From Halorussus marinus (GTDB lineage: Archaea; Halobacteriota; Halobacteria; Halobacteriales; Haladaptataceae): 64,000 bases of DNA. Made by a program: the position numbers and the translations under genes. The DNA lies in NCBI RefSeq assembly GCF_004765795.1, contig NZ_SBIV01000002.1, positions 310,001 to 374,000 of the forward strand, given 5' to 3'. Shown one piece after another: positions 1-64,000 of this stretch; within the stretch, counting starts at the first letter, position 1, and each line of letters opens with the position of its first letter. The notes beneath the pieces are model-generated. The model searched no databases and had not been told where the DNA came from. It worked only from the letters and a program-made list of their open reading frames with translations.

Positions 1-16
1 ACCCCAGAGGCCGACG

Positions 17-907
17 ATGACTCCCGCTCCGGACGTGATCGCGCTCGCGCTGGTACCGGCGGTGTTGTGGGGGTTCAGTCCGATCGTCTCCAAGCGCGGC
101 ATGGCGGCCGGAGGCTCCTCGCTCCAGGCGTCGCTGGTGGTCGTCGCGGTCGATACCGCCATCTACTGGGTCGCGTTGCTCGCGCTTACCGGCGGCCGGC
201 CCGCGGCCGGCCTCTCGGCGGCGACGGTGGGCGTGTTCGCCGCGGCCGGGCTGGTCGGGACCGCGCTCGGACGGCTCGCGACGTTCACGGGCGTCGACAA
301 GGTCGGAGCGAGCGTCAACAGCGCGGGCATCAGCGCCCGGCCGCTGTTCGCGACCGTGCTCGCGTTCGCGTGGCTCGGCGAGCCCGTGACGCTCCCGACC
401 GCGCTCGGCATCCTCGTGCTGGTCGCGGGGCTGGTCTCGCTCGCGCTCGCGGAGGGCGGGGACATCGGCGGCTGGGAGCGCCGCGAACTCCTCTACCCGG
501 TGGCGGCCGCCGGGCTGTTCGCGTTCGGGAACGTCGTCCGGCGGTTCGGGCTGACGACGACGCCGGCGACCACCCTGCAGGCGGTCACGATCAACGAGAC
601 CGCGGCGCTGATCGGACTCGCGGCCTACGGTCTCGCGAAGGGCCGCCGGGACGTCTTCGGCGCGCCGCGCCGGACCTACGGCTACTTCGCGATCAGCGGG
701 ACCGTCACCGCGGTCGCGTTGCTCTCGCTGTTCGAGGCGTTCGACCGCGGGCCGGTCGCGATCGTCGACCCGCTGGCCGGGACCGCGCCCCTGTTCACCA
801 CCGTGTTCGCGGCGTTCCTGCTACGAGACCTAGAGCGGGTCACCCGCGGCGTGGTGGCGGGCGCGGTGCTGATCGTCGTGGGCGCTGGACTGATAACCGC
901 GCTGTAG
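17..907 (+). CDS. DMT/EamA-family transporter
   Basis: 296 aa, about 10 hydrophobic helices in two repeats, with EamA-like motifs (GVDKVGAS, PLFATVLAFAWLGE). Confidence 0.85.
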   Translation: MTPAPDVIALALVPAVLWGFSPIVSKRGMAAGGSSLQASLVVVAVDTAIYWVALLALTGGRPAAGLSAATVGVFAAAGLVGTALGRLATFTGVDKVGASVNSAGISARPLFATVLAFAWLGEPVTLPTALGILVLVAGLVSLALAEGGDIGGWERRELLYPVAAAGLFAFGNVVRRFGLTTTPATTLQAVTINETAALIGLAAYGLAKGRRDVFGAPRRTYGYFAISGTVTAVALLSLFEAFDRGPVAIVDPLAGTAPLFTTVFAAFLLRDLERVTRGVVAGAVLIVVGAGLITAL

Positions 908-914
908 CGACCGC

Positions 915-1094
915 CTACTGCGGTCGCCACCCGCAGACCGAACACTCGCTGGCCGCCGACTCGTGGAGTCCGCCACACTCCGGACACTGCTTTTTGTTAT
1001 AGTCCTGGTCCCAGCCGACGCTCTCGGTTTCGTGTCCGCGCTCGGAGAGGAACTGATCGAAGAGGTCGTCGTCGCCGGTCGGTGCGGTCGCCAT
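915..1094 (-). CDS. Small CPxCG-type zinc-finger protein, 59 aa
   Basis: ATG at 1094; MATAPTGDDDLFDQFL...KQCPECGG...CSVCGWRPQ; AT-rich TATA-like sequence about 25-30 bp upstream. Confidence 0.85.
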   Translation of the reverse strand: MATAPTGDDDLFDQFLSERGHETESVGWDQDYNKKQCPECGGLHESAASECSVCGWRPQ

Positions 1095-1381
1095 ACAGGG
1101 TGTGCTAACGCACACCACGCATATAACCGTATCGGTGTGACAACGTTCCAACTATATATACGCAACAGCTGATTTCTCCACAGATCGCACCTGTCACCGA
1201 TCGTAGGGCCGGCTTAATCGGCGTTTTCCGGCGAGATCAGGGCGTCGCAGTACAGGCGGCGAGCGAGACGCCGGCGGACGCCGCCGCGAGAAACGTCCGT
1301 CTGGCATACCCGCGGGGCTTCGCGCCGAGCCAATAGTATTTTTGACAAAATATTAAGCGGGGCCGCGGGAAAACGCCTTGT

Positions 1382-1957
1382 ATGCCCTCGCGAACGAACA
1401 CACCCGACTCGCCCGCTCGGAGACGAGTGCTCGCGACGGGGTCGCTCGCGCTGGTCGGCGGTGCTGGCTGTCTAGACTACGCGTCCGTCCGCGAGGCGGT
1501 CGACGCCGGGACCGAGCCGACCGACTCCGAAACCGAGACCGCCGACGGTGGAACCGAAACCGACTCCGCGAGCGAATCGACGGTCGACGGCCCGGGTGAT
1601 CGGTTTCGGATCGCTGTCTCGGAGAGCGACGGGGAACGCGAACTCCTCACGGGCGCGGACGTCGCGAGCGTCGGCGACGTCGAGCAATCGCGACAGGGCG
1701 GCTATCAGGTCCGGATGACGCTGACCGACGACGGGGCCGCGGCGTTCACCGACGGACTCGAACGTGCCGGCGCGTTCGACGACCCCGGCGCCCACGAGAT
1801 CCGCACCTACCTCGACGGCGAGCGCGTCCAGACCGCGACGTTGGGCCGCGACCTCGCCGCCGCCATGGCGGACGGCGAGTGGGACGGACGCCTGCTCGTT
1901 CGGGTGTCGGACCGCGAGGCCGCCGAGCGACTGAGAGACGCGGTCGAAAACGGGTGA
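1382..1957 (+). CDS. Tat-exported lipoprotein with SecDF P1-head-like domain
   Basis: RRR..LA twin-arginine motif, lipobox GAGC, acidic linker, then YQVRMTLTDDGAAAF...YLDGE resembling the SecD P1 head. Confidence 0.65.
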   Translation: MPSRTNTPDSPARRRVLATGSLALVGGAGCLDYASVREAVDAGTEPTDSETETADGGTETDSASESTVDGPGDRFRIAVSESDGERELLTGADVASVGDVEQSRQGGYQVRMTLTDDGAAAFTDGLERAGAFDDPGAHEIRTYLDGERVQTATLGRDLAAAMADGEWDGRLLVRVSDREAAERLRDAVENG

Positions 1958-1981
1958 ACCCGCGAGGGCGCTTGCCGGCGG

Positions 1982-3514
1982 CTACTGGTAGTCGTCGAGT
2001 TCGTAGAGGGCGCCGTACTTCGATTTGACGTAGTCGAGGAAGTAGTCGGCGGTGTAGCCCTCGCCGGTCGCCTGTCGGACGAGGTCGTCGGTGGTGTACC
2101 GCGAGCCGTGTCGGTGGACGTTCTCGGTCAGCCAGTCGTGGAGCGGTTCGAACTCGCCGGCCGCGATCTTCTCGTCGAGGCCGTCGATGTCGTCGGCGGC
2201 GCTGTCGTAGAGTTGGGCCGCGAGCACGCTCCCGAGCGAGTAGGTCGGGAAGTAGCCGAAGTCGCCGTGGCTCCAGTGGATGTCCTGCAGACAGCCCTCG
2301 GCGTCGGAGTCGGGGCGAACGCCCAGATACTCCTCGTACTTGTCGTTCCAGACCTCGGGCACGTCCTCGACGTCGAGGTCGCCCCGGACCAGGTCGCGTT
2401 CGATCTCGAACCGGACCACGATGTGCATGTGGTAGGTGAGCTCGTCGGCCTCGACCCGGATGAGGTTGTCCTCGTACACCTCGTTTGCGGCCTCGTAGAC
2501 GTCCTCGACCGACGCGTCGCCGAGTCGGTCGGGGAACCGATCCTGAACTTTGGGGAGGAACCGCTCCCAGAACGCCGCCGAGCGCCCGACGTGGTTCTCC
2601 CAGAGCCGCGACTGGGACTCGTGGACGGTCATGTCCCGGGACTCGCCCAGCGGCGTCCCGTACGCCTCGCGGGGGAGCCCGAGCGTGTAGGTGGCGTGGC
2701 CGAACTCGTGGATCGTGCTCATCAGCGCGCCCAGCGGGTCTTCCTCGTTGAACCGCGTGGTGACCCGGGCGTCGAACTGATTGCCCGTCGAGAACGGGTG
2801 GGGCGCGGTGTCGAGCCGGCCGTGGTCCCAGTCGTACCCCAGCGTGTCGAGCACGTCTCGGGTCAGCTCCTCCTGGACGTCGGTGTCGAACTCGCCCTCG
2901 AAGGTGTCGGTGGCGAGGTCGGCGTCGCTCTCCCGGACCGCCTCGACGAGCGGGACGAGCTCGTCGCGAAGTCGCTGGAGGACCTCCTCGGCGGTCTCGA
3001 CGCCGAGGTACGGCTCGTACTCCTCGAACAGCACCTCGTAGGGGTCTCGGTCGGGGTCGATGTGCTCGGCGTACTCGCGCTTGAGCTCGACCAGCTTCTC
3101 GAGGGTGGGCGCGAACGCCTCGAAGTCGTCGTCCTCGCGGGCCTCCTGCCAGACCGGCATCGCTTCCGAGGAGACCTCCGAGATCTCCTCGACGAGCTCC
3201 TGGGGCACCTTCGCCGCCCGGTCGTGCTTGCGCCGGATCTCCCGGACGACGGCCTCGCGCTCGGGGGCGAGCGACTCGGCTTCGAGCTCGTCGAGCAGGT
3301 CGGCCATCTCCTCGGACGTGAGCAGTTCGTGGCTCAGCGACGAGAGGGTCGAACGCTGTTTGGACCGGGCGGGCGTGCCGCCCTCGGGCATCATGACCTC
3401 CTGATCCCACGCGAGCACGCCGGCGGCCTGCCCGACGTTGCTGAGTCGCTGTACCTTCTCGATGAACTCGGTGTACGTCTCGGACGCCTCGTCTGTGGCG
3501 GCTTCGCTTGCCAT
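1982..3514 (-). CDS. Carboxypeptidase, family M32 (Taq-type)
   Basis: HPF, HEFGH, HESQS, IRVEADE and GYFPTY motifs. Confidence 0.95.
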   Translation of the reverse strand: MASEAATDEASETYTEFIEKVQRLSNVGQAAGVLAWDQEVMMPEGGTPARSKQRSTLSSLSHELLTSEEMADLLDELEAESLAPEREAVVREIRRKHDRAAKVPQELVEEISEVSSEAMPVWQEAREDDDFEAFAPTLEKLVELKREYAEHIDPDRDPYEVLFEEYEPYLGVETAEEVLQRLRDELVPLVEAVRESDADLATDTFEGEFDTDVQEELTRDVLDTLGYDWDHGRLDTAPHPFSTGNQFDARVTTRFNEEDPLGALMSTIHEFGHATYTLGLPREAYGTPLGESRDMTVHESQSRLWENHVGRSAAFWERFLPKVQDRFPDRLGDASVEDVYEAANEVYEDNLIRVEADELTYHMHIVVRFEIERDLVRGDLDVEDVPEVWNDKYEEYLGVRPDSDAEGCLQDIHWSHGDFGYFPTYSLGSVLAAQLYDSAADDIDGLDEKIAAGEFEPLHDWLTENVHRHGSRYTTDDLVRQATGEGYTADYFLDYVKSKYGALYELDDYQ

Positions 3515-3602
3515 CGACGCCGACTAGCGTGTCAGTAAATATCAAATCGGGGGTTCCGATCCGAAAGGCTCCGACCGACCGCGCCCCGGACCGCGCGTCC
3601 CG

Positions 3603-4682
3603 TTACGCCCCGAACCGCTCGGCCGCGTCCCGGTAGATCTCGTAGCACCGCTCCAGAACGGCGACGCTCGCGCTCTCGTCTTTCGTGTGGGCCTCGCCAG
3701 GCTCGGACGCGCCACAGACCACGCAGGTTGTGCCCGCCTCGTCGAGCCACCCCGCGTCGGTCGCGTGGGGTTTGGTCACCAGCTCGGGATCGTCGTCCTG
3801 CGCGCTCCGGGCGGCCGCGAGCACCGTCTCGGCGAACGCCTCGTCGTCGCACTCCATCGGCGGGAGGTCCTGCTCGACGGTCCACTCGACGCCCTCGATC
3901 GCCTCGACCCGTCCGAGGTCCGCGCGCTCGCCCGGGACGGTCCGCTCGTCGACGGTGACCTCGCAGGCTTCGGGGATCACGTTCCACCCGCTCCCGCCGT
4001 CGATCTCCGTGACCGCGAGGCTCCCGCTGACCCGCTCGCCGAACACCTCGGTCGCGGGGAACGACAGCTCTCGGATCTCGTCGACGGCGTCGGTGGCGCG
4101 GTAGATCGCGTTCTCGCCCGCCTCGGGCTCGCTGGCGTGGGCGGCCGCGCCCGCGGCGGTGACGACGCTCGCGCGCCGGCCCTTGTGGGCGACCGCCACG
4201 TCGGTGACTCCCGGCGCCGAGTAGCCGGTCGAGCCCTCGCCCACGATGGCGTAGTCGGGCGCGAAGCCGGCGTCGATGGCCCCGCGCGCGCCCTCGCCGC
4301 CGGTCTCCTCGCCGACGAAGCTGGCGAAGACGAGTTCGCCCGACGGAGTCCCATCCCTAAACGCGAGCATCGCGGCCGCGACCGCGCCCTTCATGTCGGC
4401 GGTCCCCCGGCCGTAGAGCCGACCGTCGCGCTCCTCGACGACGTACTCGCCGTCGGCGGTCGTCTGAGAGTCGGCCGGCGCCACCACGTCGTGGTGACCG
4501 ACCAGCGCGAGCGACGACTCGCCCGCGCCCTTGCGGGCGATCACGTTGCCGACGGCGTCGCGGGTCACGTCGGCGTCGGTCTCCTCGCGGAGCCACGCCT
4601 CGATGGCGTCGCCCGCCTCGGTCTCGTCGTCGTGGCTCGGGATTGTGACCAGTTCGCGGGTCAGGTCTGTGAGTTCGCTCAT
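3603..4682 (-). CDS. M20-family metallopeptidase (ArgE/DapE-like)
   Basis: GHHDVV, GRGTADMKG, GEE and C-terminal AH metal-binding motifs. Confidence 0.9.
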   Translation of the reverse strand: MSELTDLTRELVTIPSHDDETEAGDAIEAWLREETDADVTRDAVGNVIARKGAGESSLALVGHHDVVAPADSQTTADGEYVVEERDGRLYGRGTADMKGAVAAAMLAFRDGTPSGELVFASFVGEETGGEGARGAIDAGFAPDYAIVGEGSTGYSAPGVTDVAVAHKGRRASVVTAAGAAAHASEPEAGENAIYRATDAVDEIRELSFPATEVFGERVSGSLAVTEIDGGSGWNVIPEACEVTVDERTVPGERADLGRVEAIEGVEWTVEQDLPPMECDDEAFAETVLAAARSAQDDDPELVTKPHATDAGWLDEAGTTCVVCGASEPGEAHTKDESASVAVLERCYEIYRDAAERFGA

Positions 4683-4755
4683 GGCCGGAGCGTGGGCGCC
4701 CGCCGACTTGACTTCGAGGGAAGTGGCAGTCCGGTGGCTCGCGGTCGGGTCGCGG

Positions 4756-5055
4756 TCACCGCTCGTCGCCCGCCTCGGAGTCGTCGGCGCGCTCTTCGCG
4801 CTCGACGTCCCGGACCTGCGCCCGGAGTCGCTCCAGTTCGGACGCGGTCTCGCCCTCCGCGTCGGCGGCGAGCCGGTCGATCTGGGCCCGTATCTCTTCG
4901 AGCCGATCGGGGGACGCGCCGGGCGCCTCCTCGTCGGATTCCATCCCCGAGAGCGACCGCTCGATGGACTGGAGGCTCTGGCGCACCTCGCGGCTGGCGT
5001 CGGTCTCCTCGCGGATCCGGTAGATCTCGTCGTGGATCGCCTGTCGGTCGATCAC
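4756..5055 (-). CDS. Small acidic helical hypothetical protein (about 99 aa)
   Basis: GTG at 5055 preceded by GAGG; acidic, haloarchaeal codon usage. Confidence 0.65.
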   Translation of the reverse strand: MIDRQAIHDEIYRIREETDASREVRQSLQSIERSLSGMESDEEAPGASPDRLEEIRAQIDRLAADAEGETASELERLRAQVRDVEREERADDSEAGDER

Positions 5056-5266
5056 GCCCGACCTCGACGGCGCCCGGCCAAAAAGGCGTAGCGGCCCGAC
5101 CGGCTCGAACCAACAGACCGACCGTGACTTCGCCACGCTGGGGTACGGCGACGGCCGGCCGGTCGGGGCGGTCGCGCGCCATCGCCGGGCTGGAGGCGCT
5201 TGCCGGTCAGTTGCTCGTCGCGCTGGGGTGGTCGTGCTCACCGGACTGGACGCCTGGTCGGAGTAG

Positions 5267-5896
5267 CTACTCGTCGAGTTCCCGGGAGAGGTCCCGGCTC
5301 ACCCCCGACAGCCGGGAGTGGCCCCACGCCGCGACGATGATCGCGCCGACCTGATTGAACACGAGGTCGTAGATGATGTCGCTCATCCCGTACTGGGCCA
5401 GCACCGCCTCGCCGCCGACCATCCCCGAGACGAGCCCGGTGGTGAACTCCAGGATCTCCCAGAGAACGCCGAACGCCATCACGAACACGAACAGGAACAC
5501 GGAGACGAACTCCGGGGGGAACTCCACCGACTCCGAGTGGCGGTCGAACGCCGTGATGACGGCGTAGCCCACGCCCGCGACCACCGACGACGAGAGGGCG
5601 TGCGCGAACTGGTCGTACCACGGGAACCACTGGTAGACCCCGAGCGACCCGAGCGCGTGGACGAACACAGCGAGAGTGATCCAGAGCGCGAGCCCGGCGT
5701 CCATCGAGACGTGAGTGTCCCGGGCCAGCACCGCGGGCAGGAACGTGATCGCGAGCGGAACTCCGGCGTTGATCACGAGCCCGAACTTGGCCCGAAACAG
5801 GCTGTAGGCGACGATACCGGCGAGCCCGATCTGCAGGAGGTGGACGAGGTGCTGTTGGCGGCGCTCGCCGAGGCCGAACGCCTCGGTCAGGCTCAC
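5267..5896 (-). CDS. Membrane protein with H/D/E motifs (putative intramembrane metal-dependent hydrolase-like)
   Basis: GTG start overlapping the upstream stop (GTGA); several TM helices with HALG..WYDQFAH..WEILEF. Confidence 0.75.
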   Translation of the reverse strand: MSLTEAFGLGERRQQHLVHLLQIGLAGIVAYSLFRAKFGLVINAGVPLAITFLPAVLARDTHVSMDAGLALWITLAVFVHALGSLGVYQWFPWYDQFAHALSSSVVAGVGYAVITAFDRHSESVEFPPEFVSVFLFVFVMAFGVLWEILEFTTGLVSGMVGGEAVLAQYGMSDIIYDLVFNQVGAIIVAAWGHSRLSGVSRDLSRELDE

Positions 5897-6462
5897 GCCG
5901 ACCCACCCCCGGGCGACCGCCGGTGAAAGTACACCTCGAAGATCACGCCGGCGACGACCCCGGTCGCCGAGGCGAACACGAGGTCCCACATCAGCGCGTC
6001 TGGGGCCCCCAGAAACGCCGTCCCTAACAGCCGGTCGGCGTACCACTGGGCCACCGCCCACGTCCCGGCGGCCGCCATCGTGGTCATCACCACGAAGCCG
6101 ACCGCGAAGCTCGGCGTCATCTCGACGCCGGAGAAGGCGTCTAACTCGACCGCGAGCAGGAGCGCCAGCGCCGCCACCGAGAGATACGTCGCCACCTGCA
6201 ACAGCCGGCCGGTCGCGAGCGACCTGACCGCGACCGGCAACGCCACCAGGGCGACGACCTCCCACGGCGCCATCACCGCCCAGTCCCGCGAGAGTGCGGC
6301 GGGGGCCGCGACCAGCGCGACCGCCGCGACCGCGAACCCCGCCCACAGGATATCGGCGTCAAGCAGGTTCTCGCCGGCGGTGAGCGCCAGCACGCCGACC
6401 AGCGCCCACGCGACAGCAGCGTTGGTGCGGCCATCCGACAGCAACGAACTGCGAGTGCTCAT
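5893..6462 (-). CDS. Membrane protein, divergent paralogue-like partner of the downstream gene
   Basis: ATG 6462, 189 aa, multiple TM helices, translationally coupled to 5267-5896. Confidence 0.75.
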   Translation of the reverse strand: MSTRSSLLSDGRTNAAVAWALVGVLALTAGENLLDADILWAGFAVAAVALVAAPAALSRDWAVMAPWEVVALVALPVAVRSLATGRLLQVATYLSVAALALLLAVELDAFSGVEMTPSFAVGFVVMTTMAAAGTWAVAQWYADRLLGTAFLGAPDALMWDLVFASATGVVAGVIFEVYFHRRSPGGGSA

Positions 6463-6607
6463 ACGACGCGTTCGGCCTCCACTCACGTAAGCGATGAGGC
6501 ACGACCGGGCCACACGAGCGCCCGAGCGCGACCCACCCGGTGGCCGGGGATCGCCAAATCCCCGCGCGTTGAACATCCTTATCAGCGCGCCCGTCCAACG
6601 AGGAGAC

Positions 6608-8461
6608 ATGAACGTACTACCGGACACGAGCGTCGTCATCGACGGGCGCGTCTCCGAGCGCGTCTCGGACGGCGAGTTCGACGGCGCGACGGTCCTCATC
6701 CCGGAGGCGGTCGTCGCCGAGCTCGAGGCGCAGGCCAACCGGGGCCAAGACAGCGGGTGGGACGGGCTCGGCGAGCTCCAGCGGCTCGCGGACCTCGCCG
6801 ACGAGGGCGAGATCGACCTGGAGTACGTCGGCGACCGCCCCGACCCGGGCGAGGCCGACGCCGCAAGCGAGGGCGAGATCGACGCGCTCATCCGCGAACT
6901 CGCGGCCGAACGCGAGGCCACCTTCGTCACGAGCGACAGCGTCCAGAGCGAGGTCGCGCGGGCGAAGGGGCTCGACGTCGAGTACATCGCGCCCAAGACC
7001 CGCGAGATCGGGGACCTCTCGATCGAGGAGTTCTTCGACGACTCGACGATGAGCGTCCACCTCAAGGTCGGCGTCGAGCCGATGGCCAAGCGCGGCGACG
7101 TCGGCGAGATGGAGTACACCGCGATCGGCGAGGACGTCCTCGACGAGTCGACGCTCAAGGACCACGCCCAGGAGATAATCGAGAGCGCAAAGCAGAGCCC
7201 CGAGGGGTTCATCGAACTCGACGAGCGCGGGATGACGATCGTCCAGTTTCGGGACTACCGGATCGCGATCTCGGAGCCGCCGTTCTCGGACGCGTGGGAG
7301 ATCACCGCGGTCCGGCCGATCGTCAAGACCGACATGGAGGACTACGAGTTCGCCGCCGAGCTCAAAGACCGACTGCTCGACCACCAGCGCGGCGTCCTCG
7401 TCTCTGGGGCGCCCGGGGCAGGCAAGTCGACGTTCGCCCAGGCGGTCGGGGAGTTCCTCGCGGACCACGGCTTCGCGGTCAAGACGATGGAGAAACCCCG
7501 CGACCTCCAGGTCGGTCCCGAGATCACCCAGTACACCGAGCTCGCCGGCGAGATGGAGAAGACCGCCGACTCGCTTCTGATGGTCCGGCCCGACTACACC
7601 ATCTACGACGAGGTCCGGAAGACCGACGACTTCGAGGTGTTCTCGGACATGCGGCTCGCGGGCGTCGGGATGGTCGGGGTGGTCCACGCCACCCGCGCCA
7701 TCGACGCGCTCCAGCGGCTCATCGGTCGGGTCGAACTCGGGATGATCCCCCAGATCGTCGACACCGTCGTCTACATCGAGGCCGGGGAGGTCGAGAAGGT
7801 GTACGACGTCTCGACGCAGGTGAAGGTGCCCGAGGGGCTGATGGAGGAGGATCTGGCCCGCCCGGTGATCGTGATCGAGGACTTCGAGACCGGCCGGCCC
7901 GAGTACGAGATCTACACGTTCAATCGGCAGGTCGTCACCGTCCCGCTCAACGAGGGCGAGCGCGAGGAGAGCGGCGTCTCGAAGCTCGCGCGCCAGGAGA
8001 TCGAGCGCGAGATCCAGTCGGTCGCCCGCGGCCGGGTCGACGTCGAGGTGCAGGGCCAGAACCGCGCGACGGTGTACGTCAGCGACGACGACATCTCCTA
8101 CGTCATCGGGAAGGGCGGCGGCCGGATCGAGGACATCGAGAACCGACTCGGCATCGACATCGACGTCCGGACCCACGACGAGAAGCCCCAGTCGGTGTCC
8201 TCGTCGGGGACCGCCGGGGCCGGCGGCGCGGGCGGACCGCAGGGCAACGTCGTCACGCCGGAGATCACCTCCCGCCACATCGTCATCCCGACCGAGGGCC
8301 ACGCCGGCGAGACCGTCGAGGTGCAGGCCGACGGCGAGTACCTGTTCACCGCGACGGTCGGCCGCGGCGGCGACATTCAGGTCTCGCGGGGGAGCGCCAT
8401 CGCCGAGGAGCTAGAGCGAGCCATCGATCGGGAGCGCGCCATCACGGTGTCGGGCGCGTAG
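6608..8461 (+). CDS. PIN-domain ATPase with KH domain (PINA/PINc-VapC ATPase family)
   Basis: N-terminal PIN (LPDTSVVIDG), Walker A GAPGAGKS, YDEVR, KH motif VIGKGG; AGGAGA before the ATG. Confidence 0.92.
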   Translation: MNVLPDTSVVIDGRVSERVSDGEFDGATVLIPEAVVAELEAQANRGQDSGWDGLGELQRLADLADEGEIDLEYVGDRPDPGEADAASEGEIDALIRELAAEREATFVTSDSVQSEVARAKGLDVEYIAPKTREIGDLSIEEFFDDSTMSVHLKVGVEPMAKRGDVGEMEYTAIGEDVLDESTLKDHAQEIIESAKQSPEGFIELDERGMTIVQFRDYRIAISEPPFSDAWEITAVRPIVKTDMEDYEFAAELKDRLLDHQRGVLVSGAPGAGKSTFAQAVGEFLADHGFAVKTMEKPRDLQVGPEITQYTELAGEMEKTADSLLMVRPDYTIYDEVRKTDDFEVFSDMRLAGVGMVGVVHATRAIDALQRLIGRVELGMIPQIVDTVVYIEAGEVEKVYDVSTQVKVPEGLMEEDLARPVIVIEDFETGRPEYEIYTFNRQVVTVPLNEGEREESGVSKLARQEIEREIQSVARGRVDVEVQGQNRATVYVSDDDISYVIGKGGGRIEDIENRLGIDIDVRTHDEKPQSVSSSGTAGAGGAGGPQGNVVTPEITSRHIVIPTEGHAGETVEVQADGEYLFTATVGRGGDIQVSRGSAIAEELERAIDRERAITVSGA

Positions 8462-8515
8462 AGACGGTCGCGACCACGTCGTCACGTCTTCTCGAATCGC
8501 CGATTCGGAGCGCCG

Positions 8516-11194
8516 TCAGTCGCCCGCGGCCGGCGTCTCCTCCCGGAGCGCCGTCGCGACGCCCGAGTACCGCGACCACAGCACCAGCAGGCTCGGGAGG
8601 ACGACCACGCTGGAGACGAACGCGAACGCGATCGAGGTGCCGGTCACCAGCCCGAACCGCTGGAGGGAGGGGACCAGCGCGAGCAACAGCACGCCGAACC
8701 CCGCGGCGGTCGTGACCGCGCTCGCGAGCAACGCGCCGCCGGTCCCCGCGACCGTGGTTTCGAGCGCGGCGACCGCCGAGGGCGCGCCCCCGAGTTCGTC
8801 GAGGAAGCGCTCGCTGATGTGGACCGCGTAGTCGACCCCGATGCCGATGGCGATGCCCGCGATGATCGCGGTCTCGCTGTTGAACGAGATGTCGAGGAGG
8901 TACATCACCCCGAGAATCCAGCTCAGCGCGAACACGACCGGCACCATCGTGATCGCGCCGAGCGCGAGGGTGCCGTACCGCCGGTAGAAGATCGTCGTGA
9001 GGAACGCGACGATGACCCCGAGCGTGATGAGGAACGTCTCGACCAGCGTCCGGAGCAGTCCCCGCTGGACCAGTTCGGTCACGATCGGCTGGCCGGTCGC
9101 GGTGACCCGGAGGTCGGTGTCGGCCTCGACGGCGGCGGCCGCCGCCCGCATCTCGTCGGTCACGACGCCGGTGTCCGAGCCGCCCCGGATCGAGACCGAG
9201 AGCCTGAGCGCGCGGTACTCGCAGTCGGCTCGCGACTCCGCCGCTCGACCGTCCCGTTGTGTCTCGGACCCAACGCACTCGCGCTGAATGACGGCGGCGG
9301 CCTCCTGAGGAGCCGCCGCGTACACCGCGTCGTACACCGCCGCGAGGTTCCGATCGGGGACCCCGTCGCCGTCGTCGTCGTTCTCGGCGACGACGGCCGC
9401 GACCGTCTCGTTGGCTGGCGCGGTGCGTTCGAGCAGCGCCAGCGGGCCGTCGACGCTCGGCCGACCGTTCCCGAGCGTGACGGCGGTCGAGCTGTCGGCG
9501 ACCGACGCCCGGCCCGCCGCGAGCCGGTCGAGGGTGTCGGGCGAGGTGACCGGCCCCTCGACGAGGATCTCGGCCTGCGAGGCGTCGCGGGTCTGGACGA
9601 ACGCGTCGTTGAGGAAGACGACGTTCTCCCGGAGTTCGTAGTCGCCCGGCCGGAACGGCTCGGGGAGCGAGTCCGTCCACTCGGGGGAGTCCCGAGGCAG
9701 GAAGTCGACCTGATTCAGCGAGGTGTCGATGTCGGTCGCGGCGTAGCCGCCCCCGGCGCTCACCACCAGCGCGATCGCGACGACCGCGATCGGGGCGCGG
9801 CGCGCGACGGTCGTCCCGAGCCCGAGCACGCGGTTGATCCGCGTCTCGCCGGTCCCGAACGCCGACCGGCGGCGGTCGAGGCCGACCCGCTCGAGAAGGC
9901 CGTCGAGTTCGAGCTTGAGCGCCGGGACGAGCGCCGCGAACACGACGAACGCCGAGACGATCCCGACCGCGCTCACCAGCCCGAACTCCCGGATCGAGCC
10001 GATCGGGCTCACGAGGTTCGAGAGGAACCCGACCGCGGTGGTGAACGTCGTCGCCGCGAGCGCGACCGCCACGCCCGCGAGCCCCGTCCGCATCGCCGCG
10101 GCGGGCGACCGGTCGGACGCGTCGGCGGCCGATCCCGGCCCGTCGGTCTCCTCGCGGGCCTCGCGATACCGCATCACGACGTGGAGCGCATAGTCGATCG
10201 AGAGCCCGATGAGGAGGAACGGCACCGCGATGAGGATCTGGGTGACGCCGATCCCGGCCCACCCCATGAACCCGCCCATCCAGACGAGGACGAGGAGGGT
10301 CCCGAACAGGCCAAGCGCCACGTCGAAGGGGTCGCGGTACGCGACGAACAGCACGACGAGCACGATGGCGAACGCGACGGGCGTGATGAGCGCGAAGCTC
10401 TCGCCGGTGGCCTGCCCGGACACCTCGTCGACGATGCCGGCGCCGAAGACGAACGAGTCGGTCGATTCGACGGTCTCCTCGGCGAGGTCGCGGGTGGCGA
10501 GCTGGCCGGCCACCACGTCGTCTGACAGCGAGTCCCCGCCGGACTCGGCGGTCTGGAACACGAACAGCACGCGGGCGGTGGCGGTCGTGCTCCCGGGCTC
10601 GTAGTCGGTCGCGACCAGCGAGAAGGGGTCGGTCGGTCCCGACGCGGGCCGGTCGGGGTCGAGGACCGCGAGCACCGCGCGCTCGACCTCGGCCTCGGAC
10701 ATCGACTCCAGTTGGGCGAGCTGTTCGTCGAGCGTCGGCGGGCCGGCGGCCGCCCGGGCGTCGGCGCCGGTCGCGTTCGACTCGGTGCGGTTCCCGGCGG
10801 AGTCGGCCCGCTCTCCTCGGAGCGCCTCGACGGCGACGAGGTTCGACAACCCGGCGGTCGGCGCCTCCGTCCGGAGGGTGGCGTTCACCGTCTCGTTCGC
10901 CCGGAGGCGCTGTTGGAGCCGGAGCGTCTCGATCAGCGACTGCTTCGAGAGCACGTCGTCGCCCCGGACCACCACCTGCATCGCGGTCGCGTTCGTCTCG
11001 CCGGTCGAGAAGTTCTCCCGGACGTACTCGAGCTTCTGGGCCTCGGTCGAGTCGCCGCCGAAGCTCGCGATCGTCAGACCGCCCTCGATGCCGCCGGCGC
11101 CGTAGCCGACGACGGCGGTGGCGACGAGCAACACCGCGATCACCAGTTTGCTGTGGCGCGCGATCGCGCCGGCGTACCGTTCGGCGAGGTCCAT
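8516..11194 (-). CDS. RND/MMPL-family transporter
   Basis: Two TM repeats with GLSIDYALH and GIGVDYAVH motifs and large extracellular loops. Confidence 0.9.
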   Translation of the reverse strand: MDLAERYAGAIARHSKLVIAVLLVATAVVGYGAGGIEGGLTIASFGGDSTEAQKLEYVRENFSTGETNATAMQVVVRGDDVLSKQSLIETLRLQQRLRANETVNATLRTEAPTAGLSNLVAVEALRGERADSAGNRTESNATGADARAAAGPPTLDEQLAQLESMSEAEVERAVLAVLDPDRPASGPTDPFSLVATDYEPGSTTATARVLFVFQTAESGGDSLSDDVVAGQLATRDLAEETVESTDSFVFGAGIVDEVSGQATGESFALITPVAFAIVLVVLFVAYRDPFDVALGLFGTLLVLVWMGGFMGWAGIGVTQILIAVPFLLIGLSIDYALHVVMRYREAREETDGPGSAADASDRSPAAAMRTGLAGVAVALAATTFTTAVGFLSNLVSPIGSIREFGLVSAVGIVSAFVVFAALVPALKLELDGLLERVGLDRRRSAFGTGETRINRVLGLGTTVARRAPIAVVAIALVVSAGGGYAATDIDTSLNQVDFLPRDSPEWTDSLPEPFRPGDYELRENVVFLNDAFVQTRDASQAEILVEGPVTSPDTLDRLAAGRASVADSSTAVTLGNGRPSVDGPLALLERTAPANETVAAVVAENDDDGDGVPDRNLAAVYDAVYAAAPQEAAAVIQRECVGSETQRDGRAAESRADCEYRALRLSVSIRGGSDTGVVTDEMRAAAAAVEADTDLRVTATGQPIVTELVQRGLLRTLVETFLITLGVIVAFLTTIFYRRYGTLALGAITMVPVVFALSWILGVMYLLDISFNSETAIIAGIAIGIGVDYAVHISERFLDELGGAPSAVAALETTVAGTGGALLASAVTTAAGFGVLLLALVPSLQRFGLVTGTSIAFAFVSSVVVLPSLLVLWSRYSGVATALREETPAAGD

Positions 11195-11229
11195 CTCTAC
11201 CCGTCCAATCGGCCCGCTATTATAAAAGG

Positions 11230-11245
11230 TTGTAGAAATATACAA
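11230..11245. promoter_or_regulatory. Candidate operator TTGTA-N6-TACAA beside the MMPL TATA box
   Basis: Perfect 5-bp inverted repeat adjacent to TTTTATAA (minus strand, 11220-11227) in the divergent MMPL/TrmB intergenic region. Confidence 0.45.
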
Positions 11246-11324
11246 TAGCCGTGACGCTCCGAGCGCCCGGCCGCGACGCCACTCGAAACCACTTACTGCC
11301 GGGAGCCTCTCTCTCCCGACTGGA

Positions 11325-12101
11325 ATGAGCGCACACGACGCGGTGGCGGCGCTGAAGCAACTCGGCCTGTCGAACTACGAGGCGAGGGTGTTCGTGGCGC
11401 TCCAGCGGCTCGGCACCGGGACCACCCAGGAGGTGAGCGAGACCTCCGAGGTCCCCCGATCGCAGGTGTACGGCGCGGCCGACGACCTCGCCGAGCGGGG
11501 GCTGGTGGAGGTGGTCGAGTCCTCGCCAAAGCGCTACCGCCCGGTGAGCCTCGACGCGGCGCGCGAACAGCTCCGGAGCCGGATCGAACGCGAGCACGAA
11601 CGGGCGTTCGAGAACCTCGAATCGGTGCGCAACGAGCGCGCCGACCGGACCGACGAGGGCGACGTCTCGACGCTCCACGGGCGCCACGCGGTCCACGAGC
11701 GCGTCGCGGCGCTGGTCGAGCGCGCGAGCGAGCAGGTCGTGTTGATCGCGGGCGACGCCGACCTGCTCTCGGAGGACGTCGAGGCCGCGCTCCGCGAGCG
11801 AGCCGCCGCCGGGGTCCCGGTCGTGGTGGTCACGCAGGAACGGGCGGTCGAACGGCGGTTCGCCGACGCCCCGGTCCGGGTCGTGGTGGCGCCCCCGGAT
11901 CGGACGCGGGGGTTCACCGGGCGGACGCTCCTCGTCGACGACGCCACCGTCCTGCTGTCGGTCCGGACCGACGACGGGGGCGAGCCGTTCGAGGAGACGG
12001 CGCTCTGGACCGCAGACACCAGAATCGGACGCATTCTCGCGGAGTTCATCCACGCCGGGATGCAGTCCGGGTTCGAGGGCGAGTACCCCGGCGCCGAGTA
12101 G
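11325..12101 (+). CDS. TrmB-family transcriptional regulator
   Basis: LGLSNYEARVF...VPRSQVYGAADDL N-terminal wHTH typical of TrmB. Confidence 0.92.
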   Translation: MSAHDAVAALKQLGLSNYEARVFVALQRLGTGTTQEVSETSEVPRSQVYGAADDLAERGLVEVVESSPKRYRPVSLDAAREQLRSRIEREHERAFENLESVRNERADRTDEGDVSTLHGRHAVHERVAALVERASEQVVLIAGDADLLSEDVEAALRERAAAGVPVVVVTQERAVERRFADAPVRVVVAPPDRTRGFTGRTLLVDDATVLLSVRTDDGGEPFEETALWTADTRIGRILAEFIHAGMQSGFEGEYPGAE

Positions 12102-12169
12102 TTACCGCGGGTGAGACGAGACGCGCGGACGGGCCGGCGTCGCCTCGAAAACGAGTCAGCGACGATCGG

Positions 12170-12451
12170 TCACTCCGCGCACGTCTGGGCGTCGGCCGCC
12201 TCCGGCGCGGTCTCTTGGCTCACGTCGATCTCGTAGAGGTTCTGTCGTGCGTCGGCGAAGTAGACGTCCTCCTGTACGACCTCGAGCTCTTCGAGCCGTT
12301 CGAGGGCGTAGCGGACGGTTCGAGCCGACAGCATCGACTCCTCGACGATCTGTTTCTGGGTCAGCGCGCCCTTGTACTCGAGCACCTTGAAAACCAGCTT
12401 CGCACTCGGCGGAAGTTCGTCGATGTCCTCTCGCTCGGACTGGGATACCAT
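12170..12451 (-). CDS. Small wHTH (MarR/Lrs14-like) DNA-binding protein
   Basis: LPPSAKLVFKVLEY..LTQKQIVEESMLSARTVRYAL..DARQNLY. Confidence 0.88.
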   Translation of the reverse strand: MVSQSEREDIDELPPSAKLVFKVLEYKGALTQKQIVEESMLSARTVRYALERLEELEVVQEDVYFADARQNLYEIDVSQETAPEAADAQTCAE

Positions 12452-12637
12452 CATTACGTTTCGAAACACGCGAATGCCATAAAAGTATTGAGAACGACCC
12501 GCACGGATCGTCGCCTCGACACGGTAAAAAGGTTCGGGGCGTAGGGCGCCAGCGACCGGAAGAAGCCCCGCGATAGCAGTCCCGGTCCGCCGGTAGCATG
12601 GCGTAGCGGTCGGAGACTGTGGTGGGGCGGTGCCGAG

Positions 12638-12763
12638 GCGGATGCGGGGTAGTGCAGGGCGGATGCGGGGCAGTGCGGGACGGTTGCGGGGCAGTGCAGG
12701 GCGGATGCGGGGCAGTGCGGGACGGTTGCGGGGCAGTGCAGAGCGGATGCGGGGCAGTGCGGG
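12638..12763. repeat. 21-bp tandem repeat, 6 units, alternating A/B (42-bp higher order)
   Basis: Units gcggatgcggggcagtgcggg and acggttgcggggcagtgcagg alternate with few substitutions. Confidence 0.95.
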
Positions 12764-12808
12764 ACGGTGCTGAGGCGGTTGCCGTGCAGTCGCGCACCGG
12801 CTATCGTC

Positions 12809-12930
12809 CCGCGAGCGAGGGCGAAGCCCGAGCGAGCGGCCCAAGGGCCGACCAACGGGAGGCCCGAAGGGTTTTGATCGAGCTTTTGCAAGGGCGCGGC
12901 GCTCGTGGCGCGCCCGAAGCAAAAGGTCGT
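12809..12930 (+). repeat. Intergenic palindromic (REP-like) element with three hairpins
   Basis: CCGC-GA-GC-GA-GGGC-GAA-GCCC-GA-GC-GA-GCGG; GGGCC/GGCCC; TTTTGC..GGGCGCG/CGCGCCC..GCAAAA; similar to 46543-46660. Confidence 0.75.
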
Positions 12931-12974
12931 GGGGAAAGGCTGGGTTTTTCAAGACGCGTCCCCCATTCACCCGT

Positions 12975-13277
12975 ATGGCTACCGCATCCGAACGGCGGGC
13001 CTCTCATCTCCGCGGGGTGACGGTGACGGCCGTCGCCACGCTCGCGGGCGTCGTCGCGGCGTTCGTCTCCGCGACGGTCCTCGGGATGGAGGCGACAGAC
13101 ACGCTAGGGCTGGGCATCGTGGGCGCGCTCGTCGTCGCCCAGTACCCGGTCCTGAAAGTGCTGGGCATCGACGTGGGGGACTTCTCCACCAAAGACCACC
13201 TCTACGTGGTGTTCATGACGTTCTCGCTCTGGTTCGTGAGCTGGACCATCCTGCTGACCAACAACGTCACCTTCTAG
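12975..13277 (+). CDS. Small membrane protein (EMC6-like)
   Basis: 100 aa, three TM segments, KDHLYVVFMTFSLWFVSWTILL; directly upstream of ABCE1. Confidence 0.8.
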   Translation: MATASERRASHLRGVTVTAVATLAGVVAAFVSATVLGMEATDTLGLGIVGALVVAQYPVLKVLGIDVGDFSTKDHLYVVFMTFSLWFVSWTILLTNNVTF

Positions 13278-13278
13278 C

Positions 13279-15093
13279 ATGGCCGACGACAGCATCGCCG
13301 TCGTAGACCTCGAACGGTGTCAACCCGATCGCTGTAGCTACGAGTGCAAGAACTACTGTCCGCCGAACCGGACGGGCAAGGAGTGCATCACGCTCCGGGG
13401 CGAGGACGCCGAGGAGGGCCAGCCCGATCAGGTCCACATCAGCGAGGAGATCTGTCTGGGCGAGACCTGCGGCATCTGCGTCGAGAAGTGCCCGTTCGAC
13501 GCCATCGAGATCATCAACCTCCCCCAAGAGCTTCAGGACGAGCCGGTCCACCGCTACGGCGAGAACGCCTTCTCGCTGTACGGCCTGCCGGTCCCTATCG
13601 AGGGACAGGTCACGGGCATCCTCGGGCCGAACGGCATCGGGAAGACGACCGCGGTCCGGATTCTGGCGGGCGAACTCGCGCCCAACCTCGGCGACCACGC
13701 CGACCCGCCGGGCTGGGAGGCGGTGCTCGATGCCTACCGCGGGACCGAGCTTCAGGACTACCTCACCGCGGTCCGGGACGGCGACGTGACCGTCGCGCGA
13801 AAGCCCCAGTACGTCGACAAGATCCCCGATCAGTTCGACGGCCCCACCGCGGAGCTACTGGAGAACACCGACGAGCGAGGCGTGCTCGACGACCTGCTCG
13901 AACGCCTCGAGATCGAGCACGTCATGGATCAGGACATCGACAGCCTCTCGGGCGGGGAGCTCCAGCGGGTCGCGCTGGTGGCGTGTCTGGCCCGCGAGGC
14001 CGACTTCTACTTCGTCGACGAGATCACGCCGTACCTCGACATCAGCCAGCGGGTGGCGGCCGCCCGACTGATTCAGGAGATGGCCAACGAGCACGGCAAG
14101 TCGATGCTGGTCGTCGAACACGACCTCGCCATCCTCGATCTGGTCGCCGACAACCTCCACGTCGCGTACGGTGAGCCCGGCGCGTACGGGGTCATCACCG
14201 ACCCCAAGTCGGTCCGGAACGGCATCAACGAGTACCTCAAGGGGTATCTCGACAACGAGAACATGCGCATCCGGCCCGACCCCATCGAGTTCGAGGAGCA
14301 CGCGCCCCGGCAGGTGAGTCGCGCCGACACCCTCGTGGAGTACCCCGACCTCCGCAAGTCCTACGGCGACGGCGAGTTCAGCCTCGACGTCGAGGGCGGG
14401 GCGATCCGAGAGAACGAAGTGCTGGGGATCGTCGGCCCGAACGGCATCGGCAAGTCGACGTTCGCGAAGCTGTTGGCGGGCCGGCTCGAACCGGACGGAG
14501 ACGCGCTCGATTTCAGCCTCGACATCGCCTACAAGCCCCAGTACATCGAGATCGACCAGCCGATGCGGGTCGACGCGTTCATGCGCTCGATCACCGACCG
14601 GGTCGGCTCCTCCTACTGGGAGACCGAGATCGCCAAGCCGCTCCAGCTCGATCGCATCATGGAGCAGAACCTCACCGACCTCTCGGGCGGCGAGCGCCAG
14701 CGGGTCGCGATCGCGGCCTGCCTGTCGAAGTCGGCCGACCTCTACCTGCTCGACGAGCCCTCGGCGTACCTCGACGTCGAACAGCGGGTGCGAGCGACCA
14801 CCGCCATCCGGCGGTTCGCCGAACAGCAGGACGCCACCGTGCTGGTGGTCGACCACGACATCTACATGATCGACCTGCTCGCCGACCGACTGATGGTCTT
14901 CGACGGCGAGCCGGCGGTCCGGGGTCGTGCGAGCGCGCCAACCGGGATGCGTGCGGGGATGAACGACTTCCTCTCGAACCTCGACGTCACGTTCCGCCGC
15001 GACGAGAACGTCGGTCGCCCGCGCATCAACAAGCCGGGGAGCCAGCTCGACCGCGAGCAGAAAAAGCAGGGCGAGTACTACTACGCGCCCTGA
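13279..15093 (+). CDS. rli: ABCE1/RLI ribosome recycling ATPase
   Basis: N-terminal 2x[4Fe-4S] Cys motifs, two GPNGIGK Walker A motifs, LSGGE signatures, C-terminal GEYYY. Confidence 0.97.
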   Translation: MADDSIAVVDLERCQPDRCSYECKNYCPPNRTGKECITLRGEDAEEGQPDQVHISEEICLGETCGICVEKCPFDAIEIINLPQELQDEPVHRYGENAFSLYGLPVPIEGQVTGILGPNGIGKTTAVRILAGELAPNLGDHADPPGWEAVLDAYRGTELQDYLTAVRDGDVTVARKPQYVDKIPDQFDGPTAELLENTDERGVLDDLLERLEIEHVMDQDIDSLSGGELQRVALVACLAREADFYFVDEITPYLDISQRVAAARLIQEMANEHGKSMLVVEHDLAILDLVADNLHVAYGEPGAYGVITDPKSVRNGINEYLKGYLDNENMRIRPDPIEFEEHAPRQVSRADTLVEYPDLRKSYGDGEFSLDVEGGAIRENEVLGIVGPNGIGKSTFAKLLAGRLEPDGDALDFSLDIAYKPQYIEIDQPMRVDAFMRSITDRVGSSYWETEIAKPLQLDRIMEQNLTDLSGGERQRVAIAACLSKSADLYLLDEPSAYLDVEQRVRATTAIRRFAEQQDATVLVVDHDIYMIDLLADRLMVFDGEPAVRGRASAPTGMRAGMNDFLSNLDVTFRRDENVGRPRINKPGSQLDREQKKQGEYYYAP

Positions 15094-15166
15094 ACGGCGG
15101 CCGACCGATTCCGACCCCGACCGGAGAACCGAATGATTTTCGTCGGCGCACGCTTAGGCCCACGCA

Positions 15167-16489
15167 GTGACACCGCTCCTCCCCGCGTGGTTCGGGACCG
15201 GCCACGAACGCCGCGCGAAGCTGTTCGCGTGTCTCGCGGTCGTCTGCCTCGCGATCGCGACCGTCGGCGTGCTGGCCGCTCCGTCCCATCCGCGTCTCGC
15301 CACCGACCACGAACGCCCCGAGAACAACACGCTCATCGCTCTCCAGGGGTACCAGGACGACGGGCGGGCGATCGAAGTCGCGCCCGACGGCGAGATCGTC
15401 TGGGAGTACGACGGGACCGACGACGTGTTCGACCTCGAAGAGCTCGGCCCCGGCCGGGTCCAGATCTCGACCGCCGACGAGATTCCCGACGCTCGGTGTC
15501 CCGAGCGGTACCGAAACGACGGGCACGCCAACTGCGTGCGCAACAGCCTCAAGATCGTCGAGCAATCGACCAACGAGACTCGCTGGGAGTACGCGTGGTA
15601 CGACGTCGAACTCCACGAGCACGAGCTCCACGACGCCGACCACTACACGACCGAGGACGGCGAGGACCGCTGGGTGATGGTCGACATGGGCAACGACCGC
15701 GTGTTCGCGGTCGATCGGGACAAGGAGATCGTCTGGGAGTGGAACGCCACCGACGACTACGAGATGCCCGACGGGATGGGCCCGGAGGCCGACTGGACCC
15801 ACGTCAACGACGTCGATCGGATCGAGCCCGGCGTGTTCCAGATCAGCCTCCGGAACTTCGACACCGTGGCCGAGCTCCGCGTCGCCGACGACGGCTCGGT
15901 GAGCCTCCGGCCGGTCGTCGGGCCGAACAGCTTCGAGGGCGGCGAGGGGCCGCTGTACGAGCAACACAACCCCGACAGGCTGGCAGACGACCACCTGCTG
16001 ATCGCCGACAGCGAGCAGGACCGCATCGTCGAGTTGAACGCCGACGGCGAGATCGTCTGGACGTTCGGCGGGAGCGGCACCCTCCAGTGGCCCCGGGACG
16101 CCGACCGGCTGTCGAACGGCCACACGCTGATCACCGACTCGTACAACGAGCGCGTCCTCGAGATCGACGAGAACGGCGACGTGGTCTGGGAGGTGACGAC
16201 CGGCACGCTCCCCTACGAGGCCGACCGACTGCCGGGCGAGGGGAGCGCCGACCGCCCGACCGCCGACGAGGCCGGACTCGCCGACGCGGGCGACCCCGGG
16301 AACGTCGTCGAGAAGTATCTGGGGTACGCGACCGCTATCTCGAAGTACGTGTTGCCAAACGGCGTGGGCGAGCAGTTCGTCCCGTTACTCGGGGGCGCGC
16401 TCGCACTGCTCGGCGCGGCGATAGAAGGCGTCAGGTGGCGGTCGAACGGGCGGCTCCGGGCGTGGCTCGCTCAGAGAACCGATCGCTGA
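15167..16489 (+). CDS. Membrane-anchored arylsulfotransferase-like beta-propeller protein
   Basis: Repeated GEIVWE blades, HDAD, WTHVNDVD, EQHNPD and WPRDADRL motifs; N- and C-terminal TM; start uncertain. Confidence 0.8.
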   Translation: MTPLLPAWFGTGHERRAKLFACLAVVCLAIATVGVLAAPSHPRLATDHERPENNTLIALQGYQDDGRAIEVAPDGEIVWEYDGTDDVFDLEELGPGRVQISTADEIPDARCPERYRNDGHANCVRNSLKIVEQSTNETRWEYAWYDVELHEHELHDADHYTTEDGEDRWVMVDMGNDRVFAVDRDKEIVWEWNATDDYEMPDGMGPEADWTHVNDVDRIEPGVFQISLRNFDTVAELRVADDGSVSLRPVVGPNSFEGGEGPLYEQHNPDRLADDHLLIADSEQDRIVELNADGEIVWTFGGSGTLQWPRDADRLSNGHTLITDSYNERVLEIDENGDVVWEVTTGTLPYEADRLPGEGSADRPTADEAGLADAGDPGNVVEKYLGYATAISKYVLPNGVGEQFVPLLGGALALLGAAIEGVRWRSNGRLRAWLAQRTDR

Positions 16490-16992
16490 CAGGAGCCACA
16501 GAGGTTCTCCTCTTTCACGTCGACCTCCCGGACGGTCGGCGAGAAGTTCATCACGCACCGCTTGTTGTCGCAGTGTTCGAGCCCCATGGTGTGGCCGATC
16601 TCGTGGACGACCTCCTTGCGGACCCTGTCCGAGAAGATCTCGCTTGCGCTCCGGTTCGAGAACCCGCCGTCGCTCGACGTCTGGAGCCGGTAGGTCGAGA
16701 TGACGCTCCCCTTGCCGTCGAGGTACGCCAGCCCGAACACGTAGTTTCGCCGGCGGTAGAAGAGGTCCTTGGGCGTGATGGCGATGTTCTTGTCGGCCGA
16801 TCCGATCCGGCCCGCGAGCTCGATGAACTCCTCGGCGCGGTACTGGTCGCGTTTCTCGTCGTGTGCCCCGGTGGGCACAGACTGGGAGTCGTGAATCGTG
16901 ACCTCACAGTCGTAGACCGACCGGAGGCCTGCCGAGGCCTGTCGTTTGACCTGCGCGGAAACGTCCCCGACCGGGACGACGTCGACGAGCAT
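16471..16992 (-). CDS. Archaemetzincin (M54) Zn metalloprotease
   Basis: HEIGHTMGLEHC..CVMNFS..LCGSC motif. Confidence 0.93.
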   Translation of the reverse strand: MLVDVVPVGDVSAQVKRQASAGLRSVYDCEVTIHDSQSVPTGAHDEKRDQYRAEEFIELAGRIGSADKNIAITPKDLFYRRRNYVFGLAYLDGKGSVISTYRLQTSSDGGFSNRSASEIFSDRVRKEVVHEIGHTMGLEHCDNKRCVMNFSPTVREVDVKEENLCGSCQRSVL

Positions 16993-17031
16993 GGGAAACA
17001 CTATGCGCGAGCAACTCATAAACTTCCCGCC

Positions 17032-17421
17032 GTGGAACCGCACACCCGCGACGCCATCGCCGCCCGCCTCTCGGAGTTCGAGGCGGTCGTCGAGGTGGGG
17101 ATCGGCCGTCGGACCGACGTCGCCCGGGCGCTGGCGACCGCGGGCGTCTCGGTCACCGCGACCGACGTGCGCGCTCGCGAGGTTCCCGACGGCGTCCGGT
17201 TCGTCGAGGACGACGTCTGGAACCCCGAGCCGGCGGTCTACCGGGACGCCGAGGCGGTGTACGCGCTGAACCTCCCGCCGGAGCTCCACCGGCCGACCCT
17301 CGACGCCGCCGAGCGCGCCGACGCCGCGTTCCTCTTCACCACGCTCGGCGGCGACCAGCCCGCGGTGCGGGTCGCCCGCGAGACGCTACCGGGCGAGACG
17401 CTGTACGTCGCCCGAGAGTAG
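17032..17421 (+). CDS. UPF0146-family protein
   Basis: VVEVGIG, DDV..P...Y..A..VYALNLPPELH, FTTLGGD. Confidence 0.85.
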   Translation: MEPHTRDAIAARLSEFEAVVEVGIGRRTDVARALATAGVSVTATDVRAREVPDGVRFVEDDVWNPEPAVYRDAEAVYALNLPPELHRPTLDAAERADAAFLFTTLGGDQPAVRVARETLPGETLYVARE

Positions 17422-17508
17422 CGACTCGTGGGCGAGGTTCGTTCGACGCGATCCCGTCGACGCTCGCGGGCGCGGACGTCTCGGTCGCGAGGCGCCCCGT
17501 CGGCGGAC

Positions 17509-18600
17509 TCACGACCGCGAGAGAAGCTTCGAGAGGTGCTCGGTCGAGAAGAAGGAGGTCGGCTTGTCCATGTGGACCCCGATCTCGCCGGAGAACGCCG
17601 ACAGCCCGACTCGCTGGACGGGCTCGGGAAGCGAGTACGCCCTGCGTATCCAGTGGCCGAGCCGGATCTCGGTGGCGAGGTCCTCGCGCCACGCCGACTC
17701 GTAGTCCGCGAGCGTCGACGGCCGCTCGGGGTCGATCTCGCGGGCGGCGTGGTCGGCGGCGGTCATCCCGTAGAGGATGCCGCCGCCGGTGAACGGCTTG
17801 GTCTGGGCCGCGGCGTCGCCGATCAGCAACCCCCGGCGACTCGTCACCGTCTCGGCCGGCCCGACCGGGATCATCCCGGCGCAAAAGTCCCCGGTCTCGG
17901 TCCCGTACTCGTCGGTGAACGACTCGAACAGCTCTCTGGCGGGCGGCTCGGAGCCGGGCGGGGCCGCGAGGCCGTACTCGACGCCCGCCTCGCCCCGCGG
18001 GATGCGCCACGCGAAAAAGCGCGGCGCGGTGAGGTGGACGTCGACGAAGTCGCCGGGGTCCTCGTCGGTCGAGAACCCGAGCACCCCCTGAAGCTTCTCG
18101 CCGGGTTCGGGCAGTCCGAGTTCGCGCCGAACCCGCGAGACCGGGCCGTCACAGCCCGCGACCATCCGGGCCTCGAACGTCTCGGTGCCGTCGGGGCCGG
18201 TCGCGGTCACCGCGACGCGGTCCGGGCGCTCCTCGACCGTCGAGACGCTGTGGTGTTCCCGGAGGTCGACGCCCGCCTCGCGGGCGGCGTCGGCGAGGCG
18301 CCGGTCGAGGCCGACCCGGTCGATGACGTTCGAGATCACCTCGCGCTTGTAGAAGGGGTAGTCGTCGCTGGCCGGCCCGCCGACGTGGAACCGCGCGCCG
18401 AACACCTCGTTCTGGAGGAGTTCCTCGCGGGCACCCTCGGGCGTGAACTCCCAGATGTCGGTGCTGACGTGGCCCGAGCACGCGAGGGGCTCGCCGACCG
18501 AGCCGCGTTCGAGCGCCAGCACGTCGTACCCGCGTTCGGCCGCGCGCCGCGAGAACCGCGAGCCGGCGGGACCGGCGCCGACGACGACGAAATCGTACAT
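17509..18600 (-). CDS. Geranylgeranyl reductase-family FAD oxidoreductase
   Basis: GAGPAGS FAD motif, GDAA..KPFTGGGI. Confidence 0.9.
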   Translation of the reverse strand: MYDFVVVGAGPAGSRFSRRAAERGYDVLALERGSVGEPLACSGHVSTDIWEFTPEGAREELLQNEVFGARFHVGGPASDDYPFYKREVISNVIDRVGLDRRLADAAREAGVDLREHHSVSTVEERPDRVAVTATGPDGTETFEARMVAGCDGPVSRVRRELGLPEPGEKLQGVLGFSTDEDPGDFVDVHLTAPRFFAWRIPRGEAGVEYGLAAPPGSEPPARELFESFTDEYGTETGDFCAGMIPVGPAETVTSRRGLLIGDAAAQTKPFTGGGILYGMTAADHAAREIDPERPSTLADYESAWREDLATEIRLGHWIRRAYSLPEPVQRVGLSAFSGEIGVHMDKPTSFFSTEHLSKLLSRS

Positions 18601-18633
18601 CGGCTTCGGATACGGCGTTGGCGCTCAAGTATC

Positions 18634-19188
18634 CTACCCTTCGGCGTTCGGGGGCTTTTCCTTGCGGGAGAGCTGTCTGCGTCGCACGTAGTGGGCCAGC
18701 GCCGAGACGGCGAACGCCGCCACGATGAGGACGCCCCAGATCTCGTCGGGGATCGCCTCGAACGGCGCCACCCCAAGCAGATCGCCGATCACCAGCACGG
18801 CGCTGACCGCGGCCAGTCCGAGGTAGTATCTGATCCACGGGAACTCGTCCTGCGGTCGGAGATACCCCTCGAGCTGGGCCGCGTTGCCCGACAGCTCGAC
18901 CACGCCGCGGTTCTGGTTGTACTCGACGATACCGGCGTCCGCCAGCTTCGGGAGATGAGTCTGATAGAGGGAGGTGTACACCGACTTGCGCTCGTTGGCC
19001 GACAGCCCCTCGACGGTGGTGTCGTTCTCCCAGGCCGCGACCTGCTCGGCGAGCTCCGACAGCTCCACCGGACGCTCCTGTTGCTTGAGGTAATGGAGCG
19101 TGTATCGCCGCCGTCGGTTCTTGAGCACGTCGAAGATCAGGTCTTCCGACAGCGCCTCTCGTTCCGGTGAGTTGTCAGCCGAGCTCAT
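18634..19188 (-). CDS. Membrane-anchored wHTH protein (haloarchaeal DUF7344-like)
   Basis: IFDVLKNRRRR...VYTSLYQTHLPKL plus two C-terminal TM helices. Confidence 0.85.
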   Translation of the reverse strand: MSSADNSPEREALSEDLIFDVLKNRRRRYTLHYLKQQERPVELSELAEQVAAWENDTTVEGLSANERKSVYTSLYQTHLPKLADAGIVEYNQNRGVVELSGNAAQLEGYLRPQDEFPWIRYYLGLAAVSAVLVIGDLLGVAPFEAIPDEIWGVLIVAAFAVSALAHYVRRRQLSRKEKPPNAEG

Positions 19189-19341
19189 GCTCCCGAAGTC
19201 GCTCAATCGCTTGTTGCCCCGGTGCCACCGCCACCCATCGTAACACGGTAGACGAGATTCGCCCGGACCGCACTTTGTTATCCAGTACTTAGCCCCGAGT
19301 AACTGTCAGGTAGTACCCAGACGTTCGAAGTAACGGAGAAA

Positions 19342-19370
19342 TTCCCGTATTTAATCCGGCAATACGGGAA
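19342..19370. promoter_or_regulatory. 10-bp inverted repeat (uvrA terminator or operator)
   Basis: TTCCCGTATT-N9-AATACGGGAA, 26 bp past the uvrA stop, in an AT-rich intergenic region. Confidence 0.45.
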
Positions 19371-19395
19371 AATATCGGACAAAACGCGTCGATCG

Positions 19396-22386
<2,991 letters not shown>

Positions 22387-22777
22387 CTGGCTCCGGATAG
22401 GGACTTGGGGCGTGAAACGCTGTCGGTTCCGGACGGTATCACGGTGAAAGTGGTCGGCGTTTCGAGGGCGCGTTCGGCGCTCCGATAGCCGTGACATTTA
22501 TTAGCACACGGCACGAACTCGGCTCCGAGGAGGCGACGCGGACGGAACGATTTGCTACCCAGAGGCGTATCACGGCGTCGCCTCCTCCGGCCCGAACCAC
22601 GGCCGACATCCCGAAAGACGGGGTTGAGCCAGCCAACCACAGACGCCAGCGGGACGGGCCCATCCCGCCTTTTCACGCTTTCGACGAGTGCCGAACGGCC
22701 TCGCCACCGGGGTCCGCGCTGGGCCGCCGCCGCGGGCGACCATCGGGCTTTTCTCGGCAGTTCGCGTACAGGTCCGC

Positions 22778-23776
22778 ATGGATGCAGAACGGGCGTTCGT
22801 CGCCGCCCTCGTCGCTATTTCGATCTACCTCTCGTGGCTGGTGGTCCGACCGTTCTTCACGTTCGTCGCGCTCGCGGTGTTTCTGGCCTATACCCTCTGG
22901 CCGCTCCAGCGACGGCTCGCGCCCCGATTCGAGGAGCGGTTGGGACCGCGTCTGGCACCCCGGGCGGCGGCGCTCGCGCTCATGCTCGGGGCCACCGTGC
23001 TGTTCGTGCTCCCCTTTCTGTTGCTGGTTCGGGTCGTCGTCCGGCAGGCGGTCGCGGTCGTCGAGGGCGTCCAGTCGGGCGCGATCGACGTCGCGTTCGT
23101 CCGGGAGTTCATCGACAGCGACCTCGGACAGGAGCTCGTCTCGATGGCGCAGTCCGGGCTCGGACGGGTGTTACAGGAGACGCCGGGCGTCGTCGGCGGG
23201 GCGTCGAACGCGCTAGTCGGCGTCACGGTGCTCGGGTTCGTCCTCTACTACCTGCTCGTCGACGGCGCCGACGCGGTCGCGTGGGTCCGAGAGGTCGTGC
23301 CGCTCGGCCCGGACGTTCGCGAGGAACTGTTCGCGGAACTCGACCGGCTCACGTACGCGGTGCTCATCACTCAGGGGGTCATCGCGGTCGTGCAGGCGGT
23401 GTTAACCGGGATCGCGCTCGCGGTGCTTGGGTTCTCGAACGTCCTGTTCTGGACGGTGTTGGCGGTGGTGCTCGGGCTGTTGCCGTTCGTCGGCTCGATG
23501 TTCATCTGGATCCCGGCCGGGGCGTTCCTGCTCGCGACCGGCGACCTCGTGGGCGGGGCGGCGCTGTTGGTCTACGGGTTCGGCGTCGTGAACCTCACCG
23601 ACAACTACCTCCGGCCGGTCGTCGGCGGCCGGAGCGCGAACCTCAATCCCAGCATCCTCGTGGTCGGGATCTTCGGGGGCCTCGCGGTGTTTGGCTTCGC
23701 GGGCATCTTCGTCGGTCCCATCGTGCTCGGGTTCGCGAAGTCGCTGGTCGCGGTGGCGGCCCGCGAGTACGCCTAG
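22778..23776 (+). CDS. AI-2E family transporter
   Basis: Hydrophobic; LPFVGS..WIP, DNYLRP, GIFVGP motifs. Confidence 0.9.
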   Translation: MDAERAFVAALVAISIYLSWLVVRPFFTFVALAVFLAYTLWPLQRRLAPRFEERLGPRLAPRAAALALMLGATVLFVLPFLLLVRVVVRQAVAVVEGVQSGAIDVAFVREFIDSDLGQELVSMAQSGLGRVLQETPGVVGGASNALVGVTVLGFVLYYLLVDGADAVAWVREVVPLGPDVREELFAELDRLTYAVLITQGVIAVVQAVLTGIALAVLGFSNVLFWTVLAVVLGLLPFVGSMFIWIPAGAFLLATGDLVGGAALLVYGFGVVNLTDNYLRPVVGGRSANLNPSILVVGIFGGLAVFGFAGIFVGPIVLGFAKSLVAVAAREYA

Positions 23777-24897
23777 TACTCCGGGACCCGGGCCGACCGA
23801 TCGCTCCCGTCGACGAACGGCAGGCGCTCGACCGACGCCAGCGACTCCTCGCCGTCGACCCGGACGGTCAGGACCGGCGCGTCGTCGCCGCCGACCGCGA
23901 ACTCGACCACCGCGAACGCCAGCGGTTCGCCCCGGGAGGGGCTCTCGATCGCGCGGGTGACCTCGCCGACCGCCTCGTCGCCGTCGAACACCGCCGCGCC
24001 CGGCTCGGGCCGGTCGTTCGTCCGGAGGCCGACCAGCCGCCGGCTCGGCTGGCCGCGGTTCTCGACCCGGGAGACGACCTCCTGACCGACGAAACAGCCC
24101 TTCTCGAAGTCGACCGCGTTCCGGAGCCCGAGGACGTTCGGAATCCGGCCCGCGAGTTCGGACTCGAACAGCGGCGTGCCGGCCTCGAGGGTGAGCGACT
24201 CCCACGTCCGGCGGCCGAACGGGGTCGCGTTCAGCCCGCGGGTGAGCAGGGTCTCGTAGACGACCTCGGCGTTCGGGCGCTCGACGCCGGTCTCGGTCTC
24301 GACGGTGCCGGTCGTACAGACCACCTCGTAGCCCTCCTCGCCGGTCGGGGCGTCGGTCCGGATCACCGTCACGCCCACGTCCGCCATCCGCCCGCGGACG
24401 AACGAGAGGTGGCCCTCGGGCGTCCCGGAGCCGTTGAGCACGCTCGCGATCTTCTCGGTGGCCTGCGGGCCGTGGACGCCGAACACGCCGAAGCCGTCGG
24501 TCGCGGTCTCGATCTCGACATCCTGTATGAACACCTTCTCGCGCCACTCCTCGGCCAGCCCCCCGGCCTCGCCCGGCGGCACGAACAGCAACAGCCGGTC
24601 GCCGGCGTTGTAGACGTACATGTCAAACTCGACGCCGCCCTGCGGGTCGAGCAACAGCGCGTAGGCGCCCTCGCCGTCGGCGGTCGGCACGCGGTTCGAG
24701 ACCACGTTGTCGACGTACTCGACCCGATCCTCGCCGGTGACGACCACCACGCCGTAGGGCATCTCGGTGACCCCGACCACGTTTCGGACCGCTCGGTGGG
24801 CCCGATCGGCCCGGCCGTAGTGGGCCGGGATCGATCGCCCCCCGACCTCGGTGAACTCGGCGCCGAGGTCCGACTGCTGGTCCTCGATGACTGTCAT
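23773..24897 (-). CDS. Folate-binding aminomethyltransferase-like protein (YgfZ/GcvT family)
   Basis: KGCFVGQEVVSR motif; GcvT-like N-terminus. Confidence 0.9.
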   Translation of the reverse strand: MTVIEDQQSDLGAEFTEVGGRSIPAHYGRADRAHRAVRNVVGVTEMPYGVVVVTGEDRVEYVDNVVSNRVPTADGEGAYALLLDPQGGVEFDMYVYNAGDRLLLFVPPGEAGGLAEEWREKVFIQDVEIETATDGFGVFGVHGPQATEKIASVLNGSGTPEGHLSFVRGRMADVGVTVIRTDAPTGEEGYEVVCTTGTVETETGVERPNAEVVYETLLTRGLNATPFGRRTWESLTLEAGTPLFESELAGRIPNVLGLRNAVDFEKGCFVGQEVVSRVENRGQPSRRLVGLRTNDRPEPGAAVFDGDEAVGEVTRAIESPSRGEPLAFAVVEFAVGGDDAPVLTVRVDGEESLASVERLPFVDGSDRSARVPEY

Positions 24898-25008
24898 GGG
24901 CATCGATTGGGCGGGCACCGGGATTAAACGGTCGGGTTCGGAAGCGCACCGGAGAGCCGACTCCCACCGGCGGGCCGGCGGGGCGGCGGCCCGCCCGGCG
25001 GCCGCGGT

Positions 25009-25875
25009 TCAGCGCTCGGCGGTCGCGCGGATCAGGTCGGCCAGTCGGTCGTAGAAGCCGGGGTCGTACTTGGTCTCGGCGTCGACGGTCGGGCGGGCGT
25101 TGGTCTCGTTGACGACCGCGCGGTCGCCCGAGACGAGGATGTCGACCCCGAGGAAGTCGACGTCAAGCGCGTCGGCGGCCGCCTCGGCGAGCGACCGGAG
25201 CTCCGCCGAGAGGTCGACGCCGGTCGCCGCCGCGCCGCGGTGGACGTTGTGCTTCCAGCGGTCTGCGCCCGCCGCGTCGGGCAGGCGGCGCTCGACCCCG
25301 CCGACGCACTCGCCGTCGACCACCATCGCCCTGACGTCGGTGGCGTCGGGGAGGTACTCCTGGACCAGAAACGACTTGTCGCCGGTCGCCCGGTAGTCGT
25401 GGACCAGATCGAGGTAGTCGGTCACGCCCAGAAAGGAGTCGGCGTCGCCGATCTTCGCCACGCCGACGCCCCTAGTCGTGGAGTTGGGCTTGATCACGAC
25501 CGGCGGGTCGAAGCGGTCGAACGCCGCCAGCAGGTCCGACTCGTCGGCAGGGTTCGAGACGACCACGCTCTCTGGGACCGCCACGCCCGCCCGTTCGAGC
25601 GCCGCGATCGCGCCGGCCTTGTTCCGGGAGGTGAGCACCGCCTCGCGGTCGTTGACCCACGGGACCGCGAGCATGGCGTCGAGGACGCCGCCCTCCATCG
25701 TCCGCGAGGGGTAGACGAACCCCGCGTCGAACGACTCGGGATCCCACGGCGGGTCCCCGAGCGGGATCGTCCGGCCCTCGCTGGGGACGTGGTGGATCCG
25801 GATCCCGCGCTCTGCGAGGGGTTCGCGGATCCGCTCGAACGTCTCCTCTCGGTACGCGACCGCCAGATCCAGCAT
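25009..25875 (-). CDS. RimK-family ATP-grasp ligase
   Basis: VIKPNSTTRGVG, LVQEYL, WKHNVHRG, GVDIL, NETN. Confidence 0.9.
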   Translation of the reverse strand: MLDLAVAYREETFERIREPLAERGIRIHHVPSEGRTIPLGDPPWDPESFDAGFVYPSRTMEGGVLDAMLAVPWVNDREAVLTSRNKAGAIAALERAGVAVPESVVVSNPADESDLLAAFDRFDPPVVIKPNSTTRGVGVAKIGDADSFLGVTDYLDLVHDYRATGDKSFLVQEYLPDATDVRAMVVDGECVGGVERRLPDAAGADRWKHNVHRGAAATGVDLSAELRSLAEAAADALDVDFLGVDILVSGDRAVVNETNARPTVDAETKYDPGFYDRLADLIRATAER

Positions 25876-25913
25876 ACGAGAGTGGTGGGAGCCTCGGGTG
25901 AAAAGGTTTGATC

Positions 25914-25960
25914 GACCGGTCGCGGCGGCCCGGCGTTCGGGCCGCGTCGCGCGAGCGGTC
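25914..25960 (-). terminator. GC-rich hairpin downstream of rpl10e
   Basis: GCGGCCCG-N5-CGGGCCGC core with extended flanking pairing. Confidence 0.3.
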
Positions 25961-25969
25961 GGGATCGGG

Positions 25970-26500
25970 TTACGCGACGAGCAGTTCCTCGCCCTTCTCG
26001 ACCTTCACGCGGCAGGGCGGGGAGATCTTGTTGTACGCGCGCCGCATCGCGTCCTTGACGACGTCGGCGTCCTCGGGCTGACACCACGCGGTGAAGATGC
26101 GCTCGCCGGCGCCCATCCGGGCGGCCGTACCAACGATCTTCCCGAACGACTGGCGCATCCCGTCGGAGACGCGGTCCGCGCCCGCGCCGGTCGCCTGCTT
26201 GTTCTCTCGGATGACCTGGTGGGGGAACTTCCGGAGGATCATCTTGTAGTTCTCTTGGCCCAGCTCTTTCAGCAGGTGGCGGTTGGCCGACAGCCGGGAG
26301 GCCTCCATCGAGCCGTGGCGGAGCTGGACCTCCTCCTCGGTGATGAGGCTGATCTGGACGGGGTAGTCCTCGGGGTCGGTGTCGACGTTGCCCATCTTGT
26401 GCTGTGCGATCTTCGACCCGGGGATGCCGGTGATGTACTCGCGGCGAGTGTACGACGGCTTGTCGATCTTCCGGTACATCGAGGCGGGTTTGTCCGACAT
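25970..26500 (-). CDS. rpl10e: 50S ribosomal protein uL16 (L10e)
   Basis: [31 protein letters not shown]. Confidence 0.97.
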
Positions 26501-26601
26501 GGTTATTACTGGATTCTGAAGGTCACTGCGGGGATAAACCCTTCGAAGGCACGTCGGACGCTCGGGCCACCAGCCGGGCGAACGCCGCCCGCCGGCGCCG
26601 T

Positions 26602-27447
26602 TCAGCGCCGGACCGCCACGAGCGCCAGCGCCGCGAGCAGTCCGCCCTCCACCAGCCCCGCGGCGTGGGCGAACACGTTGGTGAACGAGCCGTCGGCGGT
26701 CGGTCGCGCCGGAAAGAGGCCGTAGACGAGCCACACCAACAGCGCGACCACCAGCCCGACGTAGACGAGGTCGAGCCCGACCTGCCGGAAGTGGTCGTCG
26801 CCGAACCGCCGGCCGTGCCCGCGCGAGAGGATGCCCGACACCGCCGACGCGAGCCCGACCGCCACCGCGCCGCCCTCGAAGGGACTCACGCGGTCGGCGT
26901 AGATCCACAGCAGTTCGGCCACCAGCAACACGACCGTGAACTGGCCGACGAAGAAGGCGGTCGCCCGCGAGTAGTTGGCCCGGAGCTGGACCCCGAGCGC
27001 GACCAGCAAGAACCCCCCGAACCCCGCGACCACGCCCGAGAACCCCCGGGAGATCGGCGTCGAGCCCGGATAGCGGGCCTCGAGGGCGACGTAGCTCGTG
27101 AGGTTGACCGCCACCGGGAGCGCGACCAGCAAGACCGGGAACGTCCGGCGGAACCACGCCCGACGACCTGCGGTGAGACACGCCAGATACGTCACGACCG
27201 AAAGCGAGACGAACCCCCCGAGGTTGTTGAGCAGGTGGGCGTCGCCGGCGTGGACGTACGCCGACGTGAGCAGGGTCTCGGGCGCGAACGCGCCGTGGTC
27301 GAACGCGAGTCGGTCGTGGACCGCCTCGGGAGCGAGGACGTGGACGCCGACGAGCGCGAGCGCGACCGCCGCCACTCCCGCGAGGTCGAGGGCGATCGCC
27401 GACCGCGGGTACGCGAAGGCGCCGCCCGGATCCGAGCCGTCGACCAT
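26602..27447 (-). CDS. Rhomboid-like intramembrane serine protease
   Basis: H....HLLNN, GFSG (catalytic Ser) and AHAAG (catalytic His) in TM context. Confidence 0.7.
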
Positions 27448-27546
27448 CGGCGTTGCTTCGACGCGACGGGCAAAAAGCGCTCGCCCGGTAGCGGCAGGTC
27501 CCGCTCCGCCCCGAACGACTAATGAGCCGGCGACCGCAGGACGCGT

Positions 27547-28377
27547 ATGGTCGAAGACACGTTCGACATCGGCGGCGATCTCACCGTGAACCGGCTCGGC
27601 TTCGGCGCGATGCGGCTGACCGGCGACGACATCATCGGTCGGCCCGACGACGAAGCCGAGGCCCGGGCGGTGCTGGAGCGGGCGGTCGAGTTCGGCGTCG
27701 ACTTCGTCGACACCGCCGACTCGTACGGCCCCGGGGTCAGCGAGCGCATCATCGGCGAGACGCTCTCGCCCGACGACGCGGTGGTGGCGACCAAGGCCGG
27801 ACTGCTCCGGAACCGGGACGGCGAGTGGCTCCCTCACGGCGGGCCGGACTTCGTCCGGAATCAGGTGCTGTGTAGCCTCGATCGGCTCGGCGTCGACACC
27901 ATCGACCTCTACCAGCTCCACACGCCCGACGTCGACGGGCCGTTCGAGGACGTGGTCCAGACGTTCGCCGAGCTCAAAGACGACGGGCTGGTCGAGCACG
28001 TCGGGCTGAGCAACGTCGACGTCGAGCAACTGGACCGCGCCCGCGACGTGGTGGACGTCGCGACCGTCCAAAACGAGTACAACGTCGGCAACCGCGAACA
28101 CGAGGACGTGCTCGAAGCCTGCGAGGAGGCCGACATCGGCTTCATCCCGTACTTCCCTATCGGCGGGGGCGACCTCGGCGAGAAGGCCGACGTGCTGGAG
28201 GACGTGGCCGGCGACCGCGAGGCGACCGCTCGGCAGGTCGCGCTGTCGTGGCTCCTCCACCATTCGGACGTGACGATCCCGATCCCGGGGACGTCGAGCG
28301 TCGAGCACCTCGAAGAGAACGTCGGGGCCGCCGACGTCGAACTCTCCGAGGACGAACTCGCACGGCTCAGCGAGTAG
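27547..28377 (+). CDS. Aldo/keto reductase
   Basis: RLGFGAM, DTADSYG, IDLYQLH, GLSN, PIPGT. Confidence 0.95.
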
Positions 28378-28496
28378 AGAGCGACTTTTCCGACCTATCA
28401 CGACACGCCCTCCCTCGAACCGACGGCGCCGGGGCTGTCGGGGTAGCGTCGAAAGAAAAACCGTCTGATCGTCTCGCGCAGTCAGTAAAAACCGAC

Positions 28497-28691
28497 TTAG
28501 AGGCGCTCGACGTTGGTCGCGCGCGGACCCTTGTCCGCCTGTTCGATGTCGAACTCGATCTCAGTTCCCTCTTCGAGGTCCGGGCCGCCAACGTCTTCCA
28601 TGTGGAAGAAAACGTCCTCGTCCGCATCCTCAGTGTCGATGAAACCGTAGCCGCCAGTGTCGTTAAAGAAGTCGACCGTACCTGTTGCCAT
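28497..28691 (-). CDS. csp: Cold-shock protein
   Basis: GTVDFFNDTGGYGFI..DVFFH..KGPRA. Confidence 0.97.
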   Translation of the reverse strand: MATGTVDFFNDTGGYGFIDTEDADEDVFFHMEDVGGPDLEEGTEIEFDIEQADKGPRATNVERL

Positions 28692-28898
28692 TGCTTCTAA
28701 AGAGAGACGCGGGGGACTGATAAGGGTTCCGAGAGACGCGCTACCACGAGCCGCGACGACGATGGGCGAGGAGCGACCGCGGGTCCCGGCTCGTACTGGC
28801 GGCTGTAGCTACTTTACTCTCCAGTCGCCGGAGAGTCGTTATGGATTGACACACTGGCGTCTCCGAACGAGCTTTTCGCGTAAGTACAGCCGCCAGTA

Positions 28899-30344
28899 TC
28901 AGTCGTCCGCGACGGGCGCGTCGGGCCGGAAGTCCCGGCTGATCGCCTTCCACTTGCCGGTCGAGAAGCGGTAGTAGTTGATCGCGGCCGGCACGATCGT
29001 CTCCCCGAGAAACGAGAGGTAGAGCCCCGCGATCCCCAGCGACGTGGTCGCGCCCAAATACGCGATCGGGATGGCACAGCCGAACATCCCGACGAGTTGG
29101 CTGTAGAAGGGCCAGCGGGTGTCGCCGCTGGCGTCGAGCGGGCCGGCGGCCGCGCCCTTGACCCCTTGGGCCAGCACCGCGAGGCAGGCGGCGTAGACGA
29201 GCCCGACCGCGACCGGGATCGAGGGGTCGGTCGCGTCGCCCACGAACAGCCCGACGATCGGTTCGGCGAACGCCGCGACCAGCACCGCGGCGACCGCGTA
29301 GGTCGCGACCGCGAACGCGATCACGTCCCGGGCGTACGACTCGGCCCCGAGCTCGTCGCCCTCCCCGAGCGCCTGTCCGACGAGACTGCTCGACGCCAGC
29401 CCGAAGCCCCAGCCGGGCGTGTTCATCAGCCCCCAGATGCGCCGGGCGATGACGTAGGCCGCGACCACGCTCGGGCCGAACAGCCCGACGATGGCGAGCA
29501 TCGGGAACTTCGCGACCGTCCAGACGAGGTTGCGACCCACGACCGGCAGGCCGATGGTGACCAGATCGCGCATCGTCTCGACGTGGACGTACGAGCCGAA
29601 CGGGTCGACCCGCACCGGGAGCTCGCCCGCGCCGGGGAGTCGACCCGCGATCAGGCCGGCGGCGAACGCGGCGGTCACGACCACGTTCGCGAGCACGGTC
29701 CCGAGCGCCGCGCCAGTGACGCCCATCTCCAGCCCGAAGATGAACGCGGCGTTCAGCGCGATGTTGGCGACGGCGCCGCCGGCCCGGACCAGCATCGGGG
29801 TCCAGGCGTCGTCGGCGCCGATGTAGATCCGACTCCCGATGAGGTTGAGCCCCGCGAACGGGACGCCGACCGCGAGCGTCCGGAGGTAGGCGGCGCCGAG
29901 TTCGATGGCTCGCGCATCGTCGGTCATCACCGAGATGAGTTCGGCCGGGAACAGCCAGAACGCCGCGGTCACCGGCACCGTGACCGCGACCACCAGCGCC
30001 GCGCTCGCCCGGACCGCGACCCCGAGCTCGTCGAACGCCTCGGCGCCGTAGCGCTGGGAGACCAGCGCGATGGTGCCGCCCGCGAGCCCGCCGCCCAGCG
30101 AGAACGCGATACCCCAGTACGGCGACGCGAACCCGACGCCCGCGATGGCGACCGGGCCGACCGCGACCCCGACCATCGCCACGTCGACGGCGTTTTTCGA
30201 CATCCGCGCGAGGCCGGTCACGATCCGGGGCCACGCGAGGTCGGTCGTGTGCCGGACGTGCTCGGGGTCTACCACGCCCGCGCGAGCGAGCGCGAGCCCG
30301 ATGTAGAGGATGAGCAGCCGGACGGGGTTCGGAAAGCGGACCAC
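28899..30344 (-). CDS. MATE-family efflux transporter
   Basis: About 12 TM; LAWP, DVAMVG, SQRYGA, GDTRWP; GTG start assumed. Confidence 0.92.
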   Translation of the reverse strand: MVRFPNPVRLLILYIGLALARAGVVDPEHVRHTTDLAWPRIVTGLARMSKNAVDVAMVGVAVGPVAIAGVGFASPYWGIAFSLGGGLAGGTIALVSQRYGAEAFDELGVAVRASAALVVAVTVPVTAAFWLFPAELISVMTDDARAIELGAAYLRTLAVGVPFAGLNLIGSRIYIGADDAWTPMLVRAGGAVANIALNAAFIFGLEMGVTGAALGTVLANVVVTAAFAAGLIAGRLPGAGELPVRVDPFGSYVHVETMRDLVTIGLPVVGRNLVWTVAKFPMLAIVGLFGPSVVAAYVIARRIWGLMNTPGWGFGLASSSLVGQALGEGDELGAESYARDVIAFAVATYAVAAVLVAAFAEPIVGLFVGDATDPSIPVAVGLVYAACLAVLAQGVKGAAAGPLDASGDTRWPFYSQLVGMFGCAIPIAYLGATTSLGIAGLYLSFLGETIVPAAINYYRFSTGKWKAISRDFRPDAPVADD

Positions 30345-30459
30345 GACCAAACAGTGTTTCGAATCGAAGGTAAACGTTTTCTTTCCGTGAGGAGTCTTCG
30401 GCGTCTCGCCGCGATTCCAAAGTAGGGACGCGAGCCCGAGCGAGTCGCGTCCGGCCCGG

Positions 30460-31164
30460 TCAGTCGTTCGGATATGCCTTCTCGAACGGGTCGGGGGGCA
30501 ACAGGAGGTCGCCGAGTTCGGGCATGTGTTTCACGTTGAACAGCACTTTCAGCTCGTCGGTGATGGGCATCCCGTTGCACGACAGCCGGATGCCCCGCTC
30601 CATCAAATCGGACGGGAGGACGTGACTGGAGGGCATCGAGAGTTCGCCGTCGACGAGCTTGATCGCGCAGTTGGCGCACGCCCCGCCCCGGCAGGCGAAC
30701 GGCCAGGCGTAGCCGTCCGCCTCGGCGGCTTCGAGGAGCGACTCCCCGGGTTCGACCGCAAAGCGCCCGTAATCGTCGTCGTCGAGCCCCGCGTCGCCCG
30801 CCTTCTCGAAGAGGTCCTCGTCGTCGGTCTCCCACCCGAAGTCCGCGAGGACGTCGTAGTTGAGGTAGGTGACCTCCGAGTAGGCACGCTCGGGCTCTCC
30901 GCGGGGGGCGTCGCCCGGGGGTTCGGACTCGGCGCCGGGGTCAGGATCGGCGCCGGGGTCGGGTGCGGGCGAGGAATCGGGCGGCCGACCGTCCTCGACG
31001 TAGCCGGCCTTGATCCGCTCGTAGGCGGTCCGGACCGCCTGAAACTCCTCGACCGACCCGCCCTGATCCGGATGAGCTTCCTTCACGCGTTCGCGGTACG
31101 CCCGCTCTATCTCCGCCTCCTCGGCGTCTGTGTCGACGCGTAACACGTCGAACGGGGACTGCAT
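30460..31164 (-). CDS. J-domain / [2Fe-2S] ferredoxin fusion protein
   Basis: N-terminal J-domain with HPD; C-terminal CRGGACANC...C plant-type ferredoxin. Confidence 0.9.
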   Translation of the reverse strand: MQSPFDVLRVDTDAEEAEIERAYRERVKEAHPDQGGSVEEFQAVRTAYERIKAGYVEDGRPPDSSPAPDPGADPDPGAESEPPGDAPRGEPERAYSEVTYLNYDVLADFGWETDDEDLFEKAGDAGLDDDDYGRFAVEPGESLLEAAEADGYAWPFACRGGACANCAIKLVDGELSMPSSHVLPSDLMERGIRLSCNGMPITDELKVLFNVKHMPELGDLLLPPDPFEKAYPND

Positions 31165-31673
31165 CACCTGACGCTAGCGAAATCCCAGACATAAGTCTTG
31201 GCTTCGGTGTGGAGTCGACCGGTAGTTCGGGGCAGATTCGCGACCGGCGGCTCGCTCGCGACGTTCGCGGAGACGGGGTCAGTTCGTCGGACCCGCGTGG
31301 ACGCTTCGGTGAGCCCCGCGACCAAGAGCCACCGCGAACCCGATTCGGCGCGCCTGTCGGCGACCTCACGCCGAGGACCCGGACGGTTCTCGTGCTTTCC
31401 ACGAAGCGTAGAGGCCGCGAAAGAGCATCCGAGAAACCCGACCAACAGCAACACGGCACCGATCGAGCCGAGCGGTCGAGGCAGTGCGACGAGGGTGCCC
31501 GCTTCGAGTCCGAGCAGAACCTCGTATCCCAGCCAACAGCAGAACGCCGGGAAAACGTAACGCTCGCTCCCGTTCGTCTCGGCTACCCTCGAACTGATTC
31601 CGACCAGCAGAATGCCGAACAGCGGGATGGCAATATCGACGACGTATCCCTCTCCACCGAGCCACTCGATCAT
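31164..31673 (-). CDS. Hypothetical membrane protein, possibly degenerate, in a lower-GC patch beside tRNA-Phe
   Basis: Three hydrophobic segments in the first ~90 aa, atypical codon usage; the tail runs through the next gene's promoter. Confidence 0.4.
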   Translation of the reverse strand: MIEWLGGEGYVVDIAIPLFGILLVGISSRVAETNGSERYVFPAFCCWLGYEVLLGLEAGTLVALPRPLGSIGAVLLLVGFLGCSFAASTLRGKHENRPGPRREVADRRAESGSRWLLVAGLTEASTRVRRTDPVSANVASEPPVANLPRTTGRLHTEAKTYVWDFASVR

Positions 31674-31844
31674 TGCGATAGATGAACTGTCACGGATGCT
31701 TATCTTTTCGCATCCATCCCCAGAGAGGGGGACTGCACGACCGATACTGTTCGGCAGATCGAACGGGTGGGATCGTGGACGAGACGCGCAGAGCTGACGG
31801 ATCGGGTCGAATCTATTCGCGGAGCAGTTTCGTTCGCAGGAAAA

Positions 31845-31918
31845 TGCCGCCTCCCGGATTTGAACCGGGGACAGCTCGATCTTCAGTCGAGTGCTCTCCC
31901 AGTCTGAGCTAAGGCGGC
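31845..31918 (-). tRNA. tRNA-Phe (GAA)
   Basis: GCCGCCT/AGGCGGC-A acceptor stem; CTCGA-CT-GAA-GA-TCGAG anticodon arm; GGTTCAAATCC T-loop; no encoded CCA. Confidence 0.97.
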
Positions 31919-32027
31919 GCACTCGATACGAGGCCCAACGAAAAGAAAAGGGTTTCGAAACACGCCGAAAGCGCGGCGTCGGCGACGCCGGCCAAACGCC
32001 TATGACGAGTGAGACCGTGTGTCACGC

Positions 32028-32129
32028 ATGGGCGATCGAGCCTGCTACCTGGAGTTCTGTCCGGACTGCGACGCGCGGGTCACCGTCGTCGACGAGGCGT
32101 GTCCGGACTGCGGAACCGTCCTCGCGTAG
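32028..32129 (+). CDS. 33-aa CPxC/CPxCG zinc-finger microprotein
   Basis: MGDRACYLEFCPDCDARVTVVDEACPDCGTVLA*; below the ORF-track cutoff; GC3-rich codons. Confidence 0.75.
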   Translation: MGDRACYLEFCPDCDARVTVVDEACPDCGTVLA

Positions 32130-32168
32130 CCCTCCGACGGTCGATCCGCCGGCGCGAGCGAGGAGGGG

Positions 32169-33785
32169 TCACTCGGCGTCGTCGGTGACCTTGCCGTCGG
32201 CGCGGTCGCGGTCGCGCGCCGCGGGGTCCCTGTCGTCGGGGTCGCCGTACCCGCCGCCGCCCGGCGTCCGGACCGTGACGGTGGTCCCCGCCGGGGCGTC
32301 GCGAGTGGTCTTGGCCGGGACCGACTCGCCGTCGATTCGGTTCTGGCCGGTCGCGCCGTCGTCGCCGCCGGCCCGGCCCTCGGGGGCGTGGCGCCGGCGT
32401 TCGGTCAACAGCGACACCACCGAGTCGGTCTCGACGCGCACCGACCGCTCGATTCCGAGTCCGCCGCGGTGTTCGCCGTCGCCGCCGCTGTCGGGTCGGA
32501 GCGCGTACCGCTCGACGGTGAGGGGGTACTCAGTCTCGATGGACTCGACCGGGGTGTTGAGCGTGTTGGTCATCCCGACCTGCACGCCGTCCATCCCGTC
32601 GGCGCCGGCCCGGCCGCCGAACCCGCCGCCGATGGTCTCGTAGTAGGTGTAGCCGTCGCTCGCCCGGCTTCCGATGATGAGGTTGTTCATCGTGCCCTGA
32701 CTCCCCGCGGGCACCGCGCCCGGGATCGCCTGCCCGAAGGCCGCGAGCACCACGTCGGTCACGCGCTGGCTGGTCTCGACGTTCCCGCCCACGACCGCCG
32801 CCGGCGGTTCGGGGTTCAACAGACACCCCTCGGGCGCGCGGACGTCGACCGGATCGTAGCACCCGTGGTTCGGCGGGATCTCGGGATCGGTCACCGCCCG
32901 GACCACGAAGTAGACCGCGCTCTTGGCGACCGCCAGCGGCGCGTTCAGGTTCCCGTCGACCTGCGGGGCGGTGCCCGCGAAGTCCACGTCGACGCCCGTC
33001 CCGTCGATCGTGACGGCGACCTCGACCGGCACGTCCTCGTCGGTGACGCCGTCGCCCTCCAGCGCGTCGGCCGCGCGATATGTGCCGTCGGGGATCGCTT
33101 CGAGTTCGGCCTCGACGCGCTCCCGGGAGTAGTCGACGACGGCGTCGAAGGCCGCCCGCAGACGCGCCGGACCGTGGTCGTCGAGCAGTTCCCCGACCCT
33201 GTCCTCGGCGCGCTCGTTGGCCGCGAGCTGGGCCCGGAGGTCGGCCCGGCGCTCGTCGGGGTTGCGGACGTTGGCGAGCAGGAGTTCAAGCACGTCGTCG
33301 TTCCGACCGTCGGCGGTCGCGAGCCGAACCCCCGGGATCCGGACGCCCTCCTGGTAGATCTCGGTCGCGCCGGCGGGCATGCTCCCCGGCGAGATGCCGC
33401 CGACGTCGGCGTGGTGGGCGCGGGTCACCGCGTAGCCGACGATCTCGCCGTCGGGCGCGACCGGCGAGACGATGGTCACGTCGGGCAGGTGGGTCCCGCC
33501 CGCGAACGGGTCGTTGAGCAGGAAGGCGTCGCCCGGCTCTGGGTCCTCGTCCCGGATCGCCGCGACCGCCTCGGGCATCGCGCCGAGGTGGACGGGGATG
33601 TGCTCGGCCTGCGCGACCATCCGGCCGTCGGCGTCGAACAGCGCGGCCGAGCAGTCTTGGCGCTCTTTGATGTTCGGGGAGTATGCCCCGCGGATCAGGA
33701 CCTGTCCCATCTCCTCGGCGATCCCCTCCAGTTGGTTGCGCAGGATTTCGAGCGTGACCGGGTCGATCTCGGAGTCGGCGCTCAT
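32169..33785 (-). CDS. Hydantoinase B / 5-oxoprolinase subunit
   Basis: YSPNIKERQDCS, HIPVHLG, GGTHLPD, HHADVGG, TPGGGGYG; ATG 33785 overlaps the upstream stop. Confidence 0.95.
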   Translation of the reverse strand: MSADSEIDPVTLEILRNQLEGIAEEMGQVLIRGAYSPNIKERQDCSAALFDADGRMVAQAEHIPVHLGAMPEAVAAIRDEDPEPGDAFLLNDPFAGGTHLPDVTIVSPVAPDGEIVGYAVTRAHHADVGGISPGSMPAGATEIYQEGVRIPGVRLATADGRNDDVLELLLANVRNPDERRADLRAQLAANERAEDRVGELLDDHGPARLRAAFDAVVDYSRERVEAELEAIPDGTYRAADALEGDGVTDEDVPVEVAVTIDGTGVDVDFAGTAPQVDGNLNAPLAVAKSAVYFVVRAVTDPEIPPNHGCYDPVDVRAPEGCLLNPEPPAAVVGGNVETSQRVTDVVLAAFGQAIPGAVPAGSQGTMNNLIIGSRASDGYTYYETIGGGFGGRAGADGMDGVQVGMTNTLNTPVESIETEYPLTVERYALRPDSGGDGEHRGGLGIERSVRVETDSVVSLLTERRRHAPEGRAGGDDGATGQNRIDGESVPAKTTRDAPAGTTVTVRTPGGGGYGDPDDRDPAARDRDRADGKVTDDAE

Positions 33786-35797
33786 CGGTCCGCCCCCCGC
33801 GTGAGCACCGCGGTGCCGTCGGCCTGCACGGTGGCTCGCCACTCGGGCGCCACCACGGTCGTGCTCTCGGCCTGTTCGAGGACCGCCGGGCCGTCGACCG
33901 CGTCCCCGGGGGCGAGCGCGAGCCGGTCGTGGATCTCGGTCTCGTACACCGCATCGCCGAATGCGGCCTCCCGCGTTCCGAGGAGACTGTCGCCGCCGGC
34001 CTCGTAGGCGGTGTCGTCGACGCCGCGTTCGACGCGGGCGGTGGCCCGGAGAGTCACCAGCTCGACCGCCTCGTCGACTCGGTAGCCGTACGCCCGCTCG
34101 TGGGCGTCGTGGAAGCGCTCGCGCACCGCGTCGGGGTCGAACGACTCGGGGATCGACACCTCGAGTTCGAAGCTCTGGCCGGCGTACCGGCAGTCCGCCG
34201 AGAGCCGGACCGCGGCGTCGGCCCCGTCGGCCACGTCCGCGAGCGCCGCCGCGCGGAGCGCCGCGAGGTCGGCGTCGACCTCGTCGGGGTCGGCCTCCGC
34301 GAGCGGCGTCAGCCGGGTCCGGACCGCGTCGTGTTTCTCGTCGGCGTCGAGCAGGCCGTACGCCGAGAGGACGCCGCCCGCGACCGGAACGACGACCGTG
34401 TCGACCCCGAGGGCGTCGGCGAGCGGCGCGGCGTGCATCGGCCCCGCGCCGCCGAACGCCACCAGCCCGAACGCCCGGGGGTCGTAGCCCCGCTCGACCG
34501 TGACCGACCGGATGGCCCGGATCATCTTCGCGTTCGCCACCTCGTAGACGCCCCGGGCCGCCGCCAGCGGCGAGTCGAGCCCCGCCTCGTCGGCGAGGGC
34601 CGCGAGCGCGTCGCGGGCCGCGGCCTCGTCGAGTTCGAGTTCGCCGCCGAGCGCAGTGCTCGCGCCGACGTATCCGAGGACCACGTTCGCGTCGGTGATG
34701 GTCGCGCGCTCGCCGCCCTTGCCGTAACACGCCGGCCCCGGCTCCGCGCCGGCCGACTCGGGGCCGACCCGGAGCGCGCCGCCCGAGTCGACCCACGCGA
34801 GGCTCCCGCCGCCCGAGCCGATGGTGTGGACGTCGACCATCGGCACCCGGACCGGGACGCCGCCGACGCTGGCGTCGGTGGTCCGCTCGGCTCGGCCGTC
34901 CCGGACGAGGCTCACGTCGCTCGACGTCCCGCCCATGTCGAAGGTGACCAGCCCGGCGAGGTCGCGGTCGGCCCGGACGCGTTCGGCCGCCCGGTTCGCG
35001 CCGACGACGCCCGCCGCGGGGCCCGAGAGCACGGTCGTGACCGCCTTGTCCCGGACCGTCCGGGCGTCGGCGATGCCCCCGTTCGACTGCATGATCCGGG
35101 GCGCGGGGACGCCGAGTTCGGCGGCGCGGGCTTCGAGCCGGCCCACGTAGGCGTCGATGGCCGGGGTGACGTAGGCGTCGACCGCGGTCGTCGCGGTGCG
35201 CTCGTACTCCCGGAACTCCGCGAGCACCTCGTGGGAGGCCGAGACCGGCACGTCGAGTTCCTCGCGGAGCAGTTCGGCCGCCCGGCGCTCGTTCTCGGGG
35301 TGGGCGTAGGCGTGGAGGAAGGCGACCGCGACGCTCTCGACGCCCGACTCGCGGAGGTCGGCCGCGATCGCCCGCACGTCGTCGGGGTCGACGGGCGTCT
35401 CGATCCCGTCGAGGGTCGCACGCTCCGCGACTTCGTAGCGCCGGCGTCGGGGCACCAGCGGAGCGGGCTTCTCGGCGTCGAGATCGTAGAGGTCGGGGCG
35501 GGTCTGGCGACCGATTTCGAGCACGTCGCCGAACCCCTCGGTGGTCACCAGCGCCGTCCGAGCGCCGCCGCGTTCGAGCAGTGCATTGACCGAGACGGTC
35601 ATCGCGTGGGTGAACTCCGAGACCGCGCTCGGATCGACGCCGGCGTCGTCGCAGGCCTTCCGGATCCCGGCGATCACGCCCTCGCTCTGGTCGGCGGTGG
35701 TCGGTACCTTGGCGGTCACGAGCTCGCCGTCGCCGGTCACGAGCGTCACGTCGGTGAACGTGCCACCGACGTCGACGCCGATGCGCGGTCCCGTCAC
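33782..35797 (-). CDS. Hydantoinase A / 5-oxoprolinase ATP-binding subunit
   Basis: GVDVGGTFTD, SGPAAG, DMGGTSSD, GPACYGKGG. Confidence 0.95.
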   Translation of the reverse strand: MTGPRIGVDVGGTFTDVTLVTGDGELVTAKVPTTADQSEGVIAGIRKACDDAGVDPSAVSEFTHAMTVSVNALLERGGARTALVTTEGFGDVLEIGRQTRPDLYDLDAEKPAPLVPRRRRYEVAERATLDGIETPVDPDDVRAIAADLRESGVESVAVAFLHAYAHPENERRAAELLREELDVPVSASHEVLAEFREYERTATTAVDAYVTPAIDAYVGRLEARAAELGVPAPRIMQSNGGIADARTVRDKAVTTVLSGPAAGVVGANRAAERVRADRDLAGLVTFDMGGTSSDVSLVRDGRAERTTDASVGGVPVRVPMVDVHTIGSGGGSLAWVDSGGALRVGPESAGAEPGPACYGKGGERATITDANVVLGYVGASTALGGELELDEAAARDALAALADEAGLDSPLAAARGVYEVANAKMIRAIRSVTVERGYDPRAFGLVAFGGAGPMHAAPLADALGVDTVVVPVAGGVLSAYGLLDADEKHDAVRTRLTPLAEADPDEVDADLAALRAAALADVADGADAAVRLSADCRYAGQSFELEVSIPESFDPDAVRERFHDAHERAYGYRVDEAVELVTLRATARVERGVDDTAYEAGGDSLLGTREAAFGDAVYETEIHDRLALAPGDAVDGPAVLEQAESTTVVAPEWRATVQADGTAVLTRGADR

Positions 35798-35853
35798 GGG
35801 CGCCCTCCCGTCGGAGCCGCGGGTCGACGCGGGGTCGGTGTGAGTACAGACAT
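35794..35853 (-). CDS. Putative 19-aa uORF coupled to hydantoinase A
   Basis: MSVLTPTPRRPAAPTGGRP*; its TGA overlaps the GTG start (GTGA), with GGAGGG in the last codons. Confidence 0.35.
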   Translation of the reverse strand: MSVLTPTPRRPAAPTGGRP

Positions 35854-35943
35854 TCGAGCGGTCCTACCGACCACAGGCTAATCATCGTAGCGGTCGGAGC
35901 AAGCGACGAGCCCCGGCGGGCGACGGGACGGACGCGACGCTAT

Positions 35944-36134
35944 CGAGGAGAGGAACGTGGGCCCGCTCGGATTCGAACCGGTGCGAGACGGTTCCGCTCG
36001 GTCGCGTTCGCTCCCTCGCGCGCCTGCGACTCGCGGGGTTCGAATCCGACCTTCGGTCGCTGACCCGATCGGACGTCCCACGCCGGACGCGACACTACCG
36101 AGGAGAGGAACGTGGGCCCGCTCGGATTCGAACC
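35944..36134 (-). repeat. 36-bp direct repeat of the tRNA 3' end plus trailer, enclosing a palindromic element
   Basis: 35944-35979 is identical to 36099-36134; TCGGATTCGAACC (35967-35979) is inverted at 36037-36049. Confidence 0.92.
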
Positions 36135-36216
36135 AAGGAGTCACCCGGTGTCCCATGGCACTGGATTTCCAGTCCCAATATGAGCCGGGGGCTTTACCAG
36201 ACTTAGCTACGGGCCC
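36113..36216 (-). tRNA. tRNA with CAT anticodon, probably Ile2, with a 29-nt BHB intron (36150-36178)
   Basis: GGGCCCG/CGGGCCC-A acceptor; CCCGG-CT-CAT-A|intron|A-CCGGG; CUCA/UGGG central helix with two 3-nt bulges. Confidence 0.9.
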
Positions 36217-36345
36217 GCAGATCCACGTAAAGCGCCGATTCTTTAAATGACTTCGGTTCGGCGCGACCGCGACCCCGGTCGCGGCGAGGCGGCGGCGCGG
36301 GCGTCGAATCTCGGGCCTTTAGGTGTCGAGACCGTAGCGGGCCGT

Positions 36346-37695
36346 ATGCACGCACTCGATCCGTCGCGGGGCCTCGCCGACCCGGCCGTCGCGTTCGTCG
36401 CCGCCGAGGCGTCGCGCGGGACCATCACCGCGGTAGGCGTCGCCGCGATCGGGGTTTTGATACTGCTGTCGGCGTTTTTCGCGTCCTCGGAGATCGCGAT
36501 CTTCTCGCTCGGAGACCACCGAATCGGCGCGCTGGTCGAGAGCGGCGCGCCGGGAGCCGGGACCCTCGCCGACCTGAAATCGAATCCGCGGCGGTTGCTG
36601 GTGACGATCCTCGTCGGGAACAACGTCGCCAACATCGCGATGTCGAGCATCGCGACCGGCGTGCTCGGACTCCACTTCGGCGCGACCGAGTCGGTGCTGA
36701 TCGCGACGTTCGGTATCACCTCGGTCGTGTTGCTGTTCGGCGAGAGCGCGCCCAAGTCGTTCGCGGTCGAGCACAGCGAGTCGTGGGCCCTCCGCATCGC
36801 TCGACCCCTCCGGGCCGCACAGTACGCGCTGTACCCCCTCGTCGAGGTCTTCGACTTCCTGACCAGAGTCATCAACAGAGCCACCGGAAGCGAGGGGAAC
36901 GTCGAGGCCGCCTACGTCACGCGCTCGGAGATCCGGGAGATGATCGAGGCCGGGCAACGCGACGGCGTGTTCAGCGAGGACGAACACCGCATGCTCCAGC
37001 GACTCCTCCGGTTCCGGAACCGCATCGTCAAAGAGACGATGGTCCCGCGGCTCGACGTGGTCGGCGTGCCCGCCGACACCGACCTCTCGGCGGCGATCGA
37101 CGTCTGCGTCGAGACCGGGTTCACCCAACTGCCGGTGTACGAGGACACCCTCGACGAAGTGGTCGGGATCGTCGACGTACAGGACTTGCTTGCGGCCCGC
37201 GAGCGCGGGGGCTCGCGGTCGGTCCGGGAGGTCGCGAGCGCGCCGTTCGTCGTTCCGGAGACCAAAGACGTCGACGAACTGCTGACCGAACTGCGAACCG
37301 AACGGCGCCGGCTCGCGGTCGTCGTCGACGAGTTCGGCACCACCGCGGGCGTCGTCACCATCGAGGACATCGTCGAGGAGATCATCGGCGAGATACTCAC
37401 CGAGTCCGAGACGGTGCCCGTCCGGTGGCTCGACGACGACACCGCCGTCGTCCGGGGGGAGCTCAACGTCCACGAAGTCAACGAGGCGCTCGGCACCGCG
37501 CTCCCCGAGGACGGCGGGTTCGAGACCGTCGCCGGTCTGATGTTCGACCGGACGGGTCGGCTCGCCGAGGAGGGCGAGTCGGTGACCGAGGACGGGGTGG
37601 GCCTCGTCGTCGAGACCGCCGAGAACAACCGGGTGCTGGAGGTCCGAATCGAACTGCCGGGCCCCGAGACGCTCGTGGCGGACGACGGGACGTAG
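36346..37695 (+). CDS. Hemolysin/CNNM (DUF21-CBS-CorC) family protein
   Basis: SAFFASSEIA, GESAPKS, MVPR, VVDEFG..GVVTIEDIVEEIIGEI, C-terminal CorC domain. Confidence 0.92.
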   Translation: MHALDPSRGLADPAVAFVAAEASRGTITAVGVAAIGVLILLSAFFASSEIAIFSLGDHRIGALVESGAPGAGTLADLKSNPRRLLVTILVGNNVANIAMSSIATGVLGLHFGATESVLIATFGITSVVLLFGESAPKSFAVEHSESWALRIARPLRAAQYALYPLVEVFDFLTRVINRATGSEGNVEAAYVTRSEIREMIEAGQRDGVFSEDEHRMLQRLLRFRNRIVKETMVPRLDVVGVPADTDLSAAIDVCVETGFTQLPVYEDTLDEVVGIVDVQDLLAARERGGSRSVREVASAPFVVPETKDVDELLTELRTERRRLAVVVDEFGTTAGVVTIEDIVEEIIGEILTESETVPVRWLDDDTAVVRGELNVHEVNEALGTALPEDGGFETVAGLMFDRTGRLAEEGESVTEDGVGLVVETAENNRVLEVRIELPGPETLVADDGT

Positions 37696-37727
37696 CCGGG
37701 ACTCGTCGTGATAGTCGCCGAGAGAAG

Positions 37728-37800
<73 letters not shown>

Positions 37801-37908
37801 TTCCGAACGCATTCTATCGTATGCGGGAGTCCTTTGATAGGGCTTTCGTTTTCGCCCGCGGGCGGCGAGGCGATACGCTTTCGGCGCCGGCGCGGTAACC
37901 GTGGCGTA

Positions 37909-39306
37909 ATGACGGGCGACGAGTCGGCATTCGAGGCGGTGGTCGAGGCCGTCGGCGAGCGGATCGCTCCCGACGAGCGCGAGCGCGAGCGGTTGGCCGA
38001 GGCGGTCGCGGTCCTCCGCGAGCGGGCGACCGACGCCGTCGCCGACCTCCCCGTCGAGGCCGACCTCCGGCAGGTCGGGAGCACCGCCCGCGGGACGTGG
38101 ATCAGCGGCGATCGGGACATCGACCTGTTCGTCCGGTTTCCCCCGGATCTGCCCCGCGAGGACTTAGAGGAGTACGGCCTCGAAGTCGGCCACGCCGTGC
38201 TCCCGGAGGGCCGCGAGGAGTACGCCGAGCATCCCTACGTCGTCGGCGAGTTCGACGGCTTCGACGTCGACCTCGTGCCGTGTTACCGGCTCGATTCGGC
38301 GACCGAGATCCAGTCGGCGGTCGACCGCACACCGTTTCACAACGACTACGTCGCCAAGCGCCTCGACCCCGAGCTCGCCGGCGAGGTCCGGCTGTTCAAG
38401 CAGTTCCTCAAGGGGATCGGTGCGTACGGGAGCGACCTCCGGACCCGGGGGTTCTCGGGGTATCTCACCGAACTGCTCGTCCTCGAACACGGGAGCTTCC
38501 GGGCGACGATCGAAGCCGCCGCCGAGTGGCACCCGCCGGTCCGGTTCGACCCCGAGGACCACGGCCGAGCCGACGGGGCGGACTCGACGCCGGGCGACGC
38601 CGGCGAGCAGTTCGACGACCCCCTCGTCGTGATCGACCCGACCGATCCCGAGCGCAACGTCGCGGCGGTCTGTGCGCCCGAGAACGTCGCGCGCCTCCAG
38701 CACTACGCTCGCGAACTGCTCGACTCGCCCCGGGAGTCGCTGTTCGTCGCCGAGCGGGTCGAGCCCCTCACCGCGGATGCGGTCCGCGAGCACGTCCGGC
38801 GGCGGGCGACCGCGCCGGTCGCGGTGCGGTTCGACGCGCCCGACGTGGTCGACGACCAGCTCTACCCCCAGCTCCGGAAGTCCCTCGACGGCCTCCGCGA
38901 GGAGCTCGACCGTCGCGGGTTCGACGTGCTCCGGACGGCGGCGTTCGCCGACGAGTCGGCGGCGCTGTTCGCGGAGCTCGAAGTCGCCGAGCGCCCCGCG
39001 ATCGAGCGCCACGAGGGCCCGCCGGTCCACGTCCGAGACCACGCCGAGGGGTTCTACACCAAGTATGCCGACGGCGACGACTACGGCCCGTTCGTCGACG
39101 GCGACCGGTACGTCGTCGAGCGCGACCGGGAGTTCTCCACCGCCGCGACGTTCCTCGAGAGCGACGCCATCCTCGACGTTGCGCTCGGCGTGCGCGTCGA
39201 GCGCGAACTCCGGACCGACTACGACGTGCTGGTCGGCGAGGCGGTCGCCGACCTCGCCGAGGAGTTCGGCCGGGAGCTGGCTCGGTACTTCGATCCCGGG
39301 CCGTAA
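37909..39306 (+). CDS. cca: CCA-adding enzyme (class I, archaeal)
   Basis: GSTARGTW..DRDIDLF, YAEHPY, AVDRTPFH, GFSGYLTEL. Confidence 0.96.
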   Translation: MTGDESAFEAVVEAVGERIAPDERERERLAEAVAVLRERATDAVADLPVEADLRQVGSTARGTWISGDRDIDLFVRFPPDLPREDLEEYGLEVGHAVLPEGREEYAEHPYVVGEFDGFDVDLVPCYRLDSATEIQSAVDRTPFHNDYVAKRLDPELAGEVRLFKQFLKGIGAYGSDLRTRGFSGYLTELLVLEHGSFRATIEAAAEWHPPVRFDPEDHGRADGADSTPGDAGEQFDDPLVVIDPTDPERNVAAVCAPENVARLQHYARELLDSPRESLFVAERVEPLTADAVREHVRRRATAPVAVRFDAPDVVDDQLYPQLRKSLDGLREELDRRGFDVLRTAAFADESAALFAELEVAERPAIERHEGPPVHVRDHAEGFYTKYADGDDYGPFVDGDRYVVERDREFSTAATFLESDAILDVALGVRVERELRTDYDVLVGEAVADLAEEFGRELARYFDPGP

Positions 39307-39454
39307 CCGGTCCGCGGTGGGCCTCGTCGGGCCTCCCTCGTGCGGATTCGGCGCCGAGCGCCGAGACGGACGCGCTCGCCCCGTTTGTCGGCGATACTAT
39401 GGTTTTCGGCACGAATACGAACGTTAATCCGATACCGCCGCCGTCTACCGTTCG

Positions 39455-39820
39455 ATGACAGAGTCCGAATGGGAGCTGTACGTCGAAGGCAACACGCTCG
39501 TCGCGCACTTCACCGCGGGGATGCCCGCCGACGAGGCCGAGTTCGCGAAGGTAAACGAGCGGTTCGAAGAGCTCGCCACCGACGAGGAAGTGACGGCCCA
39601 CATCTCGTTCGTCGAGATGGAGGAGGCGCTCCACGAGGGCGTCTACGAGAAGGCGGCCGAGGCCGCCCGCGTCGGCAAGTCCTACGGCATCACGAAGTGG
39701 GCGATGGTCTCGGACGGCATCAAGAGCATGGCGGTCGCGAGTTCGGTCGGGGACATCCCGGACATCGAGACCGAGACGTTCTCGGACTACGAGGCGGCGC
39801 TGGAGTGGACGACCGAGTAG
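39455..39820 (+). CDS. Hypothetical acidic protein (SpoIIAA/STAS-like)
   Basis: 121 aa; KWAMVS..ETETFSDYEAALEW resembles the SpoIIAA-like C-terminus. Confidence 0.7.
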   Translation: MTESEWELYVEGNTLVAHFTAGMPADEAEFAKVNERFEELATDEEVTAHISFVEMEEALHEGVYEKAAEAARVGKSYGITKWAMVSDGIKSMAVASSVGDIPDIETETFSDYEAALEWTTE

Positions 39821-39957
39821 CCGACCCGGTGGGTCCGAACGGCCCGGATAAGCCGGGCCAACTCGCGCGAGGACCCCGTTGCTTACCTCGCCACAGGCGG
39901 TCCCTTTTTCAAATAAGCACTAAACATTGATGAGCGATAGCGTTGTCGTGGGACTCG

Positions 39958-40959
39958 ATGTGGCGCACACTGCTCGTCGCGGTCTTCCTCGTGCTCGCCG
40001 GATGCGTGACCGCCACGCCCGGAATCGACGACGCGGCCACGACTGCCCCGGAGCGCGCGCTAACCGACGCGGCCCCCGACCGGACGAACCCGTGGGGCCG
40101 GACCACGCTGACCGTCGCGGTCAACGACACGACGAACGCCTCTCGGGAGTTCGAACCGCTGGTCCGGTCGTCGCTCGCGTTCTGGTCGAACAACTCCAGC
40201 CGATACGTCGGCTACCCCGTCGAGTTCGAACTCGACCGCGACGCCGACGACCCCGACGTCGTGGTCCGGTTCGTCGACCGCATCGACTCGTGTGCGAACG
40301 TCACCGGGGCCGCGGGGTGTGCGCCGTTCGTCACCGGGTCGAGTCAGGTCTCCCCGCCGGTCACCGTCGACGTCGTCGGCTCGTACGCCAACGCCTCGAC
40401 GCGGCTCATCCTGAAACACGAACTCGGGCACGTCCTCGGGCTGAACCACTCCGCGCGACCGCAGGCGGTGATGTCGCCGACCTCCGAGCTCGCGACCCTC
40501 CCGCGGGCGAACGCGACCGAGCGCCGGCTCCCGTGGACCGACTCGAACTTCAGCGTGTACGTCGACGACGGGGGCGAGCCCGCGGTTCGCGAGCAGGTCC
40601 GGCGCGCACTCGACTACTACGCCGACGGCGCGAACGGCACCGTCCCCGCGAACGTGACCTACGAGTTCGTCGAGAACCGCACCGACGCCGACGTGGTCGT
40701 GAACGTCAGCGACGACCTGCCGTGTCGGGACGGCACCGGCTCGTGTGGCCGGGTTCACGGGGTCGATCCGGACGGCGACGGCGCGCTCGAACGCTACGAC
40801 GAACTCCGGGTGACTCTCTCGCGGGTCGAGACCGACGCCGTGGGGTGGCACGTCGGCTACTGGGTCGGCTACGGCTTCGGGTTCGAGGCCGAGTCCGAGT
40901 GGCCCGACCCCTTCCGGAACGCGACCTACGAGGACCGGCGCACCGAGTGGTGGACGTAG
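39958..40959 (+). CDS. Matrixin-like (metzincin) lipoprotein
   Basis: Lipobox LAGC; HELGHVLGLNH plus Met-turn (AVMSP). Confidence 0.88.
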   Translation: MWRTLLVAVFLVLAGCVTATPGIDDAATTAPERALTDAAPDRTNPWGRTTLTVAVNDTTNASREFEPLVRSSLAFWSNNSSRYVGYPVEFELDRDADDPDVVVRFVDRIDSCANVTGAAGCAPFVTGSSQVSPPVTVDVVGSYANASTRLILKHELGHVLGLNHSARPQAVMSPTSELATLPRANATERRLPWTDSNFSVYVDDGGEPAVREQVRRALDYYADGANGTVPANVTYEFVENRTDADVVVNVSDDLPCRDGTGSCGRVHGVDPDGDGALERYDELRVTLSRVETDAVGWHVGYWVGYGFGFEAESEWPDPFRNATYEDRRTEWWT

Positions 40960-40960
40960 C

Positions 40961-41506
40961 TCATTCGCCGTCGTCGCGCCCGACCCGCTCGTCGATCGCT
41001 TCGAGCCCCTCGGGATTCACCACCGTGGCGGCGCCGAGAACGGCGATCAGCGCGCCGAGGACGATTCCGCGGCCGCCGTCGAAGACGGTGAGTTCGGCCG
41101 CGACGATCGCGAACCCGACCGCGACCAGCAGGCCGCCGAACGCCCGCGTCGAGAGGTCGACGTGGGGCTCGACGAGGAGCGCGAGACCGAGCAGTCCGAG
41201 CGCCGCGAGCCCGACCACCAGTTCCGCGTCGAAGGCCTCGGGGGCGAAGACCCCGAGCACGCCCGCGACGAAAGCGACCGCGAGCAGGGCCAGCGCCCCG
41301 TCGCGACCCGACGAGAGGTGGCGGCTCGCGAGCCGGTAGCCGAACACGCCCCCGAGGGCGGCGACGATCGCGACCGCCCGGATCGCCTGCTCGACCGAGT
41401 CGGCCTCGATCACGTTCCGCGCCGCGAGTCCGACCAACAGGAGCGAGACGAGGCCGAGAGCGACGAGTTCGCGGGCGGGCAGATCGGCCAAGCGCCGTCG
41501 GACCAT
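40961..41506 (-). CDS. Hypothetical membrane protein
   Basis: 181 aa, about 6 TM. Confidence 0.75.
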   Translation of the reverse strand: MVRRRLADLPARELVALGLVSLLLVGLAARNVIEADSVEQAIRAVAIVAALGGVFGYRLASRHLSSGRDGALALLAVAFVAGVLGVFAPEAFDAELVVGLAALGLLGLALLVEPHVDLSTRAFGGLLVAVGFAIVAAELTVFDGGRGIVLGALIAVLGAATVVNPEGLEAIDERVGRDDGE

Positions 41507-41538
41507 AGAAGAGGCGTCGTCGCCGCGACCTGAAATAT

Positions 41539-41556
41539 CACACGCCCGACGCTCGG
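41539..41556. repeat. 18-bp direct repeat, copy 1
   Basis: cacacgcccgacgctcgg, identical to 42706-42723. Confidence 0.8.
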
Positions 41557-41569
41557 AGCCGGATTCGGG

Positions 41570-42661
41570 TCAAAAGCCGTCTTCCCAGCGGAACCGCCCG
41601 TCGCGCTGGACCACCTCGCCGTCGATCTCCAGCCGCGAGTCCTCGCTCACGTCGGTGATCATGTCGACGTGGACCGCCGACTCGTTGCCCGACTCGCCCT
41701 CGGGGAGACAGGCGTCGTACGCCCGACCCACCGCGAGGTGGACGGTGTCGCCCATCTTCTCGTCGAAGAGGATGCTGTCGGTGAACCGGTCGATGCCGCG
41801 GTTCATCCCGACGCCGAGTTCGCCGAGCCGGCGGGCGCCCTCGTCGGTCGTCAGGATGGACTCGAGCGCCTGCTCGCCGACCTCGGCCGACCAGTCGACG
41901 ACCGCCCCGTCCTCGAAGGTCAGGTGGACGTCGCGGATGCGCGCGCCGTCGTGGGTCATCGGGACGTCGAAGGAGACTTCGCCCTCGGGGTCGGCGGGCG
42001 CGGTGAACACCTCCCCGCTCGGGAGGTTGTGCGAGTCGTAGGCGACCGAGGCCGCGCTGTTGACCGCGGTCCGACCCTCGATAGACATCGTGAGATCGGT
42101 GTCGTCCGCGACGAGGCGGACCTCGCTCCCCGAATCGAGCAGGTCCTTGAGTCGGGCCATCTCCTCGGCCAGACTCTCCCAGTCGCGCAGGACGGCGTCG
42201 TAGACGAACTCGCGGTACTCGGCGATTCCCATCCCGGCCTGCTGGGCGTGAGCTCGGGTCGGATGCTGGGTCGACACCCAATCGGTGTCCATCCGAAGCT
42301 CCCGGATCGCCGCCCGTGATTTCCGGTAGGCCGCGCGGGTCTCGCCCGCGACGGCCGCGCGCTCGGCGGTGTTCGACGCGCCACGCAGTGACAGCACCGC
42401 GTCGGCGCGTTCGAGCATCGCGGCCTCGAAGCCCGGGTTCTCCTCGAAGTCGCCGTCGTGGCCCCGGAGGTACGCGGCCTCGATCTCGTCGGACGCGTAG
42501 GTCGCCAGCAGGTTCGCGCCCCGCTCGCCGAGGACCTCGGCGACCGCGACCGCCAGCTCGTGGGCGCCGTCGTCGACCCGCAGGACGACGTCGTCGCCGG
42601 CCTCGATCCGCGCGCTCCAGTCGACCAGAACCTCGGCGTGGTCGTGTACTCGCTGATCCAT
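41570..42661 (-). CDS. Aminopeptidase, family M29 (AmpS/PepS)
   Basis: NLPSGEVFTAP, GELG, LFDEKMG..HLAVG, SAVHVDM. Confidence 0.95.
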   Translation of the reverse strand: MDQRVHDHAEVLVDWSARIEAGDDVVLRVDDGAHELAVAVAEVLGERGANLLATYASDEIEAAYLRGHDGDFEENPGFEAAMLERADAVLSLRGASNTAERAAVAGETRAAYRKSRAAIRELRMDTDWVSTQHPTRAHAQQAGMGIAEYREFVYDAVLRDWESLAEEMARLKDLLDSGSEVRLVADDTDLTMSIEGRTAVNSAASVAYDSHNLPSGEVFTAPADPEGEVSFDVPMTHDGARIRDVHLTFEDGAVVDWSAEVGEQALESILTTDEGARRLGELGVGMNRGIDRFTDSILFDEKMGDTVHLAVGRAYDACLPEGESGNESAVHVDMITDVSEDSRLEIDGEVVQRDGRFRWEDGF

Positions 42662-42705
42662 ACCTCGGAGTCGGAGCGGTCGGTGAAAACGGCGACGGTT
42701 CGGGG

Positions 42706-42723
42706 CACACGCCCGACGCTCGG
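42706..42723. repeat. 18-bp direct repeat, copy 2
   Basis: Identical to 41539-41556. Confidence 0.8.
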
Positions 42724-42779
42724 TCAGAAGCGCCGGCGTGGCGCGGCGCGACGGCGCGATCGGTGGGTCGGACCCCGAG

Positions 42780-45407
42780 TCAGGGGAACACCAGCACGGT
42801 CGCGCGCTCGGTCTCCAGAACCTCGACCTCCTCGCCGCTCTCGGCGCGGTACTCCTCCTCGATCTCGACCGCGTCGCCGTCGATGGAGACGCTCTCGCCG
42901 TCGACCTCCAGGGAGATCTCGCCCTCGATCTCCTTCTCGTTTTTGAGCTGGGTGAGGTCGGCCGACTCCAGTGCCCCGACCACCTGTCCCGCCTCGTCGC
43001 GGAACTGCGGGCCGATGACGCTGTGGTCGGGGTCGACGCCGACCGGGACGAGTTCGACGTTCGGCGAGCCGGTTTCGAGGTAGACGGGCGCGTTGACCGC
43101 CTCGCTCAGGTCGTAGGTGTCGTAGCCCCGGCCCTGATCGGAGTACACCTCGATCCGGTCGAGGTCGGCGTTGAGCGCCATCCCCTCGTCGGACTTCCAC
43201 GCCCGGACCGTACTGGCGACCTCGGCGATGAGGTCGCCTTTCGCCTCGGCGTCCTCGTCGCCCTCGAAGGCCGCGTCGGGCCACGAGGCGGCGTGGACGC
43301 TCCCCTCGGTGCCGGGCAGGTGGTCGTACACCTCCTCGGCGAAGTGGGGCGCGAACGGCGCGAGCATCCGGACCGACGCCGACACCGCGGTGTACAGCGC
43401 GTGGCGGGCGGCGTCGCGCTCGCCGGGCCGGCCCTCGTAGAGGCGGCCCTTCACGAGTTCGAGGTAGTCGTCGGCCAGATCCTCCCAGACGAACTCCCGG
43501 AGTTCGCGGAGCGCGCTGTCGAAGCGGTACTCGCGCATGTCGGCCTCGACCGTCTCGGCGGTGTCGGCGAGCTTCGTGAGGATCCACTGGTCGGCGTCGC
43601 GGTAGGCCGGCGCGCCGATCTCGGGAGTCTCCTCGTCGAGGTGCTCGCTTGCGAACTGGAAGATGTTCCAGCACTTGGTGAGAAATCGCGAGGCGGAGGT
43701 GACCTCCTTCCACTGGAACTGGATGTCGCTACCGGGCTGGCCGCCGAGCGCGAGCGCCTGCCGGACCGCGTCGGCGCTGTGCTCCTCGACGGCCTCCTCG
43801 GGGCCGACCGCGTTGCCCCGGGACTTGCTCATCTTGTGGCCGTCGTCGCCAAACACCATCCCGTTGATCAGCGCCTCCTCCCAAGGCACCTCGTCTTCGA
43901 GCGCCGTCACGCGGAGCAGGGTGTAGAACGCCCACGTCCGGATGATGTCGTGGCCCTGCTGGCGGAGCGTCGTCGGCTCGAAGTCGGCGTCGGGCCACCC
44001 CTGAACGTGCATCGGGGAGATCGACGAGTCCATCCAGGTGTCCATCACGTCGGTCTCGCCCTCCCAGTCGTCGGCCCCGCACTCGGGGCACGCCTCGATC
44101 GCCGGGTCGGACTCGGTGGGCTCGACCGGGAGCGCTTCGACGTCGGCGACGTGGACGTGGCCACAGTCGTTGCAGAACCACGCCGGGATCGGGGTGGCGA
44201 ACACGCGCTGGCGCGAGATCACCCAGTCCCACTCCATCCCCTCGGTCCAGTCTTCGAGGCGGTCGTACATGTGGTCGGGAATCCACTCGACCTCGGCGGC
44301 CTTCTCGAGGATCTCGTCCTGTCGGACCTCCACGAACCACTGCTCTTTCGAGAGGATCTCGATCGGAGTGTCACACCGCCAGCACGCCCCGACCGACTGG
44401 TCGGTGGGCTCGGTGTCGTTGAGGTAGCCCGCCTCCTCGAGGTCCTCGGCGATGGTGGTCTTGGCCGCTTCGACGGTCAGGCCCTCGTACTCGCCGGCGA
44501 GTTCGCCGAGCCGACCGTCCTCGGTGAACACCGGCCGCAGGTCGAGGTCGTGTTCGGCCCACCAGTCGACGTCCTGCTTGTCGCCGAACGTACAGATCAT
44601 CACCGCGCCGGTGCCGAAGTCGCCGTCGACGTCGTCGTCGGCCAGCAGTTCGACCTCCTGGCCGAACAGCGGCACCTCGAAGGTGTCGCCGACCCGGTCG
44701 GCGTAGCGCTCGTCGTCGGGGTCGACCGCCATCCCGACGCAGGCCGCCAGCAGTTCCGGGCGAGTGGTCGCGATCTCGATGTCGTCGTTGTCGACCCCGT
44801 CGAAGGTGACGTAGTGGAGTCGCCCTTCGCGGTCGACGTTCTCGACCTCGGCGTCGGCGATCGCGGTCTCACAGCGCGGACACCAGTTGACGGGGTGTTC
44901 GTCGCGGTAGACGTAGCTCTCCTCCTCGTCGCCCTCCGCCATCTCGACGAACGACCGCTGGGTCTTCTCCCAGTACTCGGGGTCCATGGTGCGGTACTCT
45001 GCCGACCAGTCCTGCGAGAACCCCATCGCGTGCATCGTCTCTTTCATCCCGTCGATCCGGCGTTCGGAGAGTTCGACACAGAGCTCTCGGAACTCCTCGC
45101 GCGGGACGTCGGTGCGGTGGATGTCCTGTTCTTCCTCGACTTTCACCTCGGTTGGGAGGCCGTGACAGTCCCACCCCTGCGGGAACAACACGTTCTCGCC
45201 GAGCATCCGGTGGAATCGGGCGGCAAAGTCCATGTAGCTCCAGCCCAGCGCGTGGCCGATGTGGAGCTGGCCGGTGGGGTACGGCGGCGGGGTGTCGACC
45301 ACGTAGTCGGGCTCGCCGTCGGGGTTGTACACCTCCGAGCCGCGCCATGCTTCCTGCCACTTCGGTTCGACTGTCTCGGGGTCGTAGCTGTCGGGAACGT
45401 CTGTCAT
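42780..45407 (-). CDS. valS: Valine--tRNA ligase
   Basis: [34 protein letters not shown]. Confidence 0.96.
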
Positions 45408-45473
45408 AGTGGAATAGCTGACTCTGTCGGAGAGGTCATCCGGCGAGAAAGACGCGCCGTTGCGCTGGACGGT

Positions 45474-45503
45474 TCAACGTACTACCGACGCGGTCAGCCT
45501 CAT
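45474..45503 (-). CDS. Putative valS leader peptide MRLTASVVR
   Basis: ATG AGG CTG ACC GCG TCG GTA GTA CGT TGA; a TATA-like box lies at -30..-23 of this ATG. Confidence 0.65.
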   Translation of the reverse strand: MRLTASVVR

Positions 45504-45525
45504 ACGAAACCGAAACAGTCGGGTA

Positions 45526-45540
45526 CTGATAAAGGTTCTC
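45526..45540 (-). promoter_or_regulatory. BRE/TATA promoter of the leader-valS transcript
   Basis: GAGAACC-TTTATCAG, spaced for a leaderless start at the uORF ATG. Confidence 0.6.
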
Positions 45541-45634
45541 GTTGCGTGGGACGCCTCGCGTCCCCATCGTGATCGAACGCGCACGCCCGAGTCGAACCGC
45601 AACCACTACCTTCGCTCCCGAACCACGACCGCCC

Positions 45635-46540
45635 ATGCAACTGGGCGTCATCGGACTGGGCCGGATGGGCCGGATCGTCGTGGACAGGGTACTCGACGCG
45701 GGCCACGACGTGGTCGCGTTCGACCTCGACGAGCAGGCGGTCGCGGACGCCGCCGACGCGGGCGCGACCCCCGCCGACTCGGTGGTCGACCTCGCCGAAC
45801 GCCTCGGCGACGAGAAGCGCATCTGGCTCATGGTGCCGGCGGGCGAGCCGGTCGACGCCGCTCTCGACGACCTCGAACCGCACCTCGGCGCCGACGACGT
45901 CGTGGTCGACGGCGGCAACTCCCACTTCGAGGACTCGACGCGCCGAGCCGACTCGACCGACGCCGCGTACCTCGACTGTGGCACCTCGGGCGGTCCCGCC
46001 GGGGCCGAACTCGGCTTCTCGCTGATGATCGGCGGCCCGGAGTGGGCCTACGGGGAGCTGACCCCGGTCTTCGACGCGGTCGCGACCGGGCCGGCGGGCC
46101 ACGACCGGATGGGGCCGGCCGGGTCGGGCCACTACGTCAAGATGGTCCACAACGGCGTCGAGTACGCGCTGATGCAGGCGTACGGCGAGGGCTTCGAACT
46201 GCTGGCGGAGGGCCGGTACGACCTCGACCTCGAAGCGGTCGCCCGGACGTGGAACAACGGCGCTGTCATCCGGTCGTGGCTCCTCGAACTCTGCGAGGAG
46301 GCGTTCCGCGAGGAGGGCACCCACCTCGGCACGGTCGACGACTACGTGGCCGGCGGCTCGACCGGGACGTGGACCGTCCAGGAGGCGCTCGAACAGGAGG
46401 TCCCGCTCCCGCTGATCTATCAGGCGCTCGCCGAGCGGTTCGGCTCGCGAGCGCCCGACGAGGGTCGGTTCTCGCGCAGACTGGCGAACCGGCTCCGGTA
46501 CGGATTCGGTCGCCACGAGGTCGCGCGACGCGACGAATAG
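45635..46540 (+). CDS. gnd: 6-phosphogluconate dehydrogenase (decarboxylating, short type)
   Basis: GLGRMG, DGGNS, GTSGG, GHYVKMVHNGVEY, FGRH. Confidence 0.95.
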   Translation: MQLGVIGLGRMGRIVVDRVLDAGHDVVAFDLDEQAVADAADAGATPADSVVDLAERLGDEKRIWLMVPAGEPVDAALDDLEPHLGADDVVVDGGNSHFEDSTRRADSTDAAYLDCGTSGGPAGAELGFSLMIGGPEWAYGELTPVFDAVATGPAGHDRMGPAGSGHYVKMVHNGVEYALMQAYGEGFELLAEGRYDLDLEAVARTWNNGAVIRSWLLELCEEAFREEGTHLGTVDDYVAGGSTGTWTVQEALEQEVPLPLIYQALAERFGSRAPDEGRFSRRLANRLRYGFGRHEVARRDE

Positions 46541-46726
46541 ATCCGCGAGCCGAGCGCGGCGAGCGAGCGGCCCGACGAGCGACCGACGGGAGCGAGGACG
46601 GTTTTCATCGACGGTTTGCAAGCGAGTGGCTCGCGGGCCACGAGCGCAGTAAACGGTCGTCGGCTTCGGTCGCCACGAGGTCGCGCGACGCGACGAATAG
46701 ATCCGCGAGCCGAGCGCGGCGAGCGA
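46501..46726 (+). repeat. 66-bp direct repeat (gnd 3' end) at 160-bp period, enclosing a REP-like hairpin element (46543-46660)
   Basis: 46501-46566 vs 46661-46726 differ at one base. Confidence 0.95.
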
Positions 46727-47497
46727 TCACCGCGCGACCGCCCAGAACCGAACGCTCTGGGGCACCTGCCACAGCAGATCGGGCAGGTCGCTGTCGGCCG
46801 GGTCGTTTTCGACGACCTCGTGGCGCCTGTGCTCGATCAGCCGTCGGACCTCGAAGCCGGCCTCGACCAGCGCGTCGTGGAGGTCCCCGACCGTTCGGTC
46901 GAACACGATCAGCGAGGAGTCGTACGCCTCGTCGATCGCGATCTCCCGGCGACCGGTGTCGAAGTATCCGCGTTCGAACGTCTCGGTCTCCGGGTCGAGG
47001 GCCTCCGAGAGCGGGTGTGGCACGCTGAGCACGAAGACGCCGCCGGGTCGCAGAACGCGGTGGGCCTCGCCGAGCGCCCTGTCGATCCGCTCGACCATCT
47101 GGAACGCCGCCTCCGAGGACGCCGCGTCGAAGCTGTCGTCGGCGAACGGAAGCGCGGTCACGTCGCCGGCGACGAACCGAGCGTCGACCCCGTACAGGTC
47201 CCGCAGTCGCTTCGCGTGTTCGAGTTGCTCACCCGAGAGATCGACGCCGACGACGGGCTCGGCGCCGAGTCGGGCGGTGCCGACGCTTCCCTGCCCGCCG
47301 CCACACCCCAGTTCGACGTACGCTTTCCCCTCGATCGAATCGAGGAGGTCGGGCTGGGGACCGCCCGGGGCGTCGGGCCCGAACGGCGACGGGGCCGGCG
47401 GGAGCCCTCCCTCGGCGGTCTCGGCGTTCCACAGGGCCTGAAAGTCGTCGCTCCATTCGTTCCAGAGCCGTCGGTTCTCCCGTCGGTGGTCGGCCAT
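46727..47497 (-). CDS. Class I SAM-dependent methyltransferase
   Basis: VELGCGGG, GVDLS, GDVTALPF.DDSFD, RVLRPGG. Confidence 0.92.
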   Translation of the reverse strand: MADHRRENRRLWNEWSDDFQALWNAETAEGGLPPAPSPFGPDAPGGPQPDLLDSIEGKAYVELGCGGGQGSVGTARLGAEPVVGVDLSGEQLEHAKRLRDLYGVDARFVAGDVTALPFADDSFDAASSEAAFQMVERIDRALGEAHRVLRPGGVFVLSVPHPLSEALDPETETFERGYFDTGRREIAIDEAYDSSLIVFDRTVGDLHDALVEAGFEVRRLIEHRRHEVVENDPADSDLPDLLWQVPQSVRFWAVAR

Positions 47498-47795
47498 CGG
47501 CGACTGTTCAGTCCAGCGCCGTATCAAGCTCCCGCCGGTTTGGTATCGTGTCCCACAAAACTGGGTCGCGGCCGATCGGCGGGTCGCGACGCCGGACCGC
47601 CGGTGGGAGGCCACGCGACGGTCAACAGGTGACGACAGAGACCGAGTAGTGGGCGCCGCGATCCCGAAAGCGATCGCCAGAACGAGCGAAGCGAGCCCGC
47701 CCGCCACCCAGAGTCGTTTCACGCGTCGGACCCGAGGGCCCGCTCGCCAAAGCGTTTCCGAGTTCACGCCCGGACGTGAACCCGGTCGCGATTCC

Positions 47796-48371
47796 TCACC
47801 CGAGGACGTAGGCTAACACGGGGTGGCGCTCGACGAGCGGCTCGCCGTCGACCGCGTAGCGCTCGATGAACGCGTCGGCGCCGAGGATGCGGCCGGCGCC
47901 GAACGCCGCGACCGCGAGGAACACGAGCATGTACGCGAAGTCGCCGTTGATGAACCCGTGGGCCATCTCCCAGTTGCCGAAGTAAAACATCAGCATCATG
48001 AAGGCCCCGAAGAACGCCGCGAGCCGGACGAACGCGCCGACGAGGAGCCCGAGCCCGATGAGGAGCTCGCCCCACGGCACCGCGACGTTCGCGAACTCCA
48101 CGAACCACGGCGTCGAGCCCATCCACGCGAACAGTCCCGCGAGGGGGTTGGCGTTTGCCGCCGCGACGTTCGTGAGGTAGCCGCCGGCGCTGAACGGCTC
48201 GGCGGCGGCGAGCTTCGTGAACCCCGAGTACGCGAAGGCCCAGCCCATCATGAGTCGGAGCGAGAGGACGAACCACGCGCTCAGGCTGTGAGCCCGCCCG
48301 CTGACGGTGTATCCGCCGATAGTGCTGGTGAACGTGTTGCTGGAGTCGGGGTTGAGTGTACTGGTAGTCAT
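47796..48371 (-). CDS. DoxX-family membrane protein
   Basis: LRLMMGWAFAYSG..K, VPWGELLIGLGLLVG, GAGRILGAD. Confidence 0.9.
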   Translation of the reverse strand: MTTSTLNPDSSNTFTSTIGGYTVSGRAHSLSAWFVLSLRLMMGWAFAYSGFTKLAAAEPFSAGGYLTNVAAANANPLAGLFAWMGSTPWFVEFANVAVPWGELLIGLGLLVGAFVRLAAFFGAFMMLMFYFGNWEMAHGFINGDFAYMLVFLAVAAFGAGRILGADAFIERYAVDGEPLVERHPVLAYVLG

Positions 48372-48489
48372 GAGAGAGAATCTCCGTACGCTTGGAGACG
48401 CGCGACACCTATATCAAATTACTGAGATACCTGCTATCACGCGTACGCATTCCGTAGACGCTGGTTTCGAGGCCGCGGATCGGCGCCGA

Positions 48490-49101
48490 TCACCGAGCCG
48501 TCCGTCGCACCCCGCCACGGCGCTCGTACTCGATCCGGGTCGCCATCTCCTCGGCCGTCTCCGGCCCGCAGAGCCGTTCGACGAGGTGGAGCGCCAGATC
48601 GAGCCCGGAGGTGACCCCGCCCGCGGTCAGCACGTCGCCGTCGTCGACCACGCGGGCGTCCGCGACCTCGGCGTCTGTCTCCCGGAGGTCGTCGATCGCG
48701 CTGGCGTGGGTGACCGCCGGCCGGCCGTCGAGGATCCCCGCCTCGGCCAACAGCATGCCGCCGGTGCAGACCGCCGCGAGTTCGACGCCCGAGGCGTGGA
48801 GGTCCGCGAGCGCGTCGGGGAGGTCGCCCTTTTCGGCCTCGGCCCGCGCGCTCGCGTCCGAGCGGTCGTTCCACCCGCCGCCCGGCACCACGACGACGTC
48901 GGGGTCGGCGTCGGCGAGCGTCCCGTCGACCCCGATCCGGAGGCCGTGGGCCGCAGTCACGTCGTCGGTCGGGTCGAGCGCGACCAGCGACACCGCGAGG
49001 TCACACCCGGCGTCGGCGGCGGCCGACAGCACCTCGTAGGGACCCACGGCGTCGAGTTCGTCGAAGCCGTCGTAAACGACGACCGCGATTTCGGTTGGCA
49101 T
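48490..49101 (-). CDS. DJ-1/PfpI-family protein
   Basis: DGFDELDA, VVPGG, AVCTG, TAGGVTSGLD. Confidence 0.92.
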   Translation of the reverse strand: MPTEIAVVVYDGFDELDAVGPYEVLSAAADAGCDLAVSLVALDPTDDVTAAHGLRIGVDGTLADADPDVVVVPGGGWNDRSDASARAEAEKGDLPDALADLHASGVELAAVCTGGMLLAEAGILDGRPAVTHASAIDDLRETDAEVADARVVDDGDVLTAGGVTSGLDLALHLVERLCGPETAEEMATRIEYERRGGVRRTAR

Positions 49102-49250
49102 GGCGGATCGCTGGGCCGCTGCGGGCAAAAGCGTGTGGTTTACGGAAACTCGATGCCGGCACCGACGCCCCGCCCCGAGCTGTCGAGGGGCAGGTCGCCG
49201 GCCGGCGAGCAATCACAATGCTGTTAAACCAGTGTTCCGTAGCCCCGCGC

Positions 49251-49829
49251 ATGGTAGACGCACTGGGTCTGGGTCTCGGAGTCACGATGCTCCTCATCGT
49301 GGTGGCCCTTCACTTCTCGAGGGGAACCGAGTGGACGCCCGGCGAAGACATCTCCAAAGAGGTGCTCGAACGCCGCGCTTCGACCGTGCCGGAGACCGAC
49401 TTCCCCGAGCCGATGAACCGCTCGATCGGCGGCGGTGGCGGCGCAGTCGCGGTCGGCGGCGGCGCCGAGGGCGAACTCGCGGGCGACGAGGAGGACGAAG
49501 ACGAAGGATTCGACCCCGACGCCATCGCCGACGACGAGGTCGAGTACTACGAGATCGAGTTCGTCAACGAGGGCGAGACCATCGAGGTCGCCAACAACGA
49601 GAGCCTCCTCGACGCGGGCGAAGACGAGGGCTGGGACCTGCCCTACGCGTGTCGGCAGGGCCAGTGTCTCTCCTGTGGCGGGAAGGTCGCGGACGGCGAC
49701 GCCCACGAGTACGTCCGTCACACCAACAACGAGACGCTCGCCGCCGACGAGGTCGAAAAGGGGTACGTCCTCACCTGTACCGCCCACCCGACCGACGACT
49801 TCAGCCTCGAAACCAACGAGACGCCCTGA
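49251..49829 (+). CDS. Membrane-anchored [2Fe-2S] ferredoxin
   Basis: N-terminal TM, acidic linker, CRQGQCLSC...LTC. Confidence 0.88.
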   Translation: MVDALGLGLGVTMLLIVVALHFSRGTEWTPGEDISKEVLERRASTVPETDFPEPMNRSIGGGGGAVAVGGGAEGELAGDEEDEDEGFDPDAIADDEVEYYEIEFVNEGETIEVANNESLLDAGEDEGWDLPYACRQGQCLSCGGKVADGDAHEYVRHTNNETLAADEVEKGYVLTCTAHPTDDFSLETNETP

Positions 49830-49880
49830 GTCGACCGCGCCGTCGCAGAGTCGCTCTTTTCCCGACCGAGCGCCCGTTTC

Positions 49881-50975
49881 TCAGACCGGCTGGAGCCGGA
49901 GGACTCGATCGTCCTGGGGGGCCGGCGTCCCCCGTCCGTCCTGATTGCTGGTAGTGACGTAGAGGTGGTCGTCCGGACCGGTGAACGCCGTCCGGAGCCG
50001 GCCGTACTCCTCGTCGAGCAGTCGCTCCTCGTCGACCACCGAGCCGTCTTCGATGCGAACCCGCCTGAGGTGGCGGCCGGCGAGCGTCCCGACGAAGAGG
50101 TCCCCGCGCCAGTCGTCGATCGGGCCGTCGTACACCGCCGCGCTCCCGGGCGCGATCGTCGGCGTGTACGAGGTCACGGGGTCTACGTACGACTCGTCGT
50201 CGCTGGGGCCCATCGCGTCGGGCCACCCGTAGTTTCGGCCCGCCCGGAGGACGTTGATCTCGTCGTCGCGGTCCGGGCCGTGTTCGGTCCCAAAGAGCGT
50301 CCCGTCGGCCCACGCCAGCCCCTGCGGGTTGCGATGGCCGTAGGTGAACACCCGCGGGTCGCCCTCCGCGGGGTTGTCCGGGTGGGCGTCGCCGTCGGGA
50401 GCCACCCGGAGTACCTTGCCCGCGAGCGACTCGCGGTCCCGAGCGCGCTCGCGGTCGCCGGCGTCGCCCGTGGTGACGTAGAGGTACCCCTCGGGGCCGA
50501 AGGCGATCCGACCGCCGTCGTGGACCGTCCCCGCGGGAATGGCGTCGACGACGACGCCGTCGGGGGCAAAGCCCTCGGCGACCCGGTGGCGGACCACGCG
50601 GTTGAGGAGGTCCCCGTCGACCCGGTAGGTGCCGTAGGTGTACGCGAGGTCGGGGTTCTCGGGGTGGAACGCCAGCCCGAGCAGGCCGCCCTCGCCCCGG
50701 TGGGCGATGCGGTCGGTGAAGTCCGCGATCAGTTCGCGCTCGTCGCCGTCGGGGGTGACCCGCTGGATCCGGCCGGGACGCTCGGTGACGTAGAGGTACC
50801 CCTCGGGGTCGAAGCCGGCGCCCCACGGCACCGTCAGCTCCATCGTCACGGTCTCGGTGCGAAAGCGGACGCGCTCGGTGGTGGTCTCGTCGGGCTCGGT
50901 CCCGCCGGTCCGGAGACACCCGCCGAGGCCGACCAGCCCCGCGGTCAGCGACCCCAGGTACGCGCGTCGGTCCAT
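49881..50975 (-). CDS. PQQ-dependent sugar dehydrogenase (GSDH family), Tat lipoprotein
   Basis: MDRR..LGGC; GEGGLLG, HDGGRIAFGP, GHRNPQG, GRLR. Confidence 0.9.
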   Translation of the reverse strand: MDRRAYLGSLTAGLVGLGGCLRTGGTEPDETTTERVRFRTETVTMELTVPWGAGFDPEGYLYVTERPGRIQRVTPDGDERELIADFTDRIAHRGEGGLLGLAFHPENPDLAYTYGTYRVDGDLLNRVVRHRVAEGFAPDGVVVDAIPAGTVHDGGRIAFGPEGYLYVTTGDAGDRERARDRESLAGKVLRVAPDGDAHPDNPAEGDPRVFTYGHRNPQGLAWADGTLFGTEHGPDRDDEINVLRAGRNYGWPDAMGPSDDESYVDPVTSYTPTIAPGSAAVYDGPIDDWRGDLFVGTLAGRHLRRVRIEDGSVVDEERLLDEEYGRLRTAFTGPDDHLYVTTSNQDGRGTPAPQDDRVLRLQPV

Positions 50976-51051
50976 GGCTCGAAGCCACGGGGCCGCCGAA
51001 GAAAAGACCGGTGGTTGGCGCCGAACAGCGCCGGCGACCGGCGGCGCCGGC

Positions 51052-51948
51052 TCACTCGGGCGGGCTGAGATCGCGCTGGAACTCGTCGAACACTTCGAGG
51101 TCCTCGGGCAGGTCGTACTCGATGCGCCGGGCCTCGGTGTCGCCGCCCTCGGCGTCGAGGGGGTCGGCGACGTCCTCCCAGCCGGGCTTGATCTTGACGC
51201 TCTGTGCGGGCTGGCCGACCGCGATGTGGTGGGCGGGGACGTCGCGCTGGACCACCGACTTGGCGCCGACGATCGCGTTCTCGCCGACCCGCACGCCCGC
51301 CCGGACCATCGAGTCGTAGGTGATCCGGGCGTCGTCCTCGACGACGGTGCGGTAGTTGCTGATCTCGGTCTGGTCGACCACGTCGTGGTCGTGGGAGTAG
51401 ACGTGGGCGCCGTCGGAGATCGACACCTGGTCGCCGATCTCGAGTTCGCCCCGATCGTCGAGGTGGACGTCGTCGTGGACGACGACGTTGTCGCCGACGG
51501 TGATGTTGTGGCCGTAGGTGAACGTGATGCCCTTGAAGAACCGACAGTCGTCGCCACACTCGTCGAACAGGTGGTCGGCGAGCATCCGGCGGAATCGGAG
51601 CGCGAACGCGACGTTGTCGGCCATCGGGGTGGCGTCGAACTGGCGCCAGAGCCACTGGAGGTGTTTCGACTCCCGGAAGCGCTCTTCGTCTTTCTCGGCG
51701 TAGTACTCGCTCTCTAAGGTGGCGTTACAGGGGTCGTAGCTCTGGAGGCGGACCCGCTCGGCGGGCGAGACCGCCTCGCCGTCCTGCCAGCGGTCGTAGG
51801 CCGGTCGGTCGCCGTGGAGATCCACCAGCACCTCCTCGACAACCTCGCAGGTGTCTTCCTCGCCCGCGAGCCGCTCGTCGACCGTCGCGATGAACTCCGC
51901 TAACGAGGCCTCCATCTCGTCGGGGAGCTCGACGTGTCGTTTTGTCAT
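51052..51948 (-). CDS. Left-handed beta-helix acyltransferase
   Basis: Hexapeptide repeats (ITVGDNVVVH, VRVGENAIVGAKSVV). Confidence 0.88.
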   Translation of the reverse strand: MTKRHVELPDEMEASLAEFIATVDERLAGEEDTCEVVEEVLVDLHGDRPAYDRWQDGEAVSPAERVRLQSYDPCNATLESEYYAEKDEERFRESKHLQWLWRQFDATPMADNVAFALRFRRMLADHLFDECGDDCRFFKGITFTYGHNITVGDNVVVHDDVHLDDRGELEIGDQVSISDGAHVYSHDHDVVDQTEISNYRTVVEDDARITYDSMVRAGVRVGENAIVGAKSVVQRDVPAHHIAVGQPAQSVKIKPGWEDVADPLDAEGGDTEARRIEYDLPEDLEVFDEFQRDLSPPE

Positions 51949-52127
51949 GTAGGGACTCGTCTCTGTTAGCGGGGAGTTTGGCGCCTGCGTTGATGGGGGT
52001 TTTGGTTCCGGCGGTACGGGTCAGTTTCGACCGATCGCGGACCCCTCCGTTTCGTTCGGAAACCACGGTCAGGCGTGGCGTTCGTCTCCCGAAATTTCAC
52101 TTCCGCCGCGGGGTCGATTCGCGCGCT

Positions 52128-53651
52128 TCAGGCGAGAAAGACGTGACGCGGTCGGTCGGCGAGCACGTCCCGGCCCCAGTCGACCGTGCTCGAGAACTCC
52201 TCGCTCCGGAAGAACGCCATCGCGTCCTCCTTTGACTCCCACTGGCTGGCGATGAACATGTCGTTTTCGTCCTCGCGGTTGGCCAGCAGGTCGGTGTCGA
52301 GGTGGCCCGCCATCTCCTCGAGCAGGCCGCCGACCGTCTCGAACTTCTCGACGAAGTCCTCGCGGTGCTCGGGTTTGACCGTGTAGAACATCCCCATCGT
52401 GCCGAACCCGCTCTCCTCGCCGGCCCGGCCCACGATGTCGGGGAGGTCCGCGAGGAACCCGCCCGCGGTGTCGGCCGCGCTCTGGGTGTCCCAGATGCTC
52501 ACGACCGCCGAGCGCCCGCCGTGGGGGTTCTCGTAGACGGCGGTCTTGACGTGGGTGTCGTAGTGGTCGAAGTTGCTCCGGAGCCCGTCGACCTCCTCGA
52601 ACAGTTCGTCGGGGTCGGCCTCCGAGTACAGCACCATCGCGTACACGTCCTCGCCGTGGGGCTGGCCCGCGTAGATGTCGAGGTCTTCGAGTTCGCCCCG
52701 GATGGACTCCTCGTCGGCGTCGTCGCCGTCGCCGTCGTGGTGGCCGCTATCGCCGTCGCCACCGCCGTGGGGATGGTCGTCGCCACCGCTGTGGGGATGA
52801 CTGTCGCCGCCCTCCGCGTGGTGGCCCTCGCCGGAGCCGTGGTGGGCCTCGCTCTCGTCGGCGCCCTCGGTCGGGATGGCCTCGCCAGCCATGAACGCAG
52901 GGAGGTCCTCGGGCGGGAACTGCCGGCCGAAGTAGAACGGGCCGAACTCGGCGTACTTCGAACTGCTCTCGTCGAACCGAAGCTCGTACAGCAGGTCCTT
53001 GATCGCGGTCGGGTCGTTGCCGAACAGGTCGACGCCCCACTCGAAGTCGTCGAAGCCGATCGAGCCCGTGATGATCTGTTTGACCTGTCCGGCGTAGGTC
53101 TTGCCGATCTCGCCGTGGGTGTCCATCATCTCGGCGCGCTCGTCGAACGGCAGGTCGTACCAGTTCTGGCCGGGCTGGCGGCGCTTGTCCATCGGGTAGA
53201 AACAGACGAACTCGCTGTCCGGGATCTCGGGGTAGAGCTTGCTCTCGGCGTAGCGTGCGAGCCCGGTGTCCTCGATCTCGGACGGGTCGTTTGTCATCTC
53301 CTCGTTGGTGTAGCCCCCGACCTCCGTCACCGAGACGTAGGAGGTCGACCGCTCGGTGTACGCCGCGAAGCCGGTCTCCTCGAACGACCGCTCGGCGGTG
53401 TCGAGGTCGGCCATCGTCGGCCGGAAGTGCAACACCAGCAGGTCGGCCTTGTGGCCGAGCATCGAGAAGACCGCCGAGGAGCCGTCCTCGGCGTCGGCGA
53501 CCGCGGCGTGGTCGCCGAGGAAGTCGACGCCGTCTTCGAGGGCGGCCTCGCGGTCGCGCTCGGGCGCGGCCCGCCACGCGTCCCAGTCGACCGTCCGGAA
53601 GTCGTGCAGCGCGTACCAGCCTTCGTTCGTCGCCGGGGGTTCTCGGGTCAT
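52128..53651 (-). CDS. pitA: PitA: chlorite dismutase/coproheme decarboxylase-like domain fused to an ABM monooxygenase domain
   Basis: EGWYALHD, FYPMDK, YAEFGPF; His/Asp-rich linker; C-terminal ABM (MFYTVKP..IASQW). Confidence 0.9.
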   Translation of the reverse strand: MTREPPATNEGWYALHDFRTVDWDAWRAAPERDREAALEDGVDFLGDHAAVADAEDGSSAVFSMLGHKADLLVLHFRPTMADLDTAERSFEETGFAAYTERSTSYVSVTEVGGYTNEEMTNDPSEIEDTGLARYAESKLYPEIPDSEFVCFYPMDKRRQPGQNWYDLPFDERAEMMDTHGEIGKTYAGQVKQIITGSIGFDDFEWGVDLFGNDPTAIKDLLYELRFDESSSKYAEFGPFYFGRQFPPEDLPAFMAGEAIPTEGADESEAHHGSGEGHHAEGGDSHPHSGGDDHPHGGGDGDSGHHDGDGDDADEESIRGELEDLDIYAGQPHGEDVYAMVLYSEADPDELFEEVDGLRSNFDHYDTHVKTAVYENPHGGRSAVVSIWDTQSAADTAGGFLADLPDIVGRAGEESGFGTMGMFYTVKPEHREDFVEKFETVGGLLEEMAGHLDTDLLANREDENDMFIASQWESKEDAMAFFRSEEFSSTVDWGRDVLADRPRHVFLA

Positions 53652-53771
53652 ACGTCGGACTCGGGGTCGCGGAGGTAAGGAGCTTTTGAGTCCGTCCGAG
53701 CGCTTCAGGGACGGACGCCGGCGTTTCGGTGACCGAAAGCCTTTCAAAAACGTGGTCGGTACGGTTGGTCA

Positions 53772-54290
53772 ATGCGGAAAAGCGGCCCGCCGAAGGGGCT
53801 CATCTCGCATCTCGTGCTCGAGCTTCTCGACGAGAAACCCCGATACGGCTACGAGATTCTCAAGGAGATCGAGTCGATCAGCGGCGGCCACTGGGAGCCG
53901 TCCTACGGATCGGTCTACCCCATCCTCTACAAGTTCGAGGAGAAAGGGTGGGCCGAACGCATCGAGCGCGCCGACGAGCCCGACCGCAAGTACTTCGAAC
54001 TCACCGACGCCGGCCGCGAGGAACTCGAACGCAAGCGCGCCGAGAGCGCGAGCAAAGCCCGGGAGTTCGCCGACATCATCCTGGGGTTCTACCACGTCTT
54101 CGTGGCGTTCGCCACCGACGACCGCTTCGCGGTCGAGCGCACGCCGGGCGGGTGGCAGTTCGACGAGCAGTTCAGCGAGTGGATGATCGAACAGATAATT
54201 CGCCACCACGAGCGCGACTTCGAGGAGTTCGAGCGGATCCCCGACACCCCCGAGGAGTTCGCCGAGCGGATGGGCCTCGACGAGGAGTGA
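53772..54290 (+). CDS. PadR-family transcriptional regulator
   Basis: PRYGYEI, GSVYPIL, RKYFELTDAG. Confidence 0.92.
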   Translation: MRKSGPPKGLISHLVLELLDEKPRYGYEILKEIESISGGHWEPSYGSVYPILYKFEEKGWAERIERADEPDRKYFELTDAGREELERKRAESASKAREFADIILGFYHVFVAFATDDRFAVERTPGGWQFDEQFSEWMIEQIIRHHERDFEEFERIPDTPEEFAERMGLDEE

Positions 54291-54314
54291 CCCGGGGTCG
54301 CGACCGCCGGGACG

Positions 54315-56123
54315 CTACACCAGCAACTGGGGGCCAAACACCATCACCAGCAGGCTCACCAACATCACCAGTCCGACGGTCGTCGTGACCATCGTCGTCA
54401 GCTGGCGGCCCTGGTCGGTCGGAAGCCGGGAGACGACCGCCTCGGCGCTCATCCGCAAAATGTGGCCCCCGTCGAGCGGGAACGCCGGGATGCAGTTGAA
54501 GAAGCCGAGGTTGAGGTTTATCCAGCCGGTCCAAAAGAGGACGTTCGCAAGCAAGAACAGGCCGGTGCTCCCGAGCGCCGAGAGCGCGCCGCCCTCGGCC
54601 ACGAAGAAGCCGCTGTTCCACGCGACGAAGCCCGCGAAGTTGTTCGTGACGCCGATCGCCCCGAGCGAGACGCTGGCGAACGGGAGCAACAGCACGCCGA
54701 ACACCCCCGAGAGGAACGACACGATCGGATCCGAGATGCCGCCGCCGAGACTACCGAACTCGCCGCCGAGCAGGCTCAGATACTGCTCGGCGTCGTAGAG
54801 CTGGACGCCGAAGCTGTTGGTCGTCACGCCGCTGGTGCCGCGCGCGAGACCGATGCCGACGATCGCGCCGCCGTCGCCGCCCTCGCCGAGGGTCACCTCG
54901 TAGCGCTCGGCCGAGCCGTTGACGTACGCCTCGACCGGGACCCTCTGGCCGGGCTCGTACCGATCGAGGGTCGTACTCAGGTCCGAGGCGTTCACGATCC
55001 GCGCGCCGTCGATCTCGGTGATGACGACGGTCTCGTCGGCCGGCATCCCGGCGTCGTCGCTCGGGCCGTCGGCCTGCACGATCGAGAGCGCGCCGACCGC
55101 ACCGGTGGCGGACTCGCCCGCGGCGGTCGTCAGCCTCGCCACCGTCCGGTCGGCGAGCGCGCGCCGGAGGTCGTCTTCGGTCCGAACCTCGGTGCCGTTG
55201 ATCGACGCGATCGTGGTCGGGTCCTCGGACTCGACCGAGAGCACCGACGCGAACGGCGAATCGGGGTGGAAGTCAGTCACCAGCAACGATCGCTCCAGCG
55301 TCCGGGTGTCCCCGCCCGCGAGCGTCACCTCGACCGTCCGGTCGTCGATCCGGGCGAGCGCGGCGTCGAGGTCGTCGTTGGTCTCGATCGGCGCGTCGCC
55401 GACCGCCACGATCCGGTCGCCGGGCGCGATGTCGGCGCTCTCGGCGGCCGAACCGGGCATGACGCCGCCGACCGCCGCGCCAGAGGCGACTCCGATCGAG
55501 CCGACGACCGGCCCGAACAGCAGGAGGAAGGCGACGAGAGTGACCGCGAAGTTGTTGGTGACCCCCGCCGCGAACATCCGACTCTGACTGCCCCGGTCGG
55601 CGTCCCGGCGGTTGTCCTCGTCGGGTTCGACGAACGCCCCGACCGGCAGGAACGCGAGCGCCGCCAGCCCCATCGACTTGATCTCGATGTCCTCGACCCG
55701 ACACATCAGGCCGTGGCCGCCCTCGTGGACGACGAGCCCCACGAGCAGGCCGAACAGGATCTCGGGTGCGACCGACAGCGGGAGGAACTGATTGACACCG
55801 GGGATCACGAGGACGTTGCGCGGCTGGGTCGCCGCGGTCGCCGGCGGCGGGTTCCGGACGACCGCGATCGCCTGCAACACCAACAACAGGAAGGTCCCGA
55901 CCATCACGACCAGCGCGATGCCGAGCCCGAAGTTCCCCCACGCGCGCCAGAGCCGCTTGGGCGCCGCGAGCCGGTCGAGCAGTTGCTTGCCGCGCTGGGT
56001 GTGGATAGTCAGGATCGGTCCCTGGGTGCCGACGTAGGAGGGCAACAGTCCCTTCGAGTCGAGCGCGAGAACCGCCAACCAGTAGAGCGCGAGTCCGACG
56101 AGCACCCACGCGAGCGTATTCAT
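54315..56123 (-). CDS. Site-2 protease (M50) with PDZ domains
   Basis: HEGGH, AAGVTNN, NCIPAFPLDGGH. Confidence 0.93.
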   Translation of the reverse strand: MNTLAWVLVGLALYWLAVLALDSKGLLPSYVGTQGPILTIHTQRGKQLLDRLAAPKRLWRAWGNFGLGIALVVMVGTFLLLVLQAIAVVRNPPPATAATQPRNVLVIPGVNQFLPLSVAPEILFGLLVGLVVHEGGHGLMCRVEDIEIKSMGLAALAFLPVGAFVEPDEDNRRDADRGSQSRMFAAGVTNNFAVTLVAFLLLFGPVVGSIGVASGAAVGGVMPGSAAESADIAPGDRIVAVGDAPIETNDDLDAALARIDDRTVEVTLAGGDTRTLERSLLVTDFHPDSPFASVLSVESEDPTTIASINGTEVRTEDDLRRALADRTVARLTTAAGESATGAVGALSIVQADGPSDDAGMPADETVVITEIDGARIVNASDLSTTLDRYEPGQRVPVEAYVNGSAERYEVTLGEGGDGGAIVGIGLARGTSGVTTNSFGVQLYDAEQYLSLLGGEFGSLGGGISDPIVSFLSGVFGVLLLPFASVSLGAIGVTNNFAGFVAWNSGFFVAEGGALSALGSTGLFLLANVLFWTGWINLNLGFFNCIPAFPLDGGHILRMSAEAVVSRLPTDQGRQLTTMVTTTVGLVMLVSLLVMVFGPQLLV

Positions 56124-56173
56124 CGGGTGAAAGAAAGGACGCCGCGGTCAAAGGCGTTTGGAAAGGCCGACGG

Positions 56174-56473
56174 TTACTCGGCGGTCTGCCAGTCCTCTTC
56201 GAGCTCCTGTTGCTCCGAGCCCTTGCGGCGCTGGCGGAGCTTCCGGGCGGCCGCGATCCCCGCGGCGGTGCCGCCGAGGATCGCGAGCCTGCGGCCGTAC
56301 CGGCGGACGCGACCGCCGCCCGACGAATCTTCGTCGACCGACTCTGAGGCGGCCGTCTCGTCGGCTTCGATCTCCGCCTGTAGTTCGACGTTCTCGCCGT
56401 CGTCGGCTCGCTGTTCTCCTGCTTCGACCCGCTTGAGCGCGGGTTTCTCGAGGTTGAGTTCGATTAGGGCCAT
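56174..56473 (-). CDS. Small hypothetical protein with one hydrophobic segment
   Basis: 99 aa, acidic N-terminus, LAILGGTAAGIAAA followed by a basic patch. Confidence 0.7.
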   Translation of the reverse strand: MALIELNLEKPALKRVEAGEQRADDGENVELQAEIEADETAASESVDEDSSGGGRVRRYGRRLAILGGTAAGIAAARKLRQRRKGSEQQELEEDWQTAE

Positions 56474-56584
56474 AGTAATTCCATTGGGTCGCGCCGACGA
56501 TAAGCTCGTCGGCCGACGTGGCAGTTCGAAAAACGACCACGCCGCACTTTGTTATGCTGTCGTTGCGCGAGGAGTAGGCGGCGT

Positions 56585-58363
56585 TTACCCCTCGCGGCGA
56601 AGTCGAGCGAGCACGAACTCCCGGTCGAGCTTCGCGAGGAACGGCCCGAGCTTGGGCCCCTGCTCTTCGTCGAAGAACAGCCGGTACCCGACCGCGAAGA
56701 ACTCCCCGACGTCGATGTCGTGGCGCTTTGCGGTCTCGTAGATCTCGCCCTGGATCGCCTCGGGGTCGTCGTGGGACGCCACGAACTCCGCGAGTTCGTC
56801 GAGCGCCGCTTCGGTCTCGGGATCGAGGTCGACGTCTGGCAGTTCGGTGCGCTTGAGATCGTAGTCGAACTCGTTGCCCGTCCGGCGGGCCCACTCGCGG
56901 GCGCGGGCGACCCGCGAGAGCGCGAACTCGACGACCCACTCGGGCGCGTCGTCGGGGACGTGGCCCTCCCGGCGCGCGATCTCCTCGCGGAGCGCGGGGT
57001 CGTCGGTCATCCCGAGCACCGCCGCGAACGTGTAGGGCAATCGGACGCGGTCGGCGAACGACCCGTCGGCGAGTTCGTCGGTCCGAGCCCGACGGGCGTC
57101 GTCGGCGACCGGGAGGCTGGGGCGCTCGGGCTCGGAGACCGGATCGCCGTCGGCGTCGAACCGGGCGGCCAGCGTCGGTCGGATCACCGGCGGGTAGGCG
57201 GCCGCCGCGATTTCGGGGTCGGCCTCGCCCCCGTCGTCCTCGCCGTAGAAGGTGCGCTCGAAGGCGTCGAACTCGTCGACGAGCTGGTCGAGGTGCTCGA
57301 CGCTGAAGTCCCGGCCCTTGCTCGGGTCCTTGGTGAAAAAGTACCGGAGCACCTCGGGTTCGAGGAGTTCGAGCACGTCCTGAACCATGACGACGTGGCC
57401 GGCCGACGACGAGAACGGTTCGCCGTCGAGGGTGAACCACTCGTAGGCCATCGGGACCGGCGGCGTGTCCCCGAGGACGTTGCGAGCCACGTCGGAGCCG
57501 CTCGGCCACGAGCCCTCGGCGTGGTCCTTGCCGAACGGCTCGTGGTCGACGCCGAGGGCGCGCCACTGGGCGGGCCACTCGAAGCGCCACGGGAGCTTGC
57601 CCTCCCGGAGGGTCGCGGTCCCCTCGTGGCCACAGCCCTCGATCGTCCGATCGCCGGCCTCCATGTCGGTGCAGACGTACTCGACGGTGCCGGCCTCGAG
57701 GTCGACGGCGGTCACGGTCTCGGTCACCGTCCCACACTCCCCGCAGATCGGGTTGAACGGGACGTACTCCTCGTCGGCCTTGTCCTGATACTTCGAGAGC
57801 ACCGCTCGGGCCTGCTCGCGGTGTTCGAGCAGGTAGCGAGTGATGTCCTCGAACTCGCCGGACTCGTAGAGCTCCGTGTTCGAGACCGTCTCGACCGGGA
57901 TGCCCAGCTGGTCGGCGCTTCGCTCGATGAGGTTCGAGAAGTGCTCGCCGTACGAGTCACAGCAACCGAACGGGTCGGGAATCGCGGTGTAGGGCTTGCC
58001 GAGGTTCCGGCCCAGCGCGCCGGCGTCGACCTCGCCGAGGTCGACCACGTTGCCGTCGAGGTCCGCGAGCTTCCGGGGGAGCTTCCGGAGGGGGTCCCGG
58101 TCGTCGGCGGTGAACACCTGCCGGACCTCCCGGCCGCGCTCGCGTAGGGCCTCGGCGACGAAGTAGCCCCGCACGATCTCGTTCATGTTGCCGAGGTGTG
58201 GCACCCCGGACGGCGAGATGCCGCCCTTGATCACGATCGGGTCCTCGGGCTCGCGGTCGAGGATCAGTTCGGCGACCGACTCGGCCCAGAACGGGTGGGG
58301 CTGGGCGCCCTGTAGCACGTAGGGGTCGTCGTCGGGGTGGAGCTCGGGTGGGTCGTCGCTCAT
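56585..58363 (-). CDS. lysS: Lysine--tRNA ligase, class I
   Basis: GISPSGVPHLGN, KLPWRFEWP, GKDH, FSSSAG, GPKLGPF. Confidence 0.96.
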   Translation of the reverse strand: MSDDPPELHPDDDPYVLQGAQPHPFWAESVAELILDREPEDPIVIKGGISPSGVPHLGNMNEIVRGYFVAEALRERGREVRQVFTADDRDPLRKLPRKLADLDGNVVDLGEVDAGALGRNLGKPYTAIPDPFGCCDSYGEHFSNLIERSADQLGIPVETVSNTELYESGEFEDITRYLLEHREQARAVLSKYQDKADEEYVPFNPICGECGTVTETVTAVDLEAGTVEYVCTDMEAGDRTIEGCGHEGTATLREGKLPWRFEWPAQWRALGVDHEPFGKDHAEGSWPSGSDVARNVLGDTPPVPMAYEWFTLDGEPFSSSAGHVVMVQDVLELLEPEVLRYFFTKDPSKGRDFSVEHLDQLVDEFDAFERTFYGEDDGGEADPEIAAAAYPPVIRPTLAARFDADGDPVSEPERPSLPVADDARRARTDELADGSFADRVRLPYTFAAVLGMTDDPALREEIARREGHVPDDAPEWVVEFALSRVARAREWARRTGNEFDYDLKRTELPDVDLDPETEAALDELAEFVASHDDPEAIQGEIYETAKRHDIDVGEFFAVGYRLFFDEEQGPKLGPFLAKLDREFVLARLRREG

Positions 58364-59085
58364 CGCTCGTCGCTCGCCCAGTAGGTCATCTGATCGTCGG
58401 CGCCCTCGGGGATGATGTCGGTCCCGTCGTGGTCGCCGTACCGGACCGCGTCGGCGATGCGCTCGGGCTCGGTGCCGTCGAGCACGATGGTGCGGACCCC
58501 CGACCGCTCGATGAGCTTGGCGGCGAGGAGGTCGACCGGCGCGGAACTGCCGGCGTTCATCTCCAGGCCCGCGATGACGTCGACGAGTTCGCCCGCGGTG
58601 AGCTCGTCGTACCGCCGGGCGTCGGCGACCTCGTTCGGATCGTCGCTGAACACGCCCGGGACGCTGGTGGCGTACACCAGCAGGTCGGCGTTGACGTACT
58701 CGGCCAGCGCCGCGCTCACGGCGTCGGTGGTCTGGCCGGGCGTGACCCCGCCCATCACCGCGATGTCCCCGCGGTGCATCGCGGCCCCCGCGGCCTCGTA
58801 GTCCTCGGGCGGGCTCGGGGCGGCCTGCTCGCCGAGCGCGGCGATGAGCAGCCGGGCGTTGAGTCGGGTCACGTCGATCCCGATGTCGTCGAGCTCGATC
58901 TCGTTGGCGCCGAGTTCGCGGGCCGCGCCGATGTACTCGCGGGCGACGCCGCCGCCGCCGACGACCGTCCCGACCGTACAGCCCTCCGCGGCGAGGTCTT
59001 CGATGACGTCGGCGTGGGCGCGCACTCGTTCGGAGCCGAGGTCCGGGGCGAGCACGCTCCCGCCGATGGAGACGACTACTTTCAT
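58360..59085 (-). CDS. pyrH: Uridylate kinase
   Basis: MKVVVSIGGS, VVGGG..AR.YI, PGQTTDAV; ATGA overlap with lysS. Confidence 0.96.
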   Translation of the reverse strand: MKVVVSIGGSVLAPDLGSERVRAHADVIEDLAAEGCTVGTVVGGGGVAREYIGAARELGANEIELDDIGIDVTRLNARLLIAALGEQAAPSPPEDYEAAGAAMHRGDIAVMGGVTPGQTTDAVSAALAEYVNADLLVYATSVPGVFSDDPNEVADARRYDELTAGELVDVIAGLEMNAGSSAPVDLLAAKLIERSGVRTIVLDGTEPERIADAVRYGDHDGTDIIPEGADDQMTYWASDER

Positions 59086-59258
59086 TCTGTCGCGGAATAG
59101 CCCGGACGCGGCCTTAAGGATTGCCAACTCCGGGGACCGGCGGTCGACGCTGTTTTCGCCGGGTAGCGGGTCGCTTCGCCGGCGTCGTCGGTAGAGCTCG
59201 CCCGCGGACGCCGGCGCCAGCCAAAGCACTTTATTCCCGTCGACCGTACGGTCCGCAC

Positions 59259-59528
59259 ATGGCAGACAAACCCAGTAGCGGAACCCTCTTCGGTATGCCC
59301 TACAACTTCGAGCGGCCGAGCATCGGCCGGATGCTCTCGTCGTACTGGAAGCCCGACGAGGGGATGCTCGTCGAGAAGCCGTTCGGCATCGGCTACACGC
59401 TCAACCTCGCCAACTGGCGGTCGTGGATCGTGCTGGCGGTCGCGGGCGCGCTCCTCTGGCACGAGCAGTCGGGCGAGGCCGAACCCCGCCAGGACGAGCC
59501 GGTCGAGGTAATCGTCGACGACGACTGA
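59259..59528 (+). CDS. Small membrane protein (DUF5808-like)
   Basis: LVEKPFGIGYTLNLAN followed by one TM. Confidence 0.8.
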   Translation: MADKPSSGTLFGMPYNFERPSIGRMLSSYWKPDEGMLVEKPFGIGYTLNLANWRSWIVLAVAGALLWHEQSGEAEPRQDEPVEVIVDDD

Positions 59529-59659
59529 GCGATTCCGCTCGACTTCTGCGCCGATCGCGACCCCCCAAAAGCGACGCGTAACGCCGTCAGCGACGGGGCG
59601 ACGCGTCGGAAGTCGCGTCGCGCCCGAGCGCCGATCCGCTAAAACAGCCGCCGACCCGC

Positions 59660-60895
59660 TCAGTAGGCGTAGCTCGGGAGCGAGCCCTCGGTGACGATGC
59701 CAGTTTCGTCGTCGGTGTCGAGCTTCTCGATCGCCTCCGCGAAGTCCTCGTAGACGACCTCCGTCCGGCCGTCGCGGATGGCGAACATCCCCGCCTCGGT
59801 CGTGAGACTCTCGATGTGAGCCCCGCTGTACCCGTCGGTGTCGTCGGCCAGCGCCTCGAAGTCGACGTCGGCGGCGACGTTCATGCCGCGGGTGTGGACG
59901 TCGAGTATCTTCCGGCGGGCCTCGGCGTCGGGCAGTCCCACCTCGATGAGCCGATCGAACCGACCGGGCCGGAGGATGGCCCGATCGAGCATGTCGTAGC
60001 GGTTCGTGGCGGCGATGATCCGGATCTCCCCGCGGTCCTCGAAGCCGTCCATCTCCGAGAGAAGTTGCATCATCGTCCGCTGGACCTCCGCGTCGCCCGA
60101 GGTCTTCGAGTCGGTCCGCTTCGAGGCCACCGCGTCGATCTCGTCGATGAAGACGATAGCGGGCTCGCGCTCGCTCGCGAGTTCGAAGAGGTCCCGGACG
60201 AGCTTTGCGCCCTCGCCGATGAACTTCTGGACCAGTTCGGAGCCGGCCATCTTGATGAACGTGGCGTCGGTCTGGTTCGCGACCGCCTTCGCCAGCATCG
60301 TCTTGCCCGTGCCGGGCGGGCCGTGGAGCAACACCCCGCTCGGCGGCTCGACCCCGACCGACTCGAACTGCTGGGGGTTCTCGAGGGGCTGTTCGACCGC
60401 CTCCCGGACCTCCTGCAGTTGGTCTTCGAGCCCGCCGATGTCCTCGTAGTGGACGTCGGGCGACTCGTCGATCTCCATCGCCTGCGCGCGGGCGTCCTTC
60501 TCGGATTCGAGGATGGTCTGGACCGTGAACGAGTCGTTGACCGCGACGCGGTCGCCCGACTCGATCCGCTCGCGGAGCCGCGGGGAGACCTCGGTCAGCA
60601 CCTCCTGGTTGTTGCCGTGCTGTTTGATGATGATGCCGTCGTCGGTGAGCTCCTCGGCGGTCGCGACGTACAGCGAGGTGGTTTTCAGGGTCTCGTTCTC
60701 GCGTTCGAGGTGGTCGACGTCTTCGCGGAGGCTCTCGCGGCGCTCGCGGGCGGCCGCCAGACGCTCCTCAAGCGTGTCGTTGACGTCCACGATCTCGGCG
60801 AAGTGGTCGCGGAGCGCCGCGAGCCGTTCCCTGTCGCTCATTTCGGGGTCGAGTTCGAGTGTCGGTTGGTCCGGGACGGGTGGGCTTCGCGACAT
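59660..60895 (-). CDS. pan: Proteasome-activating nucleotidase (PanB-type)
   Basis: Coiled coil, OB domain, GPPGTGKT, FIDEID, RPGRFDR, C-terminal YAY. Confidence 0.95.
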   Translation of the reverse strand: MSRSPPVPDQPTLELDPEMSDRERLAALRDHFAEIVDVNDTLEERLAAARERRESLREDVDHLERENETLKTTSLYVATAEELTDDGIIIKQHGNNQEVLTEVSPRLRERIESGDRVAVNDSFTVQTILESEKDARAQAMEIDESPDVHYEDIGGLEDQLQEVREAVEQPLENPQQFESVGVEPPSGVLLHGPPGTGKTMLAKAVANQTDATFIKMAGSELVQKFIGEGAKLVRDLFELASEREPAIVFIDEIDAVASKRTDSKTSGDAEVQRTMMQLLSEMDGFEDRGEIRIIAATNRYDMLDRAILRPGRFDRLIEVGLPDAEARRKILDVHTRGMNVAADVDFEALADDTDGYSGAHIESLTTEAGMFAIRDGRTEVVYEDFAEAIEKLDTDDETGIVTEGSLPSYAY

Positions 60896-60978
60896 GATTG
60901 CTATCCCCTCCTAGGCCACCCGCTTAAAAGTGCCTTTGGGTCTCGGTCGTTTGACCGCAAAAAAGCGTTTCGCTCGGG

Positions 60979-62673
60979 TCAGTCCGCGCCGGTCGGCGTC
61001 CGGGCGCTGGCGGTCGGGCCCTCCCGGGCGTCGTCGGGGAGCGTGAACGTCCCGAGCAAGGCGTCGAGCTCGTCTGCCTTCGTCGACAGCGAGCCCAGTT
61101 GCCCGGAGACGTCAGACAGCGACTTGGCCTGCTGGTCGCTCGCGGCCGCGGCGGTCTCGGACTCGGCGGCGGTCTGCTCGCTGATCGAGGCGACCTCCTC
61201 GACCATCGCCACCACGTCGGTGGTCGACTCGGCCTGCTGGTCGGTCGCCTCGCTGATCTCCCGGACGCTCGCGTCCACGTCGCCGACGACGTCGGCGATG
61301 TCCTCGAAGTCCCGGAGCGCGTCCTCGACGGTCTCGACGCTCCGAGAGACCTGCTCGCTGGTCTCGCGGACGTCCGCGAGCGTGCGCTCGGAGCGCTCCT
61401 GTATCGCCTCGATCCGGCCGGTGATCTCGTCGGCGGCCTCGCCGGTGTCCTCCGCGAGGTTCTTGACCTCGTCGGCGACCACGCCGAACCCCTCGCCGGC
61501 CTCGCCCGCGCGGGCGGCCTCGACCGACGCGTTGAGCGCGAGGAGGTTGGTCTCGCTCGCCACCTCGTCGATGAACGACGCCACCTCGTCGATCTCGTGG
61601 ATGTCGGCCGCGAGCTCCTCGACCGCCTCGGCGGCGCGCTCGATGCCGTCTTCGACCCGATCGAGCTCGGCGACCGCCTCGCGGGCGGCCTCCCGGCCCG
61701 AGTCGGTCCGATCGGTCGCGGTGCCGGCGGTCTCGGCGACCTCGTCGGCCGAGGCCGCGATCTCCTCGACGGTGGCCGAGAGGGTGCTCATCTCCGCGAC
61801 CACCTCGTCGAGGCGCTCGGTCTGCTCGGCCGCGCCGTCCGAGATCTCGCCGACGGCGTCCGCGACGTCGTCGCTCGCCTGACTGACCTCCCGGACGTCG
61901 CCCTCGGCGCGCTCGCTCGCGGACGCGACCTCGTCGGCGAACGCCGCGAGTTCGCTCACGGTCTCGCCGAGCGTCCCGAGCAGGGCGTTGTAGTTGTCCA
62001 CGACCTCCTCGTGGAGATCGGTCTCGGCGACCGACCCGTCGATGGCCGCGCTCAGATCGCCCTCCTTGGCGCGGTCGGCCGAGTCGGCGAACGTGGTCAC
62101 GAGCCGCCGGAGGTTCTCCGACCGGCGTTCGAGGTCGGCGGTCGTGGCCTCGAGCTCGTCGGTGTACTCCCGGAGGCTCCGGGCCATCCGATCGAGCGAG
62201 TCGCCGAACTCGCCGGGGACCTCGCGATCGAGCGCGGGGTCGTCGAACTCCTGGCGCGAGAGGGCGTCGGCCTGATCGGCGACCACGCCGAGGTACGCCC
62301 GCATGTCCCCGAACGACGCGACGAGGTTGCCCAGTTCGTCGGTCTGGTCGGTCTCGGGCGGCGACGCGTCGAGGTCGCCCGCGGCGATGGCGTCGGCGCT
62401 CCGTTCGAGCGCCAGAATGGGTTCGACGAGGTCCCGGCGCGCGATGAGCACGGTGTTCACGAACGCGACGACCGACAGCCCGAGCAACACGAGCGTGACC
62501 GCGATCCGACCGATTCCGGCCGCGAAAAACGGGAGCACCGCGAGCGCCGCCGAGACGGCGAACTGGAGGGCGATCGCCGCGACGACCTTGCGCTCGACCG
62601 ACTCGCTCACCCCGAGCCTGTCCATCGACCACCACAGCGCGTCCTCGTATCGCGACCGAACTGACCGTTCCAT
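60979..62673 (-). CDS. Methyl-accepting chemotaxis transducer (Htr)
   Basis: Two TM, HAMP domains, [30 protein letters not shown]. Confidence 0.95.
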
Positions 62674-62757
62674 GGCCCGAACAAGTCAGCGACGGTACTT
62701 AAAATACACTCCGGCTTCTTACGGGCTGAAAACCGCGCCGGGCCCGCCGTGAACCGC

Positions 62758-64000
62758 TCACTCCCGAACGAGCGTCTCCATCTCGTCGAGGTACTCGTCG
62801 TACACGTCGAGCGCGCGCTGGATCGGTTCGGGCGAGGACATGTCGACGCCAGCGATGTCGAGGAGATCGAGGGGGTACTCCCGCGAGCCGCTCTCGAGGA
62901 ATCGGCGGTAGTCCTCGACCGCGGGCTCGCCCTCTTCGAGGATCCGGTCGGCGAGCGCGACCGCCGCGCTGATCCCCGTGCTGTACTGGTAGACGTAGTA
63001 CGCCCGGTAGAAGTGCGGGATCCGGGACCACTCGCGGGCGATCCGGTCGTCGACGACCGCCGGCTCGTAGAACTCGGCCTTGAGGTCGCCGTAGATCTCG
63101 TCGGCCTTCTGGGGCGTGAGGGCGCCGCCCTCCTCGACGACCTGGTGGGCCTGGTGCTCGAAGTCCGCGAACATGGTCTGGCGGTACAGCGTCGACCGGA
63201 AGCGTTCGAGATACTCGTTGAGGACGTGGCGCCGGAACGTCGGGTCCTCGACGGTTTCGAGCAGGTGGTGGGTCAGCAGGGTCTCGTTGACCGTGCTCGC
63301 GACCTCGGCCACGAAGATCTCGTAGTCGCCGTAGACGTACGGCTGGGCCTCGCTGGTGAGCTGGGAGTGTAGCGAGTGGCCGAGTTCGTGGGCCAGCGTG
63401 AACATCGAGGAGATGTCGTCCTGCCAGTTCATCAGGATGAACGGCTGGGTGTCGTACGTGCCCGCGCTGTACGCCCCCGAGCGCTTGTTCTGGGTCTCGT
63501 AGACGTCGACCCACCGAGAGTCGAGGCCGTCGGCGACCCGGCTCTGGTAGTCGTCGCCGAGCGCGTCGAGCGCGGTGACGACGTGGTCGGTCGCCTCCTC
63601 GTAGGAGACCTCGGGAGTCTCGGTCTCGGTCATCGGCATGTAGACGTCCCACATCCGGAGCTCGTCGACGCCGAGGCTCGCGCGCTTGAGTTCGGCGTGG
63701 CGGTGGAGCTTGTCGAGGTTGTCCCGGACCGTGTCGACGAGGTTGTCGTACACCGCCGCGGGGACGTTGGGACCGTCCATGGCGGCCTCGCGGGCGGTGT
63801 CGTACCCGCGGATGCGCGCGAGCTTCACGTCGGCTTTCACGCTGTTCTCGTAGGCGGTGCCGATGGTGTTGTGCATCTCGCCCAGCCGGTCGAAAAAGCC
63901 CTCGTAGACGGTCTCGCGGAACTCCCGGTCGGGGTTTTTCAACAGGGTCGTGAGGTTGTCCTGCGTGATCTCGACCGCCTCGCCGTCGGGCTTCTCGACG
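62758..64000 (-). CDS. pepF: Oligoendopeptidase F (M3B), 5' end outside the window
   Basis: KRSGAYS, HELGHSLH, FVAEVAST, IPHFY..YYVYQY. Confidence 0.95.
   Translation of the reverse strand, partial: VEKPDGEAVEITQDNLTTLLKNPDREFRETVYEGFFDRLGEMHNTIGTAYENSVKADVKLARIRGYDTAREAAMDGPNVPAAVYDNLVDTVRDNLDKLHRHAELKRASLGVDELRMWDVYMPMTETETPEVSYEEATDHVVTALDALGDDYQSRVADGLDSRWVDVYETQNKRSGAYSAGTYDTQPFILMNWQDDISSMFTLAHELGHSLHSQLTSEAQPYVYGDYEIFVAEVASTVNETLLTHHLLETVEDPTFRRHVLNEYLERFRSTLYRQTMFADFEHQAHQVVEEGGALTPQKADEIYGDLKAEFYEPAVVDDRIAREWSRIPHFYRAYYVYQYSTGISAAVALADRILEEGEPAVEDYRRFLESGSREYPLDLLDIAGVDMSSPEPIQRALDVYDEYLDEMETLVRE

Follow-up and report, generated by a model that had tools for sequence, protein, structure and literature searches.

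For bacteria, attenuation by leader peptides is textbook knowledge. In the pheM-pheST system of E. coli a synthetase gene is preceded by a small leader ORF that contains cognate codons, and the speed of the ribosome on it reads the level of charged tRNA. Other synthetase genes are controlled differently, thrS of E. coli autogenously by its own synthetase and valS of Firmicutes by a T-box, for which the likely signal is uncharged tRNA-Val. In the ermC and cat translational attenuators a helix has its 3' strand next to the main start, and a ribosome stalled by a drug covers the 5' strand. In the enterobacterial ilvL, ivbL, leuL and trpL leaders and in that of the corynebacterial ilvBNC operon the leader ORF has Val/Ile/Leu or Trp codons towards its end, as described in the accessible parts of PMC10272879 and PMC11857589.

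The literature searched, mostly openly accessible papers and largely abstracts, contained no description of leader-peptide attenuation in archaea. A 'leuA-Halobacteria' RNA motif was reportedly described by Weinberg et al. in 2017. That motif is absent from the accessible main text of PMC5737381 and from the literature searched. Structured-leader control was deemed untypical of haloarchaea in the Haloferax start-site study (PMC4983044, as far as its text was available).

The leader described here precedes valS in Halorussus marinus, and it probably represents conserved, bacterial-style control by valine in an archaeon and in most of its relatives. It shares with pheM-pheST the short ORF with cognate codons, but has an archaeal TATA/BRE promoter, a leaderless uORF and two sensor codons of one rare type, and has neither the GC-rich hairpin with a long run of seven or eight U residues nor the separate antiterminator helix of the classical trpL and pheM leaders. 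The haloarchaeal ilvB and trpS2 leaders described below follow the logic of the ilvL and trpL types; in the present case, however, the target is valS, the putative termination signal is a short archaeal U-tract, and the polymerase, ribosome and termination factors are archaeal. As in ermC and cat, a stalled ribosome would cover the 5' side of a helix the partner of which adjoins the main start, but the trigger would be a shortage of tRNA, no Shine-Dalgarno-like sequence is evident in this type of valS and the AUG lies outside the helix. With the T-box of Firmicute valS it has in common the gene controlled and the probable signal, uncharged tRNA-Val, but the haloarchaeal leader is short (about 96 nt from uORF start to valS start) and has a conserved reading frame. 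No Rfam T-box matched at the gathering score in the 64-kb window (the whole 64,000-nt stretch of DNA analysed) or in loci L002, L007, L030 and L035, and no Rfam family fell on the valS leader or on the sister leaders scanned, including 20 leuA-like/ilvB loci. In the available Haloferax volcanii data the same design is recognisable at HVO_A0126A, at a 26-aa ORF before HVO_2948, at HVO_1509 and at HVO_1101s, while valS of that species has no such leader.

The valS locus of Halorussus marinus

A first-pass annotation, made from the sequence, had proposed a valine-sensing attenuator before valS, and all the elements it named were found on the minus strand (Table 1). The gene was identified as valS by its match to NCBIfam PRK13208, at 1016 bits where the cut-off is 738, and is divergent from a 6-phosphogluconate dehydrogenase gene starting at 45635. 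Among named relatives the nearest are Halorussus species, at 81-89% identity over the first 200 residues. The haloarchaeal promoter consensus is TTWT for the TATA box and CGAAA for the BRE (PMC4983044, available text). Judged from the spacing of the TATA box, a short leader ORF would stand at the 5' end of the valS transcript. One RNA-seq run covered part of the window and gave one 269-nt contig of depth 2, possibly DNA carry-over, which spans 45210-45478 from the uORF stop into valS and is too thin to carry weight.

Table 1. Elements of the valS leader region, numbered from the first letter of the window.
Feature	Position	Strand	Comment
BRE-like CGAGAA	45541-45536	-	promoter, upstream of the TATA box
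TATA box TTTATCAG, TTTAT(CAG)	45533-45526	-	spacing fits a start site on the uORF AUG
Leaderless uORF, 9 codons, MRLTASVVR, stop TGA	45503-45474	-	putatively translated
Switch strand, uORF codons 2-6	45499-45485	-	would pair with the proximal or the distal arm
Sensor codons GTA GTA (Val-Val)	45485-45480	-	within the uORF
GCGC-AACG-GCGC hairpin	45465-45454	-	GUCUUUCUC comes next
Proximal arm CGGCGCGUC	45459-45451	-	predicted to pair with 45495-45486 in nascent RNA
UUUCUC tract	45450-45445	-	candidate site of premature termination or cleavage
Distal arm CCGAC-AGA-GUCAGCU	45430-45416	-	complement of 45499-45485; ends 8 nt before the valS ATG
valS, valine-tRNA ligase, 875 aa	45407-42780	-	putative regulated gene

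The sensor codon is rare in the host genome. GTA makes up 3.05% of the Val codons in 1643 long ORFs, and only 12 of the 5689 Val-Val pairs in the same ORFs are GTA-GTA. There is one gene for tRNA-Val(TAC), the single reader of GUA as tRNA-Val(UAC). Two arrays of tRNA genes, at G000:C7:29732-35885 (14 genes) and G000:C11:67665-71768 (15 genes), are similar in content and hold no tRNA-Val; such arrays are typical of mobile elements or proviruses. When folded singly, the leader was no more stable than chance (z = -0.5, with 61 of 200 shuffles equally stable), and the case for it therefore rests on conservation.

Conservation of the uORF and its GUA codons

The first-pass annotation had called for an alignment across the Halobacteria. 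A class-wide sample of 121 genomes contained the present type of ValRS in 28. In 26 of these a TATA box stands ahead of an ATG that opens a short ORF in which GTA-GTA is in frame, and in the two exceptions (L027 and L028) the TATA box immediately precedes valS. At named loci of the Halobacteria the uORF is present in 51 of 53, ie 50 recovered by the standard filter together with L072, where it is positioned farther upstream. One locus, L089, has a variant uORF with a GTG start and GTA-ATA, and L079 has none. None of the 27 loci outside the Halobacteria proper (L104-L130) has a Val-Val uORF.

Removal of duplicates and of loci containing N left 73 distinct leaders, counts from which overstate the number of events, the leaders being kin and not independent. 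GTAGTA is present in 71 and a single GTA in the remaining two, and in all 73 a promoter-spaced ATG is in frame with the GUA codons. The frame is kept at four spacings, with 18 nt (n = 57), 15 nt (n = 13), 9 nt (n = 2) or 21 nt (n = 1) between the ATG and the Val codons. All three stop codons occur, 0-7 codons past the Val codons, and the 73 leaders encode 53 different peptides, the constant part of which is Val-Val-Arg. The same uORFs have 66 Val codons besides the sensors, and 60 of them are GTG or GTC. The first A/T run lies at -30 or -31 from the uORF ATG in 59 of the 73, matching the A/T peak of the host's ordinary genes, and this agrees with the earlier proposal that transcription starts at the uORF. 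The proposal of a leaderless uORF with two GUA codons is likewise borne out, as both its start and its Val codons are conserved. Conservation of the rare GUA codons in frame supports the sensing of Val-tRNA by the ribosome, with valine as the putative regulator of the gene.

The second ValRS lineage

The other 93 of the 121 genomes have a different ValRS, four loci of which were confirmed as valS, and the leaders of 42 of the 93 were examined. All 12 loci of family f2 have the promoter directly before valS and no uORF. Outside f2, 29 of 30 loci have a uORF of 18-32 codons which ends in Val-Gly-Ala-x, with GTA GGG, and is followed by a GGGGC...GCCCC hairpin. When the ATG was picked by promoter score and the frame ignored, every one of the 29 had the GTA in frame, at distances of 42-84 nt. 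A U-tract, defined throughout as UUUC, UUCU or UUUU no more than 70 nt past the uORF stop, lies downstream in 25 of the 29. With GTA in frame in both types of valS leader, two unrelated designs have settled on the same rare codon.

Several other features of these loci were recorded. At L029 a second-lineage valS has neither promoter nor uORF, and the end of the upstream gene is a GGGGCGTCC stretch resembling the leader hairpin, as if a deletion had joined that gene to valS. The valS leaders of family f6 (L030, L031, L033, L034, L040 and L131-L144) have an extra conserved stretch (CGACGGAUGUAUUGU...CGACC) and, lying over a Shine-Dalgarno-like GGCGGUGA, the hairpin CGCCC...GGGCG; in this family a second small ORF overlaps the valS start. 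The two ValRS types (L001-L028 against L029-L050 and L131-L150) are mixed within family f5, a distribution which hints at gene replacement.

Sister leaders before other genes

It had been predicted that the leaders of other synthetase genes and of ilv genes share the design. A scan for uORFs gave 150 candidates in the host genome, and a looser scan added ilvB. Cognate-codon uORFs were found before pheS (Phe), trpS2 (Trp), ilvB (Ile/Val), dapA (Lys) and argG (Arg), the identities being from NCBIfam for all but ilvB, which was assigned from its sequence and neighbours. None was found in the host genome before the putative thrS, serS, proS, glyS, hisS, ileS, leuS, cysS, aspS, tyrS or gltX genes, as named in that survey by Pfam PF00587, tblastn and known motifs. 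For pheS, trpS2 and ilvB the prediction held, their leaders being conserved with cognate codons.

Runs of Phe codons, with exchange between TTC and TTT, precede pheS at 27 of 30 loci. The trpS2 uORF has at least one Trp codon at 19 of 20 loci and at least two at 18. The ilvB uORF contains (Leu/Ile)-Ile-Val-Gly with GTA GGG at 19 of 20 loci and a variant of it at the remaining one. A dapA uORF with Lys was seen at 14 of 20 loci. An Arg-rich argG uORF was seen at 19 of 20, a weak signal because Arg is common in GC-rich frames. The U-tract survey gave locus counts of its own for dapA, argG and ilvB; these came from a loose motif and do not enter the conservation figures above. The U-tract itself is present in 16 of 19 trpS2 leaders, 13 of 20 ilvB leaders and 1 of 27 pheS leaders.

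In the host genome the pheS uORF (L151, G000:C10) lies 240 nt before pheS at 97190, is leaderless and of the type Gly-Phe-Gly-Phe-Phe-Phe (L157-L186), and is followed by a conserved GGUGGA...GAAACC element without a U-tract. The pheS switch must be unlike the one proposed for valS. Some 30 nt ahead of the pheS start there is a second promoter-like stretch. The trpS2 gene encodes a second tryptophan-tRNA ligase; its uORF (L187, G000:C2), with Trp-Arg-Trp (L216-L235), lies 157 nt before the gene at 437885 in a leader with a conserved GCUC(A/C)CUC and a U-tract. The ilvB uORF (L194:2795-2878, G000:C9; L196-L215) combines Ile-Ile-Val-Gly with a GGGGC...GCCCC hairpin, the same module as in the second-lineage valS leader, which suggests that the latter was borrowed from an ilvB leader or that the two have a common origin. 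The argG uORF (L152, G000:C2:539405) is rich in Arg (CGA) and that of dapA (L153, G000:C1:247531) carries Lys (AAA).

Three further uORFs were seen. An 8-codon uORF, MAVQSVVR, overlaps the purU start (L156, G000:C6:179427-179453), and its end (GTG GTA CGA) resembles that of the valS uORF. Promoter-spaced uORFs also precede the glutamate dehydrogenase gene gdh (L154, G000:C9:54059), where the end is Val-rich, and the threonine ammonia-lyase gene ilvA (L155, G000:C3:61301), where the uORF ends in GTA.

Published data from Haloferax volcanii

The sister leaders were compared with the accessible portions of published Haloferax volcanii data. In PMC4983044 the start site of pheS (HVO_2948) is 212 nt upstream, at the A of the AUG of the 26-aa uORF (our locus L186), and the upstream start site of dapA coincides with the G of the GUG that opens a uORF with AAA-AAA, catalogued as sRNA HVO_1101s. 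HVO_1509 is the annotated name of the ilvB uORF, which has a start site 3 nt ahead of it, and small ORFs before trpS and pheS appear in Table 2 of the same paper, where their codons draw no comment in the portion seen. The Trp uORF HVO_A0126A, before trpS HVO_A0127, is sORFribo4 in Supplementary Table 5D of PMC10117724, translated by Ribo-seq and with a 20-nt leader, and the Trp uORF of L223 is identical to it letter for letter. An RNA 3' end 47 nt past HVO_1509 is in the TTTC-motif table of PMC7237163. It sits at the GUUUUC/A of locus L199, and could be an ordinary small-gene terminator or a processing site.

No leader 3' ends for pheS, dapA or trpS2 were found in the one Haloferax Term-seq supplement searched, under the position prefixes tried, and no small ORF corresponding to the Ile-Val or Phe leader peptides was found among the matches listed in two Haloferax Ribo-seq supplements. 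The 5' UTR of H. volcanii valS is 6 nt (PMC4983044, available portion), in agreement with the uORF-less family f2, and this would explain why the Haloferax studies missed the valS uORF. For argG that study gives a strong leaderless start and a weak upstream one, so not every leader is retained in every lineage. The attenuator label was not found for the pheS, trpS, ilvB and dapA leaders in the parts of the Haloferax publications available.

Candidate termination signal and proposed mechanism

A U-tract follows the uORF in 69 of the 73 valS leaders, compared with a mean of 15.1 and a maximum of 23 in shuffles and with 467 of 1293 ordinary stop codons. The Haloferax motif for intergenic 3' ends is a T stretch with TC (PMC7237163, in the part available), and the UUUCUC of valS, a brief run of U closed by C within untranslated RNA, fits it. 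The tract lies 19-45 nt from the first GUA, ie past the footprint of a stalled ribosome. In nascent RNA of the host, pairing of the switch strand with the proximal arm is predicted to give a hairpin abutting UUUCUC, at -19.8 kcal/mol. The cognate specificity of this pairing across relatives is only marginal, being equalled in 367 of 5000 permutations, and the proximal helix is at threshold in 37 of 67 leaders. The modelled nascent fold is the same with the ribosome at the Val codons as with the ribosome at the stop (-3.4 against -3.3 kcal/mol), which leaves dwell time as the necessary basis of the switch. The predicted folds contain no separate antiterminator helix, and a scan of the leader for bacterial promoters and terminators gave neither a promoter nor a terminator-like site.

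Two other pairings were rejected. The GCGC-AACG-GCGC hairpin, put forward by the first-pass annotation, is intact in only 3 of the 6 sequences of the closest clade, and is not a conserved terminator stem. As for the Val-Val-Arg codons, only 12 of 70 nascent folds pair them with the bases that precede the tract.

The sensing step is the firmest part of the model, and we consider it highly probable that the ribosome, in reading the leader, gauges the supply of charged tRNA-Val(UAC). Transcription would start on the uORF AUG, as published for three sister leaders in Haloferax, and a ribosome would load immediately. With ample Val-tRNA it would read through GUA-GUA, reach the stop 1-4 codons on and depart; the uORF strand of the bare RNA would then pair with the bases adjoining UUUCUC and transcription would end there, intrinsically or via aCPSF1/FttA. 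With scarce Val-tRNA the ribosome would linger on GUA-GUA, where by modelled position it would cover the whole switch strand; it would still be on the nascent RNA as the polymerase passes the tract, and valS would be transcribed. In the read-through RNA the switch strand would pair with the distal arm near the valS start, a probable second layer which may damp translation or alter stability after ribosomes clear the uORF. For the model as a whole, a gauge of Val-tRNA which raises valS when the charged tRNA is short and acts mainly through termination, the balance tips slightly in favour.

Review literature, in the portions available, has aCPSF1/FttA acting on U-tracts, and its competition with ribosomes on nascent RNA was raised as speculation in PMC8116511 (accessible text). 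A broader proposal is that valS, pheS, trpS2, ilvB, dapA and argG form a genome-wide set of leaderless attenuators, in which the time a ribosome spends on one or two cognate codons determines whether the polymerase stops at the short U-tract, possibly by way of aCPSF1/FttA access. We regard this as evenly poised between true and false.

The distal helix and the valS start region

The first-pass annotation had paired the uORF with the 3' part of the leader, and this helix stood up well. Cognate arms pair at -19.2 kcal/mol, a value reached in 0 of 5000 permutations, against -16.0 for permuted arms. The result was again 0 of 5000 with 19 dissimilar representatives, while shuffled-arm controls gave 4006, 3947 and 288 of 5000. 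Of the 73 minimum free energy folds, 50 contain the helix, and in most leaders its end is separated from the valS AUG by 9-13 nt. RNAalifold found 0 consensus pairs in an alignment of 40 leaders, because the clades differ in the register of the helix and alignment of the 3' halves is poor. The helix reappears when clades are aligned separately, with few two-sided changes, and one pair is G-C, A-U and C-G within a clade of 6 sequences.

These observations bear on a reading in which the gauge of Val-tRNA is the same but the output purely translational, the distal arm blocking 30S loading at valS until a stalled ribosome frees it. Besides the specificity of the helix and its changing pair, the modelled stall speaks for this, as masking by the ribosome eased opening of the region -20 to +13 in 50 of the 73 leaders, against 14 of 73 with a control mask. 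The mean gain was however only 1.9 kcal/mol, falling to 0.2 kcal/mol for -12 to +15, and in the host genome itself the modelled stall raised the opening energy from 7.6 to 12.3 kcal/mol. In most leaders the helix does not include the AUG, and the conserved U-tract would be left unexplained. We therefore think translational output by itself doubtful. The first-pass annotation had offered two effects of a stalled ribosome, freeing of the valS initiation region or prevention of termination. The former is the weaker in view of the position of the AUG, the lack of an evident Shine-Dalgarno-like sequence and the rise in opening cost in the host genome, and the latter fits better; the conserved UUUCUC makes premature termination the likelier output.

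Other readings of the GUA codons

Alternatively, GUAGUACG could be read as nucleotides, by ValRS at an autogenous site, by another DNA- or RNA-binding protein, or as a T-box-like specifier for the UAC anticodon. The motif contains UAC, and GTAGTACG is near-invariant and almost free of synonymous change, with CGT next in 58 of the 73 leaders, which would fit a nucleotide-level reader equally well. On the other hand, the frame is preserved despite changes in length, there is no match to the Rfam T-box or another family, and GUA is also present in ilvB leaders, where it is needless for autoregulation by ValRS. The sister leaders have other cognate codons with synonymous exchange, and conservation of the cognate amino acids through such change favours reading by the ribosome over a nucleotide-binding factor. 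A nucleotide-level reader is thus improbable. Translation of the uORF for a purpose other than sensing valine, whether reinitiation at valS, protection of the RNA or a small functional peptide, is very improbable: a leaderless AUG is the haloarchaeal default (72% of transcripts, PMC4983044) and leader-gene reinitiation has been proposed for bacteria (PMC4833913), each according to the part of the source available, but the peptide varies apart from Val-Val-Arg, at least some 45 nt separate its stop from valS, and the amino acid in the uORF is in each case that of the regulated gene.

If the genome-wide set of attenuators proposed above is real, the coupling of transcription and translation would serve as an amino-acid sensor in Archaea, and synthetase-level tuning would be shown in a group which here gave no Rfam T-box match. 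Several published small proteins and one sRNA would be re-labelled as attenuator leaders. Such leaders would also provide a short natural substrate, in genetically tractable haloarchaea, for the question of competition between the ribosome and aCPSF1/FttA.
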